Shown here: piece after piece, positions 1 to 64,000 of the stretch
Layout of the letters: each line of letters starts with the position of its first letter
Position numbering within the stretch: the first letter of the stretch is position 1
Translations under genes and position numbers: made by a program
Source of the DNA: Acidimicrobiia bacterium
GTDB lineage: Bacteria > Actinomycetota > Acidimicrobiia > IMCC26256 > PALSA-610
Direction of reading: 5' to 3'
NCBI GenBank assembly: GCA_038320885.1
Contig: JBBQER010000002.1
Location: forward strand, 43,086-107,085
Length of the DNA stretch: 64,000 nucleotides
Notes under the pieces: generated by a model
What the model saw: only the letters and a program-made list of their open reading frames with translations
Databases searched by the model: none
Told to the model about the DNA's origin: nothing

Positions 1-282
1 TGTGATCGGCGGCGCGACACCGATGGGCGCGGGCAGGTCGTTCTCGCCGGGCCGCCCTTCGTGCATCACGACATCGCGCGACGTGAAGTTCTCGGTGTCG
101 TACGCGACCTCGGCGACACCTTCGTGCGTGACCGGCAACCATGCGCCGCCGTAGCGATCGGTGTGCGCGACCGGGCACGTCTGCCGCAGCTCCTCCCAGA
201 TCGGGTACGGATCGGCGACCCACTGCGGGTCGGTGTGGTCGAAGTCGGTGGCGAAGTCGGTTACGGGCGGGTGATTTTTCAT
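1..282 (-). CDS. cytochrome P450, N-terminal part only (gene runs off the window start)
   Basis: Reverse-strand ATG at 280-282 with GGAG 7 nt upstream. Translation MKNHPPVTDFATDFDHTDPQWVADPYPIWEELRQTCPVAHTDRYGGAWLPVTHEG...GVAPPIT looks like a P450 N-terminus. It lies 4 nt downstream of a ferredoxin gene. It is absent from the ORF track because there is no stop inside the window. Confidence 0.75.
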   Translation of the reverse strand, partial: MKNHPPVTDFATDFDHTDPQWVADPYPIWEELRQTCPVAHTDRYGGAWLPVTHEGVAEVAYDTENFTSRDVVMHEGRPGENDLPAPIGVAPPIT

Positions 283-286
283 CGAC

Positions 287-481
287 TCACTCCGAGATCT
301 CGATCGCGTACTCAGGGCAGTTGGCCACGGCCATGCGAGCTTTCTCTTCGAGCTCGGCGGGAACGACACCGTCGTTGAGCTCGTGCGCGTTGCCGAGCTC
401 GTCGACGTCGAACAGGTCCGGCGCTATCGCGTAACAGCGATTGTGCCCCTGACACTTCTCTGCCACCACGTGTACGCGCAT
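287..481 (-). CDS. small ferredoxin (single Fe-S cluster type, likely P450 redox partner)
   Basis: MRVHVVAEKCQGHNRCYAIAPDLFDVDELGNAHELNDGVVPAELEEKARMAVANCPEYAIEISE, with a CxxHxxC...CP cluster motif. I chose the internal ATG at 479-481 over the longer track ORF 287-589. Confidence 0.8.
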   Translation of the reverse strand: MRVHVVAEKCQGHNRCYAIAPDLFDVDELGNAHELNDGVVPAELEEKARMAVANCPEYAIEISE

Positions 482-587
482 CAACAGGCACGCTAGACCA
501 CCGTGCCGCCACGCCCGCCGCGAAAGTAGGGTGACAACGGTCACACCGAGCCGATCCCACAGAAGTGGCCGGACAGATGGAGGGTCC

Positions 588-1010
588 ATGTCGGAGAATC
601 TGCGCCTGCTCGGGAAGTACAGCGAAGCGATGGCCGGGGGAAACGAAGAAGCCGTCTACGAATTCTTCGGCCCGGAGTTCTCGAGTCACGTGACCGACCG
701 GATCAATCCCGCCGTGAGCGGCACCGACATCCGCGGCTCGGAGGTGAAGTGATGGAACGACGCGCGCACTGCGTTCCCCGACATGACCTTCACCGTGGAC
801 CTGCTCATCGAGCAGGACGATCTCATCGTCTCGAACTGGACCGTGAAGGGGACCCACACCGGCGCCGCGTTCAACGGCGTGGAACCGTCGGGCCGGCCGG
901 TCAACATCAACGGCACCGCGATCCTCCGGATGCGCGACGGCAAGATCGTCGAGCACTGGGGTGGACCGCACTGCCAAGATGGCTACGGTCTCACCCACTC
1001 GCCGACCTGA
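588..1010 (+). pseudogene. SnoaL-like polyketide/ester cyclase family gene interrupted by an in-frame TGA at 750-752
   Basis: Track ORFs 531-752 and 783-1010 are in the same frame. Reading through gives ...IRGSEVK*WNDARTAFPDMTFTVDLLIEQDDLIVSNWTVKGTHTGAAFNGVEPSGRPVNINGTAILRMRDGKIVEHWGG, typical of ester-cyclase/SnoaL proteins. ATG at 588 is preceded by GGAGGG. Confidence 0.65.
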
Positions 1011-1019
1011 CCGTTCCGG

Positions 1020-1685
1020 TTACGCGGTCTTCGCTCGGGCGCGCACCTCGTACGCGCAATGCGGCGCACCGGCGACCATGTGCTGCACGCGCTCGACCTC
1101 GGCTTCCGGCAACACGGAGCGGATGAACTCGATCTCGCTGGAGCACGCCTGGCCGTAGCGCTGTGCGACCGCCCAGATCGCGCAGTTGTGCTCGACGATC
1201 CGGAACTGACGCGGGCCGAGCACCTCGCAGGTCGCGAGGTACCCGTCGCCGTCGAGGATGCGAGTCAGCTCCTCGACCTTGGCCTTCAGCGTCCGGCACT
1301 TCGCGAGCCGGGTGGTCGCGTTGCGGATGCGCTCGTCGCGCCGGCGTTCGAACAGCGTGTCGATGAGGCCCGCATCGGCCTCCGACGCGTAGCCGAGCAA
1401 CTCGTTGGTGAGCTCGCCGTAGGCCTTGGGAAACAACGCGTCGGCCTTCTCGGTAACCGTGTACGCGAGCTGGGCCCGCCCGCGTTGACCGGAGGGCCGC
1501 GGGAGCTCACCTGCGTGGGCGAAGCCCTCATCCACCAACGCGCTCAGATGCTGGCGCGCGCCGCTCACGGTCATGTCGAGCTGCCGCGCGATGTCATTGG
1601 CCGATGCCTGACCGCGGCGGCGCAACGCGTAGAGCACCGCGCGCCGCCCTTCGGGCATGGCCGGCGCGACGCGATCGTCGGTCAT
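1020..1685 (-). CDS. winged-helix transcriptional regulator (ArsR/MarR-like N-terminal HTH with a C-terminal Cys-containing domain)
   Basis: MTDDRVAPAMPEGRRAVLYALRRRGQASANDIARQLDMTVSGARQHLSALVDEGF... The start ATG at 1683-1685 overlaps the upstream gene's stop by ATGA. Confidence 0.7.
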   Translation of the reverse strand: MTDDRVAPAMPEGRRAVLYALRRRGQASANDIARQLDMTVSGARQHLSALVDEGFAHAGELPRPSGQRGRAQLAYTVTEKADALFPKAYGELTNELLGYASEADAGLIDTLFERRRDERIRNATTRLAKCRTLKAKVEELTRILDGDGYLATCEVLGPRQFRIVEHNCAIWAVAQRYGQACSSEIEFIRSVLPEAEVERVQHMVAGAPHCAYEVRARAKTA

Positions 1686-2758
1686 CGCGCCCGCTCCGGA
1701 AGCAACAGGTGGCTGTCGCCGAACTCGTGCCACAGGTACCCGGCGCGATGCGCCTCGGCGTACGCACGCTCCAGCGCGGGCCGTCCGGCAATCGCTTCGA
1801 GCATGAGCAGGTGCGTGGCTTCCGGTTCGTGCCAACCGGTGAGCAGCCCGTCGACCGCGTGCACGCCGCGCTCGGGCGTGACGACGACCTCGGTCCACCC
1901 AACGCCTGGATGCGTGACGCCGCGTGCATCGGTGACGGTCTCGAGCGCGCGGACCACGGTGGTACCGGCCGCGATCACGCGGCCACCCGCCTGGTGCACG
2001 GCGTTGACGTGCGCGGCCGTCGCGTCGGACACGCGGTAGCGCTCGGGATACGGCATCTCATGAGCTTCGAGCGAGGAGACACCAGTGTGCAAGAGGACCG
2101 GCACGATTGTGACACCCCGGCGGGCGAGGTCGACGACGATCTCGGCCGTGAACGGGCGGGACGCGCTCGGCATCTCGGCGCTGCCCGGCTCGACCCCGAA
2201 GACCTGCTGGTACGCGCTCAGCGGCCAGTTGCCGGGAGCGTGCTTGTAGCGGATCGGCTCGCCATAGCGGGCCAGGTGGTCGAGCACGGTCGCATCAAGG
2301 TGCGGCGACGCGAGCCACAGCCGCCGCGAGTCGGCGAAGCGCTCGAAGAGGTGCACGTGCCCACCACCCGCGAGGGTGATGTCGGCGCCGGTGAGGTCGC
2401 CGAAGAACGGGACCGTCGTGTCGCCGGCAGGCGCGCGGGCTTCGACGAGCCAGAGGCCGCCGGGCATCTCGGTGGAGAAGTGGATCCGCAGCGCGCGGCC
2501 GTTGGCCGAGGTGCCGTCGATCGCAGCGGGAATCGTCGCCGAGGTGTTGACGACGAGCGCGTCGCCGGCGCGCAGCATGCTGGGCAGATCGCGGAACGTC
2601 ACGTGCTCGACGTCGGTGTCGCCGTTCGACACGAGGAGTCGCACGTTGTCGCGACCGCGTCCCCATACCTCGGGCGGCTCGTGCGCTTCCAGCGAGAGAT
2701 CGAGCGGGATCGCCAGCGCCGACGCGACCGGCGCCGGGGGCTCCAGCACCATGGTCAT
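1682..2758 (-). CDS. S-adenosylmethionine:tRNA ribosyltransferase-isomerase (QueA) family protein
   Basis: Only the last 358 aa of track ORF 1682-4294 are used. Motifs LVVNTSATIPA, GTTVVRALE, LTGWHEPEATHLLMLEA and YLWHEFGDSHLLL parallel E. coli QueA (LVFNNTRVIPA, GTTSVRSLE, VTNFHLPESTLIMLVSA, YRFFSYGDAMFI). ATGA overlaps occur at both ends. Confidence 0.8.
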   Translation of the reverse strand: MTMVLEPPAPVASALAIPLDLSLEAHEPPEVWGRGRDNVRLLVSNGDTDVEHVTFRDLPSMLRAGDALVVNTSATIPAAIDGTSANGRALRIHFSTEMPGGLWLVEARAPAGDTTVPFFGDLTGADITLAGGGHVHLFERFADSRRLWLASPHLDATVLDHLARYGEPIRYKHAPGNWPLSAYQQVFGVEPGSAEMPSASRPFTAEIVVDLARRGVTIVPVLLHTGVSSLEAHEMPYPERYRVSDATAAHVNAVHQAGGRVIAAGTTVVRALETVTDARGVTHPGVGWTEVVVTPERGVHAVDGLLTGWHEPEATHLLMLEAIAGRPALERAYAEAHRAGYLWHEFGDSHLLLPERAR

Positions 2759-3447
2759 GACACGACCTCCGCGGCCCGGACCCGCCCACTGGGATGGTCT
2801 CCGTTGATCAATGCGACCAGATTGGGCACGACGTCCGCAGGCAGCGGCCGGTCGGAGATGTCTTCGCCGGGAAACGCGTCTTGGTGCATCTCGGTGCGCA
2901 TGTCGCCGGGATCGACCACCAGCACGCGTACGTTCGGTTGCTCGGCGGCGAGGACAGCGGACAGCTGGTCGAACGCAGCCTTCGACGAGCCGTAACCGCC
3001 CCAACTCTCGTACGCCTCGACCGCGGCGTCGGACGTGACGTTCACGATTGTTCCGCCCGAAGCTGCGAGAAGTGAGAGCAGCAGTTGCGTCAGCGCGAGC
3101 GGTGCCACCACGTTGACCTCGTAGATGCGCCGGAACACGTCGAGGCTGATGTCGGCGAGCGCCGGCAACGGGCTCTCGCCCAAGGTGCTCGCGTTGTTCA
3201 CGAGCAGGTCGAGGCGCCCGAGCGCCTGCACGGCTTCGACGAGCTGGGCGCGGTGCGTCGGGTCGGCGACGTCGCCGGGGATCGAGACGACGGCGGTGCG
3301 TTCGGCCAGCGCCGACGCGGCCGGCTCGAGGCAGTCGGCCCGGCGGGCGTCGATCACGAGCGCCCACCCGTCGTCGGCCAGGGCATCCGCCAGCGCCCGG
3401 CCCAGGCCCTGCGACGCCCCGGTGATGAGTGCGACTCGTTGGTTCAT
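2755..3447 (-). CDS. SDR family oxidoreductase
   Basis: MNQRVALITGASQGLGRALA... (TGxxxGxG), NNAS, YGSSKAA (YxxxK). Confidence 0.85.
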   Translation of the reverse strand: MNQRVALITGASQGLGRALADALADDGWALVIDARRADCLEPAASALAERTAVVSIPGDVADPTHRAQLVEAVQALGRLDLLVNNASTLGESPLPALADISLDVFRRIYEVNVVAPLALTQLLLSLLAASGGTIVNVTSDAAVEAYESWGGYGSSKAAFDQLSAVLAAEQPNVRVLVVDPGDMRTEMHQDAFPGEDISDRPLPADVVPNLVALINGDHPSGRVRAAEVVS

Positions 3448-3489
3448 GGCGAACCTCCTGACTCTGCCTAGGAAGGTACCACAAAGAAC

Positions 3490-3504
3490 AAGTAGTTACT
3501 ACTT
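3490..3504. promoter_or_regulatory. 15-bp AT-rich perfect palindrome AAGTAGTTACTACTT in a divergent promoter region
   Basis: 7-1-7 palindrome in the 94-bp gap between the SDR operon start (3447, minus) and the methyltransferase start (3542, plus). The sequence is locally AT-rich in a GC-rich genome. Confidence 0.4.
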
Positions 3505-3541
3505 CTATTCCGCGAGGCGAGCGCGGGGGTGAGAATGCGGC

Positions 3542-4285
3542 GTGGCCACCCGGGAGCGCGCGGACTACGGGTTCGACTCGCCGTACGTGCCGATCTTCCT
3601 CTGCGGGTGGGGCGCGCTGTTGATCGTGGGCGGCATCGTCTTGCTGGTGACGATCGGGCCCCGGCCCGCGACCGTGCCGCTCGCGATCGGGCTGTTCACG
3701 CTGCTGAGCGGGCTCAGCTTCGTCTACACGACCCGGCGCGGGAAGCTCGCGGTCTGGACCGAGCTCCTCGCCGCACTCCCCTTCGATGGCGACGAGACGA
3801 TCGTCGACCTGGGCTGTGGCCGCGGCGCGGTGTTGGTGCGGGCCGCGCGACGTGTGCCGCGTGGCCGGGCGGTCGGCGTCGACATCTGGCGACGGGTCGA
3901 TCAGACGGGCAATAACTCCGACGCGACGCGCCGCAATCTCGCGATTGAGGGCGTGATCGACCAGGCGCGTTTGTGCACCGGCGACATGCGAGCGCTGCCG
4001 TTTGCAACCGGCGCCGCCGACGTCGTGGTGTCGAGCCTGGCCATCCACAACATCCCCGACGCCGAGGGCCGGCGGCGGGCGATCGAGGAGGCGTACCGCG
4101 CGGTGCGAATCGGCGGTCGCGTCCTCGTCGCCGATTTCCGGGCGACGGGCGAGTACGCCGAGACGCTGCGCGCGCTCGGCGTACTCGATGTTGCGACCCA
4201 CAATCTCGGTTGGCGCTTCTGGTACGGCGGACCCTGGGCAGCGACGCGACTCGTCATCGCGACCAAAACCCCCGAACCGTCGTGA
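3542..4285 (+). CDS. class I SAM-dependent methyltransferase with N-terminal membrane segments
   Basis: Hydrophobic N-terminus (IFLCGWGALLIVGGIVLLV..., AIGLFTLLSGLSFVY), then the SAM motif IVDLGCGRGAV and a VVVSSLAIHNIPD post-I region. Confidence 0.8.
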   Translation: MATRERADYGFDSPYVPIFLCGWGALLIVGGIVLLVTIGPRPATVPLAIGLFTLLSGLSFVYTTRRGKLAVWTELLAALPFDGDETIVDLGCGRGAVLVRAARRVPRGRAVGVDIWRRVDQTGNNSDATRRNLAIEGVIDQARLCTGDMRALPFATGAADVVVSSLAIHNIPDAEGRRRAIEEAYRAVRIGGRVLVADFRATGEYAETLRALGVLDVATHNLGWRFWYGGPWAATRLVIATKTPEPS

Positions 4286-4336
4286 GTGAGGCATGCATGT
4301 GATGCCCCAGTCACGCCGGTTCGAGCTCGATGGGGG

Positions 4337-4804
4337 TTACGCGGCTTCGACTTTGAATACGGGGTAGCCGGGCGCGATGGCGGCGAGCTGGTCGTCGGAG
4401 GCGTCGGGGCCGACACCGTCGAAGAACACGCCGACTTCCGCCTTCCAGTGGCGCAGGTAGTCACGGAGGATGTCGACCTTGTCGGCGGCGGCAACGGGGA
4501 CGGCGCGGAACGCCTCCACCCGGCGTCCGACGCGCAGCTCGCCGGTTCCGGCGGCCTCGATGTTGCGGACCCACTGCGTGAGCCCGCGAGGGGCGACGAG
4601 GTAGCGGGCGCCGTCGTGGTGCAGGAGATTGACCGGCGTCTTGCGCCACTCCCCTGATGCGCGGCCCCGCACCCGGAGCTCGCGGGACCCGCGCACGCTC
4701 AGGCCGGCGCGGGTCAACCACACCACGAGCTTGTTGAACACGTTGCGGGTGAACCAGCCGGGCTGGAGGTAGCGGGGGCCGGCGGTGGTGGTGATGGCGG
4801 TCAT
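4337..4804 (-). CDS. deazaflavin (F420)-dependent nitroreductase family protein (DUF385/Ddn-like)
   Basis: MTAITTTAGPRYLQPGWFTRNVFNKLVVWLTRAGLSVRGSRELRVRGRASGEWRKTPVNLLHHDGARYLVAPRGLTQWVRNIEAAG... Internal ATG at 4802-4804. Confidence 0.7.
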   Translation of the reverse strand: MTAITTTAGPRYLQPGWFTRNVFNKLVVWLTRAGLSVRGSRELRVRGRASGEWRKTPVNLLHHDGARYLVAPRGLTQWVRNIEAAGTGELRVGRRVEAFRAVPVAAADKVDILRDYLRHWKAEVGVFFDGVGPDASDDQLAAIAPGYPVFKVEAA

Positions 4805-4829
4805 GGCGGGTCCTTCCTCGGGGTCGAGC

Positions 4830-4913
4830 GAGAGCACTGCTCTCGATTGCAGTGTGATCGCCTCGAGCCCACTTGTCAAGAGCAGTGCTCTCGATTCGTG
4901 GCAGTGCTCTCGG
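4830..4913. promoter_or_regulatory. three copies of an operator-like motif (GAGAGCACTGCTCTC palindrome and two AGCAGTGCTCTCG(A/G) repeats)
   Basis: 4830-4844 GAGAGCACTGCTCTC (7-1-7 palindrome), 4879-4896 AAGAGCAGTGCTCTCGATT, and 4901-4915 GCAGTGCTCTCGGAT. All lie between the divergent F420-reductase and TetR starts. Confidence 0.55.
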
Positions 4914-4933
4914 ATCAGGGCTACGCTCCGGGA

Positions 4934-5638
4934 ATGCCCACGACGTCAGCGCCGACCGCCCGGGACCGGGCCCGGGCCGAGCTCACCGACGAGATCAAGG
5001 CCGTTGCCCGCCGGCATCTGGTGGAGCACGGCTCGGCGGCCCTGTCGTTGCGCGCGGTCGCCCGCGAGGTCGGCATGGTGTCGTCGGCCGTGTACCACTA
5101 CTTCCCCAGCCGCGACGAGCTGCTGACCGCGCTCATCGTCGACGCCTACAACGCGGTCGGCGCCGCTGCGGAAGACGCGCTCGCCGCGCACCGCCGCCGG
5201 GGCCCCGGCGCCCGCTGGCTCGGGGTGAGCCAGGCGATCCGAGCGTGGGCACTGGCGCATCCGCACGAGTACGCGCTCATCTACGGCAGCCCGGTGCTCG
5301 GCTACGCCGCGCCCCCGGACACGATCGACCCGGCCTCGCGCGTCGCGTTGGCACTCCTGCAGATCGTCGTGGACGGCGTCGCCACCGGCAAGATCGCCGA
5401 CCGAGACGCGTCGTCGATACCCCGGGTCGTGCACGCCGACTTCGCCGGGCTCCGCGAGCTCGCGGCACCCGGCGTCTCCGATGCGGTGTTGTCTCGCACC
5501 TTGCTCGCGTGGTCACAGTTGTTCGGCAGTATCAGCCTCGAGATGTTCGGCCATTTGCACAACGTGATCCACGACTACGACGCCTACTTCACGTTCCAGA
5601 TGCGACGGACCGCCGAGTTCCTCGTCGAAGGGACGTGA
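4934..5638 (+). CDS. TetR family transcriptional regulator
   Basis: LSLRAVAREVGMVSSAVYHYFPSRDELLTALI is a TetR_N HTH. Internal ATG at 4934. Confidence 0.85.
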   Translation: MPTTSAPTARDRARAELTDEIKAVARRHLVEHGSAALSLRAVAREVGMVSSAVYHYFPSRDELLTALIVDAYNAVGAAAEDALAAHRRRGPGARWLGVSQAIRAWALAHPHEYALIYGSPVLGYAAPPDTIDPASRVALALLQIVVDGVATGKIADRDASSIPRVVHADFAGLRELAAPGVSDAVLSRTLLAWSQLFGSISLEMFGHLHNVIHDYDAYFTFQMRRTAEFLVEGT

Positions 5639-5642
5639 CGCC

Positions 5643-5954
5643 ATGAGCCCCGAGCCCCACGCCCCGCTACCCGACGACGCGATCACCATTGCCGACAATC
5701 GCGACGCGAGCCGCTACGAGCTGCGCGTCGGTGGCGAGCTGGCCGCCTACGTCACCTACCGGGTCTCGTCGGACCGCATCGCGTTCATCCACACCGAGAC
5801 CCTCGACACATTCGAGGGCCACGGCATCGGAGGTCGCCTCGTACGGTTCGCGCTCGACGCCGCAAGCACCCGGGGCCTCCGGGTCATCCCGCGGTGCCCA
5901 TTCGTGAAGCGCTACATCGCCGTGCACCCGGAGTATCAAGACCTCGTGGGCTAG
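5643..5954 (+). CDS. small GNAT-family N-acetyltransferase (YjdJ-like)
   Basis: ...IAFIHTETLDTFEGHGIGGRLVRFALDAASTRGLRVIPRCPFVKRYIAVHPEYQDLV. Confidence 0.75.
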   Translation: MSPEPHAPLPDDAITIADNRDASRYELRVGGELAAYVTYRVSSDRIAFIHTETLDTFEGHGIGGRLVRFALDAASTRGLRVIPRCPFVKRYIAVHPEYQDLVG

Positions 5955-6208
5955 CCGTTCGACGAGGTATTCGACTCGGTCCGAAGGGAGATCCGGTTCC
6001 GTGGGCTCAGCGCGGGCGACTGACACTTCGGGTGCCCGCACGAAGCGGTCATCCCGGTCTGCACATCGCTGCGGCTGACCGCGACGATACGGCGCTCGCA
6101 CCAACAGGAGACCGGGAGCACACCCGAATCCGGCTTCACATTCATGAAGCCGTGGGCGTCGTAAACAAGCGGCGACGGCGCGTATCGGCGGTGTCGACTG
6201 GCAGTCAT
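5951..6208 (-). CDS. hypothetical small Cys-rich protein (85 aa)
   Basis: MTASRHRRYAPSPLVYDAHGFMNVKPDSGVLPVSCWCERRIVAVSRSDVQTGMTASCGHPKCQ... has CxC...CxxxxC. AAGGAA lies about 10 nt upstream of the ATG at 6206-6208. No family recognised. Confidence 0.4.
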   Translation of the reverse strand: MTASRHRRYAPSPLVYDAHGFMNVKPDSGVLPVSCWCERRIVAVSRSDVQTGMTASCGHPKCQSPALSPRNRISLRTESNTSSNG

Positions 6209-6490
6209 CGGTTCGAATTCCTTTCGCGACAAAATGGACCAGCCCCGCGGAATGTGTAGAGGAGTATGCCGAAAGACGGCGCAGAGCCGCCTCCCCCGAA
6301 GGAGTGAGTCACTTCGAGTGCACGCACGACGACCGAGCGCGACAAAACCGAGCGAGACCCCGGCACCGACGAGAACCACTCATGCAAAGGCTGGCTTTAC
6401 CCACTCTGGTGGGCAAACATGCACGTAAGTCGGCAGGGATGCCGGCGGGGTGGCTACAGATTCAAACCCGTGGCGCTGTAGTCGCGCACT

Positions 6491-6528
6491 CCGGGCCGGG
6501 GGCTGACGTGGGTCGGCTCCCGGCCCGG
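6491..6528 (-). terminator. GC-rich hairpin just downstream of the LuxR-family gene
   Basis: CCGGGCCGGGGGC...GGCTCCCGGCCCGG forms a near-perfect 13-14 bp stem 14 nt past the stop at 6542. No clear U-tract. Confidence 0.45.
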
Positions 6529-6541
6529 CAGCGCAAATCAG

Positions 6542-7168
6542 CTACCCCGCGCTGACCCGCCGGAATCTCGGGTCGGCCGCGATCCGGGCGACCGCCTGCG
6601 CCCGCGAGCCGACACCGGCCTTCTGAAAGATTGCCTTCAGGTGGCTCTTCACGGTGTGCTCGCTGATGGACAGCGCATCGGCCATGTCGCGGTTCGACAG
6701 GCCCTCGCCAAGGAACGCCGCCACCTCGCTCTCGCGCGCCGTGAGGCCGAAATCGTGGCCGGGCCACGTGTAACCCCGCGGGCGGCGGAAGATCGGGCTG
6801 ACCACGAGATCGCCGTCGGCGATGGCGAGCAACGCGTGCACCAGAGCCTCTGCGGGCTCCGACTTCGCGATCACGCCGCGCGCGCCCGCGGCGACTGCGG
6901 CCTCGCACTGCTCGCTCGTGATCGCCCACGTGTACACGACGACGGCGCCGATCCGCAGATCGCCCGCGAGCAGTCGCACCCGGTCGGGGCCGTTGCGCGG
7001 GTGCCCGTAGGTGTCGAACAGCGCGACGTCGACCGACTTGCGCGGGGTGCGCCCGACGTCGAGCTCGACGACGCGAATGCGATCGCGGAACGGATCGAGC
7101 AACGCGGCGAGCCCGCGGACGACGAGGTCGTAGTCGTTGACGATGGCGACGCGTTTGAGTCGCGTCAT
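6542..7168 (-). CDS. LuxR/NarL-family response regulator
   Basis: REC-like N-terminus (VAIVNDYDLVVRGL..., VDVALFDTYG, GARGVIAKS) and a C-terminal LuxR HTH (LTARESEVAAFLGEGLSNRDMADALSISEHTVKSHLKAIFQKAGV). Confidence 0.85.
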   Translation of the reverse strand: MTRLKRVAIVNDYDLVVRGLAALLDPFRDRIRVVELDVGRTPRKSVDVALFDTYGHPRNGPDRVRLLAGDLRIGAVVVYTWAITSEQCEAAVAAGARGVIAKSEPAEALVHALLAIADGDLVVSPIFRRPRGYTWPGHDFGLTARESEVAAFLGEGLSNRDMADALSISEHTVKSHLKAIFQKAGVGSRAQAVARIAADPRFRRVSAG

Positions 7169-8049
7169 TACAACTCGCCGCGTGCCATCAGCTCGACCGG
7201 ATCCTGCATGCGCACCATGCCGAGATAGCCACCTCCGCGCGGAAGACTGTCGTGCATGGCATACCCGAGAAGCTCCTGCGCCACACGCGGAAGCGTCGCC
7301 GCGATCGCCGGTGGCGTCGAGAGATAGTTGTTCTCCTCGGTACGCAGCCAGCCGAGGCAGTAGCTGAGGTGCGCGCCGCGACGCGGGATATCGGTGACGT
7401 TCGCGCCGCCGGCGTGGATCGTGCCGCCCGTGTAGACGACGGCGGATCCCGCGGACATCTCCGCGTACGCGATCTCTTCGGGCCGGGGCGCGCGTTGCTG
7501 CAGCTGCTCGGTGGGCAGGAGCTGCCGATCAGGCCAGCGATGACTGCCCGGAACGATCCGCGTCGCTCCGTTCTCGCGTGTGAAATCGACGAACGCGATC
7601 ACCGTGGCGAGCTGGAGCTCGGGTGCCGGCTTCGGCACGTCGCTCCATACCGCCTCGTCGCGATGAAGCCACTGCTCGTCGGATCCGGGACCACGTTGCA
7701 ACAGATGCCCGAGGTTGAGCTGATAGCGCGCGCACGACGGCGCGAGGATCCGATCGCACAGTGCGAGAAGCAACGGATGGCACATGACGTCGACCGCGAA
7801 GGTCCGTGAGATGCCCGGCATCCCCGCGACCTGCTTCGTGAACCGGCCGTGAAACGCTTGCATGACCGGGTTGAACAGCGCCTCGTTCGGGTCGGCCGCG
7901 GCGACGGCATCCTCGACCTCCGCGTTCACGTGGTCGACGACATCGAGTGAGAGCAACCCCTCGATGATCGCGGCGCCGTCGCGCTCGATCGCGGCGTGGA
8001 TCGCATCGGGATCGCTGCCGCCGGTGAAGTGTTGGAGTGTGCCGTCCAT
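7168..8049 (-). CDS. phytanoyl-CoA dioxygenase (PhyH) family Fe(II)/2-oxoglutarate oxygenase
   Basis: ...QWLHRDEAVW..., NGATRIVPGSHRW, GGTIHAGGAN. The stop overlaps the LuxR start (TAATG at 7166-7170). Confidence 0.75.
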   Translation of the reverse strand: MDGTLQHFTGGSDPDAIHAAIERDGAAIIEGLLSLDVVDHVNAEVEDAVAAADPNEALFNPVMQAFHGRFTKQVAGMPGISRTFAVDVMCHPLLLALCDRILAPSCARYQLNLGHLLQRGPGSDEQWLHRDEAVWSDVPKPAPELQLATVIAFVDFTRENGATRIVPGSHRWPDRQLLPTEQLQQRAPRPEEIAYAEMSAGSAVVYTGGTIHAGGANVTDIPRRGAHLSYCLGWLRTEENNYLSTPPAIAATLPRVAQELLGYAMHDSLPRGGGYLGMVRMQDPVELMARGEL

Positions 8050-8102
8050 TTCAAGGAGGCTACGCCTGCAGTAACTTTGAGGCCTGTGCATGATCGTGCG
8101 CT

Positions 8103-9308
8103 GTGAGGCTCGGTAGGCGGAAAGCCGCGGGTCGTTCGACGACGGCCGGCTTCGTGGGGTGGCTCACCCTCGCCGGGATCATCGCGGTCCTGATCGCCGG
8201 CGCGGCCACCGCGGTTGCGGGTCACTCGGCCGGTGAGCGCGAAGCGATCGTCGACCTGCGCGCGAAGACACTGGGCCTCGCGCAGCTCCGAATCCAGCCC
8301 GCCGTCACCGATGCCCTGCTCACGGGCAACATCACGGCCGTCGGGGAAGTCGGCGCCGCCGTGCGGCACTACGTGCTCGACAATTCCGTGGCACGCGTGA
8401 AGATCTGGAACCGCGACGGCACGATCGTCTACTCCGACGAGGCGCGCCTGATCGGCACCCACCAAGCGCTGCAAGGCAGTGAGCTCGCAACCATCCAGTC
8501 GAACGCCGTGCGCTCACGGGTAAGCGACCCGTCGAGGCCCGAGAACCGGTTCGAGCGATCCGAGGGCAAGCTGCTCGAGGTCGATCTGCGGATCATCACG
8601 CCCAACCGGCAGCCGCTCGTGCTCGAGGTGTTCTATCGCTATGGCGCGGTCGAGTCCGCCGGCGGTCGCGTGTGGAATCGCTTCGCGCCGTTCGTGCTCG
8701 GCGCGTTGGTGGCGGCGGCGGTCGTGCTGATTCTCGTAGCGTCGCTACTTGCGCGGCGGCTACGTCGACGCAGCCGGGTTCCCGAAACCGTACCGTTCCC
8801 CCAAGATCCCATCTCGCAGGAACCGGTCGGGCCGGAACCGATCGGGCCGGAACCGGTCGGGCCGGAACCGGTCGTCGCAGAGTCGCTGGCGCCCTACATC
8901 GCGGCGTCCGCCGCGGAACCGGATCCCGGAACGCACCTGGTCGACGCGCTCTCGCTATTGGTCGCGCGTACGAACGGCGACGGCATCGCGAGCACGCTCG
9001 ACACGCACGACGTGCACAACACGATTCCACCCGCGGTGGCGGAGATGCTGTTCCGAGCGACGGAAGAGACCTTGCGCAACCACGATCGCGCGACGCCCGT
9101 GACGGTGCGCGTCTCCGACCGCGATCACGTCGCCACGCTCGACGTGATCGACCAGGCCGGGGCGGGCGAAGGGGCAGCCCACCCGACCGGGGGTCACCTC
9201 GACCTCGGGGCGCTCACCGACCTGGTCGCCGACGCCGGCGGCCGGTTGGTGGTCGACGCGGCCGAGAACGGCGGTACGCGCGTGCACGTCGAAGTGCCGC
9301 TGCAGTGA
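8103..9308 (+). CDS. membrane sensor, histidine-kinase-like (HATPase_c-like C-terminus; no recognisable H-box)
   Basis: TM1 (FVGWLTLAGIIAVLIAGAA), an extracytoplasmic domain (VKIWNRDGTIVYSDEARLIG), TM2 (FVLGALVAAAVVLILVASLL), a Pro-rich repeat linker, then LFRATEETLRNHDRATPVTVRV...VIDQAGAG...GGRLVVDAAENGGTRVHVEVPL (N- and G-box-like). Confidence 0.7.
   Translation: MRLGRRKAAGRSTTAGFVGWLTLAGIIAVLIAGAATAVAGHSAGEREAIVDLRAKTLGLAQLRIQPAVTDALLTGNITAVGEVGAAVRHYVLDNSVARVKIWNRDGTIVYSDEARLIGTHQALQGSELATIQSNAVRSRVSDPSRPENRFERSEGKLLEVDLRIITPNRQPLVLEVFYRYGAVESAGGRVWNRFAPFVLGALVAAAVVLILVASLLARRLRRRSRVPETVPFPQDPISQEPVGPEPIGPEPVGPEPVVAESLAPYIAASAAEPDPGTHLVDALSLLVARTNGDGIASTLDTHDVHNTIPPAVAEMLFRATEETLRNHDRATPVTVRVSDRDHVATLDVIDQAGAGEGAAHPTGGHLDLGALTDLVADAGGRLVVDAAENGGTRVHVEVPLQ
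8819..8878 (+). repeat. 15-bp tandem repeat, 3 full copies plus 1 partial (GGAACCGGTCGGGCC)
   Basis: ggaaccggtcgggcc / ggaaccgatcgggcc / ggaaccggtcgggcc / ggaaccggtcgtcgc, encoding QEPVGPEPIGPEPVGPEPVV inside the sensor gene. Confidence 0.9.
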
Positions 9309-9339
9309 ATCGCGTGAAGCGGGGACTCCGGAAGCCGCG

Positions 9340-9516
9340 TCAGGCGAGCGCGGCGCTGACCGACTGAGGATCCGCGGGCTCTGCCGGCTGCACGACGGGA
9401 CGCTCGCCGTCGGCGACGAGCTGCGCGACTTGGCGCATGGCTTCGTCGGCGGGAATGCCCATGCGCTCGGCCAGGATGACGATGTCCTTGGCGTCGGCAG
9501 CGCTTTGTGTCGTCAT
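9340..9516 (-). CDS. hypothetical small protein (58 aa), N-terminal paralog of 9700-9948
   Basis: MTTQSAADAKDIVILAERMGIPADEAMRQVAQLVADGERPVVQPAEPADPQSVSAALA. Internal ATG at 9514-9516 is preceded by CTCGAGG. Confidence 0.5.
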   Translation of the reverse strand: MTTQSAADAKDIVILAERMGIPADEAMRQVAQLVADGERPVVQPAEPADPQSVSAALA

Positions 9517-9533
9517 CTGGCCTCGAGAAGGGG

Positions 9534-9571
9534 GATGCGCCCCCCGGGCACAAGTCCCAGGGGAACGCATC
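9534..9571 (-). promoter_or_regulatory. 5' leader hairpin upstream of small gene 9340-9516
   Basis: The minus-strand RNA GAUGCGUUCCCCUGGGACUUGUGCCCGGGGGGCGCAUC is fully paired only if two G-U pairs are allowed. On the plus strand these positions would be C-A mismatches. Confidence 0.5.
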
Positions 9572-9699
9572 ATTTGGGGAATGCTTCAATACAGAGTATG
9601 ACAGGAATCACTTCAGTGAACAATAAGCAACATCAACAACACTGACCACAGAAGGTAGTGATCTGGACCCGAGGAGCGGGCAACGAGGATGAACCCCGA

Positions 9700-9948
9700 T
9701 CATGCGGTTTCGTGGATGGCGTCCGCGAGTTTCTTTACCGAATAGTGCACGGTCGAAACATGGAGATCATCGGCCCTTCGCAATGGGGCACTCTGCTCGT
9801 ATTCGGCCGCGCAGAAAGTCCGAAGTACGTTCGCGTTCTCGACGCTTTCCATACGCCGCGTCACGAGGCGAACCGCTTCGCCGACTGGGATTCCCATCCG
9901 CTGGGCCAGCGTGACCAGGTCGTGGGCGTTGGATGTGTGTGGTGTCAT
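9700..9948 (-). CDS. hypothetical small protein (82 aa)
   Basis: MTPHTSNAHDLVTLAQRMGIPVGEAVRLVTRRMESVENANVLRTFCAAEYEQS... Internal ATG at 9946-9948 is preceded by CTCGAGG. Confidence 0.55.
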   Translation of the reverse strand: MTPHTSNAHDLVTLAQRMGIPVGEAVRLVTRRMESVENANVLRTFCAAEYEQSAPLRRADDLHVSTVHYSVKKLADAIHETA

Positions 9949-9962
9949 CGTGCCTCGAGGGT

Positions 9963-9999
9963 GATGCGTCCCCTGAGCGGATTGCCCAGGGGACGCATC
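9963..9999 (-). promoter_or_regulatory. 5' leader hairpin upstream of small gene 9700-9948
   Basis: GATGCGTCCCCTG (9963-9975) and CAGGGGACGCATC (9987-9999) form a perfect 13-bp stem with an 11-nt loop, 14 nt upstream of the start codon. Confidence 0.55.
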
Positions 10000-10034
10000 C
10001 TCGGGATGCTTCACCACTCACTATGGCGAGATGG

Positions 10035-10052
10035 ACTTTCGCCACACTTTCA
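10035..10052 (-). promoter_or_regulatory. SARP-box-like direct repeats (TGAAAGT-N4-CGAAAGT), 9 nt upstream of CATAGT
   Basis: The minus strand reads TGAAAGTGTGGCGAAAGT-CCATCTCGC-CATAGT. The heptamers are 11 bp apart. Confidence 0.5.
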
Positions 10053-10079
10053 AATCAAACAACAGGCGTTACAACGCCT
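10051..10079 (-). terminator. rho-independent-type terminator after beta-helix gene 1
   Basis: Minus strand AGGCGTTGTAACGCCT hairpin followed by GTTGTTTGATTTG, starting 11 nt after the TAA stop at 10090-10092. Confidence 0.65.
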
Positions 10080-10089
10080 CTCCTGCGCG

Positions 10090-10699
10090 TTATGCGTTGA
10101 TCGCGGCGGACGGGTTCGATGCCGGTCCCGTGCCCCGACTGTTCGTTGCGGTGACCGTGCACTGGTAGCTCCTCCCGGGCGTCAGCGCGGTGACCGTGAT
10201 CGGACTCGCAGTTCCGGTCTTGGTCTTCGTCACACCACCGTTCGACGATGCACACGTCGCGCTGAAGCTCGTGATCGGAGCCCCGTTGCTCATCGGTGCT
10301 GCGAACGCAACCCGCAACGAGCCCGAGGCCGGCCTGGTCACCGTCGGGGTCCCGGGCTGTCCCGGAGCACCCGCGATCATCGCCGGGCTCTTCGCCGACG
10401 CCGGACCGAAGCCCACCGCGTTCCGCGCCGCGACCGTGAACTGATATGACGTCCCGTCGGTCAAGCCGGTGATGAACTGAGTCGTCGCCGTCGAGTTGAA
10501 GACCTGCGCCGGCTGCGCGACACCACCCGCGTACGGCACGATCCGGTACCCGGTGATCGCCGAGCCACCATTGCTCGTCGGCGCCCGCCACACCACCTTG
10601 GCCCCGTGATCGTTGTACGGAACCGCAAACGCCGGCGCGGGAGCGGACGGAACCGTCGCCGGACACTGCGCCGCAAGGTTGCTCGACCGCAGGAACGGC
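10090..10699. repeat. 610-bp direct repeat, copy A (3' end of beta-helix gene 1)
   Basis: Aligns without net indels to 13069-13678 (constant offset 2979). It is near-identical over roughly 10300-10690 and covers the FN3-FN3 coding part. Confidence 0.85.
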
Positions 10700-12864
10700 A
10701 CGGTGGTCGCGCTCCCGGTCACTTGACCGCCGGTCGGACCTGCCGTCGAACCCCACCAGTTGCACGTGGCGTTGACCGTCGTCGCGCCGGTGTTGTTCAA
10801 GCTGACCAGGGCATTTCGATTCGCCGCGAGCGTTGCCGTCGCAGTCCCGGTCTCCTCGACGTACACACCGGTGCCCGGACCGGAGATGTGGTTGTGATGG
10901 GCATTCACATGGACCTCGCCGTCTCCGAAGCCGAACGTGTCGGTCGACACGACCAGCCCGAATCCGCCGGACACGGTGGTAACGGTGTTCGTCGTGAACA
11001 CCACGGTCGGGATGTTGCCACCCGCGCAGAAATTCGTTCCGTTGAAGTCGCAGCTCGCGAACGCGGCCAGGGCCGTGTCGCAACCCGAAACCGTGTTGCC
11101 GCTGATGGTCGGAACCAGGTACGGCACGAACGTCCAGATGCCGTAACCACCGGCGGTGCAGCTCGAGACGGTGTTCCCGCTGATCACATCGGGCGTCCCG
11201 CCGCCGTCACCGGCGTTGTCGGTGTGGACTCCGCTCGCCGACGTCGTGACGACATTGCCCGTGAAGGTCGTGCCGTTCGAGTGGTTCGCCGAGACGCCGT
11301 CGCCGGAATTCGAGACGTGGTTGCCCGACATCGTGCCGCCGCCACCGAAGTCGAAGATCGCGATCGATGACGTTGAACCGTTCACGTTGTCGACGATGTT
11401 GTTGCTGATGGTGAACGTTCCTCCACTCGATGCGTAGATACCGCGCAGCCAGACGTTCTTGACGGTCACGTCGTGCACCGAAAGGTTGTTGTACAGACCC
11501 GCGAGGTGGTTCGTGATGATCCCGTTGCGGGCATCGATGTTGGCGCCGCCGATGTTCTCGGTGCTGGTCAACGTCGGGTTGTCGCCGTCGATCTTGAGGT
11601 GATCGATCGTCACGTTGCTCGACTGCACAAGGAACACGCTGCTCGCGCCGCCACACAGCGAGCCACCGCCGAATCCCCCGCAGTTGGGGTCGGAGACGGC
11701 AGGCTGAACGATCGTGGTCACGCCCGCGCCCATGACCCGAACGCTCTTGGGCACGACCACGTTCTCGCGGTAGGTGCCGGCTGCGACGTTGACGGTGCCG
11801 CCGGCTGTGACTGCGTTGACGCCGCCCTGGATGGTCTTGAGCGGATCGTTGGCCTGGCCAGAGGCGGCGTCGTCACCGGTGGCGCCGTCCACGTAGCAGG
11901 TGGTGGTGCAGTTGTCGTTGGTCGTGAGCTTGACCCCGTCGAAGAGGAAGCCCTGGCCGTTGTTGAGCGGGTCGTTGCCGCCGCCCTCACGCAACTCGAG
12001 GTTCCGCACGATACGGGTCTGGTCGGCCAACGGCCCACCAGTTCCGCCGCCGGACTCGCTGCAGTACCGGTAGTAGTTCTCCCAGCTCGTGCCCGAAGCC
12101 ACGAGATTGCCGTCGAGGAGCACGTGAACGATGTCGTTGTTGCCACCGGGCACGAGCTTCATCACGAAACGGAGATTGTGCGGAGTCGAACGCGAGAGGT
12201 TCGTCGCGATCTGCGTCTCGACGAAGTTCCCTGTCACAGGGACGTCGCAGCCGTCGTTCAGGTTGCCTCCGGAGCCGTACGGGGGAGCGTCCTGGACGTC
12301 GTCGAAGAACACCTGCCAGCCCGTTGGCGAGTCCTCGATCCGCACGTAGCTCATCCGGGCGCCATCGCCGCGATCGGGTGAGACCGAAATGTGCAAGCCC
12401 GGCTGTTCGGTCGAAGGTGTGGTCGAGGCAAAGTCGAACGACGCACCGAAGTTGGAACGGAGCGTTCCCGTCGGGAACCCACCAGTGTTCGCACCCGGCT
12501 CGCCGGCCGCGTCGGTCGTCGACTTCGTGTACGTCTGGTCAGCGAAGCTGCCACTCGTGACCGCATCGGAGATCCGGAAACTCTTGGTCCCAAAACTCGC
12601 CGGCGCGAACGGGAACCCGCTGTTGTCGACAACCGCCTGGTCGAACGAACCCGTGCTCGCCCAGCCGTCCTGACCGTTCACCGAGCCCGTGGCGTACCCC
12701 GACTCGAACGTGATCGGACCCACCGTGTCCGCAGCAGCACCCGTCGCCGACAACGCGACCGCGCCAACCGCCCCACCGGTCACCAAACCCGCGCTCGCGA
12801 GCAAGGCAACAACACGACGAAGCCCTCCCAAGCGCGCCGACTTCCGAACGTCCTTCGTCCTCAT
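10090..12864 (-). CDS. secreted protein: signal peptide, N-terminal ~270-aa domain (possibly lectin/ConA-like), right-handed parallel beta-helix, two FN3 domains (924 aa)
   Basis: Internal ATG at 12862-12864 (MRTKDVRKSARLGGLRRVVALLASAGLVTGGAVGAVALSATGAAA). Beta-helix-type repeats follow (NVTIDHLKIDGDN..., SNNIVDNVNGS..., GNHVSNSGDG..., GNVVTTSASG..., GNTVSSC...), then CNWWGS. Then 2 x FN3 (GYRIVPY...TDGTSYQFTVAARNAVGFGPAS; GRSYQCTVTATNSRGTGPAS). Confidence 0.8.
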   Translation of the reverse strand: MRTKDVRKSARLGGLRRVVALLASAGLVTGGAVGAVALSATGAAADTVGPITFESGYATGSVNGQDGWASTGSFDQAVVDNSGFPFAPASFGTKSFRISDAVTSGSFADQTYTKSTTDAAGEPGANTGGFPTGTLRSNFGASFDFASTTPSTEQPGLHISVSPDRGDGARMSYVRIEDSPTGWQVFFDDVQDAPPYGSGGNLNDGCDVPVTGNFVETQIATNLSRSTPHNLRFVMKLVPGGNNDIVHVLLDGNLVASGTSWENYYRYCSESGGGTGGPLADQTRIVRNLELREGGGNDPLNNGQGFLFDGVKLTTNDNCTTTCYVDGATGDDAASGQANDPLKTIQGGVNAVTAGGTVNVAAGTYRENVVVPKSVRVMGAGVTTIVQPAVSDPNCGGFGGGSLCGGASSVFLVQSSNVTIDHLKIDGDNPTLTSTENIGGANIDARNGIITNHLAGLYNNLSVHDVTVKNVWLRGIYASSGGTFTISNNIVDNVNGSTSSIAIFDFGGGGTMSGNHVSNSGDGVSANHSNGTTFTGNVVTTSASGVHTDNAGDGGGTPDVISGNTVSSCTAGGYGIWTFVPYLVPTISGNTVSGCDTALAAFASCDFNGTNFCAGGNIPTVVFTTNTVTTVSGGFGLVVSTDTFGFGDGEVHVNAHHNHISGPGTGVYVEETGTATATLAANRNALVSLNNTGATTVNATCNWWGSTAGPTGGQVTGSATTVPFLRSSNLAAQCPATVPSAPAPAFAVPYNDHGAKVVWRAPTSNGGSAITGYRIVPYAGGVAQPAQVFNSTATTQFITGLTDGTSYQFTVAARNAVGFGPASAKSPAMIAGAPGQPGTPTVTRPASGSLRVAFAAPMSNGAPITSFSATCASSNGGVTKTKTGTASPITVTALTPGRSYQCTVTATNSRGTGPASNPSAAINA

Positions 12865-12974
12865 GGAACACTCCCCCACTTCCGTGTCGGTAGCCGTTCC
12901 GCGCCGGTTGAGCACCCACGCGCGTCGACCGCGGCCGCCGAATGCGACCAACCCGCGAAACCTACCGGCGCGGT

Positions 12975-12992
12975 GCTTTCGCCAGACTTTCG
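12975..12992 (-). promoter_or_regulatory. SARP-box-like direct repeats (CGAAAGT-N4-CGAAAGC), 10 nt upstream of TAGGTT
   Basis: The minus strand reads CGAAAGTCTGGCGAAAGC-ACCGCGCCGG-TAGGTT (-10 at 12959-12964), upstream of beta-helix gene 1. Confidence 0.55.
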
Positions 12993-13031
12993 TGGGAACG
13001 CAAACGCTCGCAGTGAGCCAACCGCGTCCGC

Positions 13032-13058
13032 GTCCCCCGGGCTGAGTGCCCGGGGGAC
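13032..13058 (-). terminator. perfect 11-bp-stem hairpin after beta-helix gene 2
   Basis: GTCCCCCGGGC-TGAGT-GCCCGGGGGAC, 11 nt past the TAA stop at 13069-13071. No U-tract. Confidence 0.5.
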
Positions 13059-13068
13059 ATTTGGGCAC

Positions 13069-13678
13069 TTATGCGGTGATCGCGGGGGACGGGTCCGACA
13101 CCGGTCCCGTGCCCCGACTGTTCGTGGCCTTGACCGTGCACCGGTAGCTCCTGCCAGGCGTCAGCCCGGTGACCGTGATCGGACTGGCGGTTCCGGTCTT
13201 GTTCTGCGTCACACCACCGTTCGACGACGCGCACGTGGCGGTGAAGCTCGTGATCGCAGCCCCGTTGGCCATTGGCTTCGCGAACGCGACCCGCAACGAG
13301 CCCGAGGCCGGCCGGGTCACCGTCGGGGTCCCGGGCTGTCCCGGAGCACCCGCGATCATCGCCGGGCTCTTCGCCGACGCCGGACCGAAGCCCACCGCGT
13401 TCCGTGCCGCGACCGTGAACTGGTACGACGACCCGTCGGTCAAGCCGGTGATGAACTGCGTCGTCGCCGTCGAGTTGAACACCTGCGCCGGCTGCGCGAC
13501 CCCCGCCACGTACGGCACGATCCGATACCCGGTGATCGCCGAGCCACCATTGCTCGTCGGCGCCCGCCACACCACCTTGGCCCCGTGATCGTTGTACGGA
13601 ACCGCAAACGCGGGCGCCGGAGCGGACGGAACCGTCGCCGGACACTGCGCCGCGAGATTGCTCGACCGCAGGAACGGC
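13069..13678. repeat. 610-bp direct repeat, copy B (3' end of beta-helix gene 2)
   Basis: See copy A at 10090-10699. Confidence 0.85.
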
Positions 13679-15744
13679 GTTGTCGTGACGGTCCCTTCTG
13701 TCTGTGCCGGAGCCGGTCCCGAAGTCTGACCCCACCAGTTGCACGTCCCGTCGAGGGTTCCGACGGTGCCAGTCGCCACCGAGATACCGGCCGAGGTGTT
13801 GCTGGTCGCAATGTTGTTGCGGATCACCTTGAAGTTGCCGTTCGAGATGTCGGCCGGGCTGCCGTCGTTGGCAACGCGAACACCGTGGTAACTGTTGCTG
13901 AAGGTGTTCCCGGTGACCGTCACCGGCCCCACGAAGTTCGGCTGCGCGAACGTCCGGATCCCCGAGCCGCGGTTCCCGCTCGACATGGGCGTGTCGTTGT
14001 GGATGTTGTCGAACAGGTTGCCGCTGATGGACAGATTGCCGAGCGTGTCGGCCAGCAAGATCCCGTACTGGTGAATGTCCGAGAACGTGTTGCCCGAGAC
14101 GGTGCCGCTGACGGTGTTGAGGTTGATCGCCGGCACACCGTCTTGGTCGGTGAGCTGGGAGAACGTGTTCCCCGTGATCGTCACGACGGCTTGCGCTCCG
14201 CCCGTAGTGCCCCACGGCGCGATGACACCGGTACCGGGTGAGCCGGTCTGACCGATGGCCGTGAACTTGTTGTTGGTGAAGGTCGACGTCGCTGCGCTGT
14301 CGTCGAAGACGAGCGAGTTCACGTAGGTGGAGTTATCGACCAGGTTGTTCTTGAAGGTCAGGTGGTTCGAGGCCGCGAGCGAGAGCACCAAGCCACCGTT
14401 CTGCTCGGTGCCCGCGAATTGCGCCCGGAAGCCGTCAATCGTGACCTGGTTCGGCGTCGTGATGTTGAAAATGGAGCCGGGTTCCGATGCGATCAGCTTG
14501 ACCAAACTCTCGGGGCCGCGTGCGGCAGTGCCCGCGACGCCGGCGTTCGCACCCCGCAACGTGAGGGCATGACCGATGGTCAACGCCTCGTCGTAGGTTC
14601 CGGGCAGCACCTGGACCGTGTCACCCGACAGCGACTTGTTGATCCCGTACCGCTGGATCGTGCTGTAGAGGCCGGCGATGTTGGTGAACGCGCCCGACGC
14701 CCAGGTCCGAGCGGCACCGCTCGGGCACACGGTCGTGCCCTGCCAGATGAACGACCCGGCATCGAACGTGTTGCCCGCGATCGTGGCGCACCAGTCGGGC
14801 GAGATGTAGCCGACACCCGGTCCCCCGTCACCCCACACCAGCAGGTGACGCCGGGCGATACTCGAGAACGTGTTGCCGGTGATCGTCGCCGCCCCGACCG
14901 GATAGACCAGCCAAGGCTGTGCTCCTGGGCCCGCGAAGTCCATCGCGTCGTCCATGTTCGAGAACGCGTTGCCGGAGATCACCCGGCCGCTCGTCGGTCC
15001 GGTCCAGCCGGCGCCGCTCGCGACGTAAATCGCCGACTCGTTCTGGTCACCGTCGAAGGTGTTGTCGGTGAAGTGGTAGGTCGTCACCGTGGAGGTGCCG
15101 CTGCCGCTCGGGTCGAAGTGGAAGTCACTGATGTAGATCCCGACGCCACCGGACGTCGTCGACGGCGCGAACGCGGTGTCGGTCACCGTGGAACCGTTGC
15201 CCGCGATCTCGACGGACTTGGCGATGTCGTTCGGCGTGCCGTTGATCTCGAGACCGCTGATGGTGACGTTGGCGGCCTGGACGAAGATGTTCGACGATCC
15301 GAAGGTGGGCTCCGACGCCGCGGCCTCCACCACGGGCGCGTTCACGGGCGTGGCGCCTTGCGGAGCGCTCGTGATCGCATTGCCCGCTGCGTCGAGTCCC
15401 AAGATCGTCACCGGGGTCCCGACGAAGATGTTGAAGTTGTTGGCGCCGGTACCGCCGGTATTCGGGTCACGGTTGAGCGCCTGGTCCTGGTTGTAGAGGC
15501 CGGGCCACAGGCAGACGGTGTTGCCGGAGGTCGCCGCGTCGATACCACCCTGGATGGTCGTAATCGCACTCTGGACCGCGTTCGCGTCGACGATGACGTC
15601 GCACGCCGGCGCGGCGCCCGCACTCGCCGAACCGATCACGAGTCCCGCCGCGCCTCCGCCGACCAGGCATGCGCTCGCGAGCAGGGCAACCAAACGATGA
15701 AGCCCTCCCAAGCGCGCCGACTTCCGAACGTCCTTCGTCCTCAT
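13069..15744 (-). CDS. secreted protein: signal peptide, long right-handed parallel beta-helix, two FN3 domains (891 aa)
   Basis: MRTKDVRKSARLGGLHRLVALLASACLVGGGAAGLVIGSASAGAA, then beta-helix-type repeats (GNTFS..., NNLVDNS..., GNTFSQL..., GNTFSDI..., GNLFDNI..., GNTFSNS...), CNWWGQ, and 2 x FN3. Confidence 0.8.
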   Translation of the reverse strand: MRTKDVRKSARLGGLHRLVALLASACLVGGGAAGLVIGSASAGAAPACDVIVDANAVQSAITTIQGGIDAATSGNTVCLWPGLYNQDQALNRDPNTGGTGANNFNIFVGTPVTILGLDAAGNAITSAPQGATPVNAPVVEAAASEPTFGSSNIFVQAANVTISGLEINGTPNDIAKSVEIAGNGSTVTDTAFAPSTTSGGVGIYISDFHFDPSGSGTSTVTTYHFTDNTFDGDQNESAIYVASGAGWTGPTSGRVISGNAFSNMDDAMDFAGPGAQPWLVYPVGAATITGNTFSSIARRHLLVWGDGGPGVGYISPDWCATIAGNTFDAGSFIWQGTTVCPSGAARTWASGAFTNIAGLYSTIQRYGINKSLSGDTVQVLPGTYDEALTIGHALTLRGANAGVAGTAARGPESLVKLIASEPGSIFNITTPNQVTIDGFRAQFAGTEQNGGLVLSLAASNHLTFKNNLVDNSTYVNSLVFDDSAATSTFTNNKFTAIGQTGSPGTGVIAPWGTTGGAQAVVTITGNTFSQLTDQDGVPAINLNTVSGTVSGNTFSDIHQYGILLADTLGNLSISGNLFDNIHNDTPMSSGNRGSGIRTFAQPNFVGPVTVTGNTFSNSYHGVRVANDGSPADISNGNFKVIRNNIATSNTSAGISVATGTVGTLDGTCNWWGQTSGPAPAQTEGTVTTTPFLRSSNLAAQCPATVPSAPAPAFAVPYNDHGAKVVWRAPTSNGGSAITGYRIVPYVAGVAQPAQVFNSTATTQFITGLTDGSSYQFTVAARNAVGFGPASAKSPAMIAGAPGQPGTPTVTRPASGSLRVAFAKPMANGAAITSFTATCASSNGGVTQNKTGTASPITVTGLTPGRSYRCTVKATNSRGTGPVSDPSPAITA

Positions 15745-15856
15745 AGCACTCTCCCCACTTCGGTCTCAGAGGTCGTTCCGCTTGGGTTGAAGATCCCACG
15801 CGCGTCGACCGGCGGTCACAGAAGTGCGACCAACGCGCGGAACATACCCAGTGCAC

Positions 15857-15874
15857 GCTTTCGTGTCACTTTCG
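15857..15874 (-). promoter_or_regulatory. SARP-box-like direct repeats (CGAAAGT-N4-CGAAAGC), 10 nt upstream of TATGTT
   Basis: The minus strand reads CGAAAGTGACACGAAAGC-GTGCACTGGG-TATGTT (-10 at 15841-15846), upstream of beta-helix gene 2 and 66 bp downstream of the SARP stop codon. Confidence 0.55.
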
Positions 15875-15910
15875 CGTCCGCGAAAAGCGCGCAAATCCGG
15901 CACAAACCGT

Positions 15911-15955
15911 CAGGAGATCGGCCGGCAGGAGATCGGCCGTCAGCAGATCGTCAAC
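15911..15955. repeat. 15-bp tandem repeat x3 straddling the SARP stop codon
   Basis: caggagatcggccgg / caggagatcggccgt / cagcagatcgtcaac. The third copy encodes the last SARP codons and the other two lie past the stop. Confidence 0.85.
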
Positions 15956-16806
15956 CCGGCCCGTAGTGACCGTTGGTCCACGTCGATCGCTTCTTCGTGG
16001 TCGGCGATCACCACATCGGCGTGGTCGATCGCCGTTCGGCGATCGCGGAGGAGTTCGGGGTCGCCCCTCAGGATGCGACTGTGGAGCCGTTGCAGGTCTT
16101 CGTGCGGATCGACACCGAAGTCGGTGAGCAGGAGCCGCCGCAGATCCTCGTACGCCGCGAGCGCCTCGATCTGGCGACCGCCTCGATACAACGCGGTCAT
16201 CTGATGCGCGCGGAGGCGCTCTCTCCACGGATTCGCCGCGATGATCGATTCAATATCGGGCAGCAACTCGAGATGACGTCCGCAGCGCAGATAGGCAGCA
16301 TTGCGCGACTCGATCAGCCCGAGATGGAACTCTCGCAAGCGGCGGGCGGTTACGTCATAGAACGGAAAGTTCGCGACGTCGGCGAGCGGCTCACCGCTCC
16401 AGCACCCGAGTGCGCGGTCGAACTCCACAGCCGCGCGCTTGGCATCGCCATGACCGAGTGCGCTCCGCGCCGCGACTGCGGATGCCTCTGCCCGCGAGAG
16501 GTCGAGCTCGTCGGGCTGCAGCTCCATCCGGTAGCCCCCCGACTCACTCACGATCAAGGGCGCGACATCTTCGAGCGCGCGGCGCAGTCGACAGACCACG
16601 ATGTGCAGCGCGGACTCCGGATGTTGCGGTGGTGTCTCGCCCCAGATGCCGTCGATCAAGTTCGACGAGCTCACGGTGCGATTGACATCGAGCAGGAGCC
16701 GGGCCAGCAGCGCGCGTTGGCGGGGGGCGGCGATCTTCACGACACGCGTCCCGACCTTGACGCCGACAGGCCCGAGGACGCTGCACCGAAGGGGCTGGTC
16801 GATCAT
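15940..16806 (-). CDS. SARP-family transcriptional activator (OmpR-type winged helix + BTAD)
   Basis: MIDQPLRCSVLGPVGVKVGTRVVKIAAPRQRALLARLLLDVNRTVSSSNLIDGIWGETPP...YRMEL, then BTAD (...WRERLRAHQMTALYRGGRQIEALAAYEDLRRLLLTDFGVDPHEDLQRLHSRIL). Internal ATG at 16804-16806. Confidence 0.85.
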   Translation of the reverse strand: MIDQPLRCSVLGPVGVKVGTRVVKIAAPRQRALLARLLLDVNRTVSSSNLIDGIWGETPPQHPESALHIVVCRLRRALEDVAPLIVSESGGYRMELQPDELDLSRAEASAVAARSALGHGDAKRAAVEFDRALGCWSGEPLADVANFPFYDVTARRLREFHLGLIESRNAAYLRCGRHLELLPDIESIIAANPWRERLRAHQMTALYRGGRQIEALAAYEDLRRLLLTDFGVDPHEDLQRLHSRILRGDPELLRDRRTAIDHADVVIADHEEAIDVDQRSLRAGLTIC

Positions 16807-17046
16807 GAGTTGATTCCTCCGCGCCCCCGCTGAGCACTTCGGCAGCATTGTAGAACCTATTACGCGACATTCACAGCCCGCGCACACGAAGAAATACCCA
16901 AGTGAACGCGTTCGTCACAGAAAAAATTGGTCGATCTGCTTTCGCGCCCCGAGTCGTCTAACGTCGCGCCACGCGTTTTGGCAGACGGGTCGTCCGTCCG
17001 TGTGTCACGATCGAGTCGGGGGCACGGATTGGCCGCAAGCCATGCA

Positions 17047-18255
17047 ATGCCCATGGAGGGGGCGGACGTGCCGTCCGCAACCCGGCGGCGGTCCGCGTCG
17101 TCGCAGCTCAACGATGCGCTCATTCTCGACGCCGGCTTACACGAGATCGAAGCAGTCGGCATCGATCGGTTCGGCATGAGCGCAGTCGCGCGCCGCGCGG
17201 GGTTGACCACCGGCGCGCTGTACGGCCGTTACGAGAGTGGAGCGGAGCTTGCCGCCGCGGTGTGGAGCGTTCGGGTCCGCGATCGCCACTTCGAGCTCAT
17301 CGACAGTGCGATCGCCGCGCTCGTCGACCGTACGGCCCCGCCCGCGCTCGACGAGCTGCTCGAGGAGCTCGCCTCGCCCTCCACCGAGACGGTCGTCGCG
17401 CTCGAGATCCTCGGAACCGCGCGCCGCGTCGACGAGCTGGAGGAGGTGGTGCTCGCCGACGTGAACCAGTGGATGACGCACTGGGCGGCCGGTCCGAGAA
17501 CGCGCCGCAGACGGCGCCGGGCCCAAGTCGTGTACACGTTGGCAACATTATGGGGAGTTCTCCTGCACCGGGGCCCCGGACATCGGCGCCTCGACTGGAG
17601 CCCGACGTTGCGCGGGTTGCACCGGTCATTCGGGCGCCCGTACGACGAACCGTCGGATCGGCTCGTGGCCAACATCCCGGCGCTCGTGCGCTCGCAAACT
17701 GACGACGCGGTTGAAGACGCTCTCATCGACGCCGTCGCCGCCATCGTTTCCCGTGTCGGATTGGAGCGCGCGACCGGGTCCCGGATCGCGCGCCGGGCGG
17801 GCCTCACCTCCGGCGCGATCTACGGCAGGTACGAGAACAAGGAGGCCCTCCTCGAGCACGCCATCGACAGCCTGCTCGCCCGCCGGCTCACCGACGACGT
17901 GGGATCCCTGGACGAGATACTCGTTGCCGGCGATCCGGGCGCGGTGACGGCGCAAATCGTGGCCGGCTACCTCAGCCCGCCACGGCGGGACTGGCGAAGA
18001 TTTCGGATCGAGGCGCACCTCGCCGCGCGCACGCACCCTCATGTCGCCGCGACACTCGACCGGGTGCAGGAACACGCGAAACGCGAGTACCTGACCGCCG
18101 TCGGCGCCCGCACACCGAAGGAACGACGCGAGTTCGACATCCTCGCCCGCTCTGCGCAAGTGACACCGGTGGGCCTCGCCTTCACCGATCTTCTCGTTCC
18201 CGGCGTTCCCGCCATCGACTGGCGGCTGGTGCTCTGCCCATTGTTGTCGCCCTGA
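17047..18255 (+). CDS. tandem-duplicated TetR-family regulator (two TetR_N HTH units in one polypeptide)
   Basis: HTH 1 is IDRFGMSAVARRAGLTTGALYGRYESGAELAAAVW. HTH 2 is LERATGSRIARRAGLTSGAIYGRYENKEALLEHAI. The start is uncertain (ATG 17047 chosen; the track ORF starts at 16927). Confidence 0.7.
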   Translation: MPMEGADVPSATRRRSASSQLNDALILDAGLHEIEAVGIDRFGMSAVARRAGLTTGALYGRYESGAELAAAVWSVRVRDRHFELIDSAIAALVDRTAPPALDELLEELASPSTETVVALEILGTARRVDELEEVVLADVNQWMTHWAAGPRTRRRRRRAQVVYTLATLWGVLLHRGPGHRRLDWSPTLRGLHRSFGRPYDEPSDRLVANIPALVRSQTDDAVEDALIDAVAAIVSRVGLERATGSRIARRAGLTSGAIYGRYENKEALLEHAIDSLLARRLTDDVGSLDEILVAGDPGAVTAQIVAGYLSPPRRDWRRFRIEAHLAARTHPHVAATLDRVQEHAKREYLTAVGARTPKERREFDILARSAQVTPVGLAFTDLLVPGVPAIDWRLVLCPLLSP

Positions 18256-18320
18256 CAACCACGGCGTTTCGCTCGCAGCGGCGATGCCGCCCGTCGGAAT
18301 CGGGCGCACTCGAACGATGA

Positions 18321-20171
18321 GTGATCGTGGGAGCCACAACTAGCCTCCACTCGATGCGCCGCATCCGGGCTCGCCAGGAATACCAGTTCTTCGGCGCGCT
18401 GTTCCGCGCCGCACCCGGGCTGGCATACGGATGGTGGCTGCTGCTCGGGCTGCGCGGCTTGCTCCCGGCGGGCATTGCCGTCGCGACCGGCGCGTTGATC
18501 GGCGCCGTGGAGAGCGGCAAATCGCTCGCCGGGCCGCTCACCGCGGTCGGCATCGTGTTCGTGCTGTTCCAGGTGCTCACTCCGCTGCACCTCGCGATCA
18601 GCGCCAACCTCGGCAGCCGTACGGCGGCGTACCTCTATGACCGGCTGATGCGCGCGACCACCGCGCCGCCCGGTATCGCCCACCTCGAACGTCCCGATCT
18701 CACGACCGACCTCACGGTCGCGCGCGACTTCGACCTCGGGATCACCGGGCCCCCGCTCTCGATCAGCATGGACTTCATCGCGAGCGGCTTGGTCGAGATG
18801 GTCGGCGGATTCGCGTCGGGCGTGCTGCTGCTCGCGTTCGCGTGGTGGGCGGCGCCGCTGCTCATCGGCGCGTGGCTGTCGACCCACTACCTCCTACGCG
18901 AGTCGGCGGTGTGGCGCGATCGCAACACCGACGAGGTTCGGGCGGCACAACGTCACGCCGAGTATGCGTATCGACTCGCCGTGGACGCTCCTGCCGCCAA
19001 GGAAGTGCGCCTGTTCGGACTTTCCGACTGGGTCATCGACCGCTTCACGACGCGCCGGCGCCACCTCTATCAGCTCCAGTGGAAGTCGACCCGGCTGCGC
19101 GAGCGCCCGCTCGCGTTGAGCGTGCTGGTCGTGCTCGGTGCGAACGCGCTGATCGCCTGGTCGGTCGCCGACGCCGCGGGTGACGGCCGCATCAGCCTCG
19201 ACCGCACCGTCGTGTTCCTCACCGCGCTCGTCGGAACCTCGATGATCGCGTTCGGAGGATGGAGTTGGGCGCTCGACGGCTCGGCCGCGCCGGTCGCCGC
19301 GCTCGCCCGGCTCGAGCCGCGCATGGCCGAAGCCGGCGCGCTCCCCGTCGCGGCCGGCGCCGTCGCCGCGGCGGCGATGCCGGCGCGCGAGATCCGCTTC
19401 CGCGACGTCACGTTCGCGTACCGGCCCGACCTCCCGCCGGTGCTCGAGGACTTCGACCTCACGATTCCGGCCGGATCGTCGCTCGCGATCGTCGGCGTGA
19501 ACGGGGCCGGCAAGACCACCCTCGCGAAGTTGTTGTGCCGCCTCTACGACCCGCAGTCGGGCAGCATCGAGATCGACGGCGTCGACCTGCGCGAGCTCGA
19601 CATCGACGGTTGGCGCTCGCGCGTGACCGCCGTGTTCCAGGACTTCGTCCGCTACGAACGGTCGCTGCGCGTCAACATCGCGCCGCGCGGGGCACCCGAC
19701 GCCGCGATCCTCGAGGCGCTGCGCGAGGCGGGCGCCGACGATCTCGCCGATCTCGACACCGTGCTCGCCAAGTCGTACACGAACGGCATCGACCTCTCGG
19801 GCGGGCAATGGCAACGCGTCGCGCTCGCGCGCGCCTTGTGCGCGGTCCGCCTAGGTTCCGGCGTCGTGCTCCTCGACGAACCGACCGCCCAGCTCGACGT
19901 GCGCGGCGAGGCCGAGATCTTCGCCCGCGTACTCGCCGCAACCAGTCACACCACGACGATTCTCGTGTCGCACCGGTTCTCGACCGTTCGCCAGGCCGAC
20001 CGCATCTGTGTCGTCGAGCTGGGCCGCGTCGTCGAGCTGGGCACGCACGACGAGCTCATGGCGCGGCGCGGGCGCTACCAGACCATGTTCGACCTCCAGG
20101 CGTCACGCTTCGCCGAAGCCATGGAGCTCGACGAGCACGGCGAGCAGGTGGTGCATGAAACACTCACCTGA
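18321..20171 (+). CDS. ABC exporter, fused permease-ATPase
   Basis: N-terminal TM region, Walker A GVNGAGKTTL, signature LSGGQWQRVALARAL, Walker B VVLLDEPTAQLD. An alternative start is ATG 18354. Confidence 0.8.
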   Translation: MIVGATTSLHSMRRIRARQEYQFFGALFRAAPGLAYGWWLLLGLRGLLPAGIAVATGALIGAVESGKSLAGPLTAVGIVFVLFQVLTPLHLAISANLGSRTAAYLYDRLMRATTAPPGIAHLERPDLTTDLTVARDFDLGITGPPLSISMDFIASGLVEMVGGFASGVLLLAFAWWAAPLLIGAWLSTHYLLRESAVWRDRNTDEVRAAQRHAEYAYRLAVDAPAAKEVRLFGLSDWVIDRFTTRRRHLYQLQWKSTRLRERPLALSVLVVLGANALIAWSVADAAGDGRISLDRTVVFLTALVGTSMIAFGGWSWALDGSAAPVAALARLEPRMAEAGALPVAAGAVAAAAMPAREIRFRDVTFAYRPDLPPVLEDFDLTIPAGSSLAIVGVNGAGKTTLAKLLCRLYDPQSGSIEIDGVDLRELDIDGWRSRVTAVFQDFVRYERSLRVNIAPRGAPDAAILEALREAGADDLADLDTVLAKSYTNGIDLSGGQWQRVALARALCAVRLGSGVVLLDEPTAQLDVRGEAEIFARVLAATSHTTTILVSHRFSTVRQADRICVVELGRVVELGTHDELMARRGRYQTMFDLQASRFAEAMELDEHGEQVVHETLT

Positions 20172-21951
20172 CGATCTGCCCCCGGCGCTCAGCTCGCTCT
20201 GGCGCACGGTGAAGTTCGGGTATCGCGCCGAGCCGCGCGGCCTCCTCCTCGCGTTCACGATGACCGTCGTGATGGCATTGCCCGACGCGCTGATCGCGTT
20301 GTGGCTCAAGTTCCTCGCCGACGGCTTCAACCATCACGACCGCAACCGCATCCTCATCGCCGCGCTCGGACTGGCGGCATCGGCGACGGCAACCTGGTTC
20401 CTGAGAGTCCTGTTCGACCGGGCCCAGCGTCGCTTCCGCGACAAGATCTCCGTCGCGCTCGAAGCCCACGTCGCGACGCTGCAGGCGTCGGTGGCGACCA
20501 TCGAGCACCACGAGCGACCGGACTACCTCGATCGCCTCTCGGTGCTGCGCAACCAGGTATTCGCGCTCGACCATCTGTTCATGTCGCTGTTCTCGACCGC
20601 GGGCTGGATCATCCGGTTGGCCGCCACGCTCGTGCTGCTCGTAACCGTCAGCCCACTCCTCGTGTTCCTCCCGTTGTTCGCGATCCCGATCGTGATCACG
20701 GCGACGTGGCGGCCCGGCATCGAACGCCGGGTGGAAGAGTCCGTCGCACCCCACGACCGCCTCGCCAAGCATCTCTTCGTGCTCGGGACGACCGCGCCGC
20801 CCGGCAAGGAGCTCCGAGTCGTCGGGCTCGGTTCGCAACTCCAACGCGAGCGGCGCGAGTCGTGGGACGAGTGGTACCAGCCGATCGCCGCGACGCGCGT
20901 GATCACCGCGCTGTGGCACACCATCGCGTGGGCGCTGTTCGGCGGCGCGTACGTGGGCGCGATTGTGTACGTCGCGGTGCGACTCGACGCCAACGTCGGC
21001 AACGTGGTGCTGGTGGTGACCGCGGGGAGCCGGCTCTCGCAGTACGTCGGCGCCGCGGTCGGCGAGCTCGGCTTCCTGCGCGGCATCTGGCTCGACTCGT
21101 CACGCCGGCTCGCGTGGCTCGAGGACTACGCCGCGAGCAAGGCGCGGACCGCCGAAGTGGGGGCGCCGGATCGCATCACCGACGCCATCCGGTTCGAGCA
21201 TGTTTCGTTCTCGTACCCCGGTACCGATCACGAAGCGCTGACCGACGTGAACATCGAGCTCCCGGCCGGCGCGGTGATCGCGCTCGTCGGCGAGAACGGC
21301 GCGGGCAAGAGCACGCTCGTGAAGCTGCTCGCCGACATGTACACGCCCACGAGCGGTCGGATCACGGTCGACGGCGTCGACGTCGCCCGCATGGCTCCCG
21401 ACGAGTGGCGCGACCATCTTGCGGGCGCGTTCCAGGACTTCTACCGCTTCGAGCTGTTCGCGCAGGCAAGCGTCGGGGTCGGCGACCACCCCAACATCGA
21501 GGCGCGACCTGCGGTCGAGCGCGCCGTCGGGCGCGCGGGTGCGGTCGACGTGATCGAAGGACTCGCGGCCGGGCTCGACACGCAGCTCGGTCCGACCTGG
21601 GACGACGGTGTGGACGTGAGCTTCGGTCAGTGGCAGAAGCTCGCGCTCTCCCGCGGGTTCATGCGTGAGCAGCCGCTCCTCCTCGTACTCGACGAGCCGA
21701 CGGCGGCGCTCGATGCCGAGACCGAGCACGCGCTGTTCGAGCGCTTTGCCGCGGTGGCGCGTTCGGACATTGCGACGAACGGCGGCGTCACCATCCTCGT
21801 CTCGCATCGCTTTTCGACGGTTCGGATGGCGGATTTGATCGTGGTGCTCGACGGTGCCAGGGTCGTCGAGGTGGGCACGCACGAGGAGCTCATCGCGCGG
21901 GCCGGGCAGTACGCCGACCTGTACGCGATCCAAGCGGCGGCGTATCGCTAA
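20155..21951 (+). CDS. ABC exporter, fused permease-ATPase (probable heterodimer partner)
   Basis: Internal ATG 20155 (MKHSPDDLPPALSSLWRTVKFGY...), Walker A GENGAGKSTL, degenerate signature VSFGQWQKLALSRG, Walker B LLVLDEPTAALD. It overlaps the upstream gene by 17 nt. Confidence 0.8.
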   Translation: MKHSPDDLPPALSSLWRTVKFGYRAEPRGLLLAFTMTVVMALPDALIALWLKFLADGFNHHDRNRILIAALGLAASATATWFLRVLFDRAQRRFRDKISVALEAHVATLQASVATIEHHERPDYLDRLSVLRNQVFALDHLFMSLFSTAGWIIRLAATLVLLVTVSPLLVFLPLFAIPIVITATWRPGIERRVEESVAPHDRLAKHLFVLGTTAPPGKELRVVGLGSQLQRERRESWDEWYQPIAATRVITALWHTIAWALFGGAYVGAIVYVAVRLDANVGNVVLVVTAGSRLSQYVGAAVGELGFLRGIWLDSSRRLAWLEDYAASKARTAEVGAPDRITDAIRFEHVSFSYPGTDHEALTDVNIELPAGAVIALVGENGAGKSTLVKLLADMYTPTSGRITVDGVDVARMAPDEWRDHLAGAFQDFYRFELFAQASVGVGDHPNIEARPAVERAVGRAGAVDVIEGLAAGLDTQLGPTWDDGVDVSFGQWQKLALSRGFMREQPLLLVLDEPTAALDAETEHALFERFAAVARSDIATNGGVTILVSHRFSTVRMADLIVVLDGARVVEVGTHEELIARAGQYADLYAIQAAAYR

Positions 21952-22658
21952 TGGCTCGCCGGTCGCTCCGGGTCGTGAACGAGTCGTCGTACCGGACACC
22001 CCGGGTTGCGACCGCGATCGATGCGATCGTGAAAGCGCTGCGGGTCCAGTTGCGCGACGTCGCCGCCGCCTGGGGTGAGTACGTGTGGGACGTTGTCGAC
22101 GACGCCGGGACGCAGGGCTTCAAGATCGTGCTGCTCGACGACGACGCCGCGGCCGATGCGCTCGGGTATCACGACGTGAACGAGAACGACGGCACGCCGT
22201 ACGCCCGCGTGTTCGTCGATCCCATCTTGGAGAACGGCGGGACCTGGCTCCGAGGCGCGAACTCCGTCTCTGCTACTGCGTCGCACGAAGCGTGTGAGCT
22301 GGTCGGCGATCCGGCCGCGAACCACTGGGTCGAGGACGCGCGCGGCGCGCTCGTGGCCGCCGAGTTGTGCGATCCGGTGGAGAGCTGCGCGTACACGATC
22401 GCACTGCGCGACGGTCGCCGGGTCAGCGTCTCCGATTTCGTCTACCCCGACTGGTTCAACCCCTACGTGCCGGCCGGCACGCAAGTGGACCACATGCGCA
22501 AGCTGCGGCGGCCGTTCGAGATCGCGCCCGACGGCTATGTGATCCACCACACGAGCACCGGCGTCCGCAACATTTGGGGGCGTTCGTATCCGCGCTGGCG
22601 CAAGGCCGGGAAGCGCGCGTACGGCTCGCGCACCCGCGTTCGCCATCTCCTCGGCTGA
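21951..22658 (+). CDS. hypothetical protein (235 aa), translationally coupled to the ABC exporter
   Basis: TAATG overlap at 21949-21953. The sequence has coding-like composition with LGYHDVNENDGTPYARVF and SATASHEACELVGDPAANHW (HExxE). No family recognised. Confidence 0.55.
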   Translation: MARRSLRVVNESSYRTPRVATAIDAIVKALRVQLRDVAAAWGEYVWDVVDDAGTQGFKIVLLDDDAAADALGYHDVNENDGTPYARVFVDPILENGGTWLRGANSVSATASHEACELVGDPAANHWVEDARGALVAAELCDPVESCAYTIALRDGRRVSVSDFVYPDWFNPYVPAGTQVDHMRKLRRPFEIAPDGYVIHHTSTGVRNIWGRSYPRWRKAGKRAYGSRTRVRHLLG

Positions 22659-22673
22659 CTAGGGTCACGAACC

Positions 22674-23108
22674 ATGCCGAAGCAGTCGTCACGATTCGAC
22701 GGGCGATTCGACGGGATGGCCGTCACCGCGGGATCGATCCGCCTCGCTTCGGGCCTGTCGTTCCTCGTGGCGCCCGAGGCCGCGAACCGCATGTGGGGAG
22801 ACACGGAGCACAGCGGGCCGACCGCCAGCCTCCTCTTGCGCTCGATGGGCTATCGCGACGCGCTGATCGGCGGCCTGCTGCTCGCCGCCGGAGTGCGCGG
22901 CAAAGGAAATGTCGCGGGCTGGTTCCTCGCGTCGGCGGGCGCCGATGCCGCCGACCTGCTCGGGGGCATCGTCAACCACCATCGCATGAGCCGGCAACAA
23001 CAGCTCCGCGGGCTCGGTGGCGCCGCGGTCGGGATCGGTGTGGGGTTGCTCGGCGCCTACCGGAGCTCGATGCGCCGGCCTGCTTCGACCGACGCGTACG
23101 CGGCGTAG
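22674..23108 (+). CDS. hypothetical small membrane protein
   Basis: Gly/Ala-rich hydrophobic helices (ALIGGLLLAAGV, GLGGAAVGIGVGLLGAY). The 3' end overlaps the convergent oxidoreductase by 52 nt, so the C-terminus is uncertain. Confidence 0.45.
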   Translation: MPKQSSRFDGRFDGMAVTAGSIRLASGLSFLVAPEAANRMWGDTEHSGPTASLLLRSMGYRDALIGGLLLAAGVRGKGNVAGWFLASAGADAADLLGGIVNHHRMSRQQQLRGLGGAAVGIGVGLLGAYRSSMRRPASTDAYAA

Positions 23109-24214
23109 ACCACCTCGAGCACGTCACGACCGAGGCGCGCGTCGGATTTGGGCGGCCGCCCGAGGGCGATCGCCTCGGCGAAGTCCTTCAACTCCTGCGG
23201 GTAGCCCTGCATCCAGTCTTCGTCGGGAGCCGGGTACGACCATCCGGCCTTCGTCTCCAGCTTCTCGCTCAGGTATTCGGGTTCGAACACCGTGGCATCG
23301 GGCGCGTACGCGCGCACTGCGGTATTGGGATTGAGGTTCGCCTCCACGACCGCGTTCGACGCGAACACCGTGAGCCGGTTCCGCACGCCGCCGAGGGTCG
23401 TGTCGGCGGCCGTGACCTCGGCCACGGATCCGTCGGTGAACGTGACGAGCACGGAGCCCCAGTCCTCCACGTCTTCATAGCCGGTACGGATGAACTGTTG
23501 GGACTCACGGGCGAACGCCTCCACCTTCGTGAGCGACGCGGTCTGCGCGACCACCGACCGCGCCCGGTGCCCCTCCCGTGCCTTCAGGTGCAAGACCGCC
23601 GCCAACGGGTGACAGCCTTTGCCGAGGAGCGCACCCCCGCCCGCGGTGACCCAGTGCTTGCTCGGCTCGGAGTGCGTACCGCTGTGCGATTCCTCGCCCT
23701 GCATGCGCAGGATCGTCCCCCCGGCCGCGTCGAGCAGACGCTCGGCCTTCACGAACGGGGGCGCGTACAGCCAGTTCTCCGCGTAGCAAAGCCGGCGGTC
23801 GGCGGCCGCAGCCGCGGCGAGCATCGCGTCGGCCGACCGCAGCGCCTCCTCTTGCATCGCGGCGGCGGTCGTCTCGTTGCGCGGCGTGAAGCAACCAGTG
23901 AGTGGCTTCTCGACGATCACGTGCTTGCCGGCGCGCAACGCCGCGATCGCAAAACGCTCGTGCAAGTTGTTCGGCACCCCGAGGTCGACGACGGTCACCG
24001 CCGGGTCGTCCAGCAGCTCCTCGAAGTCGCCGTAGGCAACCTCGAGATCGAACTCGGTCGCGAATTCCCGCGCGCGCTCGAGGTGCGCCGCAACCACGCC
24101 GCGTACATCGACGCGAACGCCGGCAACCTGGCGCCAGCCCGCGATGTGAAGGCGCGCGACGAACCCGGCCCCCGCGATCCCGACCACGACAGCAGCCGCG
24201 CTTTCTTCAGCCAT
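23057..24214 (-). CDS. Gfo/Idh/MocA family oxidoreductase
   Basis: Internal ATG 24212-24214. MAEESAAAVVVGIAGAGFVARLHIAGW... is a Rossmann N-terminus, with EKPL and a GGGALLGKGCHPL region. Confidence 0.8.
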   Translation of the reverse strand: MAEESAAAVVVGIAGAGFVARLHIAGWRQVAGVRVDVRGVVAAHLERAREFATEFDLEVAYGDFEELLDDPAVTVVDLGVPNNLHERFAIAALRAGKHVIVEKPLTGCFTPRNETTAAAMQEEALRSADAMLAAAAAADRRLCYAENWLYAPPFVKAERLLDAAGGTILRMQGEESHSGTHSEPSKHWVTAGGGALLGKGCHPLAAVLHLKAREGHRARSVVAQTASLTKVEAFARESQQFIRTGYEDVEDWGSVLVTFTDGSVAEVTAADTTLGGVRNRLTVFASNAVVEANLNPNTAVRAYAPDATVFEPEYLSEKLETKAGWSYPAPDEDWMQGYPQELKDFAEAIALGRPPKSDARLGRDVLEVVYAAYASVEAGRRIELR

Positions 24215-24232
24215 CGCTCTACGATCGCACAC

Positions 24233-24712
24233 ATGAGCGAGTTGCAGGTCGTAGCGCCGGCGTTCATCGAGATGGCACACCGGATCGTTTGGTGCACCGT
24301 GGCGACGGTCGACGATTCGAACCGTCCACGACAACGAATCCTGCATCCGATCTGGACGTGGGACGGCGACGAGTTGACGGGGTGGATCGCGACCGGGCCG
24401 ACGCCGGTCAAGCGTGCGCACCTCGCGCACAGCTCATTCGTGTCGTGCAACTACTGGTCTTCCTCACACGACACGTGTCTCGCGGAATGCGAAGCGCTAT
24501 GGGCGTTCGACATCGAGACGCGAACCGCGGTGTGGGATTTGTTCACGAACGGGCCCGAGCCCGTCGGCTACGACCCGAGCATCGTCCCGGGGTGGGACGG
24601 TCCCGAGTCGGATGCGTTCGCAGTCCTGCGGCTCGCACCGCGGCGGCTCCGTGTGTTTCCGGGGACGGTGTTGCTGGGTCAGGGCGGCGAGGTGCTGACC
24701 TGGCGGGCCTAG
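24233..24712 (+). CDS. pyridoxamine 5'-phosphate oxidase-like (PNPOx/FMN-binding split barrel) family protein
   Basis: MSELQVVAPAFIEMAHRIVWCTVATVDDSNRPRQRILHPIWTWDG... Only the last 159 aa of track ORF 22367-24712 are used. Confidence 0.6.
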   Translation: MSELQVVAPAFIEMAHRIVWCTVATVDDSNRPRQRILHPIWTWDGDELTGWIATGPTPVKRAHLAHSSFVSCNYWSSSHDTCLAECEALWAFDIETRTAVWDLFTNGPEPVGYDPSIVPGWDGPESDAFAVLRLAPRRLRVFPGTVLLGQGGEVLTWRA

Positions 24713-24739
24713 CGAGAGTGGCACTCGGGCGCGCCGGGC

Positions 24740-26048
24740 GTGCAGCATCGGGGCGTGCCGAGTGAATACGTGCGCAATCAGCCGGACTTCTTCGCGGTCG
24801 GACCGGCGAGCGTAACCGCGGCGATCGACATGGGCTCGGGGATCTGGTGCTCGCCGGGGATGTCTTCGTCGTATCTGATCACCACCGACGACGGACGCAT
24901 CGTCGTCAACACCGGCATGTGGTTCGAGGCGCGCACGCACAAGGGCAACTACGACGCGATCACCACCGCGCCGACGCGCTACATCTTCCTGACGCAGAGC
25001 CACACCGATCACATCGGCGGCGTCGACACGTTCCGCGAAGAAGAAACGCAGCTCGTCGCCCAGGCCGACGACGTGCGCATCCACGGGCTGCGCATCCGGC
25101 GCTCGCTTCCCTTCTTCGCCGACGTGATGGGCCAAACCGGCTACGCGCGCGGCGACGATGCAACCATCCCGCCACTCGCCAAACCCGCGCACGCCGACAT
25201 CACCTTCGATGCCCGGTGCGAGCTCACGTGCGGCGGACGGCGCATCGAGCTCGTCAGCGTCCCGGGGGGCGAAACGATCGACTCGCTCGTGGTATGGCTG
25301 CCGGACGACGGTGTCGCGCTGGTCGGGAACATGTTCTCGGCACTCTTCGGCCACTTCCCCAACCTCGTAACCGTGCGCGGCGACCGCCTCCGCAACGCGC
25401 TTGCGTTCGTCGACTCGGTGCAACGCGTGATCGACCTGGAACCCGAGCTGCTGCTCCTCGGCCATCACGGACCGGTACTCGGTGCGCCGACCATCCGGGC
25501 GGAGTGCGAACGGATCCGCGACGCCGTGCAGTACGTGCACGATGCCACGGTCGTCGCGATGAACGACGGCCGCGATGTGTGGACCGCGATGCGGGAGATC
25601 CGTCTTCCGGAAAACCTCGAGCTCGGCGAGGCCTACGGCCGCGTCGACTGGAGTGTGCGCGCGATCTGGGAGACCTACGCGGGCTGGATCCACCAGCACT
25701 CTACGCTCGAGCTCTACGGCGCGTCGCCCGGGTAGTGGGTCAGTTCAAACTGACCCACTACCGTCGCCCGAGCAGGGCGCGACCGAGATCGTTGCGCTGG
25801 CCGGAGGAACCGACGCCGTTGCGCGCCGCGCGGCCGATCTGCTCACCACGGATCCACTGACTGCAGTTCGCCTGTGCGAGCTTGCGCTCTCGGTCGACAA
25901 CGCGCATCGGGACTCGCTCGACGCCTACCGACGCGCGCACGAGCAGCTGCTGGTCGAGCACGGCCGCGCCAACTTCTGGCTCACGAAGTGGCTCGAAGGC
26001 GAAGTACGCGGCGCGACGAACCGCCTCGAACGGCTCGGACCGAAATGA
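24740..26048 (+). pseudogene. MBL-fold alkylsulfatase-like hydrolase, disrupted by a 40-bp insertion
   Basis: The MBL motif LTQSHTDHIGG is in frame 2 up to TAG 25733-25735. The alkylsulfatase dimerisation-domain-like sequence (EQGATEIVALAGGTDAVARRAADLL...NFWLTKWLEGEVR) continues in frame 0 to 26048. Deleting 25731-25770 joins the two in frame. Confidence 0.8.
25723..25770. mobile_element. MITE-like or footprint insertion: 32-bp perfect palindrome flanked by an 8-bp direct duplication
   Basis: GTCGCCCG | GGTAGTGGGTCAGTT CA AACTGACCCACTACC | GTCGCCCG, with 15-bp arms and a 2-nt spacer. Palindrome plus one duplicate is 40 bp, and removing it restores the host ORF. Confidence 0.7.
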
Positions 26049-27298
26049 GCGAGGCGATTCGCATCGGAGACCTACGCGATCCGCAGCTCAACGCGGATCA
26101 GCGCATGGCACTCGACTACGTGGCGACGCTCGACATTCCTCTCGACGCCGACCTGATGATGGCCGCAGCGCGCCGCCGCGCCGATTGCGAAGACTTCGGT
26201 GCGCCCGACTTCCGGGGCCGACTCGACGCGACCATCGCCGCGGTCGACGCCGATACGAACCTCGGCCCGCTCGGGCGGATGATCATCCAGGGGCGCACGA
26301 TCCGCCTTCTCACCGCGCGCCTGTTGGTCGAGGACCTCGTACGGCGCCGGCCCGAGATCCTCGACATCGCGCTCCTCGCCCCCATCATCGTGATCGGGCT
26401 TCCCCGATCGGGCACGACGCATCTCGTCAATCTCATCGCGGCCGACCGCCGCCTCCGCTCCCTTCCCTTCTGGGAGAGCCTCGAGCCGTGCCCGATGCCC
26501 GGCGACGGGACCGCACGCAACGGCGTCGATCCCCGCTTCTCGCGTTGTCAGGGCGACTACGAGATGCAGCTGCAGATGGTGCCGTTGCTGCCCGCGATGC
26601 ACCACCAGCACCCGATGGCAATCGAAGAGGAGATCGAGCTCCTCGACATCGACTTCTCCGCCTACACACTCGAGTTCTACGCACGCGTTCCCAACTGGCG
26701 CGACTTCTACTTCACGCTCGACCAGCATGCGCACTACGCGTACCTGAAGAAGGTGCTCCAGGTGCTGACGTTCCTGCGGGGCCCGAACCAGTGGGTGCTG
26801 AAGTCGCCGCAACACCTCGAACAAATCCCCGCGCTCCTCGCGACGTTCCCGGACGCCACGTTCGCGATCACGCATCGAGATCCGGTCTCGGTAATCCAGT
26901 CGGCGATCACGATGCTCGCGTACGGTGACCGCGTGCGCCGGGCGTCGATCGAACCGGAGTCGCTCGCAAAATACTGGATCGATCGCATCGACCGGTTGCT
27001 CCGTGCGTGCGTGCGCGACCGTGATCTCCTGCCCCCCGATCGCAGCGTCGACGTGCTGTTCCACGAGTTCATGGCCGACGATGTGGCGATGGTCGAACGG
27101 ATCTACGAACGCAACGGCCGCGAGATGACGGACGACGCCCGCGCCGATCTCGACGCGTTCATGGCCGAGAACCCCCGCGGCAAGCACGGTCGGATCGCGT
27201 ACGACCTCCGCGCCGACTTCGGCGTCGACCCGGACGAGGTGCGCGCCCGGTTCGGCTACTACTTCGAGCGGTTCCCCGTGGTCTTAGAGCCGGCGTGA
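26045..27298 (+). CDS. sulfotransferase family protein
   Basis: Internal ATG 26045 overlaps the upstream stop (ATGA). GLPRSGTTHLVNL is a PAPS 5'-phosphosulfate-binding loop, and the rest resembles bacterial Sulfotransfer_3-type proteins. Confidence 0.75.
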   Translation: MSEAIRIGDLRDPQLNADQRMALDYVATLDIPLDADLMMAAARRRADCEDFGAPDFRGRLDATIAAVDADTNLGPLGRMIIQGRTIRLLTARLLVEDLVRRRPEILDIALLAPIIVIGLPRSGTTHLVNLIAADRRLRSLPFWESLEPCPMPGDGTARNGVDPRFSRCQGDYEMQLQMVPLLPAMHHQHPMAIEEEIELLDIDFSAYTLEFYARVPNWRDFYFTLDQHAHYAYLKKVLQVLTFLRGPNQWVLKSPQHLEQIPALLATFPDATFAITHRDPVSVIQSAITMLAYGDRVRRASIEPESLAKYWIDRIDRLLRACVRDRDLLPPDRSVDVLFHEFMADDVAMVERIYERNGREMTDDARADLDAFMAENPRGKHGRIAYDLRADFGVDPDEVRARFGYYFERFPVVLEPA

Positions 27299-27374
27299 GC
27301 ATCCAGGCGCAGACCGGAGGCCCGGGCCGTCCTCCGACGATCCTTTGTGAGCGAGGGCCGGAGGGTGAAGCCGC

Positions 27375-28361
27375 ATGAGCATCCAGCCGCTCCGCATGGC
27401 CATCGTCGGCTGCGGCGCGATCGCGCACTGGCATCTCGACGCGATCGAGCGCGCCGCCGTGCCCATCACCGTTACGGCCGCCGTCGATCCCGTCGAAGCG
27501 ATCGCGCAGCGCCTGGCCGGCCGAACGGGAGCCCGCGCGTACCCGTCGCTCGACGCCGCGCTCATCGCGGTTCCCCACCATCTGCACGAGCCGCTCGCGA
27601 CCGAAGCGCTCGGCGCGGGCCTGCACGTACTCCTCGAGAAGCCGCTCGCGCCCACCATTGGCGCGTGCGACCGAATGCTCGCCGCCGCGCGCTCGGCGGG
27701 CACCGTGTTCATGGTTGCCGAGAACGCGCAGTACTGGCCGGAAGTGCTGACCGTGCGCGACCTGGTCCGTGACGGAGCGATCGGCGACGTCATCACCGCG
27801 CGCGCCGCGACGTTCTTTCCCGCGCTCGGCGAGTTCTACGGCGGCGATCAGCCCTGGCGCAACCGCGTGGCGGCGGCCGGTGGTGGCGTCGTGATCGACA
27901 CCGGTTCGCACTGGCTCAGACCGCTGCGGGTCTGGCTCGGCGAGGCCGACGAGGTGGTCGCCGCGCTCGGCCGTCCACATCCCGACATGGAGGGTGAGTC
28001 ACTCTGCCGCGCGTTACTGCGGTTCGACTCCGGCATCGTCGCCGCGTTCGACGCGATGCTCACGACCGGCGCCGTCGCGAACCAGCCCCTCTTCACCGTG
28101 ACCGGCACCACGGGTGAGTGCACCATCGAAGGCTCGGGTTGGGTGAAGCTGCACGACGGCTCCGACTGGAAGGGAACGAAAGTCGGCGAGCGCGGCGGGT
28201 ACCTGCTTTCGTACGAGGCCGAGCTCCACGATTTCGCCCGCGCCGTCCAGACCGGAACCGAACCGGCCGCGAGCGCCGAGTACGCGCTGGGCGAGCTCCG
28301 GCTCGCGCTCGCGATGTACCGCTCGGCCGGCACGAAACGTTGGGAGAAGGTGTGGTCGTGA
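27375..28361 (+). CDS. Gfo/Idh/MocA family oxidoreductase
   Basis: MSIQPLRMAIVGCGAIAHWHLDAI..., LLEKPLA. Confidence 0.8.
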   Translation: MSIQPLRMAIVGCGAIAHWHLDAIERAAVPITVTAAVDPVEAIAQRLAGRTGARAYPSLDAALIAVPHHLHEPLATEALGAGLHVLLEKPLAPTIGACDRMLAAARSAGTVFMVAENAQYWPEVLTVRDLVRDGAIGDVITARAATFFPALGEFYGGDQPWRNRVAAAGGGVVIDTGSHWLRPLRVWLGEADEVVAALGRPHPDMEGESLCRALLRFDSGIVAAFDAMLTTGAVANQPLFTVTGTTGECTIEGSGWVKLHDGSDWKGTKVGERGGYLLSYEAELHDFARAVQTGTEPAASAEYALGELRLALAMYRSAGTKRWEKVWS

Positions 28362-29113
28362 ACAACAACACCACTGCCTTCGATTTCGCCGGAGCGCACG
28401 TGCTCGTGACGGGCGGAACGTCGGGTATCGGTCACGCCATCGCGCACGCATTTGCGTCGGCGGATGCGCACGTGACGATCACGGGGACCAAGGCATCGCC
28501 CGCGGCCTACGACACCGACCTCGCGCCGTTCACCTACCGGCAATGCCAGATGACCGAGCCCGCCGCCATCGAGGCCGTCGCCGCGCGTTGCGACCGGCTC
28601 GACGTGCTCGTCAACAATGCGGGCCAGAACCTGCCCGGTGGCCGGAGCGAGTACGAGCCCGACGTGTTCGAGGAGACGGTCGCCGTCAACCTCTTCGGTG
28701 CCTTCCGGATGGCGAGTGCGACGCGCGAGGTCCTCGCGGCGAGCGATCTCGTCGGCGGCGCGAGCGTCGTGAACTTGGGTTCGATGTCGTCGTTCTTCGG
28801 CATCGAGATGGTCCCGGGCTACGGCGCCGCCAAGGCCGGCATCGTGCAACTGACGAAGACACTTGCGGTGGCCTGGGCCAAGCACGGCATCCGCGTGAAC
28901 GCCGTCGCGCCCGGCGTCGTCGACACGAACATGACCAAGCCGATGATGCCCTTCGACCAGCTGACCGCGCCCCTGCTTGCGCGCACGCCGATGGGCCGCT
29001 TCGCCGATGCCCATGAGATCGCGCCGGCGGTGCTGTTCCTGGCCAGCTCGGCCGCGGCCTACGTAACGGGCCAGACGCTCGCGGTCGACGGCGGCTTCTC
29101 GGTCGCCGGCTGA
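28358..29113 (+). CDS. SDR family oxidoreductase
   Basis: GTG 28358 overlaps the upstream stop (GTGA). VLVTGGTSGIGHAIA, NNAG, YGAAKAG, and C-terminal TGQTLAVDGG. Confidence 0.85.
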   Translation: MNNNTTAFDFAGAHVLVTGGTSGIGHAIAHAFASADAHVTITGTKASPAAYDTDLAPFTYRQCQMTEPAAIEAVAARCDRLDVLVNNAGQNLPGGRSEYEPDVFEETVAVNLFGAFRMASATREVLAASDLVGGASVVNLGSMSSFFGIEMVPGYGAAKAGIVQLTKTLAVAWAKHGIRVNAVAPGVVDTNMTKPMMPFDQLTAPLLARTPMGRFADAHEIAPAVLFLASSAAAYVTGQTLAVDGGFSVAG

Positions 29114-29148
29114 TGATCCCGACCCGATGATCCCGCAGGCCTGGGGGC

Positions 29149-29649
29149 TCAGCGCCAGGGCATGATCGCCATCATCATGGCGTCGGGGTCGTACACGAGC
29201 TCGACGTAGAGACCGAGCGCGTCCCACGTATCGAGGTAGCAGAAGCGCAAGCTGCCGAACTGGCTGCCCATCACGTTCGGGAATCCTGACTCGGCGCCGA
29301 GCGCTACCACGGCGTCGAGATCATCGACGATGAACCCGAGATGATGCAGACCGGGACCGTTCGTCGCGAGGAACTCGACGTGCAGGCCCTGTCCGCGGAC
29401 CGGTCGGAGCAGCTCGACCTGCATGTTGCCGCTCCGCGCGAACCCCAATTCGAGCGCGCACGACACCCGGGCACCGCGGAGGTCGTACTCGAGATCGTCG
29501 GCCGGAAGGTTCACGAACTCGCCGCACCCGAGCGTCGAGCGCATCGCGTCGTGCGCGGCGGCGAGGTCGGCAACCACGTAGGCCTGCTGGAAGAGACCGC
29601 CGCCGATCCGCTCGAGCAGCCGACCAACGGGTATCGCGCCATTCGTCAT
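29149..29649 (-). CDS. VOC (glyoxalase/bleomycin-resistance/dioxygenase) family protein
   Basis: MTNGAIPVGRLLERIGGGLFQQAYVVADL...GLHHLGFIVDDLDAVV... Internal ATG 29647-29649. Confidence 0.7.
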   Translation of the reverse strand: MTNGAIPVGRLLERIGGGLFQQAYVVADLAAAHDAMRSTLGCGEFVNLPADDLEYDLRGARVSCALELGFARSGNMQVELLRPVRGQGLHVEFLATNGPGLHHLGFIVDDLDAVVALGAESGFPNVMGSQFGSLRFCYLDTWDALGLYVELVYDPDAMMMAIMPWR

Positions 29650-30398
29650 TCGGCGCGCACCTTCGGCACGCCGAACGCGAGGTTCACGGCGCCGCCGATC
29701 GCGAGCGCGAGCGCTTGGAACGCCACGGTCTGATCCGACCTCACGACCGAACGCGCACCGGCGGGCCTTCGCCACCGAGACCGAACGCCCAGCGTCACAG
29801 CGTGCCCGACAAGATGCCGAGACCGGCGCCGCCCACGACGTCGAGCGGCAGGTGCGCCCGAATAGAGCCGCGCCACCGCGACCACCGACGCGAGCCCGAA
29901 GGCGACCGGTCGCCACGCTCGCGGCATCGACGGAGCGAGGACAGTCGCCAATGCGAACGCGACCGCGGCGTGCCCGAAGACGTAACCGACACCGGTCCCC
30001 GAGTCGCGCAACTTGACGTTGGCGAGCAATGCGGCCGGACGGCCGCGCGAGACGACCCCCTTGATCACCTTCGCCGACCAGAACGCGGTCTGGCTCGCGG
30101 TCAACGCCGCGAGCGTCAACCGCTTTTGTCGAGTGGATACGAACGTGACGACGACGACCACGAGCGAGCCCGCCATGCTCCCGAGTTGCATCGGAACCCA
30201 CACCGACGGCCAGAGCGAGTCGGGTGCCTCGTTCACGCGCTCGAAAAGATCCTCTTCCCAGCCCGGCACGCCGTGGTTCACGGTCACGACGACCCAGCTC
30301 CCGGCCAGCAGCGCCGACGCGCCGAGCACCGCGATTTCCTCGGTCCGCCGAACGCGCTGCTTGCTTTCCGCCGCCATCGAGGTCGAGTCGCGAGTCAA
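29646..30398 (-). pseudogene. PAP2-family phosphatase with frame disruption in its C-terminal third
   Basis: The C1 motif KVIKGVVSRGRP and the C2-like GYVFGH are in the track-ORF frame. The C3 motif (AHLPLDVVGGAGLG) is only readable in the frame of track ORF 29795-29992, which ends at TGA 29795. The track frame becomes protein-like again near its end (LAIGGAVNLAFGVP). Confidence 0.55.
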
Positions 30399-30588
30399 TC
30401 GAGCGTGGACGGCGGCTACTCGTCGGTGAGCAGCAAGAAGTACGCCTGGACGCGCACGAGCGGTCGCCAGTTCGCGATCCTCTCGGGCGGATCGAAGGTG
30501 AGCGCGGCGGGATAGGCACTACTGGTGGGCTGCATGAGGTACCCCCTGGGGTGGATCGACCGACGCTACCCGGGTACATCGCGAGCGT

Positions 30589-30777
30589 TCAGCTCTCTCC
30601 GTCCCACTCTGCGTCCTCGGCGTCCCAGGCCTCGTTGCGCGCGTCGACCCGCTCTTTCCAGTGTTCGGCCGCTTCCCGCGACGGGTACGGGCCGAGGCGC
30701 CGATCGGGCGGGCAACCGTCGGCGCGTTCCGCCGCTTTGTGATCGAGGCACCACCACCACTCGTCGTCTCCGGTCAT
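30589..30777 (-). CDS. small conserved hypothetical protein (62 aa)
   Basis: MTGDDEWWWCLDHKAAERADGCPPDRRLGPYPSREAAEHWKERVDARNEAWDAEDAEWDGES. Internal ATG 30775-30777. It resembles a small protein family common in actinobacteria (from memory, not searched). Confidence 0.55.
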   Translation of the reverse strand: MTGDDEWWWCLDHKAAERADGCPPDRRLGPYPSREAAEHWKERVDARNEAWDAEDAEWDGES

Positions 30778-30809
30778 GGGCGCGCAATGTACCGGCCGGG
30801 CTGGGTCAC

Positions 30810-31604
30810 CTACCCGTGACCCATGCAGATCGCGATCAGCTCCGCGTACAGCTCGTCGACGTCGATGGTCTCGCCCTGCCGCGCGAACCAGCCGCACACG
30901 TTGGTGAGGTCCCGGTGCAGGTAGTCGAGTGCATGTGGATTGGTCGTCACGTCGACGGTCTGCGGGAAGTCGATAAGCCACAGCTCGTCGTGCCACCACA
31001 ACAGGTTGTACGCCGAGAGGTCGGCGTGCACGAAGCCCGCCTCGACCAACAGGCGCAGGCTGTCGATCAGCTGCGTGAAGGCCGAGCGGATCTCGGCCGC
31101 ACCCAACCGGGCTTCGCTCAGGCGCGGCGCGGCGCGCTCCGTGTCGCCCACGAACTGCATGAGGAGACCGTCACCCCGAGGACCGACCGGGTACGGCACG
31201 TTCACGCCCGCCTTCCACGCCTGTTGCATCATGTCGAGCTCGTGGCCGGTCCAGCGGCCGGTAAGCAGCTTCTTGCCGTAGTTCGTCATCCGCTCGGCCG
31301 CGCGTTGGTCGCGGGACTTGGCGAACTTCCGACCGTCGCGGTACGCGAGGTCGTTCATGAAGCTGTTCCCGCGCTGGAATCCCAGCGCTTCGAGCTCACC
31401 CTTGTGCGTAACCGTGCGCGGCCGGTACCGCTTGTGCGCGAGCAGGCACGATCGGTCGAGATACGAGCGTTCGACGACGAAGACTTCGGCTTCCTTGCCT
31501 GATTTCAGGTTCCCGAGATCGACCTCGACGTAGTCGACCTCGTCAGTGATGAGCCACGACGGCGTGGGGCGCACGAGCGCCTTCCTTTCGAGCGTTGGGA
31601 GCAT
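30810..31604 (-). CDS. RIO1-family atypical serine protein kinase
   Basis: LKSGKEAEVFVVER (ATP-binding Lys region), FVHADLSAYNLLW (catalytic loop), LIDFPQ (metal-binding). Confidence 0.8.
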   Translation of the reverse strand: MLPTLERKALVRPTPSWLITDEVDYVEVDLGNLKSGKEAEVFVVERSYLDRSCLLAHKRYRPRTVTHKGELEALGFQRGNSFMNDLAYRDGRKFAKSRDQRAAERMTNYGKKLLTGRWTGHELDMMQQAWKAGVNVPYPVGPRGDGLLMQFVGDTERAAPRLSEARLGAAEIRSAFTQLIDSLRLLVEAGFVHADLSAYNLLWWHDELWLIDFPQTVDVTTNPHALDYLHRDLTNVCGWFARQGETIDVDELYAELIAICMGHG

Positions 31605-31890
31605 GCGACGCGGATGGCGTCCTCCCTCGACCCGGACTCAGAAGGCAGTCGCGACGCGACGGAGGACAGCCGTGACAGAGACATTCATGTGCACGACCTC
31701 CTTCTCGTCGGTGAACGCCCAAGTTTCGTCCCTCGCCCGACGCGGGTCAATCGATTTGGAAGCAAGCCCGTCACTTACCTCGCCCATGCCGACGCGTTTC
31801 GGAGTAGGGTCAAGCCGACGTTTCCCGTTGGTTGCGCCTCACAGGGCTTGTCCCGGACCCCGGCACCCCCTCCTCTCGAAGGAGCGCGGC

Positions 31891-32193
31891 GTGCAGAACT
31901 TCTCGGTAATGGTGGTCTTCGATCATGAGCAACGGGTTGTGATCTCGGGGGAGGTCGACCTGGCGACCGTGCCGCAGATCGACGACGCGTTCTCGCTCGT
32001 CGATGCCGACGTTTTCGTGGATTGCGGAGGGGTCGACTTCATCGACTCCTCCGGGTTCCACGCCCTCGATCGGGGCTTCGAGGCGGCGATTGCTCGCGGG
32101 TCGGCGTTCTCGGTCGTCGGACTGGGCGAGTTGGCGACGCGGGTCGGCGAGATTCTGGGGCTTCCGTACATCGTTTCGCCGGTCGGCGTCTGA
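31891..32193 (+). CDS. STAS-domain protein (anti-sigma-factor-antagonist-like)
   Basis: GTG 31891 is preceded by GAAGGAG. ...VVISGEVDLATVPQIDDAF...VDCGGVDFIDSSGFHAL... Confidence 0.65.
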   Translation: MQNFSVMVVFDHEQRVVISGEVDLATVPQIDDAFSLVDADVFVDCGGVDFIDSSGFHALDRGFEAAIARGSAFSVVGLGELATRVGEILGLPYIVSPVGV

Positions 32194-32206
32194 GGCGTCG
32201 CGTCCG

Positions 32207-33286
32207 TCACCACACGGGCGCGAGCACCTCCGCGATGCGCTCGGGTGCCACGCAGCTCGGAGCGGGCCGGTCGCCGTCGCGGGCGAGGAAGCTGAGCACG
32301 ACCGGGAACGCGCGACCCGACATCGTCGTCCACGGCGTGAGGCGGTCGGCGCCGATCCACCGGCCGGGTGCCGTCTCGATGCGATCGAGCTCGGCCGTGG
32401 CGCGGCGCAACGGCTCGTGATCCACGATCCATTGGTTGGAGTCACCCGTCGACACCAGGCCCGGCGGACTCCAACGGTCGGGCGTCTCGGCCCACGAGTA
32501 CGACGGCACCCATACGTCGTGGAACCATCCGTCGGTCCCGGGCACCGACACGATCTGGACACGCTGGCCGTGCTCGCGGTTGCGCACCTGCGGCCAGAGC
32601 CAGACCGAGGTGTCGACGACCGCGTTGAGGATCGGGATCTTGAGGGCTACGTCGAGATCGGCCTCCCGGTCCGGATACACGAACGCGACCAGCCGATCGG
32701 TGATCGACTCGACCCGCACGTCGCCGCGCGCGATCCGCTCGCACCCGCGCTCGATGATCTCCCAACCCGCGGTGATCGCCGGCGCTTCCGAGAGCGAGCC
32801 GTCGAGCACGCCGGTGACGATCTGCATCGCCTCCGCATATACGTCGCCCACGTCGGCAGGCCGCGCATCCGGATCGGACAACAGCAATGACACTTCCTGC
32901 GCGAGCCGGAACGCGGGCCGGTCGGCCCACGCCATGAAGTCGCCCATCGCCGCGGCACCGACGAGGGTGTCGTAGTTCGCGAGCGCGGTCTCGCTCTCGA
33001 GCAGCGCGTACAACGCGAGGATCCCGTCGACGTCGGCGTGATCGTTCACCACGAGATCGGCGTCGCGCCGCGCGGCGCTCGAGGCGTATCGCAGGCAGAT
33101 CTCCGTGGACGTATCGGCCTTGAGCTCAGCCGCGGTCTGGTTCGGGACCCAGTGGCTCAGCTCGATATCGGCGCCGGCGCGCAACGCGCCGGCCCGGGCG
33201 CCGTCGGCGTAGATGACGCGCGCCGCGTCCGGCCGCGGGCGACTCGACCCCTGGATGTGGAACCGGTCGGTCACCGACGTCGTCAT
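32207..33286 (-). CDS. hypothetical protein (359 aa)
   Basis: Full-length ORF with coding-like composition (MTTSVTDRFHIQGSS...DHADVDGILALYALLE...). No family recognised. Confidence 0.6.
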   Translation of the reverse strand: MTTSVTDRFHIQGSSRPRPDAARVIYADGARAGALRAGADIELSHWVPNQTAAELKADTSTEICLRYASSAARRDADLVVNDHADVDGILALYALLESETALANYDTLVGAAAMGDFMAWADRPAFRLAQEVSLLLSDPDARPADVGDVYAEAMQIVTGVLDGSLSEAPAITAGWEIIERGCERIARGDVRVESITDRLVAFVYPDREADLDVALKIPILNAVVDTSVWLWPQVRNREHGQRVQIVSVPGTDGWFHDVWVPSYSWAETPDRWSPPGLVSTGDSNQWIVDHEPLRRATAELDRIETAPGRWIGADRLTPWTTMSGRAFPVVLSFLARDGDRPAPSCVAPERIAEVLAPVW

Positions 33287-33305
33287 GACGAAACGCTACG
33301 ACCCC

Positions 33306-34529
33306 TCAACCGGTGTGACCGGGGGCCTGGGAGACCGTCTTGTACGCGCTTTCGCGCACTGCGCCGATCGCGGCCATCGCCCGCTGCTGGACTTCGCCCG
33401 CCTGCTCCTTGGGCGGGAGCCCGAAGCCGGTATACATCACGCGGCGCTCGCGCTCGACGGGAGGTTGCGACATGTGGAGCGTGCAGCTGCAGTGAACGGT
33501 GATGTCGCCGGTCTCAGTCGGCAGGTCGACGATCGGCAGGTCGGAGCTGCTGCGCACGAACGCGGGCTGCACGAGCGCGCGGTGTGAACCGGCGACGACA
33601 CGCAACTGTCCCGACCGGGCGTCGGCCCCGGTCACCGAGATGCCGCACGTGAGGCCGCAGCACCGGTAGGAGTGCATGCCGAGCGAGCAGTCCTTGTGCC
33701 ACGGCACGTCGGAGATTCCTTCGACCACGCCGATCGGCTTCACCAGCGCCTCGATGCGATTGCCGGTCGTGCGCGCGACGTAGTCGCCTTCGACGAGCCG
33801 GCCGATGCGCAGGAACCGATCACCGGCGAGAAGGTCGCGCACGCGTGTGGAGTGCTCGTGGAAGTACTCCATCCGCACGCACCGATCGTCGCCGTTTGCA
33901 GTCTTCGCCCACCACGAACGGCCGTCGTCGCGCGCATACGTGGGGAGCGCGCGGTCCATGTCGGCGGAGATCTCGGCCATGATCCCCGGTTCGAACCAGC
34001 CGCGCAGGTGCAAGAAGCCCGCCGCGCCGAGGAAACCCGCGATCTCGTCGTCATCGTCATCGGGGGTGAACACCCGCTGCAGATCGAGTGGAGAACCGTC
34101 GCGGTGCTCGAACGCGACCGCGCCGCGCGTGTGCACCGGACGCATATCGATGAGCGAGCGGAGCACGACCCACCAGTCGAGGAAGTCGCCGAGGTTGCCG
34201 CGCGGCATGCGCAACGTACCGGCGGTCAGGAACGTCATCGGCGTCTTGAGGTCGTTGACGACATCGGCGACGTCGGCGTCGGAGACCTCCACCCGCGCGG
34301 CGCCGTCGGCACCGGCGCGCACCGACAACGTCGACTCGTCGAGCGCGAACGTCCAGCTTCCCGACGGGGTGGCGATCGTGAACGGCTCGACGCGCAGCTC
34401 GCGTGCGCCCTCGACGGCGAGATCGGATCGATCGGCGATCAGCGCCGGTAGTTCGGTGTCGAAGAACGCCCGAGCATCGATGTCCCTGATGTCAGCTTCG
34501 GTGCGCGTGCGATAGTCCAACGAAACCAT
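33306..34529 (-). CDS. phytanoyl-CoA dioxygenase family protein with an N-terminal extension (possibly SCP2-like)
   Basis: Internal start MVSLDYRT... at 34529. ...VPWHKDCSLG..., LRVVAGSHR, ITVHCSCTLHMS. Confidence 0.65.
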   Translation of the reverse strand: MVSLDYRTRTEADIRDIDARAFFDTELPALIADRSDLAVEGARELRVEPFTIATPSGSWTFALDESTLSVRAGADGAARVEVSDADVADVVNDLKTPMTFLTAGTLRMPRGNLGDFLDWWVVLRSLIDMRPVHTRGAVAFEHRDGSPLDLQRVFTPDDDDDEIAGFLGAAGFLHLRGWFEPGIMAEISADMDRALPTYARDDGRSWWAKTANGDDRCVRMEYFHEHSTRVRDLLAGDRFLRIGRLVEGDYVARTTGNRIEALVKPIGVVEGISDVPWHKDCSLGMHSYRCCGLTCGISVTGADARSGQLRVVAGSHRALVQPAFVRSSSDLPIVDLPTETGDITVHCSCTLHMSQPPVERERRVMYTGFGLPPKEQAGEVQQRAMAAIGAVRESAYKTVSQAPGHTG

Positions 34530-34568
34530 CTCGACCCCCGGTTCACGACCAGTCTGCCGCATCGCGGT

Positions 34569-34874
34569 TCACGAAGGCTCGAAGCGGTCTATCCATCTTC
34601 CGGCGACCCGACCGAGGCGGTCGACGTCGAGCCGATACACCCGCTCCCGGCCGCGCGTCTCGGCCCGCAGCAGCCCGGAGTCCTCGAGGACTCGCAAGTG
34701 GCGGGTGGTGGTGGGCCACGAGCACTCGAATCGCGAGGCGATCGCTCCGGATGTCATCTCTCCCCCGCGCGCGAGGAGAACGGACAGGATCGTCCGCCGC
34801 GCCTGGTGCGCGAGGGCGTTGAACACCGAGTCGAGATCCTCGAGATCGGCGAGCCCCCGAGGCCTCGCGCTCAC
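34569..34874 (-). CDS. ArsR-family transcriptional regulator
   Basis: GTG 34872-34874 overlaps the upstream stop (GTGA). VFNALAHQARRTILSVLLARGGEMTSGAIASRFECSWPTTTRHLRVLEDSGLL. Confidence 0.8.
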   Translation of the reverse strand: MSARPRGLADLEDLDSVFNALAHQARRTILSVLLARGGEMTSGAIASRFECSWPTTTRHLRVLEDSGLLRAETRGRERVYRLDVDRLGRVAGRWIDRFEPS

Positions 34875-35188
34875 GCGCTGAGTTCGACGCGGCGATAGTG
34901 CGGGAAATCCCACTTCGGCTGGCCGTCACGGTCTTCGAGCAACGGTTCCATCGGCTCCCAGATCGCGAGCACGTCCGGATGCTCGTGGGCCCGGCCGAAC
35001 CCGCCCTCGACCCACGTGAAGACCTCGACGTACGTCGGCTCCTCGTTCCGGCAGAACACGAGCGACCGCTCGTCCGTGACGAAGCCCAAGCCGTGCAGCG
35101 TCGTCCAGTGCCGGCGAAGGAGATCCTCGAACGCATCCTCGGAGCCGGGACGCACGCGATACGTGCAGATCACTGTTTCATTAGCCAT
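34871..35188 (-). CDS. small alpha+beta (ABM/Dabb-like) hypothetical protein
   Basis: MANETVICTYRVRPGSEDAFEDLLRRHWTTLHGLGFV... The family assignment is tentative. Confidence 0.5.
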   Translation of the reverse strand: MANETVICTYRVRPGSEDAFEDLLRRHWTTLHGLGFVTDERSLVFCRNEEPTYVEVFTWVEGGFGRAHEHPDVLAIWEPMEPLLEDRDGQPKWDFPHYRRVELSA

Positions 35189-35200
35189 ATCGCTAAGTAT

Positions 35201-35226
35201 CTCGACATCGACAACCCGATGTCAAG
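35201..35226. promoter_or_regulatory. imperfect inverted repeat CTCGACATCG-N6-CGATGTCAAG upstream of the ABM-like/ArsR operon
   Basis: The core GACATCG / CGATGTC is perfect and lies 13 nt upstream of the start at 35188. Confidence 0.4.
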
Positions 35227-35227
35227 T

Positions 35228-35251
35228 GCCGCGCCGCCGACGCGGCGCGGC
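35228..35251 (-). terminator. 10-bp perfect GC hairpin immediately after the ABC1-kinase stop
   Basis: GCCGCGCCGC-CGAC-GCGGCGCGGC, 2 nt from the stop at 35253-35255. Confidence 0.5.
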
Positions 35252-35252
35252 G

Positions 35253-36908
35253 TCATCGGCGGCGATGGCGGCGTTGAGGCAGATCGCTCAACTGGATGCT
35301 GATCACCAGCCACGCCGCGGACGCGGCCGCCAGCAGGAACAGCACGATCGCAATGGCCGGATAGCCGAAGAGCCGGGTGCGGGTCGGGATGCGCATGATG
35401 AGCGCGGCGCCGATCACGAGCGAGGCGATCACCATCCCCGTGGTGACCCGATTCGCCAACTTCTGGACTCCGCGCATGAGGGCCTGCTCGTCGACTCCCT
35501 GCAGCTTGAGCTTCAACTCGCCCTCGGCCAGGGCGTCCATCACCTTGTTCACGCGCGCCGGAAAGTGCTCGGCAAATTCCTTGGCTTCCATGGCGGCGGC
35601 CATGACGTTTCCCGGCGCCGCCGCCTGGGTGAGCTTGCGGCGCATCAGGTTCGAGCTCTGGCGTTCGATCGCGGCGTTGGGGTCGAAGTGCGGATCGAGG
35701 ACCCGCGCGACCTCATCCAGGTTGAGCAATGCCTTGCCGAGCATGGTGAGCTCGGGAGGCAACCGCAGCCCGGCGTTGCCCGCGACACGGCAGAGCTCGC
35801 CGATCAGTGCGCCGGCCTGCATATCGGCCACCGTCGAACCGTGGGTGCGCCCGATCAGCGCCGCGGCTTCCCGCCCGAAGCGGTCTCCGTCGTAGTCGTC
35901 GAGCTTCTCGCCGAGACCGATGGTGATTCGGGCCGCTTCCTGACCGTGGCCCTGGCTGATCGCGAGCAGCAATTTGATCAGGCTGTCCTGCATCTCCGTG
36001 GCGACGCGGGCGACCATCCCGAGATCGAGCAGTGCAAGCTTGCCGTCGTCGGTCACCATCACATTGCCGGGATGAGGATCGGCGTGAAAGAAGCCGTCGA
36101 CGAGTATCTGGTCGAGGTACGCGGAGAACAGCTCGTCGGCCAATCCGGCGCAGTCGAGCTCCATCGCGGCCAGGCGTCCGAAGCTCCCGATGGTCCGTCC
36201 GGGCACGTACTCCATCGTGAGCACGACACTGGTCGTGTAGTCGCCTATCGGCTTCGGAACGACGATCTGATGGTGGTCGGACAGGTTGTTGCGGAGCGTT
36301 TCCAGATTCGAAGCTTCCTCGCGGTAGTCGAGCTCCGCCATGAGCGACCGCCGGAACTCGACAACCATGTCGACGAAGCCGAAACGTCTGCCTATTTCGG
36401 TGTGCGCGTCGGCAAACTCGGCGATGCTCTGGATGACGTCCATGTCTTCGACGATCTGCGCTCGGATGTTCGGGCGCTGGACCTTGACGACCACCGGACG
36501 GCCGTCGCGCAACTCGGCCCGGTGAACCTGGCCGAGTGACGCCGAAGCCAGCGGCGTGGCGTCGAAGCTTGCGAACGCCTTCGACGCGCGCACGCCGAGC
36601 TCGGAGCTGACGATGGCTTCGACCTCTTCGTAGGCGAACGGTTTCACCTTGTCTTGTAGTCGCGCGAGGGCCTTCAGGTACGGCGGAGGCAGGAGATCGG
36701 CGCGCGTCGACAGGAGCTGGCCGAGCTTGACGAACGTCGGACCCATGTTCTCCAGCTCGTCGGCGAGGCGCTCGGCGTCTCGCTTCGCATCCGGATCGTC
36801 GTCGACCCCGGTTGGGTCCGCGGCGTGGGCGACGCCCGCGCGGCCGTGCTTCACAAGGAGCAGCGCGAGGTCCTTGTAGCGGCCGACATGCCTGGGTTTG
36901 AGCATCAC
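35253..36908 (-). CDS. ABC1/UbiB-family atypical kinase
   Basis: ...FDATPLASASLGQVHRA..., FFHADPHPGNVMV, and C-terminal TM helices. Confidence 0.85.
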   Translation of the reverse strand: MMLKPRHVGRYKDLALLLVKHGRAGVAHAADPTGVDDDPDAKRDAERLADELENMGPTFVKLGQLLSTRADLLPPPYLKALARLQDKVKPFAYEEVEAIVSSELGVRASKAFASFDATPLASASLGQVHRAELRDGRPVVVKVQRPNIRAQIVEDMDVIQSIAEFADAHTEIGRRFGFVDMVVEFRRSLMAELDYREEASNLETLRNNLSDHHQIVVPKPIGDYTTSVVLTMEYVPGRTIGSFGRLAAMELDCAGLADELFSAYLDQILVDGFFHADPHPGNVMVTDDGKLALLDLGMVARVATEMQDSLIKLLLAISQGHGQEAARITIGLGEKLDDYDGDRFGREAAALIGRTHGSTVADMQAGALIGELCRVAGNAGLRLPPELTMLGKALLNLDEVARVLDPHFDPNAAIERQSSNLMRRKLTQAAAPGNVMAAAMEAKEFAEHFPARVNKVMDALAEGELKLKLQGVDEQALMRGVQKLANRVTTGMVIASLVIGAALIMRIPTRTRLFGYPAIAIVLFLLAAASAAWLVISIQLSDLPQRRHRRR

Positions 36909-36953
36909 TGGAGGGGCTCTACCCCCCGAGCGCGCGACCTAAGCCACTCTGGG

Positions 36954-39194
36954 TCAGGGGCGTTCGCGAGCGCGGCGGGCCTCGTCGGTGTGGATGAGCT
37001 CGTCGAGCTCGGCATCGATTCCCACCGTCGACTCGACCTCCAGGTGGAACCGAGGCAGGCGACGCTCGAGCCAGGCGGGCAACCACCAGTTGGCGTCACC
37101 GAGCAGCTCCATCGTGGCGGGCACCAGCACCATGCGCACGAGGGTGGCGTCCACGAGGATCGCCGTCGCCAGCCCAATGCCCAACATCTTCAGGAAGATC
37201 TGGTCGGCGAGCACGAACGCGAGGAACACCGAGATCATGACCGCCGCGGCCGCAGTGATCACCCGAGCCGTGTGCGCGAGACCGTCGGCAACCGCGCTCG
37301 CGTTGTCACCGGTGCGCGCGTATTCCTCGCGGATCCGCGAGAGCAGGAAGACCTCGTAGTCCATCGACAGCCCGAAGAGGATCGCGAACATCATCATCGG
37401 GATGAAGCTGGGAACCGGGACGGGGTCGCGGATACCGAAGAGACCGCCGAACCAACCACCCTGCACTGCCAGCGCCACGACTCCGTAGGCCGCGCCGACC
37501 GACAACAGGTTCATGATCGCAGCCTTGAGTGGCACGAGGAGCGAACGGAACACGATCAAGAGCAACAGGAACGACAACAGGATCACAACCCCGATGAAGG
37601 CCGCGAGCCGGTCGACGATGTAGCGCGTCGCGTCGACGCTCATGGCGGTCGTCCCGCCGACCGACACCGTGACGCCCGTACGGGCCGTCGCGTCGGGCAC
37701 CACGACGTCACGCAGGCGCTTCACCAGGCTCTGGGTGCGCTCGGCCTGCGGCGCCGACCTGGGATACACCGCGACGAGCGCGATCTTGCGGTCGGGGTTC
37801 GACACCGGCGGGCCGACGAACGCGACGTCGGAGTCACGAGCGACCGCGTCGGCGATGGGCGCCACCGCGCGCGCCGGATCCCGGCCGTCGGCGGTCGCGA
37901 CGAGCAGCAACGGACCGTTGAAGCCGGGTCCGAACCCGTCGCTCAGCAAGTCGTAGGCGTGTCTCGTCGTGAACGCCTTCGGGTCGTTGCCGGCATCGGG
38001 GAAGCCGAAATGCATGTGCCGGGCGGGAGCTGCCAACGCCAGCAGTGCCAGCAAGCAGACGATCGCGGCCGGCCACGGGCGCCGCTGTACGACGCGGCTC
38101 CACCGGTACGAAAGCGACCGCTTCGTGTCGGACGCGTGCCGATTCACGAACGGCACTTGCAACCGGTCGATCGTCGATCCGATGAAGCCGAGCATGGCCG
38201 GGAGCAAGGTGACCGATGCAAGCATCACCACGAGGACGGCGAAGACCGCGCCGACGGCGAGGCCGCGCAGAAAGCCGAGGTTCATCACGAACAAACCGAG
38301 CAGCGAGATGATCACGGTGCAGCCGGCGAAGATCACCGCGCGTCCCGACGTGGTTACCGCGGTGATCACCGCGGCCCGCGGATCGAGTCCGTCGTGGAGC
38401 GCAGCGCGGTAGCGGGTGACGATGAACAGCACGTAGTCGATGCCCACCCCGATGCCGATCATCGCGGCCACCTGCGGCGCGAAGTCGGGCACCTCGAGCA
38501 CGCTCGCTACCAGCGTCACGAGGCTGAGGCCGATACCGAGACCGACGATCGCGATGAGAAGCGGGAGTCCCATTGCCAGGAGTGACCCGAAGCTCACGAG
38601 CAGAATGAGCGCGGCAACGAGGAGGCCGATGCCCTCGGAGCTGAACGACGTCTGCTCCGCGCCTTCGATCGCGAAACCGGCCACCTCGACCCGTACGTCG
38701 GAACGATCGGCTCGCTGACCCAGCGCCAGGTGCTTCTTTCCGTCACTGACCTTGTAGTCGGAAACGGTCTGGTCGAGCCGCACCGTGCCGTACGCGATCG
38801 TGCGGCCCTTCGCGATCTGGTGCGCGCCATCGGCCGAGAACGGCGAGACCACGGCGCTCACGTGGGGCTGCTGCGCGAATTGGTCGAGCGTGGCGGTGAT
38901 CTCCGCCCGCACCTTCGGGTCGTCGACCGTCTTGCCCTGGAGCGTCTGGAACACGACGTCGACGTCGTCGCCGGCGCGCGCGGCAAAGCCGCTCGTCAGC
39001 AGGTCCTGTGCCTTCTGCGAGTCCGAGCCCGGCGTCGTGAAGGTGAAGTGGTAGTCGCCACCGAACGCGCCCGCGGCGCCGGCGGTTCCGACCAGCAGCA
39101 CGATCCACAGCAACAACACGCGCCGGCGACGCCGATACGACCAGTCAGCCAGGCGTGCGAGCAGGGTGGGCTGGGGGGAGTTCGTCACGTCCAC
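36954..39194 (-). CDS. MMPL-family (RND superfamily) membrane transporter
   Basis: 746 aa with two 6-TM bundles each preceded by a large loop, and typical MMPL segments (GIGVGIDYVLFIVTRYR, GLSMDYEVFLLSRIRE). Confidence 0.85.
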   Translation of the reverse strand: MDVTNSPQPTLLARLADWSYRRRRRVLLLWIVLLVGTAGAAGAFGGDYHFTFTTPGSDSQKAQDLLTSGFAARAGDDVDVVFQTLQGKTVDDPKVRAEITATLDQFAQQPHVSAVVSPFSADGAHQIAKGRTIAYGTVRLDQTVSDYKVSDGKKHLALGQRADRSDVRVEVAGFAIEGAEQTSFSSEGIGLLVAALILLVSFGSLLAMGLPLLIAIVGLGIGLSLVTLVASVLEVPDFAPQVAAMIGIGVGIDYVLFIVTRYRAALHDGLDPRAAVITAVTTSGRAVIFAGCTVIISLLGLFVMNLGFLRGLAVGAVFAVLVVMLASVTLLPAMLGFIGSTIDRLQVPFVNRHASDTKRSLSYRWSRVVQRRPWPAAIVCLLALLALAAPARHMHFGFPDAGNDPKAFTTRHAYDLLSDGFGPGFNGPLLLVATADGRDPARAVAPIADAVARDSDVAFVGPPVSNPDRKIALVAVYPRSAPQAERTQSLVKRLRDVVVPDATARTGVTVSVGGTTAMSVDATRYIVDRLAAFIGVVILLSFLLLLIVFRSLLVPLKAAIMNLLSVGAAYGVVALAVQGGWFGGLFGIRDPVPVPSFIPMMMFAILFGLSMDYEVFLLSRIREEYARTGDNASAVADGLAHTARVITAAAAVMISVFLAFVLADQIFLKMLGIGLATAILVDATLVRMVLVPATMELLGDANWWLPAWLERRLPRFHLEVESTVGIDAELDELIHTDEARRARERP

Positions 39195-39293
39195 GGCAGT
39201 TACTCCTCGTCGTGTACACGGTGATCAGAAGGCAAGACCGCACCGAGCCCGTGAACTCACCGGGCCCGGCGCGAATCGTCCGCCGGGCGCCGT

Positions 39294-39728
39294 TCAGGTG
39301 ATCTCGGCGAGGTGCGCTTCGAACCGGTCGAGGCTGCTGTTGAAGCCCGCCTGGGATTCCGCCGTCGCGTACTGCTCGGGCACGTTGGTCTGGTGGATTC
39401 GCATCTCGGTGCGGCCGTCGCCGAGATAGGTGAGGGTGGTCGTGGTCGTCATCCCCGCGTCGCGCTCGGTCCACGCCAGCTTCTCCGGCGGGTCGATCTC
39501 GGTGTAGACGCCGCGACTCGAATACTGCTCCCCCGTGTCGTCGTTCACCATCACCGTCTCGAACACACCGCCCACCCGGAGATCGACGGTGATGTTCTCG
39601 ACCGGGGTGTGCACGCCGACCGGTCCCCAGAACTTCGTGAGGTGCTCGGGCTCGGTGACGCATTTGAAGATGAGCTCCCGCGGCGCGTCGAACACCTGGG
39701 TGATGGCGACCTCTTTGGTGTTGGTCAT
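39294..39728 (-). CDS. SRPBCC/AHSA1-domain protein
   Basis: ...ITQVFDAPRELIFKCVTEPEHLTKFWGP... ATGA overlap with the upstream ArsR gene. Confidence 0.75.
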   Translation of the reverse strand: MTNTKEVAITQVFDAPRELIFKCVTEPEHLTKFWGPVGVHTPVENITVDLRVGGVFETVMVNDDTGEQYSSRGVYTEIDPPEKLAWTERDAGMTTTTTLTYLGDGRTEMRIHQTNVPEQYATAESQAGFNSSLDRFEAHLAEIT

Positions 39729-40090
39729 GGGTTCTTCCTGTCTCGTTGGAGATCGGTGAGGTGTTGGTCGAGCCGATCGAGGCGTTCGGACCAGACCTTG
39801 CGCTGGTCGTCGATCCAGTCGGTGGCGGTCCGGAACGCCTCGAGCTCGAGCCGGCAGGGCCGGGTCTGACGGTGCCGGCCCCGCGAGATCAGGCCCGCGC
39901 GCTCGAGCACGTGGATGTGCCGGGACACCGCCTGCAGGCTCATGGCGAAGGGCTCGGCGAGCTCGTTCACCGTCGCTTCGCCCCTGGCGAGCCGGACGAC
40001 GATGGAACGCCGGGTCGGATCGGCGAGTGCCGCGAACATGGCGTCGAGGTCGTGGTCGGCCGTGGGGTCCGATCGGGTTGCGGTCGCCAT
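39725..40090 (-). CDS. ArsR/SmtB-family transcriptional regulator
   Basis: MATATRSDP...MFAALADPTRRSIVVRLARGEATVNELAEPFAMSLQAVSRHIHVLERAGLI. ATG 40088-40090 is preferred over the track's TTG at 40102. Confidence 0.8.
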   Translation of the reverse strand: MATATRSDPTADHDLDAMFAALADPTRRSIVVRLARGEATVNELAEPFAMSLQAVSRHIHVLERAGLISRGRHRQTRPCRLELEAFRTATDWIDDQRKVWSERLDRLDQHLTDLQRDRKNP

Positions 40091-40095
40091 GGAGC

Positions 40096-40133
40096 TATTC
40101 AATCAGAGCGTTGATAAAGCGTCAAGTTGAATA
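40096..40133. promoter_or_regulatory. nested AT-rich inverted repeats TATTCAA-N24-TTGAATA (inner TTGA-N7-TCAA)
   Basis: Located directly upstream of the ArsR start, in the divergent region facing the epimerase gene. Confidence 0.4.
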
Positions 40134-40261
40134 CTGAGATAACGACGGCCCGCGCTGCGCTCAGCCTTCGCCGCCGAACGAGCGCATCCCGTTCGGGCCG
40201 CCGACGCGTCACCGATCGCCACTCCCTCCCCTCGCCGCGTGAGCCGTGAGAAAGTCGCGCG

Positions 40262-41086
40262 ATGAGAGTGGTCGTGACCGGAGGACGCGGAAAGGCCGGA
40301 CGCGCGGTCGTGCGCGAGTTGCTCGAGCACGGGCACCGCGTACGGAACGTCGACCTCGTGGCGGATCCCGAACCGGTGTGTGGCTTCCGGCGCGCCGACC
40401 TCACCGAGTCGGGACAGGTGTTCGAGGTTCTCGCCGGCTACGACGCCGTGATCCACCTCGCGGCGATCGCCCGTCCCGGCCTCTACACCGAATCAGCCAC
40501 GTTCGAGATCAATGTCATGTCGACGTTCAACGTGTTCAACGCGGCGTGCACGCTCGGCCTCGGACGCGTCGTCTGGGCATCGAGTGAGACGACACTCGGG
40601 TTGCCGTTCGACCACGAGCTGGCGTACCTGCCCGTCGACGAGGACAGCGCGCCCGTTCCCAAGAGCGCGTACGCGCTTTCCAAGGTTGTGGGCGAGGAGA
40701 TGGCGCGGTACTTCAACGCTCGGACGGGTGTCCCGTTCGTCGGCCTGCGGTTCTCCAACGTCTTCACCGACGAGGACTACGAGCAGGTGCGCTCGTTCCA
40801 ATCGGATCCGCGTTTGCGGAGCTGGAACGCGTGGGGATACGTCGACGCCCGCGACGTTGGTCTCGCGTGCCGGCTCGGTGTCGAAGTTCCGTTCGACGGC
40901 GCCGACGTGTTCATCATCGCGGCTGCCGACACGGTGATGGACCGCAGGAACGACGAGCTCGTGGCCGACGTGTTCCCCGATGTCCCCACGCGTCAGCTGG
41001 GCCGGAACGACTCGTTGCTCTCGATTCGCAAGGCGCGCGAGGTGCTCGGCTATCAACCTCGGCACTCGTGGCGGGACGCCACCTAG
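40262..41086 (+). CDS. NAD-dependent epimerase/dehydratase family protein
   Basis: MRVVVTGGRGKAGRAVVREL..., YALSKVVGE (YxxxK). Confidence 0.8.
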   Translation: MRVVVTGGRGKAGRAVVRELLEHGHRVRNVDLVADPEPVCGFRRADLTESGQVFEVLAGYDAVIHLAAIARPGLYTESATFEINVMSTFNVFNAACTLGLGRVVWASSETTLGLPFDHELAYLPVDEDSAPVPKSAYALSKVVGEEMARYFNARTGVPFVGLRFSNVFTDEDYEQVRSFQSDPRLRSWNAWGYVDARDVGLACRLGVEVPFDGADVFIIAAADTVMDRRNDELVADVFPDVPTRQLGRNDSLLSIRKAREVLGYQPRHSWRDAT

Positions 41087-41089
41087 GCG

Positions 41090-42550
41090 TTACGCGACGC
41101 TCTCGAAGCCCCGCGCTTTCACGCCGTCGGTTCGCGACAGCGTCGCCAGGAAATCCCGGGCCCAGGCGTGCACGTCACGCCGGCCGACGACCCCACGGAG
41201 ATACCGCATGCGGACGCGGGCCTCGATCGGATCGAGATCCAGCACGACGCGAATCGCACCCTTGATGCCGTCGAGGTCGTGAGGATTGACGAGGATCGCC
41301 TCGCCGAGCTCTCGCGCCGCGCCCGCGAACTCGCTCAGGATCAGTGCACCGCTCTCGTCCACCTTCGCCGCCACGTACTCCTTGGCCACGAGGTTCATAC
41401 CGTCGCGCAACGGCGTGACGAGCATGACGTCGGCCGCGAGATACAACGCGATGAGCTCGTCGAGATCGACGCTCTGATGCAGGTAGTGGATCGCGGCATG
41501 GCCCACATCGGAGTAGGTGCCGTTGACCTCGCCGATCAGGCGCTCGAGGTCTTCGCGTTCCTGCTTGTAGTGCGTGTCCTCGCCGCGGCTCGGCACCGCG
41601 ACCTGGATCATCACGTGATTCGGGGTCGACAGCGTGCCTTCGGCGAACAACTCGGCGACCGCCTTGACCCGTTGCTGCAAACCCTTCGTGTAGTCGAGAC
41701 GATCGACGCCGAGCATGACGAAGTCGGGATCGCCCAGGTCCGCACGAATTTGTCGCGCCCGCTCGACGACCTGCGGCCGCGTCGCGCGTTGGACGATCTC
41801 ACCGGTGTCGATCGAGATCGGGAACGCGCCGACGCGAACGACCCGGCCGTCGTGCCACAGTCTTTCGTCGTCGCCTTCGGCGTCGGTGAGCCGGCGTGCG
41901 AGCCGGGCGAAGTTCGTGGCCGCGCCCGGCACCTGGAAACCGACGAGGTCGGCACCCAGGAGCCCTTCGACGAGCTCGCGGCGCCAGGGAATCTGCATGA
42001 AGAGCTCTTGCGGCGGAAACGGCGTGTGCAGGAAGAATCCGATGCGAACGTCGGGACGCAGCGCGCGCAGCATCATCGGCACGAGTTGCAGGTGGTAGTC
42101 GTGAATCCAAACTGTCGCGCCGCGCTGCGCGCCGGCCGCGGCGGCCGCGGCATACCGGTGATTCACCGAGATGTACGCCTGCCACCAACGGCGCTCGAAG
42201 CTCGGCGAACGAACTGCGTCGTGGTACAGCGGCCAGAGCGTCCGGTTGGCGAAGCCGACGTAGAAGTCGTCGTATTCGTCCTCACTGATCGGCACCGCGT
42301 GCAACCCGATGCCCTCGTAGGAATCCGGCACTGAGACGTCACCGGAGTACCCGGCCCATCCGACCCATATGCCGCCGCGGCGACGAAGCACCGGAGTCAG
42401 CGCCGAGACCAGTCCGCCCGGACTCGATCGCCAGCCGGCGTCGTCCCCATCGGCCTCGAAACGAAGCGGCAAGCGATTCGAAACGACGACGAGACCTGCG
42501 GATTCGCTTCCTGATTCTTGGTGGTCGATCACATACCGGTCGTGAAGCAT
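41090..42550 (-). CDS. otsA: alpha,alpha-trehalose-phosphate synthase (GT20)
   Basis: VVSNRLP..., GGLVSAL, IWVGW, the HDYHL-equivalent ([10 protein letters not shown]), and [16 protein letters not shown]. Confidence 0.85.
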
Positions 42551-42674
42551 GTCCTGCTTTAATTACCCCCATGGGGAATGCACAAACGACCCCCAGGTCA
42601 GGCGTCGGCGCCTCACGATGCGCGCGCCCACGACCGCGCGTATGGCGAGACCGCGTTCGGGGTAGTTCCGCGCC

Positions 42675-43559
42675 GTGAACGATCGCCGACTCCGCCCAGT
42701 TCTCTATGCGGGCAACCGTCTCCACGCACTCATGGATCGGGTGGGTGACGCGCGCAACCTCGACGGCGCGGTGCGTTCCCTCGCGCGCGTCGCGAGCGCG
42801 ATCCCGAGCAAGGGGCCGGTCAAGGATGCGTTGAGTGGAACGTGGCTGGATCACCCGCTGCATCCGATGCTCACCGATCTTCCGATCGGCTTCTGGACGT
42901 CGGCGTGGGTCCTCGACATCGTCGGCGGAGAGCGCGACCGCGACGCGGCCCGCAGGCTCGTCGGCGCGGGCGTTCTGTGCGCGCTCCCGGCCGCGTTGAC
43001 GGGCGCAGCCGACTGGTCGGACACCGAAGGCGCATCGCGACGCGTCGGCGTCGTGCATGCGATCGTGAACTCCTCCGCGCTCGTGCTCTACGCGGGCTCG
43101 TGGATCGCCCGTCGCCGCGGCCGTGATCGGCAGGGCGTCGCGCTCTCGTGGGCGGGCGCAACCTTCGCGACCGTCGGCGGCTTTCTCGGTGGCCATCTCG
43201 TCGCGGCTCTCGGCGTCGGCGTCGATCACACGGCTTTCGAAGAGGCGATCGGCGCTTGGACTGCCGTCGCAAAGCTCGACCACCTCTCGGAACAACCGAC
43301 GCGGGTCGAGGTGAACGGCACCGCGGTGCTGTTGCACCGTCACGACGATGCGGTCAACGCGATCGCGGCAACGTGCCCGCATCGCGGCGCGCCGCTCGAC
43401 GAAGGCACGGTCGACGGCGACGTCGTCATCTGCCCTTGGCACGGGAGCCGGTTCTGCCTGCTCGACGGTTCGCTGCTGGGCGGCCCGTCCCCGACCGGCG
43501 TCGTCTCCTACGAGACCCGCGTGCGCGGCGGGAACGTCGAGATCCGATCCCGGGCCTGA
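42675..43559 (+). CDS. membrane-anchored Rieske [2Fe-2S] protein (DUF2231-like N-terminus)
   Basis: The N-terminal part has HPMLTDLPIGFW. The C-terminal Rieske motif is CPHRGAPL...CPWHGSRF. Confidence 0.8.
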   Translation: MNDRRLRPVLYAGNRLHALMDRVGDARNLDGAVRSLARVASAIPSKGPVKDALSGTWLDHPLHPMLTDLPIGFWTSAWVLDIVGGERDRDAARRLVGAGVLCALPAALTGAADWSDTEGASRRVGVVHAIVNSSALVLYAGSWIARRRGRDRQGVALSWAGATFATVGGFLGGHLVAALGVGVDHTAFEEAIGAWTAVAKLDHLSEQPTRVEVNGTAVLLHRHDDAVNAIAATCPHRGAPLDEGTVDGDVVICPWHGSRFCLLDGSLLGGPSPTGVVSYETRVRGGNVEIRSRA

Positions 43560-43574
43560 CCCGCCGTTCATGGC

Positions 43575-44954
43575 CTAGATATCGGGCCAGGAGAGCCGAC
43601 CGAGCGCTTCGATCTCGGGAGCGTCGCGGGGAACGAGAAACCCGTCGTCGACGGCGCGGCGCGTCGCCTGGTCGAAGGCGTCGAGGTAGTCAGCGTGACC
43701 GCGCGGGTAGCGCCGCCGGCGAGCCGCTTCGTCGAGCGGGCGCGTCGTACCGAAGAGCTCGGTTATGTCGCCCGGTTGACCGAGACCGGAGAGCACCGCG
43801 GTCGGCGCGTCGACCCACGGTGAGCGCACTCCCCCGCGACCGATACCCGCGTCGTCGAGGCGCAGCGTGCCGTTGCCATCGATCTCGAGCCGGTTCGCCG
43901 ATGGTGGTGCGGTCCCGTCTCGCACCCATCGGTCGAGGGCATCGATCGCGCGCTGCAAGACGTAGTGCATCTGCGGCCCCGAGTTGATCGGGACCGCGGC
44001 GGGAATGCCCGACGTGTCGGCCCGAGCGATGAGGGCGGCGAGCTCCTCGACGGCCAATGCGCCGGAGTCGTGCGGCGAGGCGCACAGGAAGTAGGTATCG
44101 CAATGGGCGGCGCCCGCGACCTCCCAGAGGCGGAAGCGTTCACCATCGGCCTGACGCGCGGGTAGGTACGCGAGCCGGCCCAGCACGTCGGTTTCACTCT
44201 GCACGACCATGACCGGGACCCGATCGTCGTCCCGGATCTGATCGCGCCCCGCGAGTCGAGCGCGCCGTTCCTCCTCGTTGCCGAACTCCCAGCCTTCGAT
44301 CGAAGAGCCCGCCCCGGCGCGACCCTGCAACAAGAACGCGTCGAACACCTCGGTGCGTGGGTCGATCGCGTTCACGTAGGTCGTGAGGTAGATCGCCGAC
44401 TGCGACGCGCCGGTCGCGATGACGCGCTCGACCCCCAGCCCATACGTCGTTGCGAGCTCCGAGCGCACCAGGCGCCCGATCTGAGTGAACATGTCGAACG
44501 CGTACGCATCGCCGGGATGTTGCAGCGACGCGTAGCGCTCGGGCGCCGTGTTGCGGAGCCCGAGACCCGGCATCAAGCCGCCGCCTTCGATGCCGGCCAC
44601 TTGGGTGCTCACCCCGACCCACGTATACCCGTCTCGTACCAGGTGGCGATGCGTCGGCATCCAGACCGCGGGGACGTCGAGCCCTCCGGTCACGTTCAGC
44701 CACTCGACGATCACAGAGCCGTTCGAGCTTGCCGGGTCGGTCGGCCGGTAGATGACGAGGCGCGTCGTGAACGGCGCGGTTCCCGCCGGCGCCACCTCCC
44801 ACCGGCCGTCCGGATTACGCGGGCCGACATCGGTGAATGCCGAGGCCGTGCCGCTGGCGAGGTGCTCGTGCGCGGAGTAGCCGACCGCGGCCAGATCGAA
44901 GCCGACCGAGAACAGCGATGGCACGCCGTCGAGCGCGGGTCCGATCGTCGCCAC
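43575..44954 (-). CDS. alpha/beta-hydrolase-domain protein (function unknown)
   Basis: 459-aa full ORF, ...VIATGASQSAIYL... (nucleophile-elbow-like GxSxS). Confidence 0.6.
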   Translation of the reverse strand: MATIGPALDGVPSLFSVGFDLAAVGYSAHEHLASGTASAFTDVGPRNPDGRWEVAPAGTAPFTTRLVIYRPTDPASSNGSVIVEWLNVTGGLDVPAVWMPTHRHLVRDGYTWVGVSTQVAGIEGGGLMPGLGLRNTAPERYASLQHPGDAYAFDMFTQIGRLVRSELATTYGLGVERVIATGASQSAIYLTTYVNAIDPRTEVFDAFLLQGRAGAGSSIEGWEFGNEEERRARLAGRDQIRDDDRVPVMVVQSETDVLGRLAYLPARQADGERFRLWEVAGAAHCDTYFLCASPHDSGALAVEELAALIARADTSGIPAAVPINSGPQMHYVLQRAIDALDRWVRDGTAPPSANRLEIDGNGTLRLDDAGIGRGGVRSPWVDAPTAVLSGLGQPGDITELFGTTRPLDEAARRRRYPRGHADYLDAFDQATRRAVDDGFLVPRDAPEIEALGRLSWPDI

Positions 44955-45011
44955 TGCCCATGGTCGCGCGCCGTTCCCGGTCGCGCGGTGGCGGGCTTAC
45001 GATTCCGCGGT

Positions 45012-45428
45012 ATGCCTGACCGACAAACGGATGATCGGCGCTGGTACGAAGGCACGTGTGGCTACCTGCGATGGGGTCCGAAGTTCTTTCTCTTCATGGC
45101 CGCGTTCATGTTCGTCCTCCACTGGAGTCACTGGATCCAGTTCGCGACGACGTTTCTCCTCGTCGCCTTCGTTCACAGCCGATGGCTGCCGTGGCGGTTC
45201 GAGATCGAGGACGACGGCCTTCGACTCGTGTTCCCCTTCGGTCGCCGCCTGTTCTTCGCCAGGAGCGTCGCCACGGTTCGCATCGATGTCGTCGGCGCAA
45301 TGGTGTACGACGCCCGCCGCGGAAAGCTGGGCATCGGCTATCCGTTGATGGACGGCATCCTCTTCCATCCCGGCCGCGAGTCGTTGCTCCGCGCCGCCTT
45401 TCTCGACCGGGGCTACACCGTCACCTGA
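45012..45428 (+). CDS. hypothetical membrane protein (138 aa)
   Basis: Internal ATG 45012. FFLFMAAFMFVLHWSHWIQFATTFLLVAFV is followed by a soluble tail. Confidence 0.5.
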   Translation: MPDRQTDDRRWYEGTCGYLRWGPKFFLFMAAFMFVLHWSHWIQFATTFLLVAFVHSRWLPWRFEIEDDGLRLVFPFGRRLFFARSVATVRIDVVGAMVYDARRGKLGIGYPLMDGILFHPGRESLLRAAFLDRGYTVT

Positions 45429-45434
45429 CCTCGA

Positions 45435-45893
45435 CTACGGAGTCCACGCGCCCGCGAGCTGGCGGGTGGCGATGTTGAGACGATTCCAGAGGTTGATGTT
45501 GGCGATCGCGAGCACGAGAGCGGCGCGCTCCGTCTCGTCGAAGTTGGCGACGACCTCGGCCCAGATGTCGTCGGGCACCGGCTGGGGCCCGTCGCTGAGC
45601 CGGGTCATCGCCTCGGCCAGCGCGAATGCAGCGCGCCCCTGGTCCGTGAAGTAGGGCGCCTCGCGCCAGGCGGCCACGACGAACAGGCGCTCGTCGGTTT
45701 CGCCGAGCTGCTTTGCGCGGCGCGCGTGGCCGTCGAGGCACGTGGCACAACCGTTGATCTGGCTGACGCGCAGGTTCACGAGCTCGATCATCCGCGGGGG
45801 CAGGCCACCCTTCCCCACCGATTGCCCGACGGCCTGCAGGGCGTCCATGGCACCGGGAACAACCATCGCCGGGTGGGTCATTCGTGCTTGCAT
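45435..45893 (-). CDS. carboxymuconolactone decarboxylase (AhpD-like) family protein
   Basis: ...LVNLRVSQINGCATCLDGH... (CxxC). Confidence 0.8.
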   Translation of the reverse strand: MQARMTHPAMVVPGAMDALQAVGQSVGKGGLPPRMIELVNLRVSQINGCATCLDGHARRAKQLGETDERLFVVAAWREAPYFTDQGRAAFALAEAMTRLSDGPQPVPDDIWAEVVANFDETERAALVLAIANINLWNRLNIATRQLAGAWTP

Positions 45894-45966
45894 GAGGTCT
45901 CCTTGTCACATCGGCTGGATTCGCTTCGTCACCCCCATGACGAAACGACCCGAAGGAATGTGACCG

Positions 45967-46644
45967 ATGGACCGACGCGATTTGTTGGCGCAGCATTTCG
46001 AGGAGAACCGGGCGCACCTGCGCGCGTTGGCGTACCGAATGCTCGGATCGACCACCGAAGCCGACGACGCCGTGCAGGAAGGGTGGATCCGGCTGAGCCG
46101 CTCCGACCCGAGCGAGATCGCAAACGTGGGCGGCTGGCTCACGATTGTGGTCGCCCGCGTCTGCCTCGACATGTTGCGGTCCCGCAAGTCGCGCCGTGAG
46201 GAGTCGCTGGGCACGCACGTTCCCGACCGGATCTTGAGCCGCAACCCCGGCATAGATCCCGAGCACGAAGCGGTGCTGGCCGACTCGGTTGGTCTCGCGC
46301 TGCTCGTGGTGCTCGAGATGCTCGCCCCGCCGAACGGCTCGCATTCGTGCTGCACGACATGTTCGGCGTGCCGTTCGAGGAGATCGCGCCGATGGTCGAC
46401 CGCTCGCCCGCCGCAACCCGCCAGCTCGCCAGCCGCGCGCGCCGGCGCGTGCAAGAAGCGGCTGCGGTCACCGACACCGACGTGGCCGGCCAGCGCCGGG
46501 TAGTAGATACGTTCTTCGCCGCCGCGCGAGACGGCGACTTCGAGGCACTCGTCGCGGTGCGTGGGCGGGAAGGTCGTTGCGATCGATGCGCTCGCCGACC
46601 CCGAACGCCTTGCCGGGCTCGACCTCAGCGTGCTCGACGGCTGA
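45967..46644 (+). pseudogene. ECF sigma factor (SigJ-like), frameshifted and internally deleted
   Basis: Region 2 is in frame 1 (...DDAVQEGWIRLSR...WLTIVVARVCLDMLRSR). Region 4 is only in frame 0 from about 46335 (ERLAFVLHDMFGVPFEEIAPMVDRSPAATRQLASRARRRV). The last 27 codons return to frame 1 (VGGKVVAIDALADPERLAGLDLSVLDG*). About 100 aa of the usual C-terminal domain appear to be missing. Confidence 0.65.
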
Positions 46645-46684
46645 GCTCGTTCCTCGGGGAAGATCGGATCCCCGGCATACGTTG

Positions 46685-47560
46685 ATGCGACACATGCGAC
46701 TGACGGGTACCGGGGTCTGGTCGGCCCAGATGCGTTACGGCGACGAAGGCGAGATCGCCGAGGCGGCCGCCGAGCTCGAAGAGCTCGGTTACGACGCGAT
46801 CTGGATACCCGATGTCGGGGGCGAAGTGCTCGGGTCGGCCGAAGTCCTGTTGCGCGCGGCGCCGCGCATCACGGTTGCGACCGGCATCCTCAACGTTTGG
46901 ATGCACGACGCGGCCACGGTTGCGGAGCGGCGCGCGTCCTGGAGTGACGCCTGGCAGCACCGCTTCCTGCTGGGTCTGGGAGTGAGTCACGCGCCGCTGA
47001 TCGACCATGGGAACCCCGGTCGGTACAACAAGCCGTTCTCGAAGATGGTCGAGTTCCTCGACGCGCTCGACGGCGCCGCGACTCCGTACCCGGTCGACGC
47101 GCGCGTGTTGGCTGCGCTCAAACCGAAGATGCTCAGTCTCGCCCGCGATCGCGCCGCGGGCGCGCATCCGTACTTCGTACCGTCCGAACACGTCGCCCGG
47201 GCCCACGAGGCACTCGGGCCGAACGCGATGATCGCGGTCGAGCTGGCCGTGGTGATCGACGCCGATCCGTCGACGGCGCGCGAGACGGCGCGCAAGCACA
47301 CCGCGGTCTACACGACGTTGCCGAACTACACGAACAACCTGCGGGACTTCGGTTTCTCCGACGACGACTTCGCCGAACGAGGAAGCGACCGTCTCGTCGA
47401 TGCGATCGTGGCGTGGGGAAGCCTCGACACGATCGCGTCGCGCGTCTCCGCGATGCGCGACGCGGGTGCCGACCACGTGTGCATCCAGGTGATCCGTCCC
47501 GACGACGAGGTCCCCCGCGCGGATTGGCGCGAGCTCGCCCCGGCGCTGGTCGGGCGCTGA
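46685..47560 (+). CDS. LLM-class (luciferase-like) F420/flavin-dependent oxidoreductase
   Basis: MRHMRLTGTGVWSAQMRYGDEGEIAEAAAELEELGYDAIWIPD... Internal ATG 46685. Confidence 0.7.
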   Translation: MRHMRLTGTGVWSAQMRYGDEGEIAEAAAELEELGYDAIWIPDVGGEVLGSAEVLLRAAPRITVATGILNVWMHDAATVAERRASWSDAWQHRFLLGLGVSHAPLIDHGNPGRYNKPFSKMVEFLDALDGAATPYPVDARVLAALKPKMLSLARDRAAGAHPYFVPSEHVARAHEALGPNAMIAVELAVVIDADPSTARETARKHTAVYTTLPNYTNNLRDFGFSDDDFAERGSDRLVDAIVAWGSLDTIASRVSAMRDAGADHVCIQVIRPDDEVPRADWRELAPALVGR

Positions 47561-47563
47561 CCC

Positions 47564-48760
47564 TCAACGATCGAAGACGCTCACGACCTCGACGTGAAAC
47601 GTGTGGGGAAACAAGTCGACCGGCGTGAGGGCGGTGAGCTCGAACCCCGCGTCGCGCAGCAGTGCGGCGTCGCGTCCGAGGCTGGCGGCGTCGCAGCTCA
47701 CGAGCACGACGCGGCGCGCGGCGCTCCCGTTGACCACGGCCACGCCCCGCCGGCCCAACCCTTTGCGGTTCGGGTCGGCCACGACGAGGTCTGCCGGGAC
47801 GGGCGTCCACTTGGTCGCATCGGCGGCGACGACGGTCACGCCGAGCGCGCGGAGATTCGCGCGCGCGTCGGCGACCGCACTCGTCGACGACTCCACCGCG
47901 GTTACCGACCATCCGCGGGCAGCCAGCACTCCGGCGAAGACGCCGACCCCGCTGTAGAGATCGAGCGCCGTCGTCGCGACGCCGAGCTCGTCGGCGGCGG
48001 CGCCGATCAGGCGGGCCAGCTCGTCGACGCCGTCGGACCGACTCTGGAAGAACGACGCCGCCGAGATGCGCCAGCGCTGCCCCGCGGCATCCTCGTGGAT
48101 GAAATCGCTGCGCACGTCGCCGGGCACCACGGTCCCCGTGCGGCTCGGCGTCGGAGCCGCGAGCCGCTCACCGCTTCGGCTTCCGCACCGCAGCAGCACC
48201 TCGTCGGCCCTCGGGTAGCGCGCCTCGGTGATCAGGGGAACGAGCAGCGGATGCGCGACGAGGCAATCGTCGATCGCGACCGAGGCATGGGAGCGAGCCG
48301 CGCGGAAACCGGCGCGACCATCCGTGACCCCGAGCCGCACGGTCGTGCGAAACGCCCACGGCGGCAACTCGACCGTGGGCTGCGCCGGCACGACGGCGAG
48401 GCCACCGATGCGCTTCAGCGCATCCAACACGATGTCGAGCTTCAACGACCGTTGTGCGGCAGCATCCACGTGTTGCCATTGACACGCGCCACATCCTCGA
48501 GCGAGCTCCGGGCACGGCGGCGCGACTCGATGCGCAGACGGCTCGAGCACATCGACCAGGCGGGCGGTGAGGTAGCCGCGATGCTCCGATTCGACGACAA
48601 CGCGAACCCGCTCGTCCGGCAGCGCACCGTCGACGAACACGACCCGACCCTCGGGCTCGCGCGCGATCGCGCTGCCCCCGGCGACCATCGCCGTCGACAC
48701 GAGCTCGAGCTCGGCACCGACCCGGGTCGCCGGCAAACCGTCCTCGGATCGACGCGACAT
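47564..48760 (-). CDS. TRAM-domain class I SAM-dependent RNA (uracil-5)-methyltransferase (RlmD/TrmA family)
   Basis: A Cys cluster (CPELARGCGACQWQH), the SAM motif LDLYSGVGVFA, and a C-terminal VLVSCD. Confidence 0.8.
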   Translation of the reverse strand: MSRRSEDGLPATRVGAELELVSTAMVAGGSAIAREPEGRVVFVDGALPDERVRVVVESEHRGYLTARLVDVLEPSAHRVAPPCPELARGCGACQWQHVDAAAQRSLKLDIVLDALKRIGGLAVVPAQPTVELPPWAFRTTVRLGVTDGRAGFRAARSHASVAIDDCLVAHPLLVPLITEARYPRADEVLLRCGSRSGERLAAPTPSRTGTVVPGDVRSDFIHEDAAGQRWRISAASFFQSRSDGVDELARLIGAAADELGVATTALDLYSGVGVFAGVLAARGWSVTAVESSTSAVADARANLRALGVTVVAADATKWTPVPADLVVADPNRKGLGRRGVAVVNGSAARRVVLVSCDAASLGRDAALLRDAGFELTALTPVDLFPHTFHVEVVSVFDR

Positions 48761-48790
48761 GACCCGAGGAACGTAGCAATGCCGCTCGCG

Positions 48791-49441
48791 CTACCGGCGT
48801 GACGGCACCTGAGCAGGAAGGTCGTCGGGCCGCAGCGCCCACAACGGCGTTCGGGGCGGCTCGGACAGTCGCCCGATGGCAACGGCCGGGAAACCGTCGA
48901 TCTCGGTGTGTCCGCGAACCGCGAACGTTGCTTGACAACCGCACCCGCGCGCACGACGCACCCCGCGCCCACGACACTGCCGTCGCACACGATCGCGCCC
49001 GGCTCGACCACGGATCGAACTCCGATATGCCGGACGCCCGACCGCGACGACCTCGCTCGGCAGCGTCATCCCGGAGGGGACCAGCGTGCCTTCGCCGAGG
49101 AAGACGCGGTCTCCCACCTGCGCGCCGGGCATCAATGTCGACGCGTTCCCGATCTCACACATGTCACCGACCGTCGCGCCGATGACGAGGCACCGATGCG
49201 CGAACACGGTTCGACGACCGATCGTGGTTGGGATGCCGTCGTTGCCGACTACCACCGAGTTCTCGAGCACGGCCGATCCGGCGCCGACTCCGACGCCCGA
49301 GTCGCCGGACCGGATGACGGCGCCCTCGGCGAGCAGCGATCCCTCACCCAGGCGCGCCGCGCCCAGGACGACCGCGGAGCCGGCGATCTGCGGCGAGCCC
49401 GCATCCACCGCGCCGAGTGCGTTCGCAGGTCCGGCGCTCAC
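48791..49441 (-). pseudogene. left-handed beta-helix (hexapeptide-repeat, gamma-carbonic-anhydrase-like) protein with two compensating frameshifts
   Basis: LbH repeats run in the track frame to ...VVAVGRP (about 49031). The next ~33 codons are protein-like only in the frame of track ORF 48442-49011 (HIGVRSVVEPGAIVCDGSVVGAGCVVRAGAVVKQ). The tail then returns to the first frame (ATFAVRGHTEIDGFPAVAIGRL...). The start GTG 49441 is a guess. Confidence 0.5.
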
Positions 49442-49565
49442 GGGACCGGTTCCAGGTGACGGCACGGCCGGGTCATTCGTCCCAGAGTGCCATCCGAGAC
49501 CGGCTTCCGGAAGCCGGCACCGAATTTCGCCGATCAAGTCCTCGGCGCGACAGCCGATCTACGTC

Positions 49566-51944
49566 ATGGCGACATATCGCGAAGGAGACGGGGACTTGGG
49601 AAAGCGCGCGTGGCTGCTCTACCCGTGCCTCGCGGGCATCGCCGCCGCGGTCTACTACGGGATGGGGTCCAGCCGCGCCCTGTTCAATGCCATCGGTCTT
49701 GCTTCGCCCCTGCTGCTTCTCGCGGGCGTCGTCGTGCACGTTCGCTCACAACAAACCTCGAGCCGGCGGGAGCGCACGTTGCGGGCCGCGGGCGAGGCAT
49801 TCGAAACCGCGACGAGCCGTGACGCGATCTACCAGGCGACGGCCGCGGCCGCGGAGTCCGTCGCCGGGCAACGCGCCGTCGTTCGCCTCTTCGTCGACGC
49901 CCGCACCGCGAACTTCGTCAGTGTCGAGAGCTCGGCCCAGCTCTTGAACCAGATCGACCGTCTCCACGACCTGACGGTCCTCCAGCGGGACGAGATCCTC
50001 GCCGGCCGCTCACTCTCGATTCGCCACCGGCTGAACGTGCTCCGGGGGATCGCGCGCAGCGGCAACGACGAGTTCGAATATCTCTCGCCGATCTTCGTCC
50101 GCGACGAGCTGACGTGCCTCATCTCGGTCACCACCGAATCGGCGTTCACGGCTACCGCGCAGAACGCGCTCGAGACACTGGCGTCGCAGGTGGCCTTCGC
50201 GTTGGAACGAGCGACGCTCACCGAGGAGCTGGTCACCCGCAAGAGCGAGGCGCGATTCGCGGCGCTCGTGAAGAACTCGTCGGACGTCATCCTGCTGGTC
50301 GACCGGGACAGCACGATTCGCTACGCAAGTCCGTCCTCGACCATGTTCGGCTATTCGCCGTCCACCCTCGAGGGAGGTCAGTTCATCTCCCTGACCCACG
50401 CCGACGACGAGGACCTCGCGGCGGCGTTCATCATCGGCGCCGGCGGTCGCGAGAACGTCGGTCCGTTCGAGTTCCGATTTCGCTGCGCGAGCGGCCGCTA
50501 CATCTTCGCCGAGGCCGTACGAACGAACCTCGAGCAGGATCCCAACGTGCGCGGTGTGGTGCTCAGCATCAGGGACATCAGCGAGCGAAAGGGCTTCGAG
50601 GAGCAGCTCCGGCATCAGGCCTTTCACGACAAGTTGACCGGCCTCGCGAACCGTGCGCTCTTCCAGGATCGCGTTGCCCACGCGCTCGATCGCCATCGGC
50701 GCGATACCGAGTCCATTTCCGTGTTGTTCATCGACCTCGACGACTTCAAGACGGTGAACGACTCACTGGGTCACGCGTGCGGCGATCAGCTGCTCCGCGA
50801 GTGTGGCGAGCGACTCCGCGGCTGCCTGCGGCCGGCCGACACCCCGGCGCGGTTCGGGGGCGACGAGTTCGCCATTCTCCTCGAGGACTCCGACGGGACC
50901 TCGCACGTCGAGATCGCCGACCGCATCATGCGCGCGTTCGAACCGCCCTTTACCCTCGACGACAAAGAGGTCTTCGTTCGAGCGAGCATCGGGATCGCAA
51001 CGGCCGGCGAGGAAGAGTTCGCGTCGATGAACGGTCCCGACGCCTTGCTCCGGAATGCCGACACGGCCATGTACATCGCCAAGGAGCGCGGCAAGGCGCG
51101 CTTCGCGGTCTTCGAGCCGGAGATGCACGAGGCCGCAAGCCGCCGGCTCGAGCTCAAGGCCGACATGGAGCGTGCGCTCGACAACGACGAGTTCGAGCTG
51201 GAGTATCAGCCGATCGTCGAGCTCTCGACCGGCAATATCTGCGGTTTCGAAGCCCTCATCCGATGGAACCACCCGACGCGGGGGGTGGTTGCGCCCCTCG
51301 ACTTCATACCGCTCGCCGAGGAGACCGGGCTCGTCGTTCCGATCGGCACCTGGGCATTGCGGAAGGCGTGCCAATTCGCCGCACGGCTCGAGGCCGACTT
51401 TCCCGACGATCCCGCGCGCCACATGGCTGTCAACCTCTCGACACGGCAGCTCCAGCATCTCGACGTCGTCGCGCAGGTGGGCGCCGTGCTCACCGAGACC
51501 GGCCTCGATCCGTACTCCCTGATCCTCGAGATCACGGAGAGCGCCATGATGGCCGACATGCAGCTCGCCATCGCGCGGCTCAACGAGTTCAAGGCCCTCG
51601 GCGTGCAACTCGCGATCGACGACTTCGGAACCGGCTACTCGTCACTCAACTACGTTCGCGAATTCCCCGTCGACATCCTGAAGATCGACAAGTCGTTCAT
51701 CGACGGGCTCGTCAACGAGTCGGCTTCTTCCTCGCTCGTGGCGACCGTGCTGGAGCTCGCGCGGGTGTTGGACTTGAAGGCGGTCGCGGAAGGCGTCGAA
51801 GGTACCGACCAGCTCGAGCACCTGAAGGCACTGCATTGCGACTTCGGCCAAGGCTTCTTGTTCGCCCGACCGCTCGACGATGCCGGACTCCGAGAGGTAC
51901 TGCGCCTGCGCCGTGAGGCCCCGACGTCGGGCACGCGCGCCTGA
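49566..51944 (+). CDS. membrane-associated PAS-GGDEF-EAL protein (c-di-GMP turnover)
   Basis: Internal ATG 49566. TM helices, a PAS region (FAALVKNSSDVILLVD...), RFGGDEFAILL, EALIRW, and DDFGTGYSSL. Confidence 0.85.
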   Translation: MATYREGDGDLGKRAWLLYPCLAGIAAAVYYGMGSSRALFNAIGLASPLLLLAGVVVHVRSQQTSSRRERTLRAAGEAFETATSRDAIYQATAAAAESVAGQRAVVRLFVDARTANFVSVESSAQLLNQIDRLHDLTVLQRDEILAGRSLSIRHRLNVLRGIARSGNDEFEYLSPIFVRDELTCLISVTTESAFTATAQNALETLASQVAFALERATLTEELVTRKSEARFAALVKNSSDVILLVDRDSTIRYASPSSTMFGYSPSTLEGGQFISLTHADDEDLAAAFIIGAGGRENVGPFEFRFRCASGRYIFAEAVRTNLEQDPNVRGVVLSIRDISERKGFEEQLRHQAFHDKLTGLANRALFQDRVAHALDRHRRDTESISVLFIDLDDFKTVNDSLGHACGDQLLRECGERLRGCLRPADTPARFGGDEFAILLEDSDGTSHVEIADRIMRAFEPPFTLDDKEVFVRASIGIATAGEEEFASMNGPDALLRNADTAMYIAKERGKARFAVFEPEMHEAASRRLELKADMERALDNDEFELEYQPIVELSTGNICGFEALIRWNHPTRGVVAPLDFIPLAEETGLVVPIGTWALRKACQFAARLEADFPDDPARHMAVNLSTRQLQHLDVVAQVGAVLTETGLDPYSLILEITESAMMADMQLAIARLNEFKALGVQLAIDDFGTGYSSLNYVREFPVDILKIDKSFIDGLVNESASSSLVATVLELARVLDLKAVAEGVEGTDQLEHLKALHCDFGQGFLFARPLDDAGLREVLRLRREAPTSGTRA

Positions 51945-52026
51945 GATAGCACCGCGCGGCTGGCACCCCCCGGGCCGGGATGCGTGCACACTGCCCTTCC
52001 CGCGGAGTTTGTGTTTGGCTGGTTCC

Positions 52027-54402
52027 GTGACTGCAGCATGGCTGTGGGGCCGGTCCGAGCTCCGGGCGAGGTGGCGCTCGTGGGTCATCCTCGGGGTGTT
52101 GGCGGGCGCCACGTTCGGGTTGGCGGCGGCGGGACTGGCGGGGGCGCGGCGCACATCAGTTGCGTTGCCACGCTTCATCGAGGTGGCGCACTTCCCGACC
52201 GCCGCGCTGTTGGCGAACGACTCGTCGTTCGACGCCGCCAAGCAACGCGCGGTTGCCGAGCTGCCCGAAGTGCAGCGCGTGTACCCCTTCGAGATCGCTA
52301 TCTTGATCCAAGACAAGCCGATCAACGACGGTGGCGGGCTCATTCCCACCACGGACGTCTCGGCGCAACTGTTCTCCATCCCACTCGTCGAGGGGCGCGC
52401 GACCAATCCGGCACGCGCGGACGAGATCGTGGTCGATCAGAACCTGCAGCGCCGGTTCAAGCTCGGGCTGGGCGCAACGGTGACGATCGGCCAGTCGATC
52501 TCTCCCGATGCGATCAAATCGATCCCGCCCGGGATGCTGGCCCCCGGCGTCGATCCGAACTACGAGCAGAAGCTGACCGTCGTCGGCATCTCCAAGTCGG
52601 TGAACTCCGACACGAGTTGGGCGCCGTCAGCCGGCTTCTACGCCAAGTACGGACACCGCACCGCGGGATTCGTGAACGAGTTCACGACGCTGCGCCGAGG
52701 TGAAGCTGATCTGCCGCGCTTCGAGCGAGACGTCGAACGGATCATCGGCCACCCGGTCAACGTCGAGAGCTTCGCCCAGCTGTTGGGCATCCCGAAGGTG
52801 AGGAATCTGCTGCGCGTCGAGCAGGACGGCTTGCTCCTCTTCGCGCTGGCAGTCCTGGTCGTGGGCGGAGTGCTGATCGGTCAGGCGCTCGCGCGAGCGG
52901 TCAACGCGAGCGCGTCCGAGCTCCCGACCTGGCGGGCGATCGGCGCCGACCGCGGCATCGCGCTACGGGCGCTGGTCGCGCCGGCGACCGTCACGGCCGT
53001 GGTCGGAGCGACAACGGGCGTCGCGGTGGCGATCGCGTCCTCACGCCAGTTCCCGATCAGCCAGGCCCGCCGGTTCGACCTCGACGTCGGCGTGCACGCC
53101 GATTGGTTCGTGTTGGGCATCGCCGCGGCCGCGGTCGTGGGCGCAGTGATGGCGATCGCGTTCGTGTCGGCGCTCTGGGCGCTCTCGGGCCGCCGGACCG
53201 AAGATCGGTCACCGTCGTGGGCGGGAAAGTGGGCGGCCCGGCTCGGGCTTCCACCCGCGTTGGCCATCGGCTCGCGGCTGGCCGTGGAACCGGGTCGGGG
53301 ACGGCGGGCCGTACCGGTTCGATCGGCACTGATCGGCGCAATCGTCGGCGTGATCGGCGTCGTCGGTTGCTTCACCTTCCGGGCCGGGCTCACCGACGCC
53401 GTCGCCAGCCCGCAACGTTCCGGGATCGTGTGGGACTTCGAGATCGCCTCGGGTGAGGGGTCGCTCGCGGCCAAGGACATCGCGACCATCACCCACGATC
53501 ACGACGTGAAGGGCGCGCTCCACGCGGCCTGGTTCCGCGCCGTACGCGTCAATGGTGTCGCGACACCGACGTGGGGAACCGAGACGTTGAAAGGCGCAAC
53601 GACGCCCGTCGTCCTGACCGGGCGGGCGCCCAAAGCTCGCGACGAGATCGCGTTCGGGCCGGCGACGGCCGAGACCCTGAAGCTCCACATCGGTGATCGC
53701 GTTTCCGTCGGCGACGCCACGACGACCCGCGCCACCGTGGTCGGCACCGCGCTGGTGCCCGCGTCGTCGCATACGGACTACGACCAGGGCGGCTGGATGA
53801 CCAACGCCGGGCTGCGCGCGGCGCTGAAGTCTTCCCATCAACTGAATGCCAACGACTACGAGGACTACATGTTCGTGCGGTGGGCGCCGGGCACGAACAT
53901 CAAGGCCGCGGAGCACCGGTACGCCTCGCTGCACGCGGGGAGCGATGCCTGGTACACGATGCCCGCCACGCTCCCGACGCAAGTGGTCAGCCTCGGCGAG
54001 CTGCGCTCGCTCCCACTTGCGCTCGGTGTGTTCTTCGCGTTGCTGGCGTCGGCGACGGTTGCCCACGCGCTCGTCACGACGGTGCGCCGTCGGCGCCAAG
54101 AGCTGGCCGTGTTGCGCTCCATCGGCTTCACCCGGCTCCAGACGCGCGTCGCGATTGGCTGGCAGGCGACGTTGATCGCCGTCGTCGGCCTGATCGTCGG
54201 GATACCTCTCGGCATCGGCACCGGACAACTCACGTGGCGTTGGCTCGCCGACAGCTTCCCCGTCGTCTACGTGGCGCCGTTCGCGCTCGTCGCGCTCCTA
54301 CTCGTGATCCCGGCCGCGATCCTGCTAGCAAATGTGCTAGCGGCCGTGCCGGCGCAATCGGCGGCCCGCATACGCCCCGCGGAAGCACTGCGCACGGAGT
54401 GA
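52027..54402 (+). CDS. FtsX-like ABC transporter permease with two FtsX domains
   Basis: About 790 aa with two 4-TM FtsX-type modules and typical ends (...LRSIGFTRLQ..., AARIRPAEALRTE). The start is uncertain (GTG 52027 chosen). Confidence 0.7.
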   Translation: MTAAWLWGRSELRARWRSWVILGVLAGATFGLAAAGLAGARRTSVALPRFIEVAHFPTAALLANDSSFDAAKQRAVAELPEVQRVYPFEIAILIQDKPINDGGGLIPTTDVSAQLFSIPLVEGRATNPARADEIVVDQNLQRRFKLGLGATVTIGQSISPDAIKSIPPGMLAPGVDPNYEQKLTVVGISKSVNSDTSWAPSAGFYAKYGHRTAGFVNEFTTLRRGEADLPRFERDVERIIGHPVNVESFAQLLGIPKVRNLLRVEQDGLLLFALAVLVVGGVLIGQALARAVNASASELPTWRAIGADRGIALRALVAPATVTAVVGATTGVAVAIASSRQFPISQARRFDLDVGVHADWFVLGIAAAAVVGAVMAIAFVSALWALSGRRTEDRSPSWAGKWAARLGLPPALAIGSRLAVEPGRGRRAVPVRSALIGAIVGVIGVVGCFTFRAGLTDAVASPQRSGIVWDFEIASGEGSLAAKDIATITHDHDVKGALHAAWFRAVRVNGVATPTWGTETLKGATTPVVLTGRAPKARDEIAFGPATAETLKLHIGDRVSVGDATTTRATVVGTALVPASSHTDYDQGGWMTNAGLRAALKSSHQLNANDYEDYMFVRWAPGTNIKAAEHRYASLHAGSDAWYTMPATLPTQVVSLGELRSLPLALGVFFALLASATVAHALVTTVRRRRQELAVLRSIGFTRLQTRVAIGWQATLIAVVGLIVGIPLGIGTGQLTWRWLADSFPVVYVAPFALVALLLVIPAAILLANVLAAVPAQSAARIRPAEALRTE

Positions 54403-54424
54403 CGCGCCCAGATCGAGGAACGCC

Positions 54425-55390
54425 ATGTTCATAGTGCGCTTCGGCATGCGCTCGAACACCTCCGACCCAGAGGCGCGGAGCGCGATGTACGGTGCGGCGC
54501 TCGACATGACGTCGTGGGCAGAGACGAGAGGCTGCGTCGCGACGGTGTTGTCCGAGCATCACGCGGCCGACGACGGCTACCTGCCATCGCCCGTCCCGCT
54601 CGCAGCCGCGATCGCGGCGCGCACGACGACCATGCCGATCAACGTCGCCGCGCTCCTGCTGGCCTTGTACGAACCGGTGAAGCTGGCCGAAGACCTCGCG
54701 ATCGTCGATCTCGTGAGCCGCGGTCGGGTGTCGTACGTGATCGGGATCGGATATCGCGCCGAAGAGTTCGAGATGTTCGGCGTCGACCCGCGCGACCGCG
54801 GCCGCCTGGTGGAGGCGCGTATCGGTCTGCTGCGCCGGCTGTGGTCCGGCGAGGAGGTCGAGGTCGAGGGCCGGCGCGCACGCGTGACACCGCTCCCCTA
54901 CACGCCGGGCGGGCCGATGCTCGCGTACGGAGGCGGCACCGAGGTCGCCGCCCGGCGGGCGGCCCGCCTCGGCATGTTCTTCCTCGCCGAGAGCCACGAC
55001 TCCGGCCTGGAGGCGGCGTATGCCGCGGAGGCCGAATCGGCCGGCGTGGCTGCCCCCGGCTGCTCCTTCCCGACGGCGGGAGTACCGCTCACCGTGTTCG
55101 TCGCCGACGATCCCGACCGGGCCTGGGCCGAGATCGGCGAGTTCCTCCTCGCCGACGCGACGAGCTACGCGCAATGGAACGCGAATCGACGGGGCATGGC
55201 GTCGCTGTCGTTCGCGAGCACCGTCGGGGAGCTCAGAGCCGAACGCGGCGAATACCAGATCATCACGCCCGCCGAAGCTGCGTCCTTGGTCGCACGAGGC
55301 GTGACCCTCGCGCTCCAACCACTCGTCGGCGGGATCCCACCCGACATGGCGTGGCGCTACCTCGAAGCGGCCGCGGCCGTCGCCGGCTAG
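54425..55390 (+). CDS. LLM-class flavin-dependent oxidoreductase
   Basis: MFIVRFGMRSN...VLSEHHAADDGYLPSP...GRVSYVIGIGYRAEEFEMFG. Confidence 0.7.
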   Translation: MFIVRFGMRSNTSDPEARSAMYGAALDMTSWAETRGCVATVLSEHHAADDGYLPSPVPLAAAIAARTTTMPINVAALLLALYEPVKLAEDLAIVDLVSRGRVSYVIGIGYRAEEFEMFGVDPRDRGRLVEARIGLLRRLWSGEEVEVEGRRARVTPLPYTPGGPMLAYGGGTEVAARRAARLGMFFLAESHDSGLEAAYAAEAESAGVAAPGCSFPTAGVPLTVFVADDPDRAWAEIGEFLLADATSYAQWNANRRGMASLSFASTVGELRAERGEYQIITPAEAASLVARGVTLALQPLVGGIPPDMAWRYLEAAAAVAG

Positions 55391-55488
55391 GACTCGGGCT
55401 ACCGCTCAGGCTTGCGGCCCCACGCGGTGACTGAGACGGCGAGAGGATCGCGAAGGCCGGCTCACGCGCCTGGGCGATCGCGCGGCGA

Positions 55489-55741
55489 GCGTGATCCCAC
55501 GATTCTTCGGTACACCGGGATCCGTGCGAACGAGCAGGATCGCGTCGTCGCACACGTGCGCGTTCGATGTCCAGACCTTCTGCCCGTTGACGACGAACTC
55601 CTCTCCGTCGCGTTCGGCGCGCGTCGCGAGGCTCGCGAGGTCGATGCAAGCCGACGGCTCGCGGAACAACTGGCACCACGCCTCGTCCGCGCGGAGGAGG
55701 GGGCGCAGAAGGAGCGACCGCTGGGCCGCGGTTCCGTGGCC
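55489..55741 (-). pseudogene. acyl-CoA dehydrogenase remnant (middle-domain fragment only)
   Basis: GHGTAAQRSLLLRPLLRADEAWCQLFREPSACIDLASLATRAERDGEEFVVNGQKVWTSNAHVCDDAILLVRTDPGVPKNRGIT parallels the ACAD segment ...GT.EQ....P.....E.WCQ.FSEP.AGSDLASL.T.A..DG...V.NG.K.WTS.A. No N- or C-terminal ACAD domains flank it. Confidence 0.55.
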
Positions 55742-55771
55742 CAGCAGAACGTCCCGTGTAAAGATCACGCC

Positions 55772-56983
55772 ATGTTCCACGATCCCGCGACCTTTGCGAA
55801 CGGCTTCCCGCACGAGACGTTCCGATCCTTGCGCCGCGACGATCCCGTCTCGCACCACGAGCACCCGCTCTGGAAGCGCGGCTACTGGGTGATCGCGCGC
55901 CACGCCGACGTGCAGCGCGTCTCCCGCGACTCCGACACCTTCAGCAACGCGCCGAACCCGTTCCTCGACGGCGAGATGGCAGAAGACGACCCGACCATGT
56001 CGGAGCTGCTCATCAGCCAGGATCCTCCGCTGCACACGAAGCTGCGCAAGTTGATCAACAAGGGATTCACGCCTCGCCGTGTGGCGCAGCTCGAAGACCG
56101 GGTTCGCGAGCGCGTCGACCGCATCGTCGACGCGCTCGCCGGCCGGCACGAGTGCGATCTCGTGACCGACATCGCGCTGTGGCTCCCGCTGCACGTCATC
56201 GCCGATCTCGTGGGCGTTCCCGAGGAAGATCGTGAACAGGTGTTCCGCTGGACGGAGATGACGTTCGGCTTCGACGAGTCGGTCACACCGGACGAGCGAG
56301 CCGACGCCGCGGCCGCGATGTACATGTACGCCGACGCGCTGTGCGAGCAGCGCCGTTCCGAACCGCGCGACGACCTCATGAGCGTGCTCATCACCGCCGA
56401 GGTCAACGGCGAGTCGCTCACCCAGATGCAGATCGACTTGTTCTTCCTGCTGTTGCAGAACGCGGGCAGCGAGACGACACGCAACCTCATCACCACGGGT
56501 TTGATCGTGCTGCTCGAGAACCCCGATCAGCGCGAGCGACTCCGCGCCGACCCCTCGCAGTTGCCGGCCGCGATCGAAGAGCTCCTGCGGTGGGTCAGCC
56601 CGGTCATGCAGTTCACCCGGCGGGCGACGAAGGACACCGAAGTCGCCGGGCGCTCGATCGCGGCCGGCGAACGCGTCGTGCTGGTGTATCCGTCCGCCAA
56701 CCGCGACGAGCGCGCCTTCGACGATCCCGACCAGCTCGACCTCACGCGTTCCCCCAACGACCATGTCGCGTTCGGTGCCGGCGGGCCGCACTTCTGCCTC
56801 GGAGCGAATCTCGCCCGGTTCGAAGCGAGGGTGATGTTCGAGGCGTTGCACACGCGCTTCGAGGGACTCGAAGTCGCCGCACCGGTCGACCCGCTGCCGC
56901 GCGTCCACTCCAACCTGATCGACGGATACGCGCACGTGCCGATTCGCTGGGACTCGCTGCAACCGGCCGGAGCGCGTCCATGA
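55772..56983 (+). CDS. cytochrome P450
   Basis: Internal ATG 55772. AGSETT (I-helix), EELLRW (ExxR), and the heme loop FGAGGPHFCLGANLA. Confidence 0.9.
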   Translation: MFHDPATFANGFPHETFRSLRRDDPVSHHEHPLWKRGYWVIARHADVQRVSRDSDTFSNAPNPFLDGEMAEDDPTMSELLISQDPPLHTKLRKLINKGFTPRRVAQLEDRVRERVDRIVDALAGRHECDLVTDIALWLPLHVIADLVGVPEEDREQVFRWTEMTFGFDESVTPDERADAAAAMYMYADALCEQRRSEPRDDLMSVLITAEVNGESLTQMQIDLFFLLLQNAGSETTRNLITTGLIVLLENPDQRERLRADPSQLPAAIEELLRWVSPVMQFTRRATKDTEVAGRSIAAGERVVLVYPSANRDERAFDDPDQLDLTRSPNDHVAFGAGGPHFCLGANLARFEARVMFEALHTRFEGLEVAAPVDPLPRVHSNLIDGYAHVPIRWDSLQPAGARP

Positions 56984-57064
56984 CGTCCGACGCCGAAGTC
57001 GTCACCCGGCCGATCTCCGCGACCACCACTCCCATCGATTGGGAATGGACACAATCCGTCAAAC

Positions 57065-57292
57065 ATGTACCGGGTGAAGAAGCTCGGTCATGACGCGGCC
57101 GCGCTCGAGCAGACGCGACGGGTCGGCGAAGCGCTCGTGCGAGATCTGCAAAAGCAGATGGCCGAGGACAAGGTGATCTTCGACAACAAGATCTACGTGT
57201 CGAATCCTGCACTCGCCGATGGCGACGGGCCGATTCTCCCGCTCCGCCGGTGGGCGAAGCAGTTCTACGCACCCGAGCCGCGTCCGGCGTAG
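57065..57292 (+). CDS. hypothetical protein (75 aa), possibly the 3' part of a frameshifted ~100-aa gene starting at 56980
   Basis: MYRVKKLGHDAAALEQTRRVGEALVRDLQKQMAEDKVIFDNKIYVSNPALADGDGPILPLRRWAKQFYAPEP. A 37-codon ORF (56980-57093) starts with an ATGA overlap on the P450 stop and runs into this ORF in another frame. Confidence 0.4.
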   Translation: MYRVKKLGHDAAALEQTRRVGEALVRDLQKQMAEDKVIFDNKIYVSNPALADGDGPILPLRRWAKQFYAPEPRPA

Positions 57293-57321
57293 GAGCCCGG
57301 GATGACAGACTCGCGGGTGTC

Positions 57322-58236
57322 GTGGCATCTGGATCCCTCCTCCGTATCGACGGACTGACGAAGCGTTATCCGGGCACAACCGCGCTCGACGACCTCAGCC
57401 TCGATTTGCCGCGCGGGCGCATCGGCCTCGTCGGCGCGAACGGCGCCGGCAAGACCACGACCTTTCGCCTCCTGCTCGGGCTCGCGCATCCGACCGAAGG
57501 CCACGTCGAGGTGTGCGGGCTCGACGTCGCCAAAGACCCGATCGGCGTGCGGTCGCGGCTCGGTTACATGCCCGAGCACGACTGCCTGCCGCTCGATCAG
57601 ACCGCGGCCGACGTGGTCGCGACGTTCGGCGAGTTGAGCGGGCTGCCGGCGCGCGCGGCGCGCCAACGCGCATCCGACATCCTCGAGCTCGTCGGCCTCG
57701 ACGAAGCCCGCTTCCGCGCGATCGGCGAGTTCTCGACGGGGATGCGGCAGCGCACGAAGCTCGCGCAGGCGATCGTGAGCGATCCGGAGCTCGTGCTGCT
57801 CGACGAGCCGACCGCCGGCCTCGATCCGGCCGGCCGCGACGACATGCTCGCGCTCGTCGCCCGGCTCGGGTCGTTCGGTATCTCCGTGTTGATGGCCACC
57901 CACCTGCTCGACGACGTGCAGAAGGTGTGCGACTACGTCGTGATGATCGACGCGGGTCGACTGGTCGTCGCGGGCGCGACCGACTCGCTGCTCGAGCGCA
58001 CCGGCACGGTCACCGTCGACGTCGGCCCGCACGGTGAAGAGCTGGTGGCCGCGCTCGGCCCGAGGCTGCCGGCCAAAGCGGCCGACGGCCTCGTCGAAGT
58101 CGAGATCGACGGCGACGTCGACATAGACACGCTGCGCGACCTCATCGCCGACCTGGAGCTCCCGCTCTACCGGCTCTCGACCCGCGTCACCTCGCTCGAC
58201 GAAGTGTTCCTGCATCGCGCCGAGGAGTCGGCATGA
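57322..58236 (+). CDS. ABC transporter ATP-binding protein
   Basis: GTG 57322, Walker A GANGAGKTTTF, signature FSTGMRQRTKLAQAI, Walker B LVLLDEPTAGLD. Confidence 0.85.
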   Translation: MASGSLLRIDGLTKRYPGTTALDDLSLDLPRGRIGLVGANGAGKTTTFRLLLGLAHPTEGHVEVCGLDVAKDPIGVRSRLGYMPEHDCLPLDQTAADVVATFGELSGLPARAARQRASDILELVGLDEARFRAIGEFSTGMRQRTKLAQAIVSDPELVLLDEPTAGLDPAGRDDMLALVARLGSFGISVLMATHLLDDVQKVCDYVVMIDAGRLVVAGATDSLLERTGTVTVDVGPHGEELVAALGPRLPAKAADGLVEVEIDGDVDIDTLRDLIADLELPLYRLSTRVTSLDEVFLHRAEESA

Positions 58237-59153
58237 GCCTGCTCGAAGCGGGAGGCGTCGAGGTCGGACGCGGCGGCGCCGTCTACGACCGTGGCTACCG
58301 GCCCTACGACGGACCACGCGGCCGGCGGGGCGCGGCGACGCTCGCCTTGTACAAGGCGACGATGCGACGGGCGCTGGGCATCCGGCGGTCGTGGCGTCAG
58401 AAGTTCGCGCCGTTCACGCTCCTCGCCATCGTCACGATCCCGGCGGTCGTCAACGTCGGAATCGGATACGTGACGCGCGACCGCTTCCTCACCGAGCGGA
58501 TCCACATCATCACCTATCGCGAGTACGTCGGTGTCTCAGCGGCGTTGCTGCTGTTCGTCGCGCTGGTTGCGCCCGATGTGATGTGCCCCGACCGCCGCCA
58601 GCACGTCCTCCCGCTGATGTTCGCTCGCCCGATCACGGGCATCGACTACGTCGTGGCCAAGTTCGGCGCGATCGCGACGATCCTGTTCGCGTTCTCGTTT
58701 CTCCCGCAGGTCGTGCTCTTCGTCGGCAACATGCTCGTGAGCGACAGCGCGCTCGACTACTTCACCGGTCATCTCGACGTGCTCTGGAAGGTGCCACTCG
58801 CAGTGGCACTGCTGGCCGCGTACTACGCCGTCGTCGGCGTCGCGATCTCGTCGCTCACCGACCGCCGGATCGTCGCGGGCGCGTCGATCATCGGCCTCTT
58901 CCTCGTGACGTCGATCTCGTCGGCCATCTTCGTCGGTGAGGTCCAATTCAACGACGGCTCGGCGGCCGCGCTGATCAACGTGCTCGCATTGCCCTTGTTC
59001 TTGCGCGACCTGGTGTTCCTCGGCCATATGAGTCGCCGATCACAGCTCGCGGGTGTGGCCAACGGCGGGTTGTTCGCGATCCTCGCCTACATCGCGGTCA
59101 TGGCGGTCGGCGCAATCGTGCTCCTGCGCCGGTACCGCTGGGTAGAACGATGA
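58233..59153 (+). CDS. ABC-2-type transporter permease
   Basis: ATGA overlap with the upstream ATPase. A multi-TM protein (FTLLAIVTIPAVVNVGIGYV, AIATILFAFSFLPQVVLFV...). Confidence 0.7.
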   Translation: MSLLEAGGVEVGRGGAVYDRGYRPYDGPRGRRGAATLALYKATMRRALGIRRSWRQKFAPFTLLAIVTIPAVVNVGIGYVTRDRFLTERIHIITYREYVGVSAALLLFVALVAPDVMCPDRRQHVLPLMFARPITGIDYVVAKFGAIATILFAFSFLPQVVLFVGNMLVSDSALDYFTGHLDVLWKVPLAVALLAAYYAVVGVAISSLTDRRIVAGASIIGLFLVTSISSAIFVGEVQFNDGSAAALINVLALPLFLRDLVFLGHMSRRSQLAGVANGGLFAILAYIAVMAVGAIVLLRRYRWVER

Positions 59154-60118
59154 CATTGCCTCCCGCCGCCGCACCGGATCGCGCGGATGACCCGGCGTTC
59201 GCGGACGACGCCACCGTCACAGTCAGCAATGTGTCGGTGTGGTTCCGACAGAAGGTTGCGTTGTCGGAGCTCAGCTGCTCCTTCGGGCCGGGCGTCACCG
59301 GCCTGCTCGGACCCAACGGGGCCGGCAAGACGACGCTCATGCGGGCGATCACCAGTCTCATCGATGTCAACCAAGGCACCGTGCGGGTCGAAGACAGCGA
59401 CCCCCGTCGCAATCGCGAGGTGTTCCGCCGGCTCGCCCTCGTGCCCGAGGACGAAGCCGTCCCGAGCGGACTCACGGCGCGCCAGTTCGTCCGCTACGTC
59501 GCCGACCTCCACGGCGTCGCGGATCGGGCCGCCCCGGAGAACGCGCTGGCATCCGTCGAGTTGCTCGACGTCGCCGACCGGGGCGTCGACACGTTCAGCA
59601 AGGGCATGCGGCAACGCACGAAGGTCGCGGCTGCACTCGTGTGCGATCCTTACGTGCTCGTGCTCGACGAACCGCTGAACGGCGCCGATCCGGTCCAACG
59701 GCTGCACCTCATCGCGTTGTTCAAGCGGCTCGGCGAGCAGGGCCGGACCGTGATCGTCAGCTCCCACGTCTTGAACGAGGTCGAGCGACTGGCGCCCCGC
59801 GTGATCGTTCTCATCAACGGCCGACTGGCGGCCGCGGGCGGGCACCGCGCCATTCGCGATGCGATGGACGATCGGCCCCGGCACGTGCTCGTGCGCTCCG
59901 ACGACGGCCGGCGCTTGGCGTCGGCGCTGATCGCACTCGATGCGGTCGGCGGAGTGCAATTCGACGCGATACGCAACGGGCTCGTCATCGAAACCGCGCG
60001 CGCACGCGAGGTGGCGACCGCGCTGCCGCGCCTCGCGCGCGACGAGTCGGTCCGCTTGCTCGAAGTGCGCGCGCTCGACGACTCGCTCGAGAGCTTGTTC
60101 CGGGAGCTGATCCGGTGA
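59150..60118 (+). CDS. ABC transporter ATP-binding protein (second)
   Basis: ATGA overlap. Walker A GPNGAGKTTLM, signature FSKGMRQRTKVAAAL, Walker B VLVLDEPLNGAD. Confidence 0.85.
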   Translation: MTLPPAAAPDRADDPAFADDATVTVSNVSVWFRQKVALSELSCSFGPGVTGLLGPNGAGKTTLMRAITSLIDVNQGTVRVEDSDPRRNREVFRRLALVPEDEAVPSGLTARQFVRYVADLHGVADRAAPENALASVELLDVADRGVDTFSKGMRQRTKVAAALVCDPYVLVLDEPLNGADPVQRLHLIALFKRLGEQGRTVIVSSHVLNEVERLAPRVIVLINGRLAAAGGHRAIRDAMDDRPRHVLVRSDDGRRLASALIALDAVGGVQFDAIRNGLVIETARAREVATALPRLARDESVRLLEVRALDDSLESLFRELIR

Positions 60119-60882
60119 GTGCGCCGGCACCCACAACCGCGCTCCGACCGCGGTCACCGTTCATCGCGATTCTCGTCTACACGTTGCGGTCGTGCTTCCC
60201 GCGGAAGCGGTGGGTGGCGGTGCTGGTGCCGTGTGGCGGTGCAATCCTGTTCGGGTTGCTCTCGTATGCGATCCAGGATTCGGCGCAGCGAGCCTTTGCG
60301 ACCGTAGGTGCTGACGGCATCTACGGGCTCGTGCTGCCGATCGCGGCGCTCATCATCGGCGACTCGGTGCTCGGTGCCGAGGTCCGCTCGGGCACGTTTC
60401 ACTTCACGTGGCTCTCGCCGACACCCGCCGGGCAGATCGTGCTCGGTCGCTGGCTCGGTGGCTCGCTCGTCGCGCTCGTGACGATCGCCCCGTCCGCCGC
60501 CCTCGCGGCACTCATCGCCGGTTCTCCCGACAGTGCAGTGCCCGCGTTCGTCGCGGCCGCAGTCGGCAGCGCGGCGTATGTCGCCGTGTTCATCGCGATC
60601 TCGTCGCTCACGCGGCGAACCGCGGTGTGGTCGTTGGCGTTCGTGTTCTTGATCGAGCGGTTGCTCGGCATGGCCTTGACCGGCATCGCCCAGCTCTCGC
60701 CGACCTGGGAATCACGCGCGCTCTTCCTCGGCTACCTCAAGGACGCGCCGAGCCGCATCGTCCGCGACGGGATCCCGCAGGGTGGCGCGGCGATCGTTCG
60801 GTTGTCGATCGTGACGATCGTCGTGCTGGGCGTCGCGATCTGGCGGATCGGCCACATGCGCTGGGCCGGCGCCACCGACTGA
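60115..60882 (+). CDS. ABC-2-type transporter permease (second)
   Basis: GTG 60115 overlaps the upstream stop (GTGA). A multi-TM protein (WVAVLVPCGGAILFGLLSYA, GLVLPIAALIIGDSVLG...). Confidence 0.7.
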   Translation: MSAPAPTTALRPRSPFIAILVYTLRSCFPRKRWVAVLVPCGGAILFGLLSYAIQDSAQRAFATVGADGIYGLVLPIAALIIGDSVLGAEVRSGTFHFTWLSPTPAGQIVLGRWLGGSLVALVTIAPSAALAALIAGSPDSAVPAFVAAAVGSAAYVAVFIAISSLTRRTAVWSLAFVFLIERLLGMALTGIAQLSPTWESRALFLGYLKDAPSRIVRDGIPQGGAAIVRLSIVTIVVLGVAIWRIGHMRWAGATD

Positions 60883-60969
60883 CCGGCGGCCCGGGCGCCG
60901 CGATCAGAAGGTAGCTAGCGTCGCTCCGCGAGCCGAGTTGGTGAGACGGCTGTGGGGAAGGCAGGGGCC

Positions 60970-62394
60970 ATGTTTTCGCGGCGGGTTGCGCTCGTGAGCG
61001 CGGTTGGCGCGTTGGGGTTGATGACAATCGTGACCGCGGGTCCGGTGGCATCGACGCCGAATCCGGTGCCTCCGCCCGGCTTCGCGATCAGCGTCGCGAT
61101 CGGGGGCCACGGCGAGCTGACCCTGCCGACGGCGATGGCGTTCGCGCCCGACGGTCGCATGTTCGTCGCCGAGAGAGCCGGCCTTATCAAGGTCTTCTCC
61201 GGATCGGGCGACACGACCCCGACGACCTTCGCCGACCTGCGTACGGAAGTGAACTCGTCGCCGGGCCATGGCCTGCTGAACATCACACTGGATCCACAGT
61301 TTCCGACCCGGCCCTATGTGTACGCGCTGTATTCACGAGATTCGACAACGCGCGGCGGACCGGTACCGGGCTGGAACGACACCTGCGCGAATACGACCGA
61401 TGGCTGCGTCACGTGGTCGAGGCTCGTGCGCCTCACCGCCACCGGCGACGTCGCCACCGGGAAGCCGAGAGTGCTCCTCGATGACTGGTGCAACCAGAAC
61501 GGCCACTCCATCGGAACGCTGGTCTTCGGTCCGGACCAGGCTCTGTACGTGGGTGGCGGAGACGGTGCGACGCCGAGCACGGCCGACTACGGCCAGTTCG
61601 GCACACCGGGCAATCCCTGCGGCGATCCGCCCGGTGGCACAGCCTTGACACCGCCGACGACGGAGGGGGGCGTGCTGCGGGCGCAGGACGTCACCACCGA
61701 CGCCGACCCCGCGGGACTCGACGGGACGATCATCCGCATCTATCCGAACAACGGCGCGCCGTTTGCCGGCAACCCGTTCATCACGAGCCCGGATGTCGAC
61801 AAGCAGCGCATCATCGCGTACGGGCTGCGCAACCCGTTCCGATCGGTGTTCCGGCCCGGTACGAGTCAGCTGTTCATTTCCGATCCCGGCTGGGACACCT
61901 ACGACGAGATCGATCGGATCAGGAATGTGCGCGATAGCGTCGCCGAGAACTTCGGTTGGCCGTGTTACGAAGGCGCATCGCCGCAACCCACTTGGCAGTC
62001 CCTCGACACCGATCTTTGCAACTCGTTGTACGCGGCCGGCACCGCAGTCAAGCCGACGTTCACGTACGCGAAGGCCGCCAAGATCGTGCCGAACGAGTCG
62101 TGTCCGGTCGGATCGAGCGCGCCGACGGGGATCGCCTTCTACCAAGGGACCAACTACCCGTCGTCATTCCGAGGCGGGTTGTTCTTCACCGACTACTCCC
62201 GCAAGTGCATCTGGTTCGTGCCACCGAACGCATCGGGCGCGCCGGTGTTCGCCAATCGCCAGACGTTCGCGAACATCGCGCCCGCGGCCGTCACGGACAT
62301 CAAGGTGGGCCCCCAGGGCGACCTCTATCTCGTCGATATCGGCGGCGGTCAGATTCTGCATCTCGAGTACGTCGGCGTGCCGCTGCATGAGTGA
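60970..62394 (+). CDS. secreted PQQ-dependent sugar (glucose/sorbosone) dehydrogenase family beta-propeller
   Basis: Signal peptide MFSRRVALVSAVGALGLMTIVTAGPVAS, then LTLPTAMAFAPDGRMFVAERAGLIKVF..., IIAYGLRNPFR, GWPCYEG. Confidence 0.75.
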   Translation: MFSRRVALVSAVGALGLMTIVTAGPVASTPNPVPPPGFAISVAIGGHGELTLPTAMAFAPDGRMFVAERAGLIKVFSGSGDTTPTTFADLRTEVNSSPGHGLLNITLDPQFPTRPYVYALYSRDSTTRGGPVPGWNDTCANTTDGCVTWSRLVRLTATGDVATGKPRVLLDDWCNQNGHSIGTLVFGPDQALYVGGGDGATPSTADYGQFGTPGNPCGDPPGGTALTPPTTEGGVLRAQDVTTDADPAGLDGTIIRIYPNNGAPFAGNPFITSPDVDKQRIIAYGLRNPFRSVFRPGTSQLFISDPGWDTYDEIDRIRNVRDSVAENFGWPCYEGASPQPTWQSLDTDLCNSLYAAGTAVKPTFTYAKAAKIVPNESCPVGSSAPTGIAFYQGTNYPSSFRGGLFFTDYSRKCIWFVPPNASGAPVFANRQTFANIAPAAVTDIKVGPQGDLYLVDIGGGQILHLEYVGVPLHE

Positions 62395-63405
62395 CGAGCC
62401 CGACTCGACCTCCCGGCGGAGGTGGGTCGGCTATCTGTCTGCGCTCGTGGTCGCGGGACTGCTCGTGTACGCAGTCGTCGTCGCGAGCGGTGGCGTGCAA
62501 GACGCCCTCCGGCAGCTGCGACACGCTTCGCGGTTGTGGCTCGTGCCCGCGCTGGCCCTCGAGATCGTGAGCTACGCGTTCGCGGGGTGGCTGCTGCTCC
62601 TGCTGCGCGGCGACACGCTCTCGCCGGGTTGGTTCACGACCGCGCGGGTCGCGCTCGTCATGTGGGTTTGGGCAGCCTGCTGCCGGTCGCCCCGGCTGAG
62701 GGCATCGCGCTCTCGGTTTCCGAGCTCGGGCGCCGAGGTGTCGGCCGCCAACACGCCGTCACGATGCTGCTCGTCGCCGGGTGGTTCCAGTTCTGGGCAC
62801 TGGTCCTCACCACCGCGGTCGCCGCGGCCGTTGTCGTCGGGGTCGGGCTTCCCAACCCTGACGACGCGACCGGTCTGCTCGTCGTCGCCGCGGCGCTGAC
62901 AGTGCTGACCGGAATCGTCGTGCTCGTGGCGCGGCGCCCCGTCGTCGGCAAGCTCGCGGCGGACGCCGTCCGATGGCTGCCCCGCCACCGCAGGAAAACG
63001 CGCGCCGAGCTGCGCGCCGCCGGTCTCGACGAGCACGCGCGCCTGCTCGAGCTCCTCGGGCGACCGGTGCACCGGGTCGGGATCGGGTTCGCAGCCACCG
63101 GCTGGTGGCTCGCCGACGCGGGCTGCCTATGGATCGCGTTGCACGCCGCGCACGCGGATGCCAACTTCGGTCTCGTCGTCCTCGCCTACGTGGCCGGGGT
63201 CCTCGCGTCGTGGGTGCCGCTCCTCCCCGGCGGGCTGGGCGCGGTGGAAATCGCCGTTCCCGCCGTGCTTCACCATTTCGGCGTCCCCCTCACCGCCGCG
63301 CTCGCGGGAACCCTCATCTGGCGGGGGCTCTCGCTGTTCCTGCCTGCCATCGGTGGTGCACTCGCCTACGGCAGTCTCCGCGCCCAGGTCGTCGTGGACA
63401 CGTGA
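62387..63405 (+). pseudogene. UPF0104/lysylphosphatidylglycerol-synthase-TM-region family membrane protein, +/-1 frameshift near 62664
   Basis: The N-terminus (MSDEPDSTSRRRWVGYLSALVVAGLLVYAVVV...ARVALVMW) is in frame 2. The rest (GLGSLLPVAPAEGIAL...WVPLLPGGLGAVEIAV...) is in frame 1. The switch occurs at the G-run in gtcatgtgggtttgggc. Confidence 0.6.
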
Positions 63406-63441
63406 CGATGCTGTCGCGCCACGCGTAGGGTTTCCGTAGCG

Positions 63442-64000
63442 ATGTTCCTTGCTCTGACCTGCGCGTTGATTGCGACCGTGAGCTACGGCGTCGGAACCGT
63501 GCTGCAGGCCGCGGGCGCGCGCCGCGTCGTCAGCGCGGAGCGTCTCGACGTGATGCTGCTCGCGAGGCTCGCCGGACAATCGCTGTACATCGGCGGCCTG
63601 GCGCTCGACGCGATCGGCTTCGGCGCCTCGCTCGTGGCGCTGCACACGCTGCCACTGTTCGTCGTCCAAGCGGCGATCGCCGGCAGTCTCGGTGTGACCG
63701 CCGCCATCGGCGCGGTCGTGTTCGGTTTCGAGCTCCGGGCGCCGGACAAGGTCGCGATCGGCCTCTTGCTCGCCGGACTCGCGCTTTTGTGCGCGTCGGC
63801 GGAGAGCGAACCGGTCGCGCATCTCTCGCGGATCGGCGCGTGGTCTCTCTTCGCCGGCGTCTTCGTCGTCGTCGCGGGCGGTGTGGTCGCGGCCCGGCAG
63901 CAGGATCGGTACGCGGCGATCGCGTTGGCGGTCTGCGCGGGCCTCGGGTTCGCGGGGACCGCCATTGCCGCACGGGCCCTCTCCATCCCGACGCCGGTCT
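63442..64000 (+). CDS. hypothetical polytopic membrane protein, 5' part (runs off the window end)
   Basis: ATG 63442, open to the window end. MFLALTCALIATVSYGVGTVLQAAG...LFVVQAAIAGSLGVTAAIGAVVFGF... (DMT/EamA-like feel). It is not in the track because there is no stop. Confidence 0.55.
   Translation, partial: MFLALTCALIATVSYGVGTVLQAAGARRVVSAERLDVMLLARLAGQSLYIGGLALDAIGFGASLVALHTLPLFVVQAAIAGSLGVTAAIGAVVFGFELRAPDKVAIGLLLAGLALLCASAESEPVAHLSRIGAWSLFAGVFVVVAGGVVAARQQDRYAAIALAVCAGLGFAGTAIAARALSIPTPV

Follow-up and report, generated by a model that had tools for sequence, protein, structure and literature searches.

The window, that is, the whole 64-kb stretch of DNA analysed here, carries on its minus strand a gene for a 288-aa regulator (15940-16806). 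The protein contains an OmpR-type DNA-binding winged helix (Pfam Trans_reg_C, residues 27-93, 33.9 bits against a cut-off of 26.2, E=3.5e-08), which is followed by a full-length BTAD domain (Pfam, residues 101-246, E=4.4e-37). Residues 6-252 align with the SARP domain of AfsR over its whole length (8hvr, E=3.5e-48), and the comparison with EmbR (2fez) gives E=7e-33. The start codon, ATG at 16806, agrees with the N-termini of the orthologues. From its sequence, we classify this protein as a true SARP. Its orthogroup is made up of proteins from uncultured Actinomycetota that share 53-78% identity, and after a gap generic SARPs follow at 45%. Across 31 orthologues, the recognition helix PPQHPESALHIVVCRLR hardly varies, whereas 4 outgroup SARPs have a different one, and R73 aligns with R92 of AfsR, the arginine that contacts a base. 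Divergent from the SARP gene lies the gene of a tandem-TetR regulator (16927-18255, plus strand), for which Pfam detects TetR_N in two stretches of one chain. The two genes are syntenic in every locus long enough to show both, and a strongly conserved element, ATAATAGGTTCTACAATG, is found in their shared intergenic region in 9 loci. The tandem-TetR gene is thus the conserved partner of the SARP gene, and its product may act as an upstream controller. It scores 58.7 bits with the ScbR-family model, for which the cut-off is 150, and no gene for an autoregulator synthase was seen.

Four further genes of interest lie on the minus strand. Beta-helix gene 2 (13069-15744) encodes a secreted protein with a signal-peptide-like N-terminus, a right-handed beta-helix and two C-terminal FN3 domains (Pfam Beta_helix, fn3), of which the FN3 part alone is matched by solved structures. 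Direct reading 3' of this gene reveals a GC-rich hairpin, GTCCCCCGGGC-actca-GCCCGGGGGAC (13032-13058, minus strand), which probably ends the transcript before the next promoter; since the hairpin lacks a T-tract, its role as a terminator is putative. Beta-helix gene 1 (10090-12864) encodes a secreted protein in which an N-terminal domain precedes a NosD-like beta-helix and two FN3 domains (Pfam NosD, fn3). A terminator scan places an intrinsic-terminator-like hairpin 3' of it (10064-10079, minus strand). Small gene 1 (9700-9948) translates into 82 aa with a conserved N-terminal LAxRMGIPxxEA motif and is also followed by a terminator-like hairpin. Small gene 2 (9340-9516) encodes a 58-aa protein of the same family. 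No Pfam or NCBIfam family matched the small proteins. The small gene 2 protein has no more than 24 homologues among those found, each of them from uncultured Actinomycetota or Acidimicrobiia, and the AF2 model (pLDDT 64) suggests a helix-loop-helix with a disordered tail. The original prediction had assigned the SARP gene, the two beta-helix/FN3 genes and the two small genes in the same way, and these assignments are correct. The genes found up to about 12 kb away code for TetR regulators, ABC transporters, PhyH, a kinase-like protein, oxidoreductases, a methyltransferase and a sulfotransferase. Core biosynthetic genes (PKS, NRPS, RiPP machinery) were not found within this distance.

Three of the minus-strand genes are preceded on their coding strand by two heptamers in direct repeat, spaced 11 bp from start to start in all three cases. 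Box 1 (12975-12992), 5' of beta-helix gene 1, is followed after 10 bp by the predicted -10 hexamer TAGGTT (12959-12964); on the minus strand, the whole site at 12992-12959 reads CGAAAGT-CTGG-CGAAAGC-N10-TAGGTT. Box 2 (15857-15874), 5' of beta-helix gene 2, has the predicted -10 hexamer TATGTT (15841-15846) at the same distance and a predicted start, and the minus-strand site at 15874-15841 is CGAAAGT-GACA-CGAAAGC-N10-TATGTT. Box 3 (10035-10052), 5' of small gene 1, is entered by the T-rich tail of the hairpin behind beta-helix gene 1. Its predicted -10 hexamer CATAGT (10020-10025) follows after 9 bp, and the minus-strand site at 10052-10020 is TGAAAGT-GTGG-CGAAAGT-N9-CATAGT. All three copies thus have an nAnnnT -10-like hexamer 9-10 bp downstream. 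A search of both strands with the pattern YGAAAGYNNNNCGAAAGY finds YGAAAGY-N4-CGAAAGY exactly three times in the window, where 0.01 matches are expected, and none of 100 shuffles gave three matches. Reading of the minus strand and pattern search therefore both confirm the three sites of the original prediction, together with its claim that the window holds no other CGAAAG pairs with 11-bp spacing. Relaxing the paired pattern to at most two mismatches adds a single match at 34510, and the core GAAAG-N6-GAAAG with at most one mismatch adds one at 9849 within the coding region of small gene 1, both at chance level. Single CGAAAG is not enriched in the window (19 found, 28 expected), so it is the pairing that is non-random.

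The window alone invites the explanation that the shared repeats are a by-product of duplication, with promoters copied along with genes and without a regulatory role. The leaders and signal-peptide regions of the two beta-helix genes align, their promoters are clearly paralogous and do not count as independent observations within the window, and the two small genes are paralogues as well. Related loci argue against this. We fetched them in two ways, via SARP orthologues or independently via homology to the small protein, and called a box as GAAAG-N6-GAAAG with at most one mismatch. In the SARP-fetched loci L001-L005, L007, L008 and L015, a box lies on the gene strand, either just 3' of the SARP gene or in front of a beta-helix or small gene; directly 3' of the SARP gene, at the equivalent of box 2, it is present in L001, L002, L003 and L008. 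The loci L009-L014, fetched by small-protein homology alone, have the box before the first small gene. Taken together, first-copy small genes carry it in 13 of 13 loci, where the chance, estimated from a Markov background, is about 0.002 per 250-nt promoter, and a box precedes 9 genes for secreted proteins. It is common to the unrelated beta-helix and small-gene promoters, whose surroundings do not align, and it persists across loci of 54-78% SARP identity in spite of diverged spacers and flanks. For box 1, the alignment with L001, L002 and L012 shows invariant heptamers and differing spacers and flanks; the beta-helix gene 1 orthologues in L001 and L002 (72-75% identity) lie behind the same box. 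The box is also found before non-homologous targets: in L015, one of these is a gene for a collagen-like protein, in L007 a DUF4082 beta-helix gene. In all four two-copy loci, the downstream small-gene paralogue has lost the box, so the copying of a gene does not by itself bring the sequence along. A duplication by-product is thus strongly disfavoured, and of the readings considered we give it the least credit.

This loss bears on small gene 2. In front of it, at 9616-9595, the original prediction saw a decayed single copy of the repeat, CTGAAGT-N9-CATACT. The sequence is present, but its heptamer is not conserved at the equivalent promoters in L001, L009 and L010, so it does not count as evidence of a box. 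With a promoter devoid of the box, small gene 2 is probably not a direct target of the SARP.

The sites compiled from relatives, 22 in number, define the box more closely. Spacing of 11 bp is found in all 22, and L015 has three tandem heptamers with this spacing. Little or no variation is seen in GAAA of both repeats and in A2 and T6 of the -10 hexamer; the N9-10 spacer, by contrast, is nearly information-free. Positions that were not used for selection are biased as well (Y1, Y7, G8, T9, G11, Y12). Promoters orthologous to that of beta-helix gene 1 have TAGGTT, TAGCTT or TAGCGT at the same offset, and the small-gene promoters form a class with CATAGT, CATACT, CATAAT or CATGAT at N9-10. The case rests on position and strand of the box, as the total match count is only modestly above background: within the first eight loci, 10 matches with at most one mismatch were observed, against a Markov background with a mean of 2.4 and a maximum of 9. 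The loci are also phylogenetically related and therefore not fully independent observations. No promoter-type box was found in two outgroup SARP loci. The orthologous SARP loci L006 and L016 have no box within 8 kb, and the target gene types are absent there too.

Promoter-like organisation continues downstream of the box. In the small-gene and beta-helix alignments, conserved leaders start 7-8 nt after the proposed -10 hexamer, in agreement with the predicted transcription start. In small gene 1, the conserved leader (9949-10012, minus strand) begins with GAAGCATCC 7 nt after the -10 hexamer and contains a 15-bp hairpin at 9999-9963. Four pairs of its consensus fold are maintained by compensatory changes. 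Such conserved structured RNA in small-gene leaders raises the question of whether the motif is itself an RNA-level element, with C-GAAA-G as a GNRA tetraloop in read-through transcripts or longer 5' UTRs, and not a DNA operator. Several loci have the box only 10-130 nt past the SARP stop codon, so SARP read-through transcripts could contain it. However, the flanks of CGAAAG are not complementary, so the putative tetraloops have no closing hairpin. Between and around the repeats, bases change freely and without covariation, the distance to nAnnnT is fixed at 9-10 bp, and leader conservation begins only past the hexamer, as expected of a promoter. Rfam gave no match for the box region or the small gene 1 leader. 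We consider an RNA element very unlikely.

As a DNA operator, the box can be compared with the rules known for SARPs. The sites known for SARPs consist of direct repeats at a distance of 11 or 22 bp and overlap the -35 region (PMC10936776, PMC10972967), and some have three repeats (PMC10972967). All compiled sites have heptamers in direct repeat at such spacing. In all of them, the repeats lie on the target's coding strand and, placed by means of the predicted -10 hexamer, cover about -40 to -23, the place of the -35 element; the afs box lies at -40 to -19 (PMC10936776). The geometry anticipated by the original prediction thus holds for the 11-bp direct repeats in the -35 region and departs from it in one distance. 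The 3' repeat of a SARP site, the afs box included, ends 8 bp from the -10 element (PMC10936776), whereas the proximal heptamer here ends 9 bp from it in 16 sites and 10 bp in 6 sites. Reading the heptamer as GAAAGYN changes this distance to 8-9 bp. A match to the 8-bp rule needs such a 1-bp shift or a slightly different complex.

Which protein reads the box is the main question for the interpretation. It could be another one: the tandem-TetR protein acting as a repressor, the GerE-type response regulator, or an OmpR-family response regulator encoded elsewhere. The tandem-TetR gene is as tightly syntenic with the box as the SARP gene, so the two are not separable by co-occurrence alone. A histidine-kinase-like gene and a GerE-type regulator gene are syntenic in L001-L003 and L005. 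Direct repeats phased by 11 bp are likewise read by regulators of the PhoP and GlnR types. Direct repeats in tandem, separated by one turn of the helix and at a constant distance from the -10 element, are nevertheless the signature of OmpR/PhoB-type winged helices, while helix-turn-helix dimers of the TetR and GerE/LuxR types read inverted repeats. The SARP is the only OmpR/PhoB-type winged-helix protein conserved in the compared loci, and its recognition helix stays constant throughout the orthogroup, just as the box does. The promoters also lack a -35 element, which calls for an activator and not for a repressor. The only -35-like hexamer is GTGACA at the beta-helix gene 2 promoter, where a consensus scan scored GTGACA-17-TATGTT as sigma-70-like; it overlaps box 2, so this promoter may not be strictly activator-dependent. 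At afsS, AfsR and PhoP share overlapping repeats (PMC10972967), a precedent for two regulators on one box. Altogether, we regard recognition by a protein other than the SARP as unlikely, if less so than an RNA element.

We therefore return to the SARP. About a dozen uncultured actinobacterial relatives carry these repeats in front of genes of the same kinds, and they are very probably its binding site. The proposal of SARP-box promoters under the neighbouring SARP has as much support as sequence can give, through co-inheritance of the box with the orthogroup, retrieval of box-bearing loci without reference to the SARP, and the fixed recognition helix. From this, we infer the identity of the binding protein, activation through its binding and the positions of the transcription starts, and we hold it likely that the paired YGAAAGY heptamers are the operator of the small SARP encoded next to them. 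Each repeat would take up one SARP protomer, and the 11-bp spacing would place the two protomers next to each other on one face of the helix. With the -10 hexamer at about -12 to -7, the heptamers would lie at roughly -40 to -34 and -29 to -23, which is where the AfsR-afsS initiation complex has the two direct repeats of its afs box. Once bound, the dimer would replace the missing -35 element and recruit RNA polymerase holoenzyme. In the window, beta-helix gene 2, beta-helix gene 1 and small gene 1 would form three separate transcription units. In related genomes, the same box would drive the first small gene and other secreted proteins, including the collagen-like one. More tentatively, and with appreciably less confidence than for the operator itself, the locus may represent a self-contained regulatory module restricted to uncultured soil Actinomycetota. 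Its parts would be a sensor of the tandem-TetR type; a small SARP that recognises CGAAAG, a specificity not reported before; a varying set of secreted surface proteins (beta-helix/FN3 or collagen-like); and a tiny protein of helix-loop-helix form, which has a structured leader RNA of its own and would be an AfsS-like downstream effector. If so, the SARP would control cell-surface or extracellular functions instead of antibiotic synthesis.

Among known systems, AfsR of Streptomyces coelicolor (cryo-EM 8hvr, 8k60, 8jke; PMC10936776) is alike in the architecture of its SARP domain, and the afs box likewise consists of two direct repeats with 11-bp periodicity over the -35 region, the -35 element itself being weak or absent. 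The AfsR repeat is CGTT(T/C)ATCG (PMC10972967) compared to CGAAAG here. AfsR T88 aligns with Ile69, the remaining recognition helix differs, and AfsR has NOD and TPR domains, both of which are missing in this "small" SARP. The gene afsS lies directly 3' of the AfsR gene, as small gene 1 does behind the SARP gene in L004, L005, L012 and L013; the likeness of the small protein to AfsS is one of arrangement only. ActII-ORF4, DnrI, FdmR1 and VlmI are likewise small SARPs of about 280 aa (PMC10972967). Their sites are heptamer direct repeats with 4 nt between them that overlap the -35 region, as observed here, and this class includes three-repeat sites, as in L015. A SARP heptamer of the CGAAAG type was not found in earlier reports, and no CGAAAG-like box for EmbR was found in the literature searched. 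In ScbR-type cascades, which lead from an autoregulator receptor of the TetR family to a SARP, the TetR-family gene is divergent from the SARP gene, as it is here. Unlike the ScbR type, the regulator here is a tandem fusion of two TetR units, and an ScbR-like link to the SARP is only a hypothesis. ActII-ORF4, DnrI, FdmR1 and VlmI are encoded inside antibiotic clusters and activate biosynthetic operons, whereas the box studied here stands only before genes for secreted and small proteins, outside such a cluster. The locus is thus very probably a new example of a known mechanism, with secreted and tiny proteins as its putative targets instead of an antibiotic pathway. The original prediction called such a regulon unusual; it is uncommon, but not without precedent. 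AfsR activates afsS, a non-antibiotic target (PMC10936776). EmbR of Mycobacterium tuberculosis (2fez; PMC9239209), a SARP-family protein from outside Streptomyces that differs from the SARP described here in its C-terminal FHA domain and its control by Ser/Thr phosphorylation, regulates non-antibiotic genes, namely a cell-envelope and virulence regulon.

The paired heptamer box, YGAAAGY-N4-CGAAAGY, occurs three times in the window. Read directly on the minus strand, the sites are CGAAAGT-CTGG-CGAAAGC-N10-TAGGTT (12992-12959) ahead of beta-helix gene 1, CGAAAGT-GACA-CGAAAGC-N10-TATGTT (15874-15841) ahead of beta-helix gene 2 and TGAAAGT-GTGG-CGAAAGT-N9-CATAGT (10052-10020) ahead of the first small gene, exactly the sequences and positions of the original prediction. 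Three matches on both strands of the 64-kb window compare with 0.01 expected, and no shuffled sequence contained three. CGAAAG by itself shows no enrichment (19 copies against 28 expected), so that the non-random feature is the paired, phased arrangement. The earlier statement that the window holds no further paired CGAAAG repeats is borne out: the exact pattern is found three times only, and the extra matches of relaxed searches at 34510 and at 9849, the latter within the coding sequence of small gene 1, are both at chance level. On the minus strand, none of the window sites has a third upstream repeat. The promoters of the two beta-helix genes are paralogues whose leaders and signal peptides align, and within the window they therefore represent one observation plus a footprint, with identical heptamers and different 4-nt and 10-nt spacers. 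The surroundings of the small-gene promoter are unrelated to them, which makes this site a second independent occurrence.

A footprint was compiled from 22 sites. GAAA is invariant in both repeats save at one site, a result that is partly circular as these positions selected the sites; positions without a role in selection are also biased (Y1, Y7, G8, T9, G11 and Y12). In the hexamer after the spacer, A2 is found in 22 of 22 and T6 in 18 of 22 sites. The spacer between heptamer and -10 carries almost no information, and it measures 9 bp in 16 sites and 10 bp in the remaining 6. In alignments of the beta-helix and of the small-gene promoter class, the flanks have diverged and the heptamers are kept. 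In published SARP sites, direct repeats with a spacing of 11 or 22 bp overlap the -35 region, and 8 bp separate the 3' repeat from the -10 element; the afs box of Streptomyces spans -40 to -19 with two 11-bp repeats, the first 8 bp of which are contacted by each protomer (PMC10936776; review PMC10972967). If the predicted -10 occupies about -12 to -7, the two heptamers cover roughly -40 to -34 and -29 to -23, the same register as in the afs box. The 11-bp repeats and the register agree with the proposed SARP-box geometry; the one discrepancy is the distance to the -10, 9-10 bp instead of the canonical 8 bp, which reading the heptamer as GAAAGYN would reduce to 8-9 bp.

The SARP belongs to an orthogroup of about 70 proteins with 53-78% identity, all from uncultured Actinomycetota/Acidimicrobiia, and its boundary is sharp, with identity falling to 45% for generic SARPs. 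Comparison through these orthologues covered L001, the sole relative from a scan of genome contigs with the SARP, and nine SARP-orthologue loci, in which a box was accepted with at most one mismatch to the core GAAAG-N6-GAAAG. The core box always shares the strand of the gene that follows it, and its place is either immediately past the stop codon of the SARP gene or ahead of a beta-helix or small gene. It lies ahead of a beta-helix gene and of small gene 1 in both L001 and L002, ahead of the small gene that immediately follows the SARP gene in L004 and L005, ahead of a beta-helix gene in L008 and, 4.7 kb upstream of the SARP gene, ahead of a gene for a DUF4082/beta-helix protein in L007. L003 has one box ahead of its small gene and one ahead of a 394-aa ORF whose N-terminus resembles a signal peptide; the NosD/beta-helix/FN3 gene as called starts further downstream than this ORF. 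In L015, three tandem heptamers with 11-bp spacing (CGAAAGC-cgaa-CGAAAGC-cgaa-CGAAAGT, 4383-4410, plus strand) precede the gene of a collagen-like secreted protein, and the opposite strand carries another box, ahead of a small gene that belongs to the family of the window's small genes. Since the targets in L015 differ, the content of the regulon varies among genomes and stays extracellular. The secreted protein of L015 (4780-6552) is built of collagen-like Gly-X-Thr repeats, and upstream of its SARP gene this locus has genes that encode Ice_binding domains. L006 and L016 contain SARP orthologues with no box nearby; the target gene types are absent there too. Across about 205 kb of loci, the exact pattern of the original prediction was counted ten times. 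Relaxed matches give a weak signal when simply counted (10 observed; mean 2.4, maximum 9), and a count-based significance was dropped in favour of positional evidence.

A metagenome scan with the small-protein alignment as query used no promoter information. All six contigs retrieved carry the box ahead of the first small gene, and the two with enough upstream sequence, L012 and L013, have a SARP orthologue just upstream. Overall, a box is present within 250 nt of the first-copy small gene in 13 of 13 cases, against a background of about 0.002 per promoter.

The downstream copy, small gene 2, has a box-less promoter in all four two-copy loci (window, L001, L009 and L010), with a conserved TTCCTGTCATACT-like -10 region. 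This own promoter, TTCCTGTCATACT with a T/G-rich upstream stretch, maps to 9595-9663 on the minus strand of the window and to 14360-14445 in L001, in both cases behind a conserved terminator-like hairpin. In the window this hairpin (9663-9644) has the loop TACCTTCT, and its stem changes are compensatory in L001. The single heptamer copy ahead of small gene 2, originally read as a decayed box, has no conserved counterpart in L001, L009 or L010, and we do not accept it as a functional half-site. Direct control of small gene 2 by the SARP is improbable.

Both promoter classes are followed by conserved leaders. The small-gene leader GAAGCATCC starts 7 nt past the -10, and the beta-helix leader GGTCGC...GGTCGACGCGCG starts about 8 nt past it. 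Conservation thus begins at the predicted transcript start, which supports the promoter assignment. In the small-gene class, a conserved 15-bp hairpin comes after GAAGCATCC, and compensatory changes preserve four of its pairs. The hairpin is GC-rich (GATGCGTCCCCTGGG...CCCAGGGGACGCATC), has no Rfam match and is located at 9999-9963 and 9571-9534 on the minus strand of the window, at 13953-14024 and 14446-14517 in L001, at 12538-12607 in L002 and at 12042-12135 in L003. The 5'-terminal GAAGCATCC could pair instead with the GATGC arm of the hairpin, suggesting a switch or a 5'-end stabiliser. The boxed small gene of L012 (456-500) has almost no leader, its ATG lying 10 nt after the -10-like TAGACC, so the structured leader is not universal. 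An Rfam E-value scan of 9000-17500 yielded no relevant family; the IRES match that it gave (E=0.23) is due to chance.

The SARP gene (15940-16806, minus strand) encodes a small SARP of 288 aa with Trans_reg_C and BTAD domains. Residues 6-252 align with the SARP domain of AfsR (8hvr, E=3.5e-48), and the protein also matches the mycobacterial EmbR (2fez, E=7e-33). Downstream on the same strand follow two paralogous secreted beta-helix genes with two FN3 domains each (13069-15744 and 10090-12864) and two paralogous tiny genes (9700-9948, 82 aa; 9340-9516, 58 aa). The beta-helix genes are near-identical in 5' leader, signal peptide and C-terminal FN3 pair, whereas they are not alike in the N-terminal half; an additional N-terminal domain of ~300 aa, present in gene 1, is kept in L001, L002 and L012. 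Their FN3 regions also contain matching antisense ORFs and hairpins. A PDB sequence search with the beta-helix proteins found FN3 domains only (titin and similar) and gave no functional clue. The small proteins belong to no family in Pfam or NCBIfam, and the AlphaFold2 model is a low-confidence helical hairpin (pLDDT 64). Terminator-like hairpins after beta-helix gene 1 and small gene 1 and a GC-rich hairpin after beta-helix gene 2 indicate that each box heads a separate transcription unit.

On the other side of this module lie a kinase-like, a PhyH dioxygenase and a response-regulator gene. The histidine-kinase-like gene (8103-9308, plus strand), with a weak MctS-like C-terminus and no Pfam match, is also found in L001 and L002 and as partial copies in L010 and L011. 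The PhyH (7168-8091) and response-regulator genes (6542-7168), both on the minus strand, have counterparts in L001-L003 and L005, and all three genes are syntenic with the SARP module; the regulator counterparts of L002, L003 and L005 carry a GerE domain. No PKS, NRPS or RiPP machinery is encoded within about 12 kb. Divergent from the SARP gene is a tandem-TetR gene (16927-18255, plus strand), followed by two ABC transporter genes. Its product is one 442-aa chain with two TetR_N domains and matches the ScbR-family model weakly (58.7 bits, cut-off 150); wherever a locus extends far enough, the gene adjoins SARP. Between the two genes, element ATAATAGGTTCTACAATG (16846-16863, minus strand) has a core that is invariant in nine of nine aligned SARP-upstream regions. 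It may be the SARP promoter -10 overlapped by an imperfect palindrome, possibly a TetR operator, in which case SARP would be under TetR control. SARP autoregulation through the CGAAAG at 16939-16944 is rejected, as this single copy is not conserved; the SARP-upstream regions of the loci contain no paired box.

The SARP recognition-helix region PPQHPESALHIVVCRLR is near-invariant in 31 orthologues with an overall 50-77% identity to the window SARP, but four outgroup SARPs have a different sequence there. A promoter-type box is absent from two outgroup SARP loci. In the alignment, the base-contacting R92 of AfsR corresponds to R73 and its T88 to Ile69, a pattern compatible with a different recognition sequence. 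Another protein, such as the tandem-TetR or a GerE-type regulator, could read the box, and the tandem-TetR gene is indeed as syntenic as SARP. However, helix-turn-helix proteins of both types normally read inverted repeats and the box consists of direct repeats, while promoters without a -35 call for an activator. We consider it likely, from the in silico evidence, that the box is the operator of the adjacent SARP.

SARPs are regarded as near-diagnostic of antibiotic gene clusters, and their known binding sites are mostly from Streptomyces. For this clade, known only from metagenomes, we provide a regulon prediction with comparative support. The predicted targets are secreted beta-helix/FN3 and collagen-like proteins and a ~24-member tiny-protein family, with no biosynthetic genes, which cautions against locating biosynthetic clusters by SARP genes alone. 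As a predicted promoter-activator pair, box and SARP lend themselves to testing and could become an orthogonal expression part for actinobacteria. A literature search for CGAAAG and SARP returned no relevant report of such a box, and comparative sequence evidence supports YGAAAGY as a new specificity with a new regulon. The comparative signal is strong; the mechanism is textbook, and the advance is therefore incremental, not conceptual. The regulon was originally called unusual; it is uncommon but not unprecedented, since AfsR activates afsS, a non-antibiotic SARP target (PMC10936776), and EmbR has non-antibiotic targets as well (PMC9239209). Compared with AfsR-afsS, the arrangement of a SARP gene followed by a small protein gene is extended here beyond Streptomyces.

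Follow-up and report, generated by a model that had tools for sequence, protein, structure and literature searches.

The window, i.e. the whole 64-kb stretch of DNA that was analysed, contains on its forward strand a gene for an MBL-fold, alkylsulfatase-like protein that is present in two pieces. The 5' fragment (24740-25735, +) ends at a TAG codon (25733-25735) inside a short palindrome, as the first-pass annotation had read it. The 3' fragment (25771-26048, +) encodes the alkyl-sulfatase dimerisation domain, is out of frame with the 5' part and runs to the native stop TGA at 26046-26048. The ATG of the adjoining sulfotransferase gene (Sulfotransfer_3; 26045-27298, +) overlaps this native stop, and the ATGA overlap at 26045-26048 was confirmed. 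The 321-aa protein P0081 is a shortened gene call of the disrupted MBL locus itself; the closest named relatives are Acidimicrobiia MAGs.

Read directly, the sequence at the break consists of the 8-mer GTCGCCCG (25723-25730, +), the 32-bp unit GGTAGTGGGTCAGTT-CA-AACTGACCCACTACC (25731-25762, without orientation) and a second copy of GTCGCCCG (25763-25770, +). The unit had been described as a perfect palindrome. This holds for the arms, which are complementary at 15/15 positions, but not for the 2-nt CA centre, which is not self-complementary (30/32 positions in total). It is the sole perfect hairpin in the 64-kb window with a stem of at least 15 nt and a loop of at most 6 nt, and no further copies of the arm were found in the window at up to 2 mismatches.

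Removal of 25731-25770 (40 bp) gives a single ORF of 422 aa with both a Lactamase_B and an Alkyl_sulf_dimr domain. The repaired protein is as seamless as had been predicted: its junction, LELYGASP/EQGA, does not differ from the consensus of 17 intact orthologs (76-89% identity), and 0/17 of these have an insertion at the junction position. The empty site that was to be expected among the orthologs of the MBL gene is present in a syntenic locus (L001, ~83% nucleotide identity), which has the order MBL, sulfotransferase, GFO/IDH/MocA and SDR in common with the window. There the sequence reads ...CTCTACGGCG CGGCGCCCG AGCA..., with the target GTCGCCCG occurring once instead of twice, and the window is longer by exactly 40 bases. 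That the 40 bp are an insertion plus an 8-bp target duplication is established by the empty site in L001 together with the seamless protein obtained on repair. The core of the first-pass interpretation, a transposon-type insertion that consists of two abutting terminal inverted repeats (TIRs) and is flanked by an 8-bp duplication, thus stands.

The MBL gene of the window also differs from its orthologs at a second place. Between 25059 and 25060 it lacks 21 bp in frame, corresponding to 7 aa (QANIxxC) that are present in all 16 full-length orthologs. In L001 the segment is flanked by CAGGC direct repeats, which indicates an independent, slippage-type in-frame deletion in a gene that was disrupted already. 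Such a deletion is consistent with a decaying pseudogene.

To which family the arms belong became clear from elements outside the window. The 15-mer arm was scanned against viral contigs and was found at at least 120 loci. At many of these it occurs in inverted pairs ("+ ... -") that delimit elements between 153 bp and 4.8 kb in length, and most of the long bounded elements are flanked by perfect 8-bp duplications. All bounded elements have a GGTAGTG... tip at both ends. The terminal inverted repeat of this parent clade is GGTAGTGGGTCAGTTTGAA. In a logo of 30 ends the positions 1-17 are invariant, which for positions 1-15 is by design, as these were set by the search pattern; positions 16-17 are about 95% conserved in functional ends and positions 18-19 (AA) 70-80%. 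Beyond these the sequence is random, so that only positions 1-19 are conserved.

The larger of these elements encode a single-ORF protein of ~280 aa. When tested on elements outside the window, this protein scored 30.2 bits against the Pfam family DDE_Tnp_IS1 (cutoff 24.1), and its best NCBIfam match was transpos_IS1 (2.5e-19), below the equivalog cutoff (70 vs 100 bits). Homologs of the IS1-type transposase were found at 31 arm-bearing viral loci among the matches listed, and homologs with 55-60% identity in finished plasmids of cultured bacteria are annotated as "IS1 family transposase". A complete example is the 3,370-bp element of Mesorhizobium loti (CP050295.1, 470343-473712), which has the same TIR, an 8-bp duplication (CGCTGGTG) and three passenger genes. 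The GGnnnTG tip together with the 8-9-bp duplication fits the ISfinder definition of IS1. Together these elements, bounded by the very same 15-mer, show that the arms are the terminal inverted repeats of a single-ORF IS1-family clade. An IS with matching ends, for which the first-pass annotation had proposed to look, does exist; the IS256 or ISL3 parentage that it had suggested is contradicted by the IS1-type transposase within the TIR-bounded elements, and IS256, ISL3 and IS6 were rejected as parents on this ground. The remark that the window lacks a transposase proved correct, since a tblastn search with the IS1-clade transposase returned no homolog in the 64 kb.

The clade belongs to the single-ORF, passenger-carrying subgroup, ISMhu11-like in ISfinder terms, and not to classical IS1, because the InsA/InsAB' frameshift is absent. 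The passenger genes differ between elements. In the M. loti element (L242, 299-3668) they encode a histone-H1-like protein, a hypothetical protein and a 367-aa HTH protein; the element at L018 (1893-4838) has ORFs of 381 aa and 160 aa and the one at L024 (1543-3965) an ORF of 423 aa, all three lacking a Pfam match. In an Acidiphilium locus (L243) a RES-Xre toxin-antitoxin pair adjoins the transposase gene. Searching the literature for the TIR string, in either orientation, returned nothing relevant.

Tiny elements in which two such ends abut are widespread. A scan for the arm, followed by 0-30 nt and the reverse-complement arm, identified 5 loci in viral contigs and at least 119 loci in bacterial and archaeal contigs that represent one genome per species; copy numbers per genome are lower bounds. 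Among the matches listed Acidobacteriota are the most frequent hosts. The others include Actinomycetota (four of them Acidimicrobiia), Chloroflexota, Pseudomonadota, Planctomycetota, Verrucomicrobiota, Nitrospirota and Gemmatimonadota, and cultured Mesorhizobium and Mycolicibacterium are also represented. Among the 124 listed elements of 30-60 bp, 69 are flanked by a perfect 8-bp duplication and another 12 by one that matches at 7/8 positions, and each of these duplicated elements (69 perfect and 12 with 7/8, among the matches listed) occupies a different site. The elements are strongly depleted from coding sequence: with the duplication present and the site repaired in silico, only 14/54 (26%) lie in an open frame of at least 200 codons, versus 71% of positions chosen at random within these loci. 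Gene-disrupting scars such as that of the window are therefore a minority, as is usual for surviving IS insertions.

Among the matches listed, the lengths of the tiny elements show a sharp peak, with 26 elements of 32 bp and 30 of 33 bp. When each element was decomposed into a left-TIR prefix and a right-TIR suffix, 48 of the 123 non-redundant ones listed (39%) consisted of a full 19-nt TIR that is joined to the other TIR at a 2-nt AA/TT overlap. Two product lengths, 32 and 33 bp, result because the opposite arm contains a run of AAA, with which the AA of TIR positions 18-19 can be aligned in either of two registers. The rest overlap by 0-1 nt or contain a few additional nucleotides, and one is a perfect 19+19 palindrome. 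The copy in the window is of the 32-bp form, to which the right end contributes 19 nt and the left end 15, with an overlap of 2: the right-end TIR is complete at 25744-25762 (TTCAAACTGACCCACTACC), the left-end TIR tip covers 25731-25745, and the TT/AA microhomology lies at 25744-25745. One end thus retains all 19 conserved TIR positions, and the other is without positions 16-17. The window junction is shown to be the commonest microhomology form in the clade, and scars of this kind are shown to arise repeatedly and independently across many phyla.

A site that occurs in both a tiny and a full state was not observed in an all-against-all comparison of the flanks of 240 loci, which recovered just duplicate contigs and the Angelobacter MITE family described below. 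Neither this comparison nor a scan of metagenomes with the left junction revealed a full-length or larger element at the window site in relatives. The junction scan yielded an unrelated hairpin alone, in metagenome Ga0326597 (L244, 2349-2390; L245, 3210-3251), namely a diverged 33-bp hairpin with arms GGTAGTGGGTCAGTT / GGTAGGGGGTCGCTT that has the 8-mer GTCGCCCG directly before it in a context unrelated to the window. The identity of this flank is due to chance, and the hairpin is an older, decaying scar. A BLAST search of plasmids with an idealised 38-bp palindrome gave 14 records with TIRs and no tiny element. In the small sample of viral contigs a search for remnants with shorter arms added one imperfect copy, and tandem junctions of the type IRR-8 nt-IRL numbered zero.

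In MAGs of Candidatus Angelobacter a 16+5+16 hairpin forms the left end of a larger MITE of ~165-175 bp, copies of which were found at L135 (2246-2420), L136 (2892-3070), L158 (6930-7138, reverse strand), L200 (2315-2530) and L187 (from 3489). A core of ~75 nt is conserved in this MITE, which also has a third TIR at its right end and an 8-bp duplication of its own, e.g. TCCATTTC in L158. It is present in at least 3 copies in one MAG; the stems are conserved and the 5-nt loop is different in every copy.

The first-pass annotation had offered two possibilities for the window copy, a minimal element or an excision footprint. The pair of alternatives was the right one, and the data favour the footprint, in the form of an internal deletion. 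We consider it likely that the window copy is the scar of a microhomology-mediated internal deletion that was left in situ, a "nearly precise excision". The MBL/alkylsulfatase-like gene would first have received a single-ORF IS1-family element (TIR GGTAGTGGGTCAGTTTGAA), whose insertion duplicated the 8-bp target GTCGCCCG. Nearly the whole interior would later have been lost in place, with the inner edge of one TIR becoming joined to the other TIR at the 2-nt AA/TT. The residue would be a 32-bp hairpin-forming scar, still with the duplication at both sides, and the outcome a frameshift, a stop within the scar and a sulfotransferase gene that is uncoupled in translation. The deletion may have proceeded by replication slippage across the TIR stem, by strand switching during copy-out or by abortive gap repair, routes that would be indistinguishable from the sequence. 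We infer that the deletion took place in situ and that the scar is no longer mobile. The MBL/alkylsulfatase-like gene is then a recent pseudogene that was created by an IS that has since nearly vanished; the pseudogenising event in the window itself is an ordinary one.

Slippage at the top of the TIR stem, between the only direct repeats that are usable there, would be expected to give the dominant forms. A local derivation is also visible in Mycolicibacterium sphagni ENV482 (L192, 226-1657), where a 36-bp tiny element and a 1,372-bp decayed IS stand in tandem, with a copy of the 8-mer CACTGCCT before, between and after them. The tiny element carries the private variant of the left end (...TTTGGAC) of the adjoining IS copy. 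This order would arise if a first, forward slip crossed the TIR stem and a second, backward slip then took place on the 8-bp repeat, and the tandem points to a local, replication-type derivation.

The alternative from the first-pass pair, that the smallest of MITEs was inserted as 32 bp by an IS1-family transposase acting in trans, seems unlikely to us. It would account for the two TIR tips with their perfect 8-bp duplication, for the 19 conserved positions kept at one end and the 15 at the other, and for the dominance of the 32/33-bp forms in many genomes among the matches listed, and genuine MITEs of 150-600 bp do occur in the IS1 clade, e.g. the one with at least 3 copies in an Angelobacter MAG. 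A second copy is absent from the 64 kb, however, and the end without positions 16-17 lacks what is ~95% conserved in functional ends, while the junction has the signature of a microhomology deletion. Moreover, two independent tiny elements in the same genome differ in structure in 4/4 genomes among the matches listed (the chance that two independent ones share their form being 0.096), which argues against a self-copying MITE, as that predicts identity. In terms of DNA mechanics, concerted integration would require both ends of a 32-bp duplex to reach target phosphates 8 bp apart, and such a short duplex should be too stiff for this. The 32-bp unit is probably not a mobile MITE. The same steric obstacle to integrating 32 bp weighs on the very unlikely scenario in which the unit was made in transit, as an abortive copy-out or strand-switch product of an IS elsewhere that integrated de novo, with no full-length copy ever at the site. 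The circular copy-out intermediates that the IS1 family uses, and the primer slippage or strand switching at microhomologies that has been proposed for related families, could give rise to such a product and would explain why the tiny elements within one genome are structurally different. No such intermediate has been described, however, and the M. sphagni tandem, in which tiny element and IS share one 8-mer, is explained more simply by a local replication slip.

A further consideration concerns the sharpness of the product preference, for which a 2-nt microhomology is a weak determinant. The preference for 32/33 bp could reflect a reaction defined by the transposase, or selection for a minimal substrate that is still functional. 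It is rather improbable in our judgement that the 32-33-bp pairs are a defined footprint of transposase-dependent excision, or else the smallest trans-mobilisable transposon substrates yet seen in bacteria; either would account for the dominance of one or two exact products in more than ten phyla. The two readings that leave transposition history aside carry far less weight. A selected RNA or DNA structure (terminator, regulatory stem-loop or REP-like), as opposed to a neutral remnant, would be in line with the very stable stem-loop and with the intergenic position of most tiny elements. It is nevertheless extremely unlikely, as the IS termini wholly account for the sequence, the unit breaks a conserved coding sequence in the window, the terminator and Rfam searches given below were negative and the intergenic bias is what survivorship usually produces among IS insertions. 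An assembly or sequencing artefact, e.g. a chimeric or adapter-derived palindrome, might be suspected in an apparently metagenome-type contig in which a frameshift makes a gene look broken. Its probability is next to negligible: a real IS family carries precisely these arms as its TIR, the target duplication has exactly the length that is characteristic of the IS1 clade, and equivalents are found in cultured isolates and in finished chromosomes (Mesorhizobium, Mycolicibacterium). We know of no sequencing-adapter or linker palindrome that matches, a point that the identification of the IS family renders moot.

At the RNA level the scar is predicted by folding to form a very stable hairpin with a 14-bp stem and a 4-nt loop (z = -5.25). 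The strong stem that had been proposed earlier is thus retained, but a canonical intrinsic terminator is ruled out, since the 3' tail of the hairpin (GUCGCCCGAGC) contains no U-tract and a terminator-like match was likewise not found. A known structured RNA family was also ruled out, there being no Rfam match at E <= 1 in the region 25500-26000. The premature stop lies ~310 nt upstream of the sulfotransferase gene and therefore removes the translational coupling. The early stop could also permit Rho-dependent polarity on this gene. Judged from the sequence, any polarity on the sulfotransferase would act via the lost coupling or via Rho and not through an intrinsic terminator. In L001 the MBL and sulfotransferase genes are 10 nt apart (7317-7328) and have no ATGA overlap, so translational coupling is not kept among close relatives.

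The retained reading, an in-situ deletion scar, explains why a conserved MBL/alkylsulfatase-like gene is broken in a sulfotransferase operon. Annotation pipelines would miss the IS origin of the break, because no transposase remains. A string of 15-19 nt suffices to flag a cross-phylum IS1 clade together with its 32-33-bp scars, of which there are at least 119 tiny loci. The scars are a record of former IS occupancy and excision, and they could serve to date or count the gain and loss of IS elements in uncultured soil bacteria. They also represent a natural data set on the removal of copy-out IS elements by slippage, strand switching or gap repair, so far studied mostly in E. coli models. If a defined excision footprint were to be true instead, this would be a bacterial IS that leaves a reproducible, sequence-defined footprint at its donor site. 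The kinds of entities involved, i.e. the IS1 family, end-only remnants derived from IS elements and nearly precise excision, are already known. A literature search found no published description of the TIR of this IS1 clade or of the 32-33-bp scars with an AA joint, and the recurrent 32-33-bp scar form appears to be undescribed.

The parents of the window element resemble the IS1 family in their IS1-profile DDE transposase, GGnnnTG tip, ~19-bp TIRs and 8-bp duplications, and some carry passengers. The window element itself differs in that transposase and interior are both absent, and, unlike an autonomous IS, its 32 bp encode nothing between the repeats. The parent clade in turn differs from classical IS1 in having one ORF in place of the programmed -1 frameshift of InsA/InsAB'. 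IS1 is known to form circles and to excise at a basal rate, which is raised by IEE. Bacterial MITEs, such as MITEAba12 and the IS6-family MITEs of 227 and 336 bp (PMC6382973, PMC7986276), likewise carry TIRs that belong to a known IS family, are flanked by a target duplication and encode nothing. At 32 bp, however, the window element is smaller by about an order of magnitude and has no internal sequence. Amplification is not evident here, and tiny pairs in one genome never have the same form among the matches listed. In Aedes, internal deletion of Tc1/mariner elements at microhomologies of 6-8 bp generates MITEs of hundreds of bp, which then amplify (PMC3814204). The similarity lies in the microhomologous internal deletion of an autonomous element to end-only derivatives; the Aedes system differs in being eukaryotic, and the IS1 clade has a shorter microhomology (2 nt) and shorter products (32-33 bp), for which no amplification was seen.

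Finally, the closest parallels are found in excision scars. For Tn10, the classical analogue, nearly precise excision is reported to leave a palindromic remnant of ~50 bp flanked by the 9-bp duplication, reportedly the work of Foster et al. in 1981. The loss of ISApl1 from Tn6330 by primer slippage or strand switching at microhomologies leads to scars with partial IRL and IRR (bioRxiv 10.1101/2023.06.07.543989). As in the scar in the window, the interior is gone in both systems, the termini and the target duplication are retained, the joining took place at short direct repeats and the gene remains inactive. The parent in the window differs in being a simple IS with TIRs of ~19 bp instead of a composite element with kb-long inverted IS copies. 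The scars of this IS1 clade further stand apart in that the microhomology is just 2 nt long and that the same 32/33-bp product recurs across many phyla.
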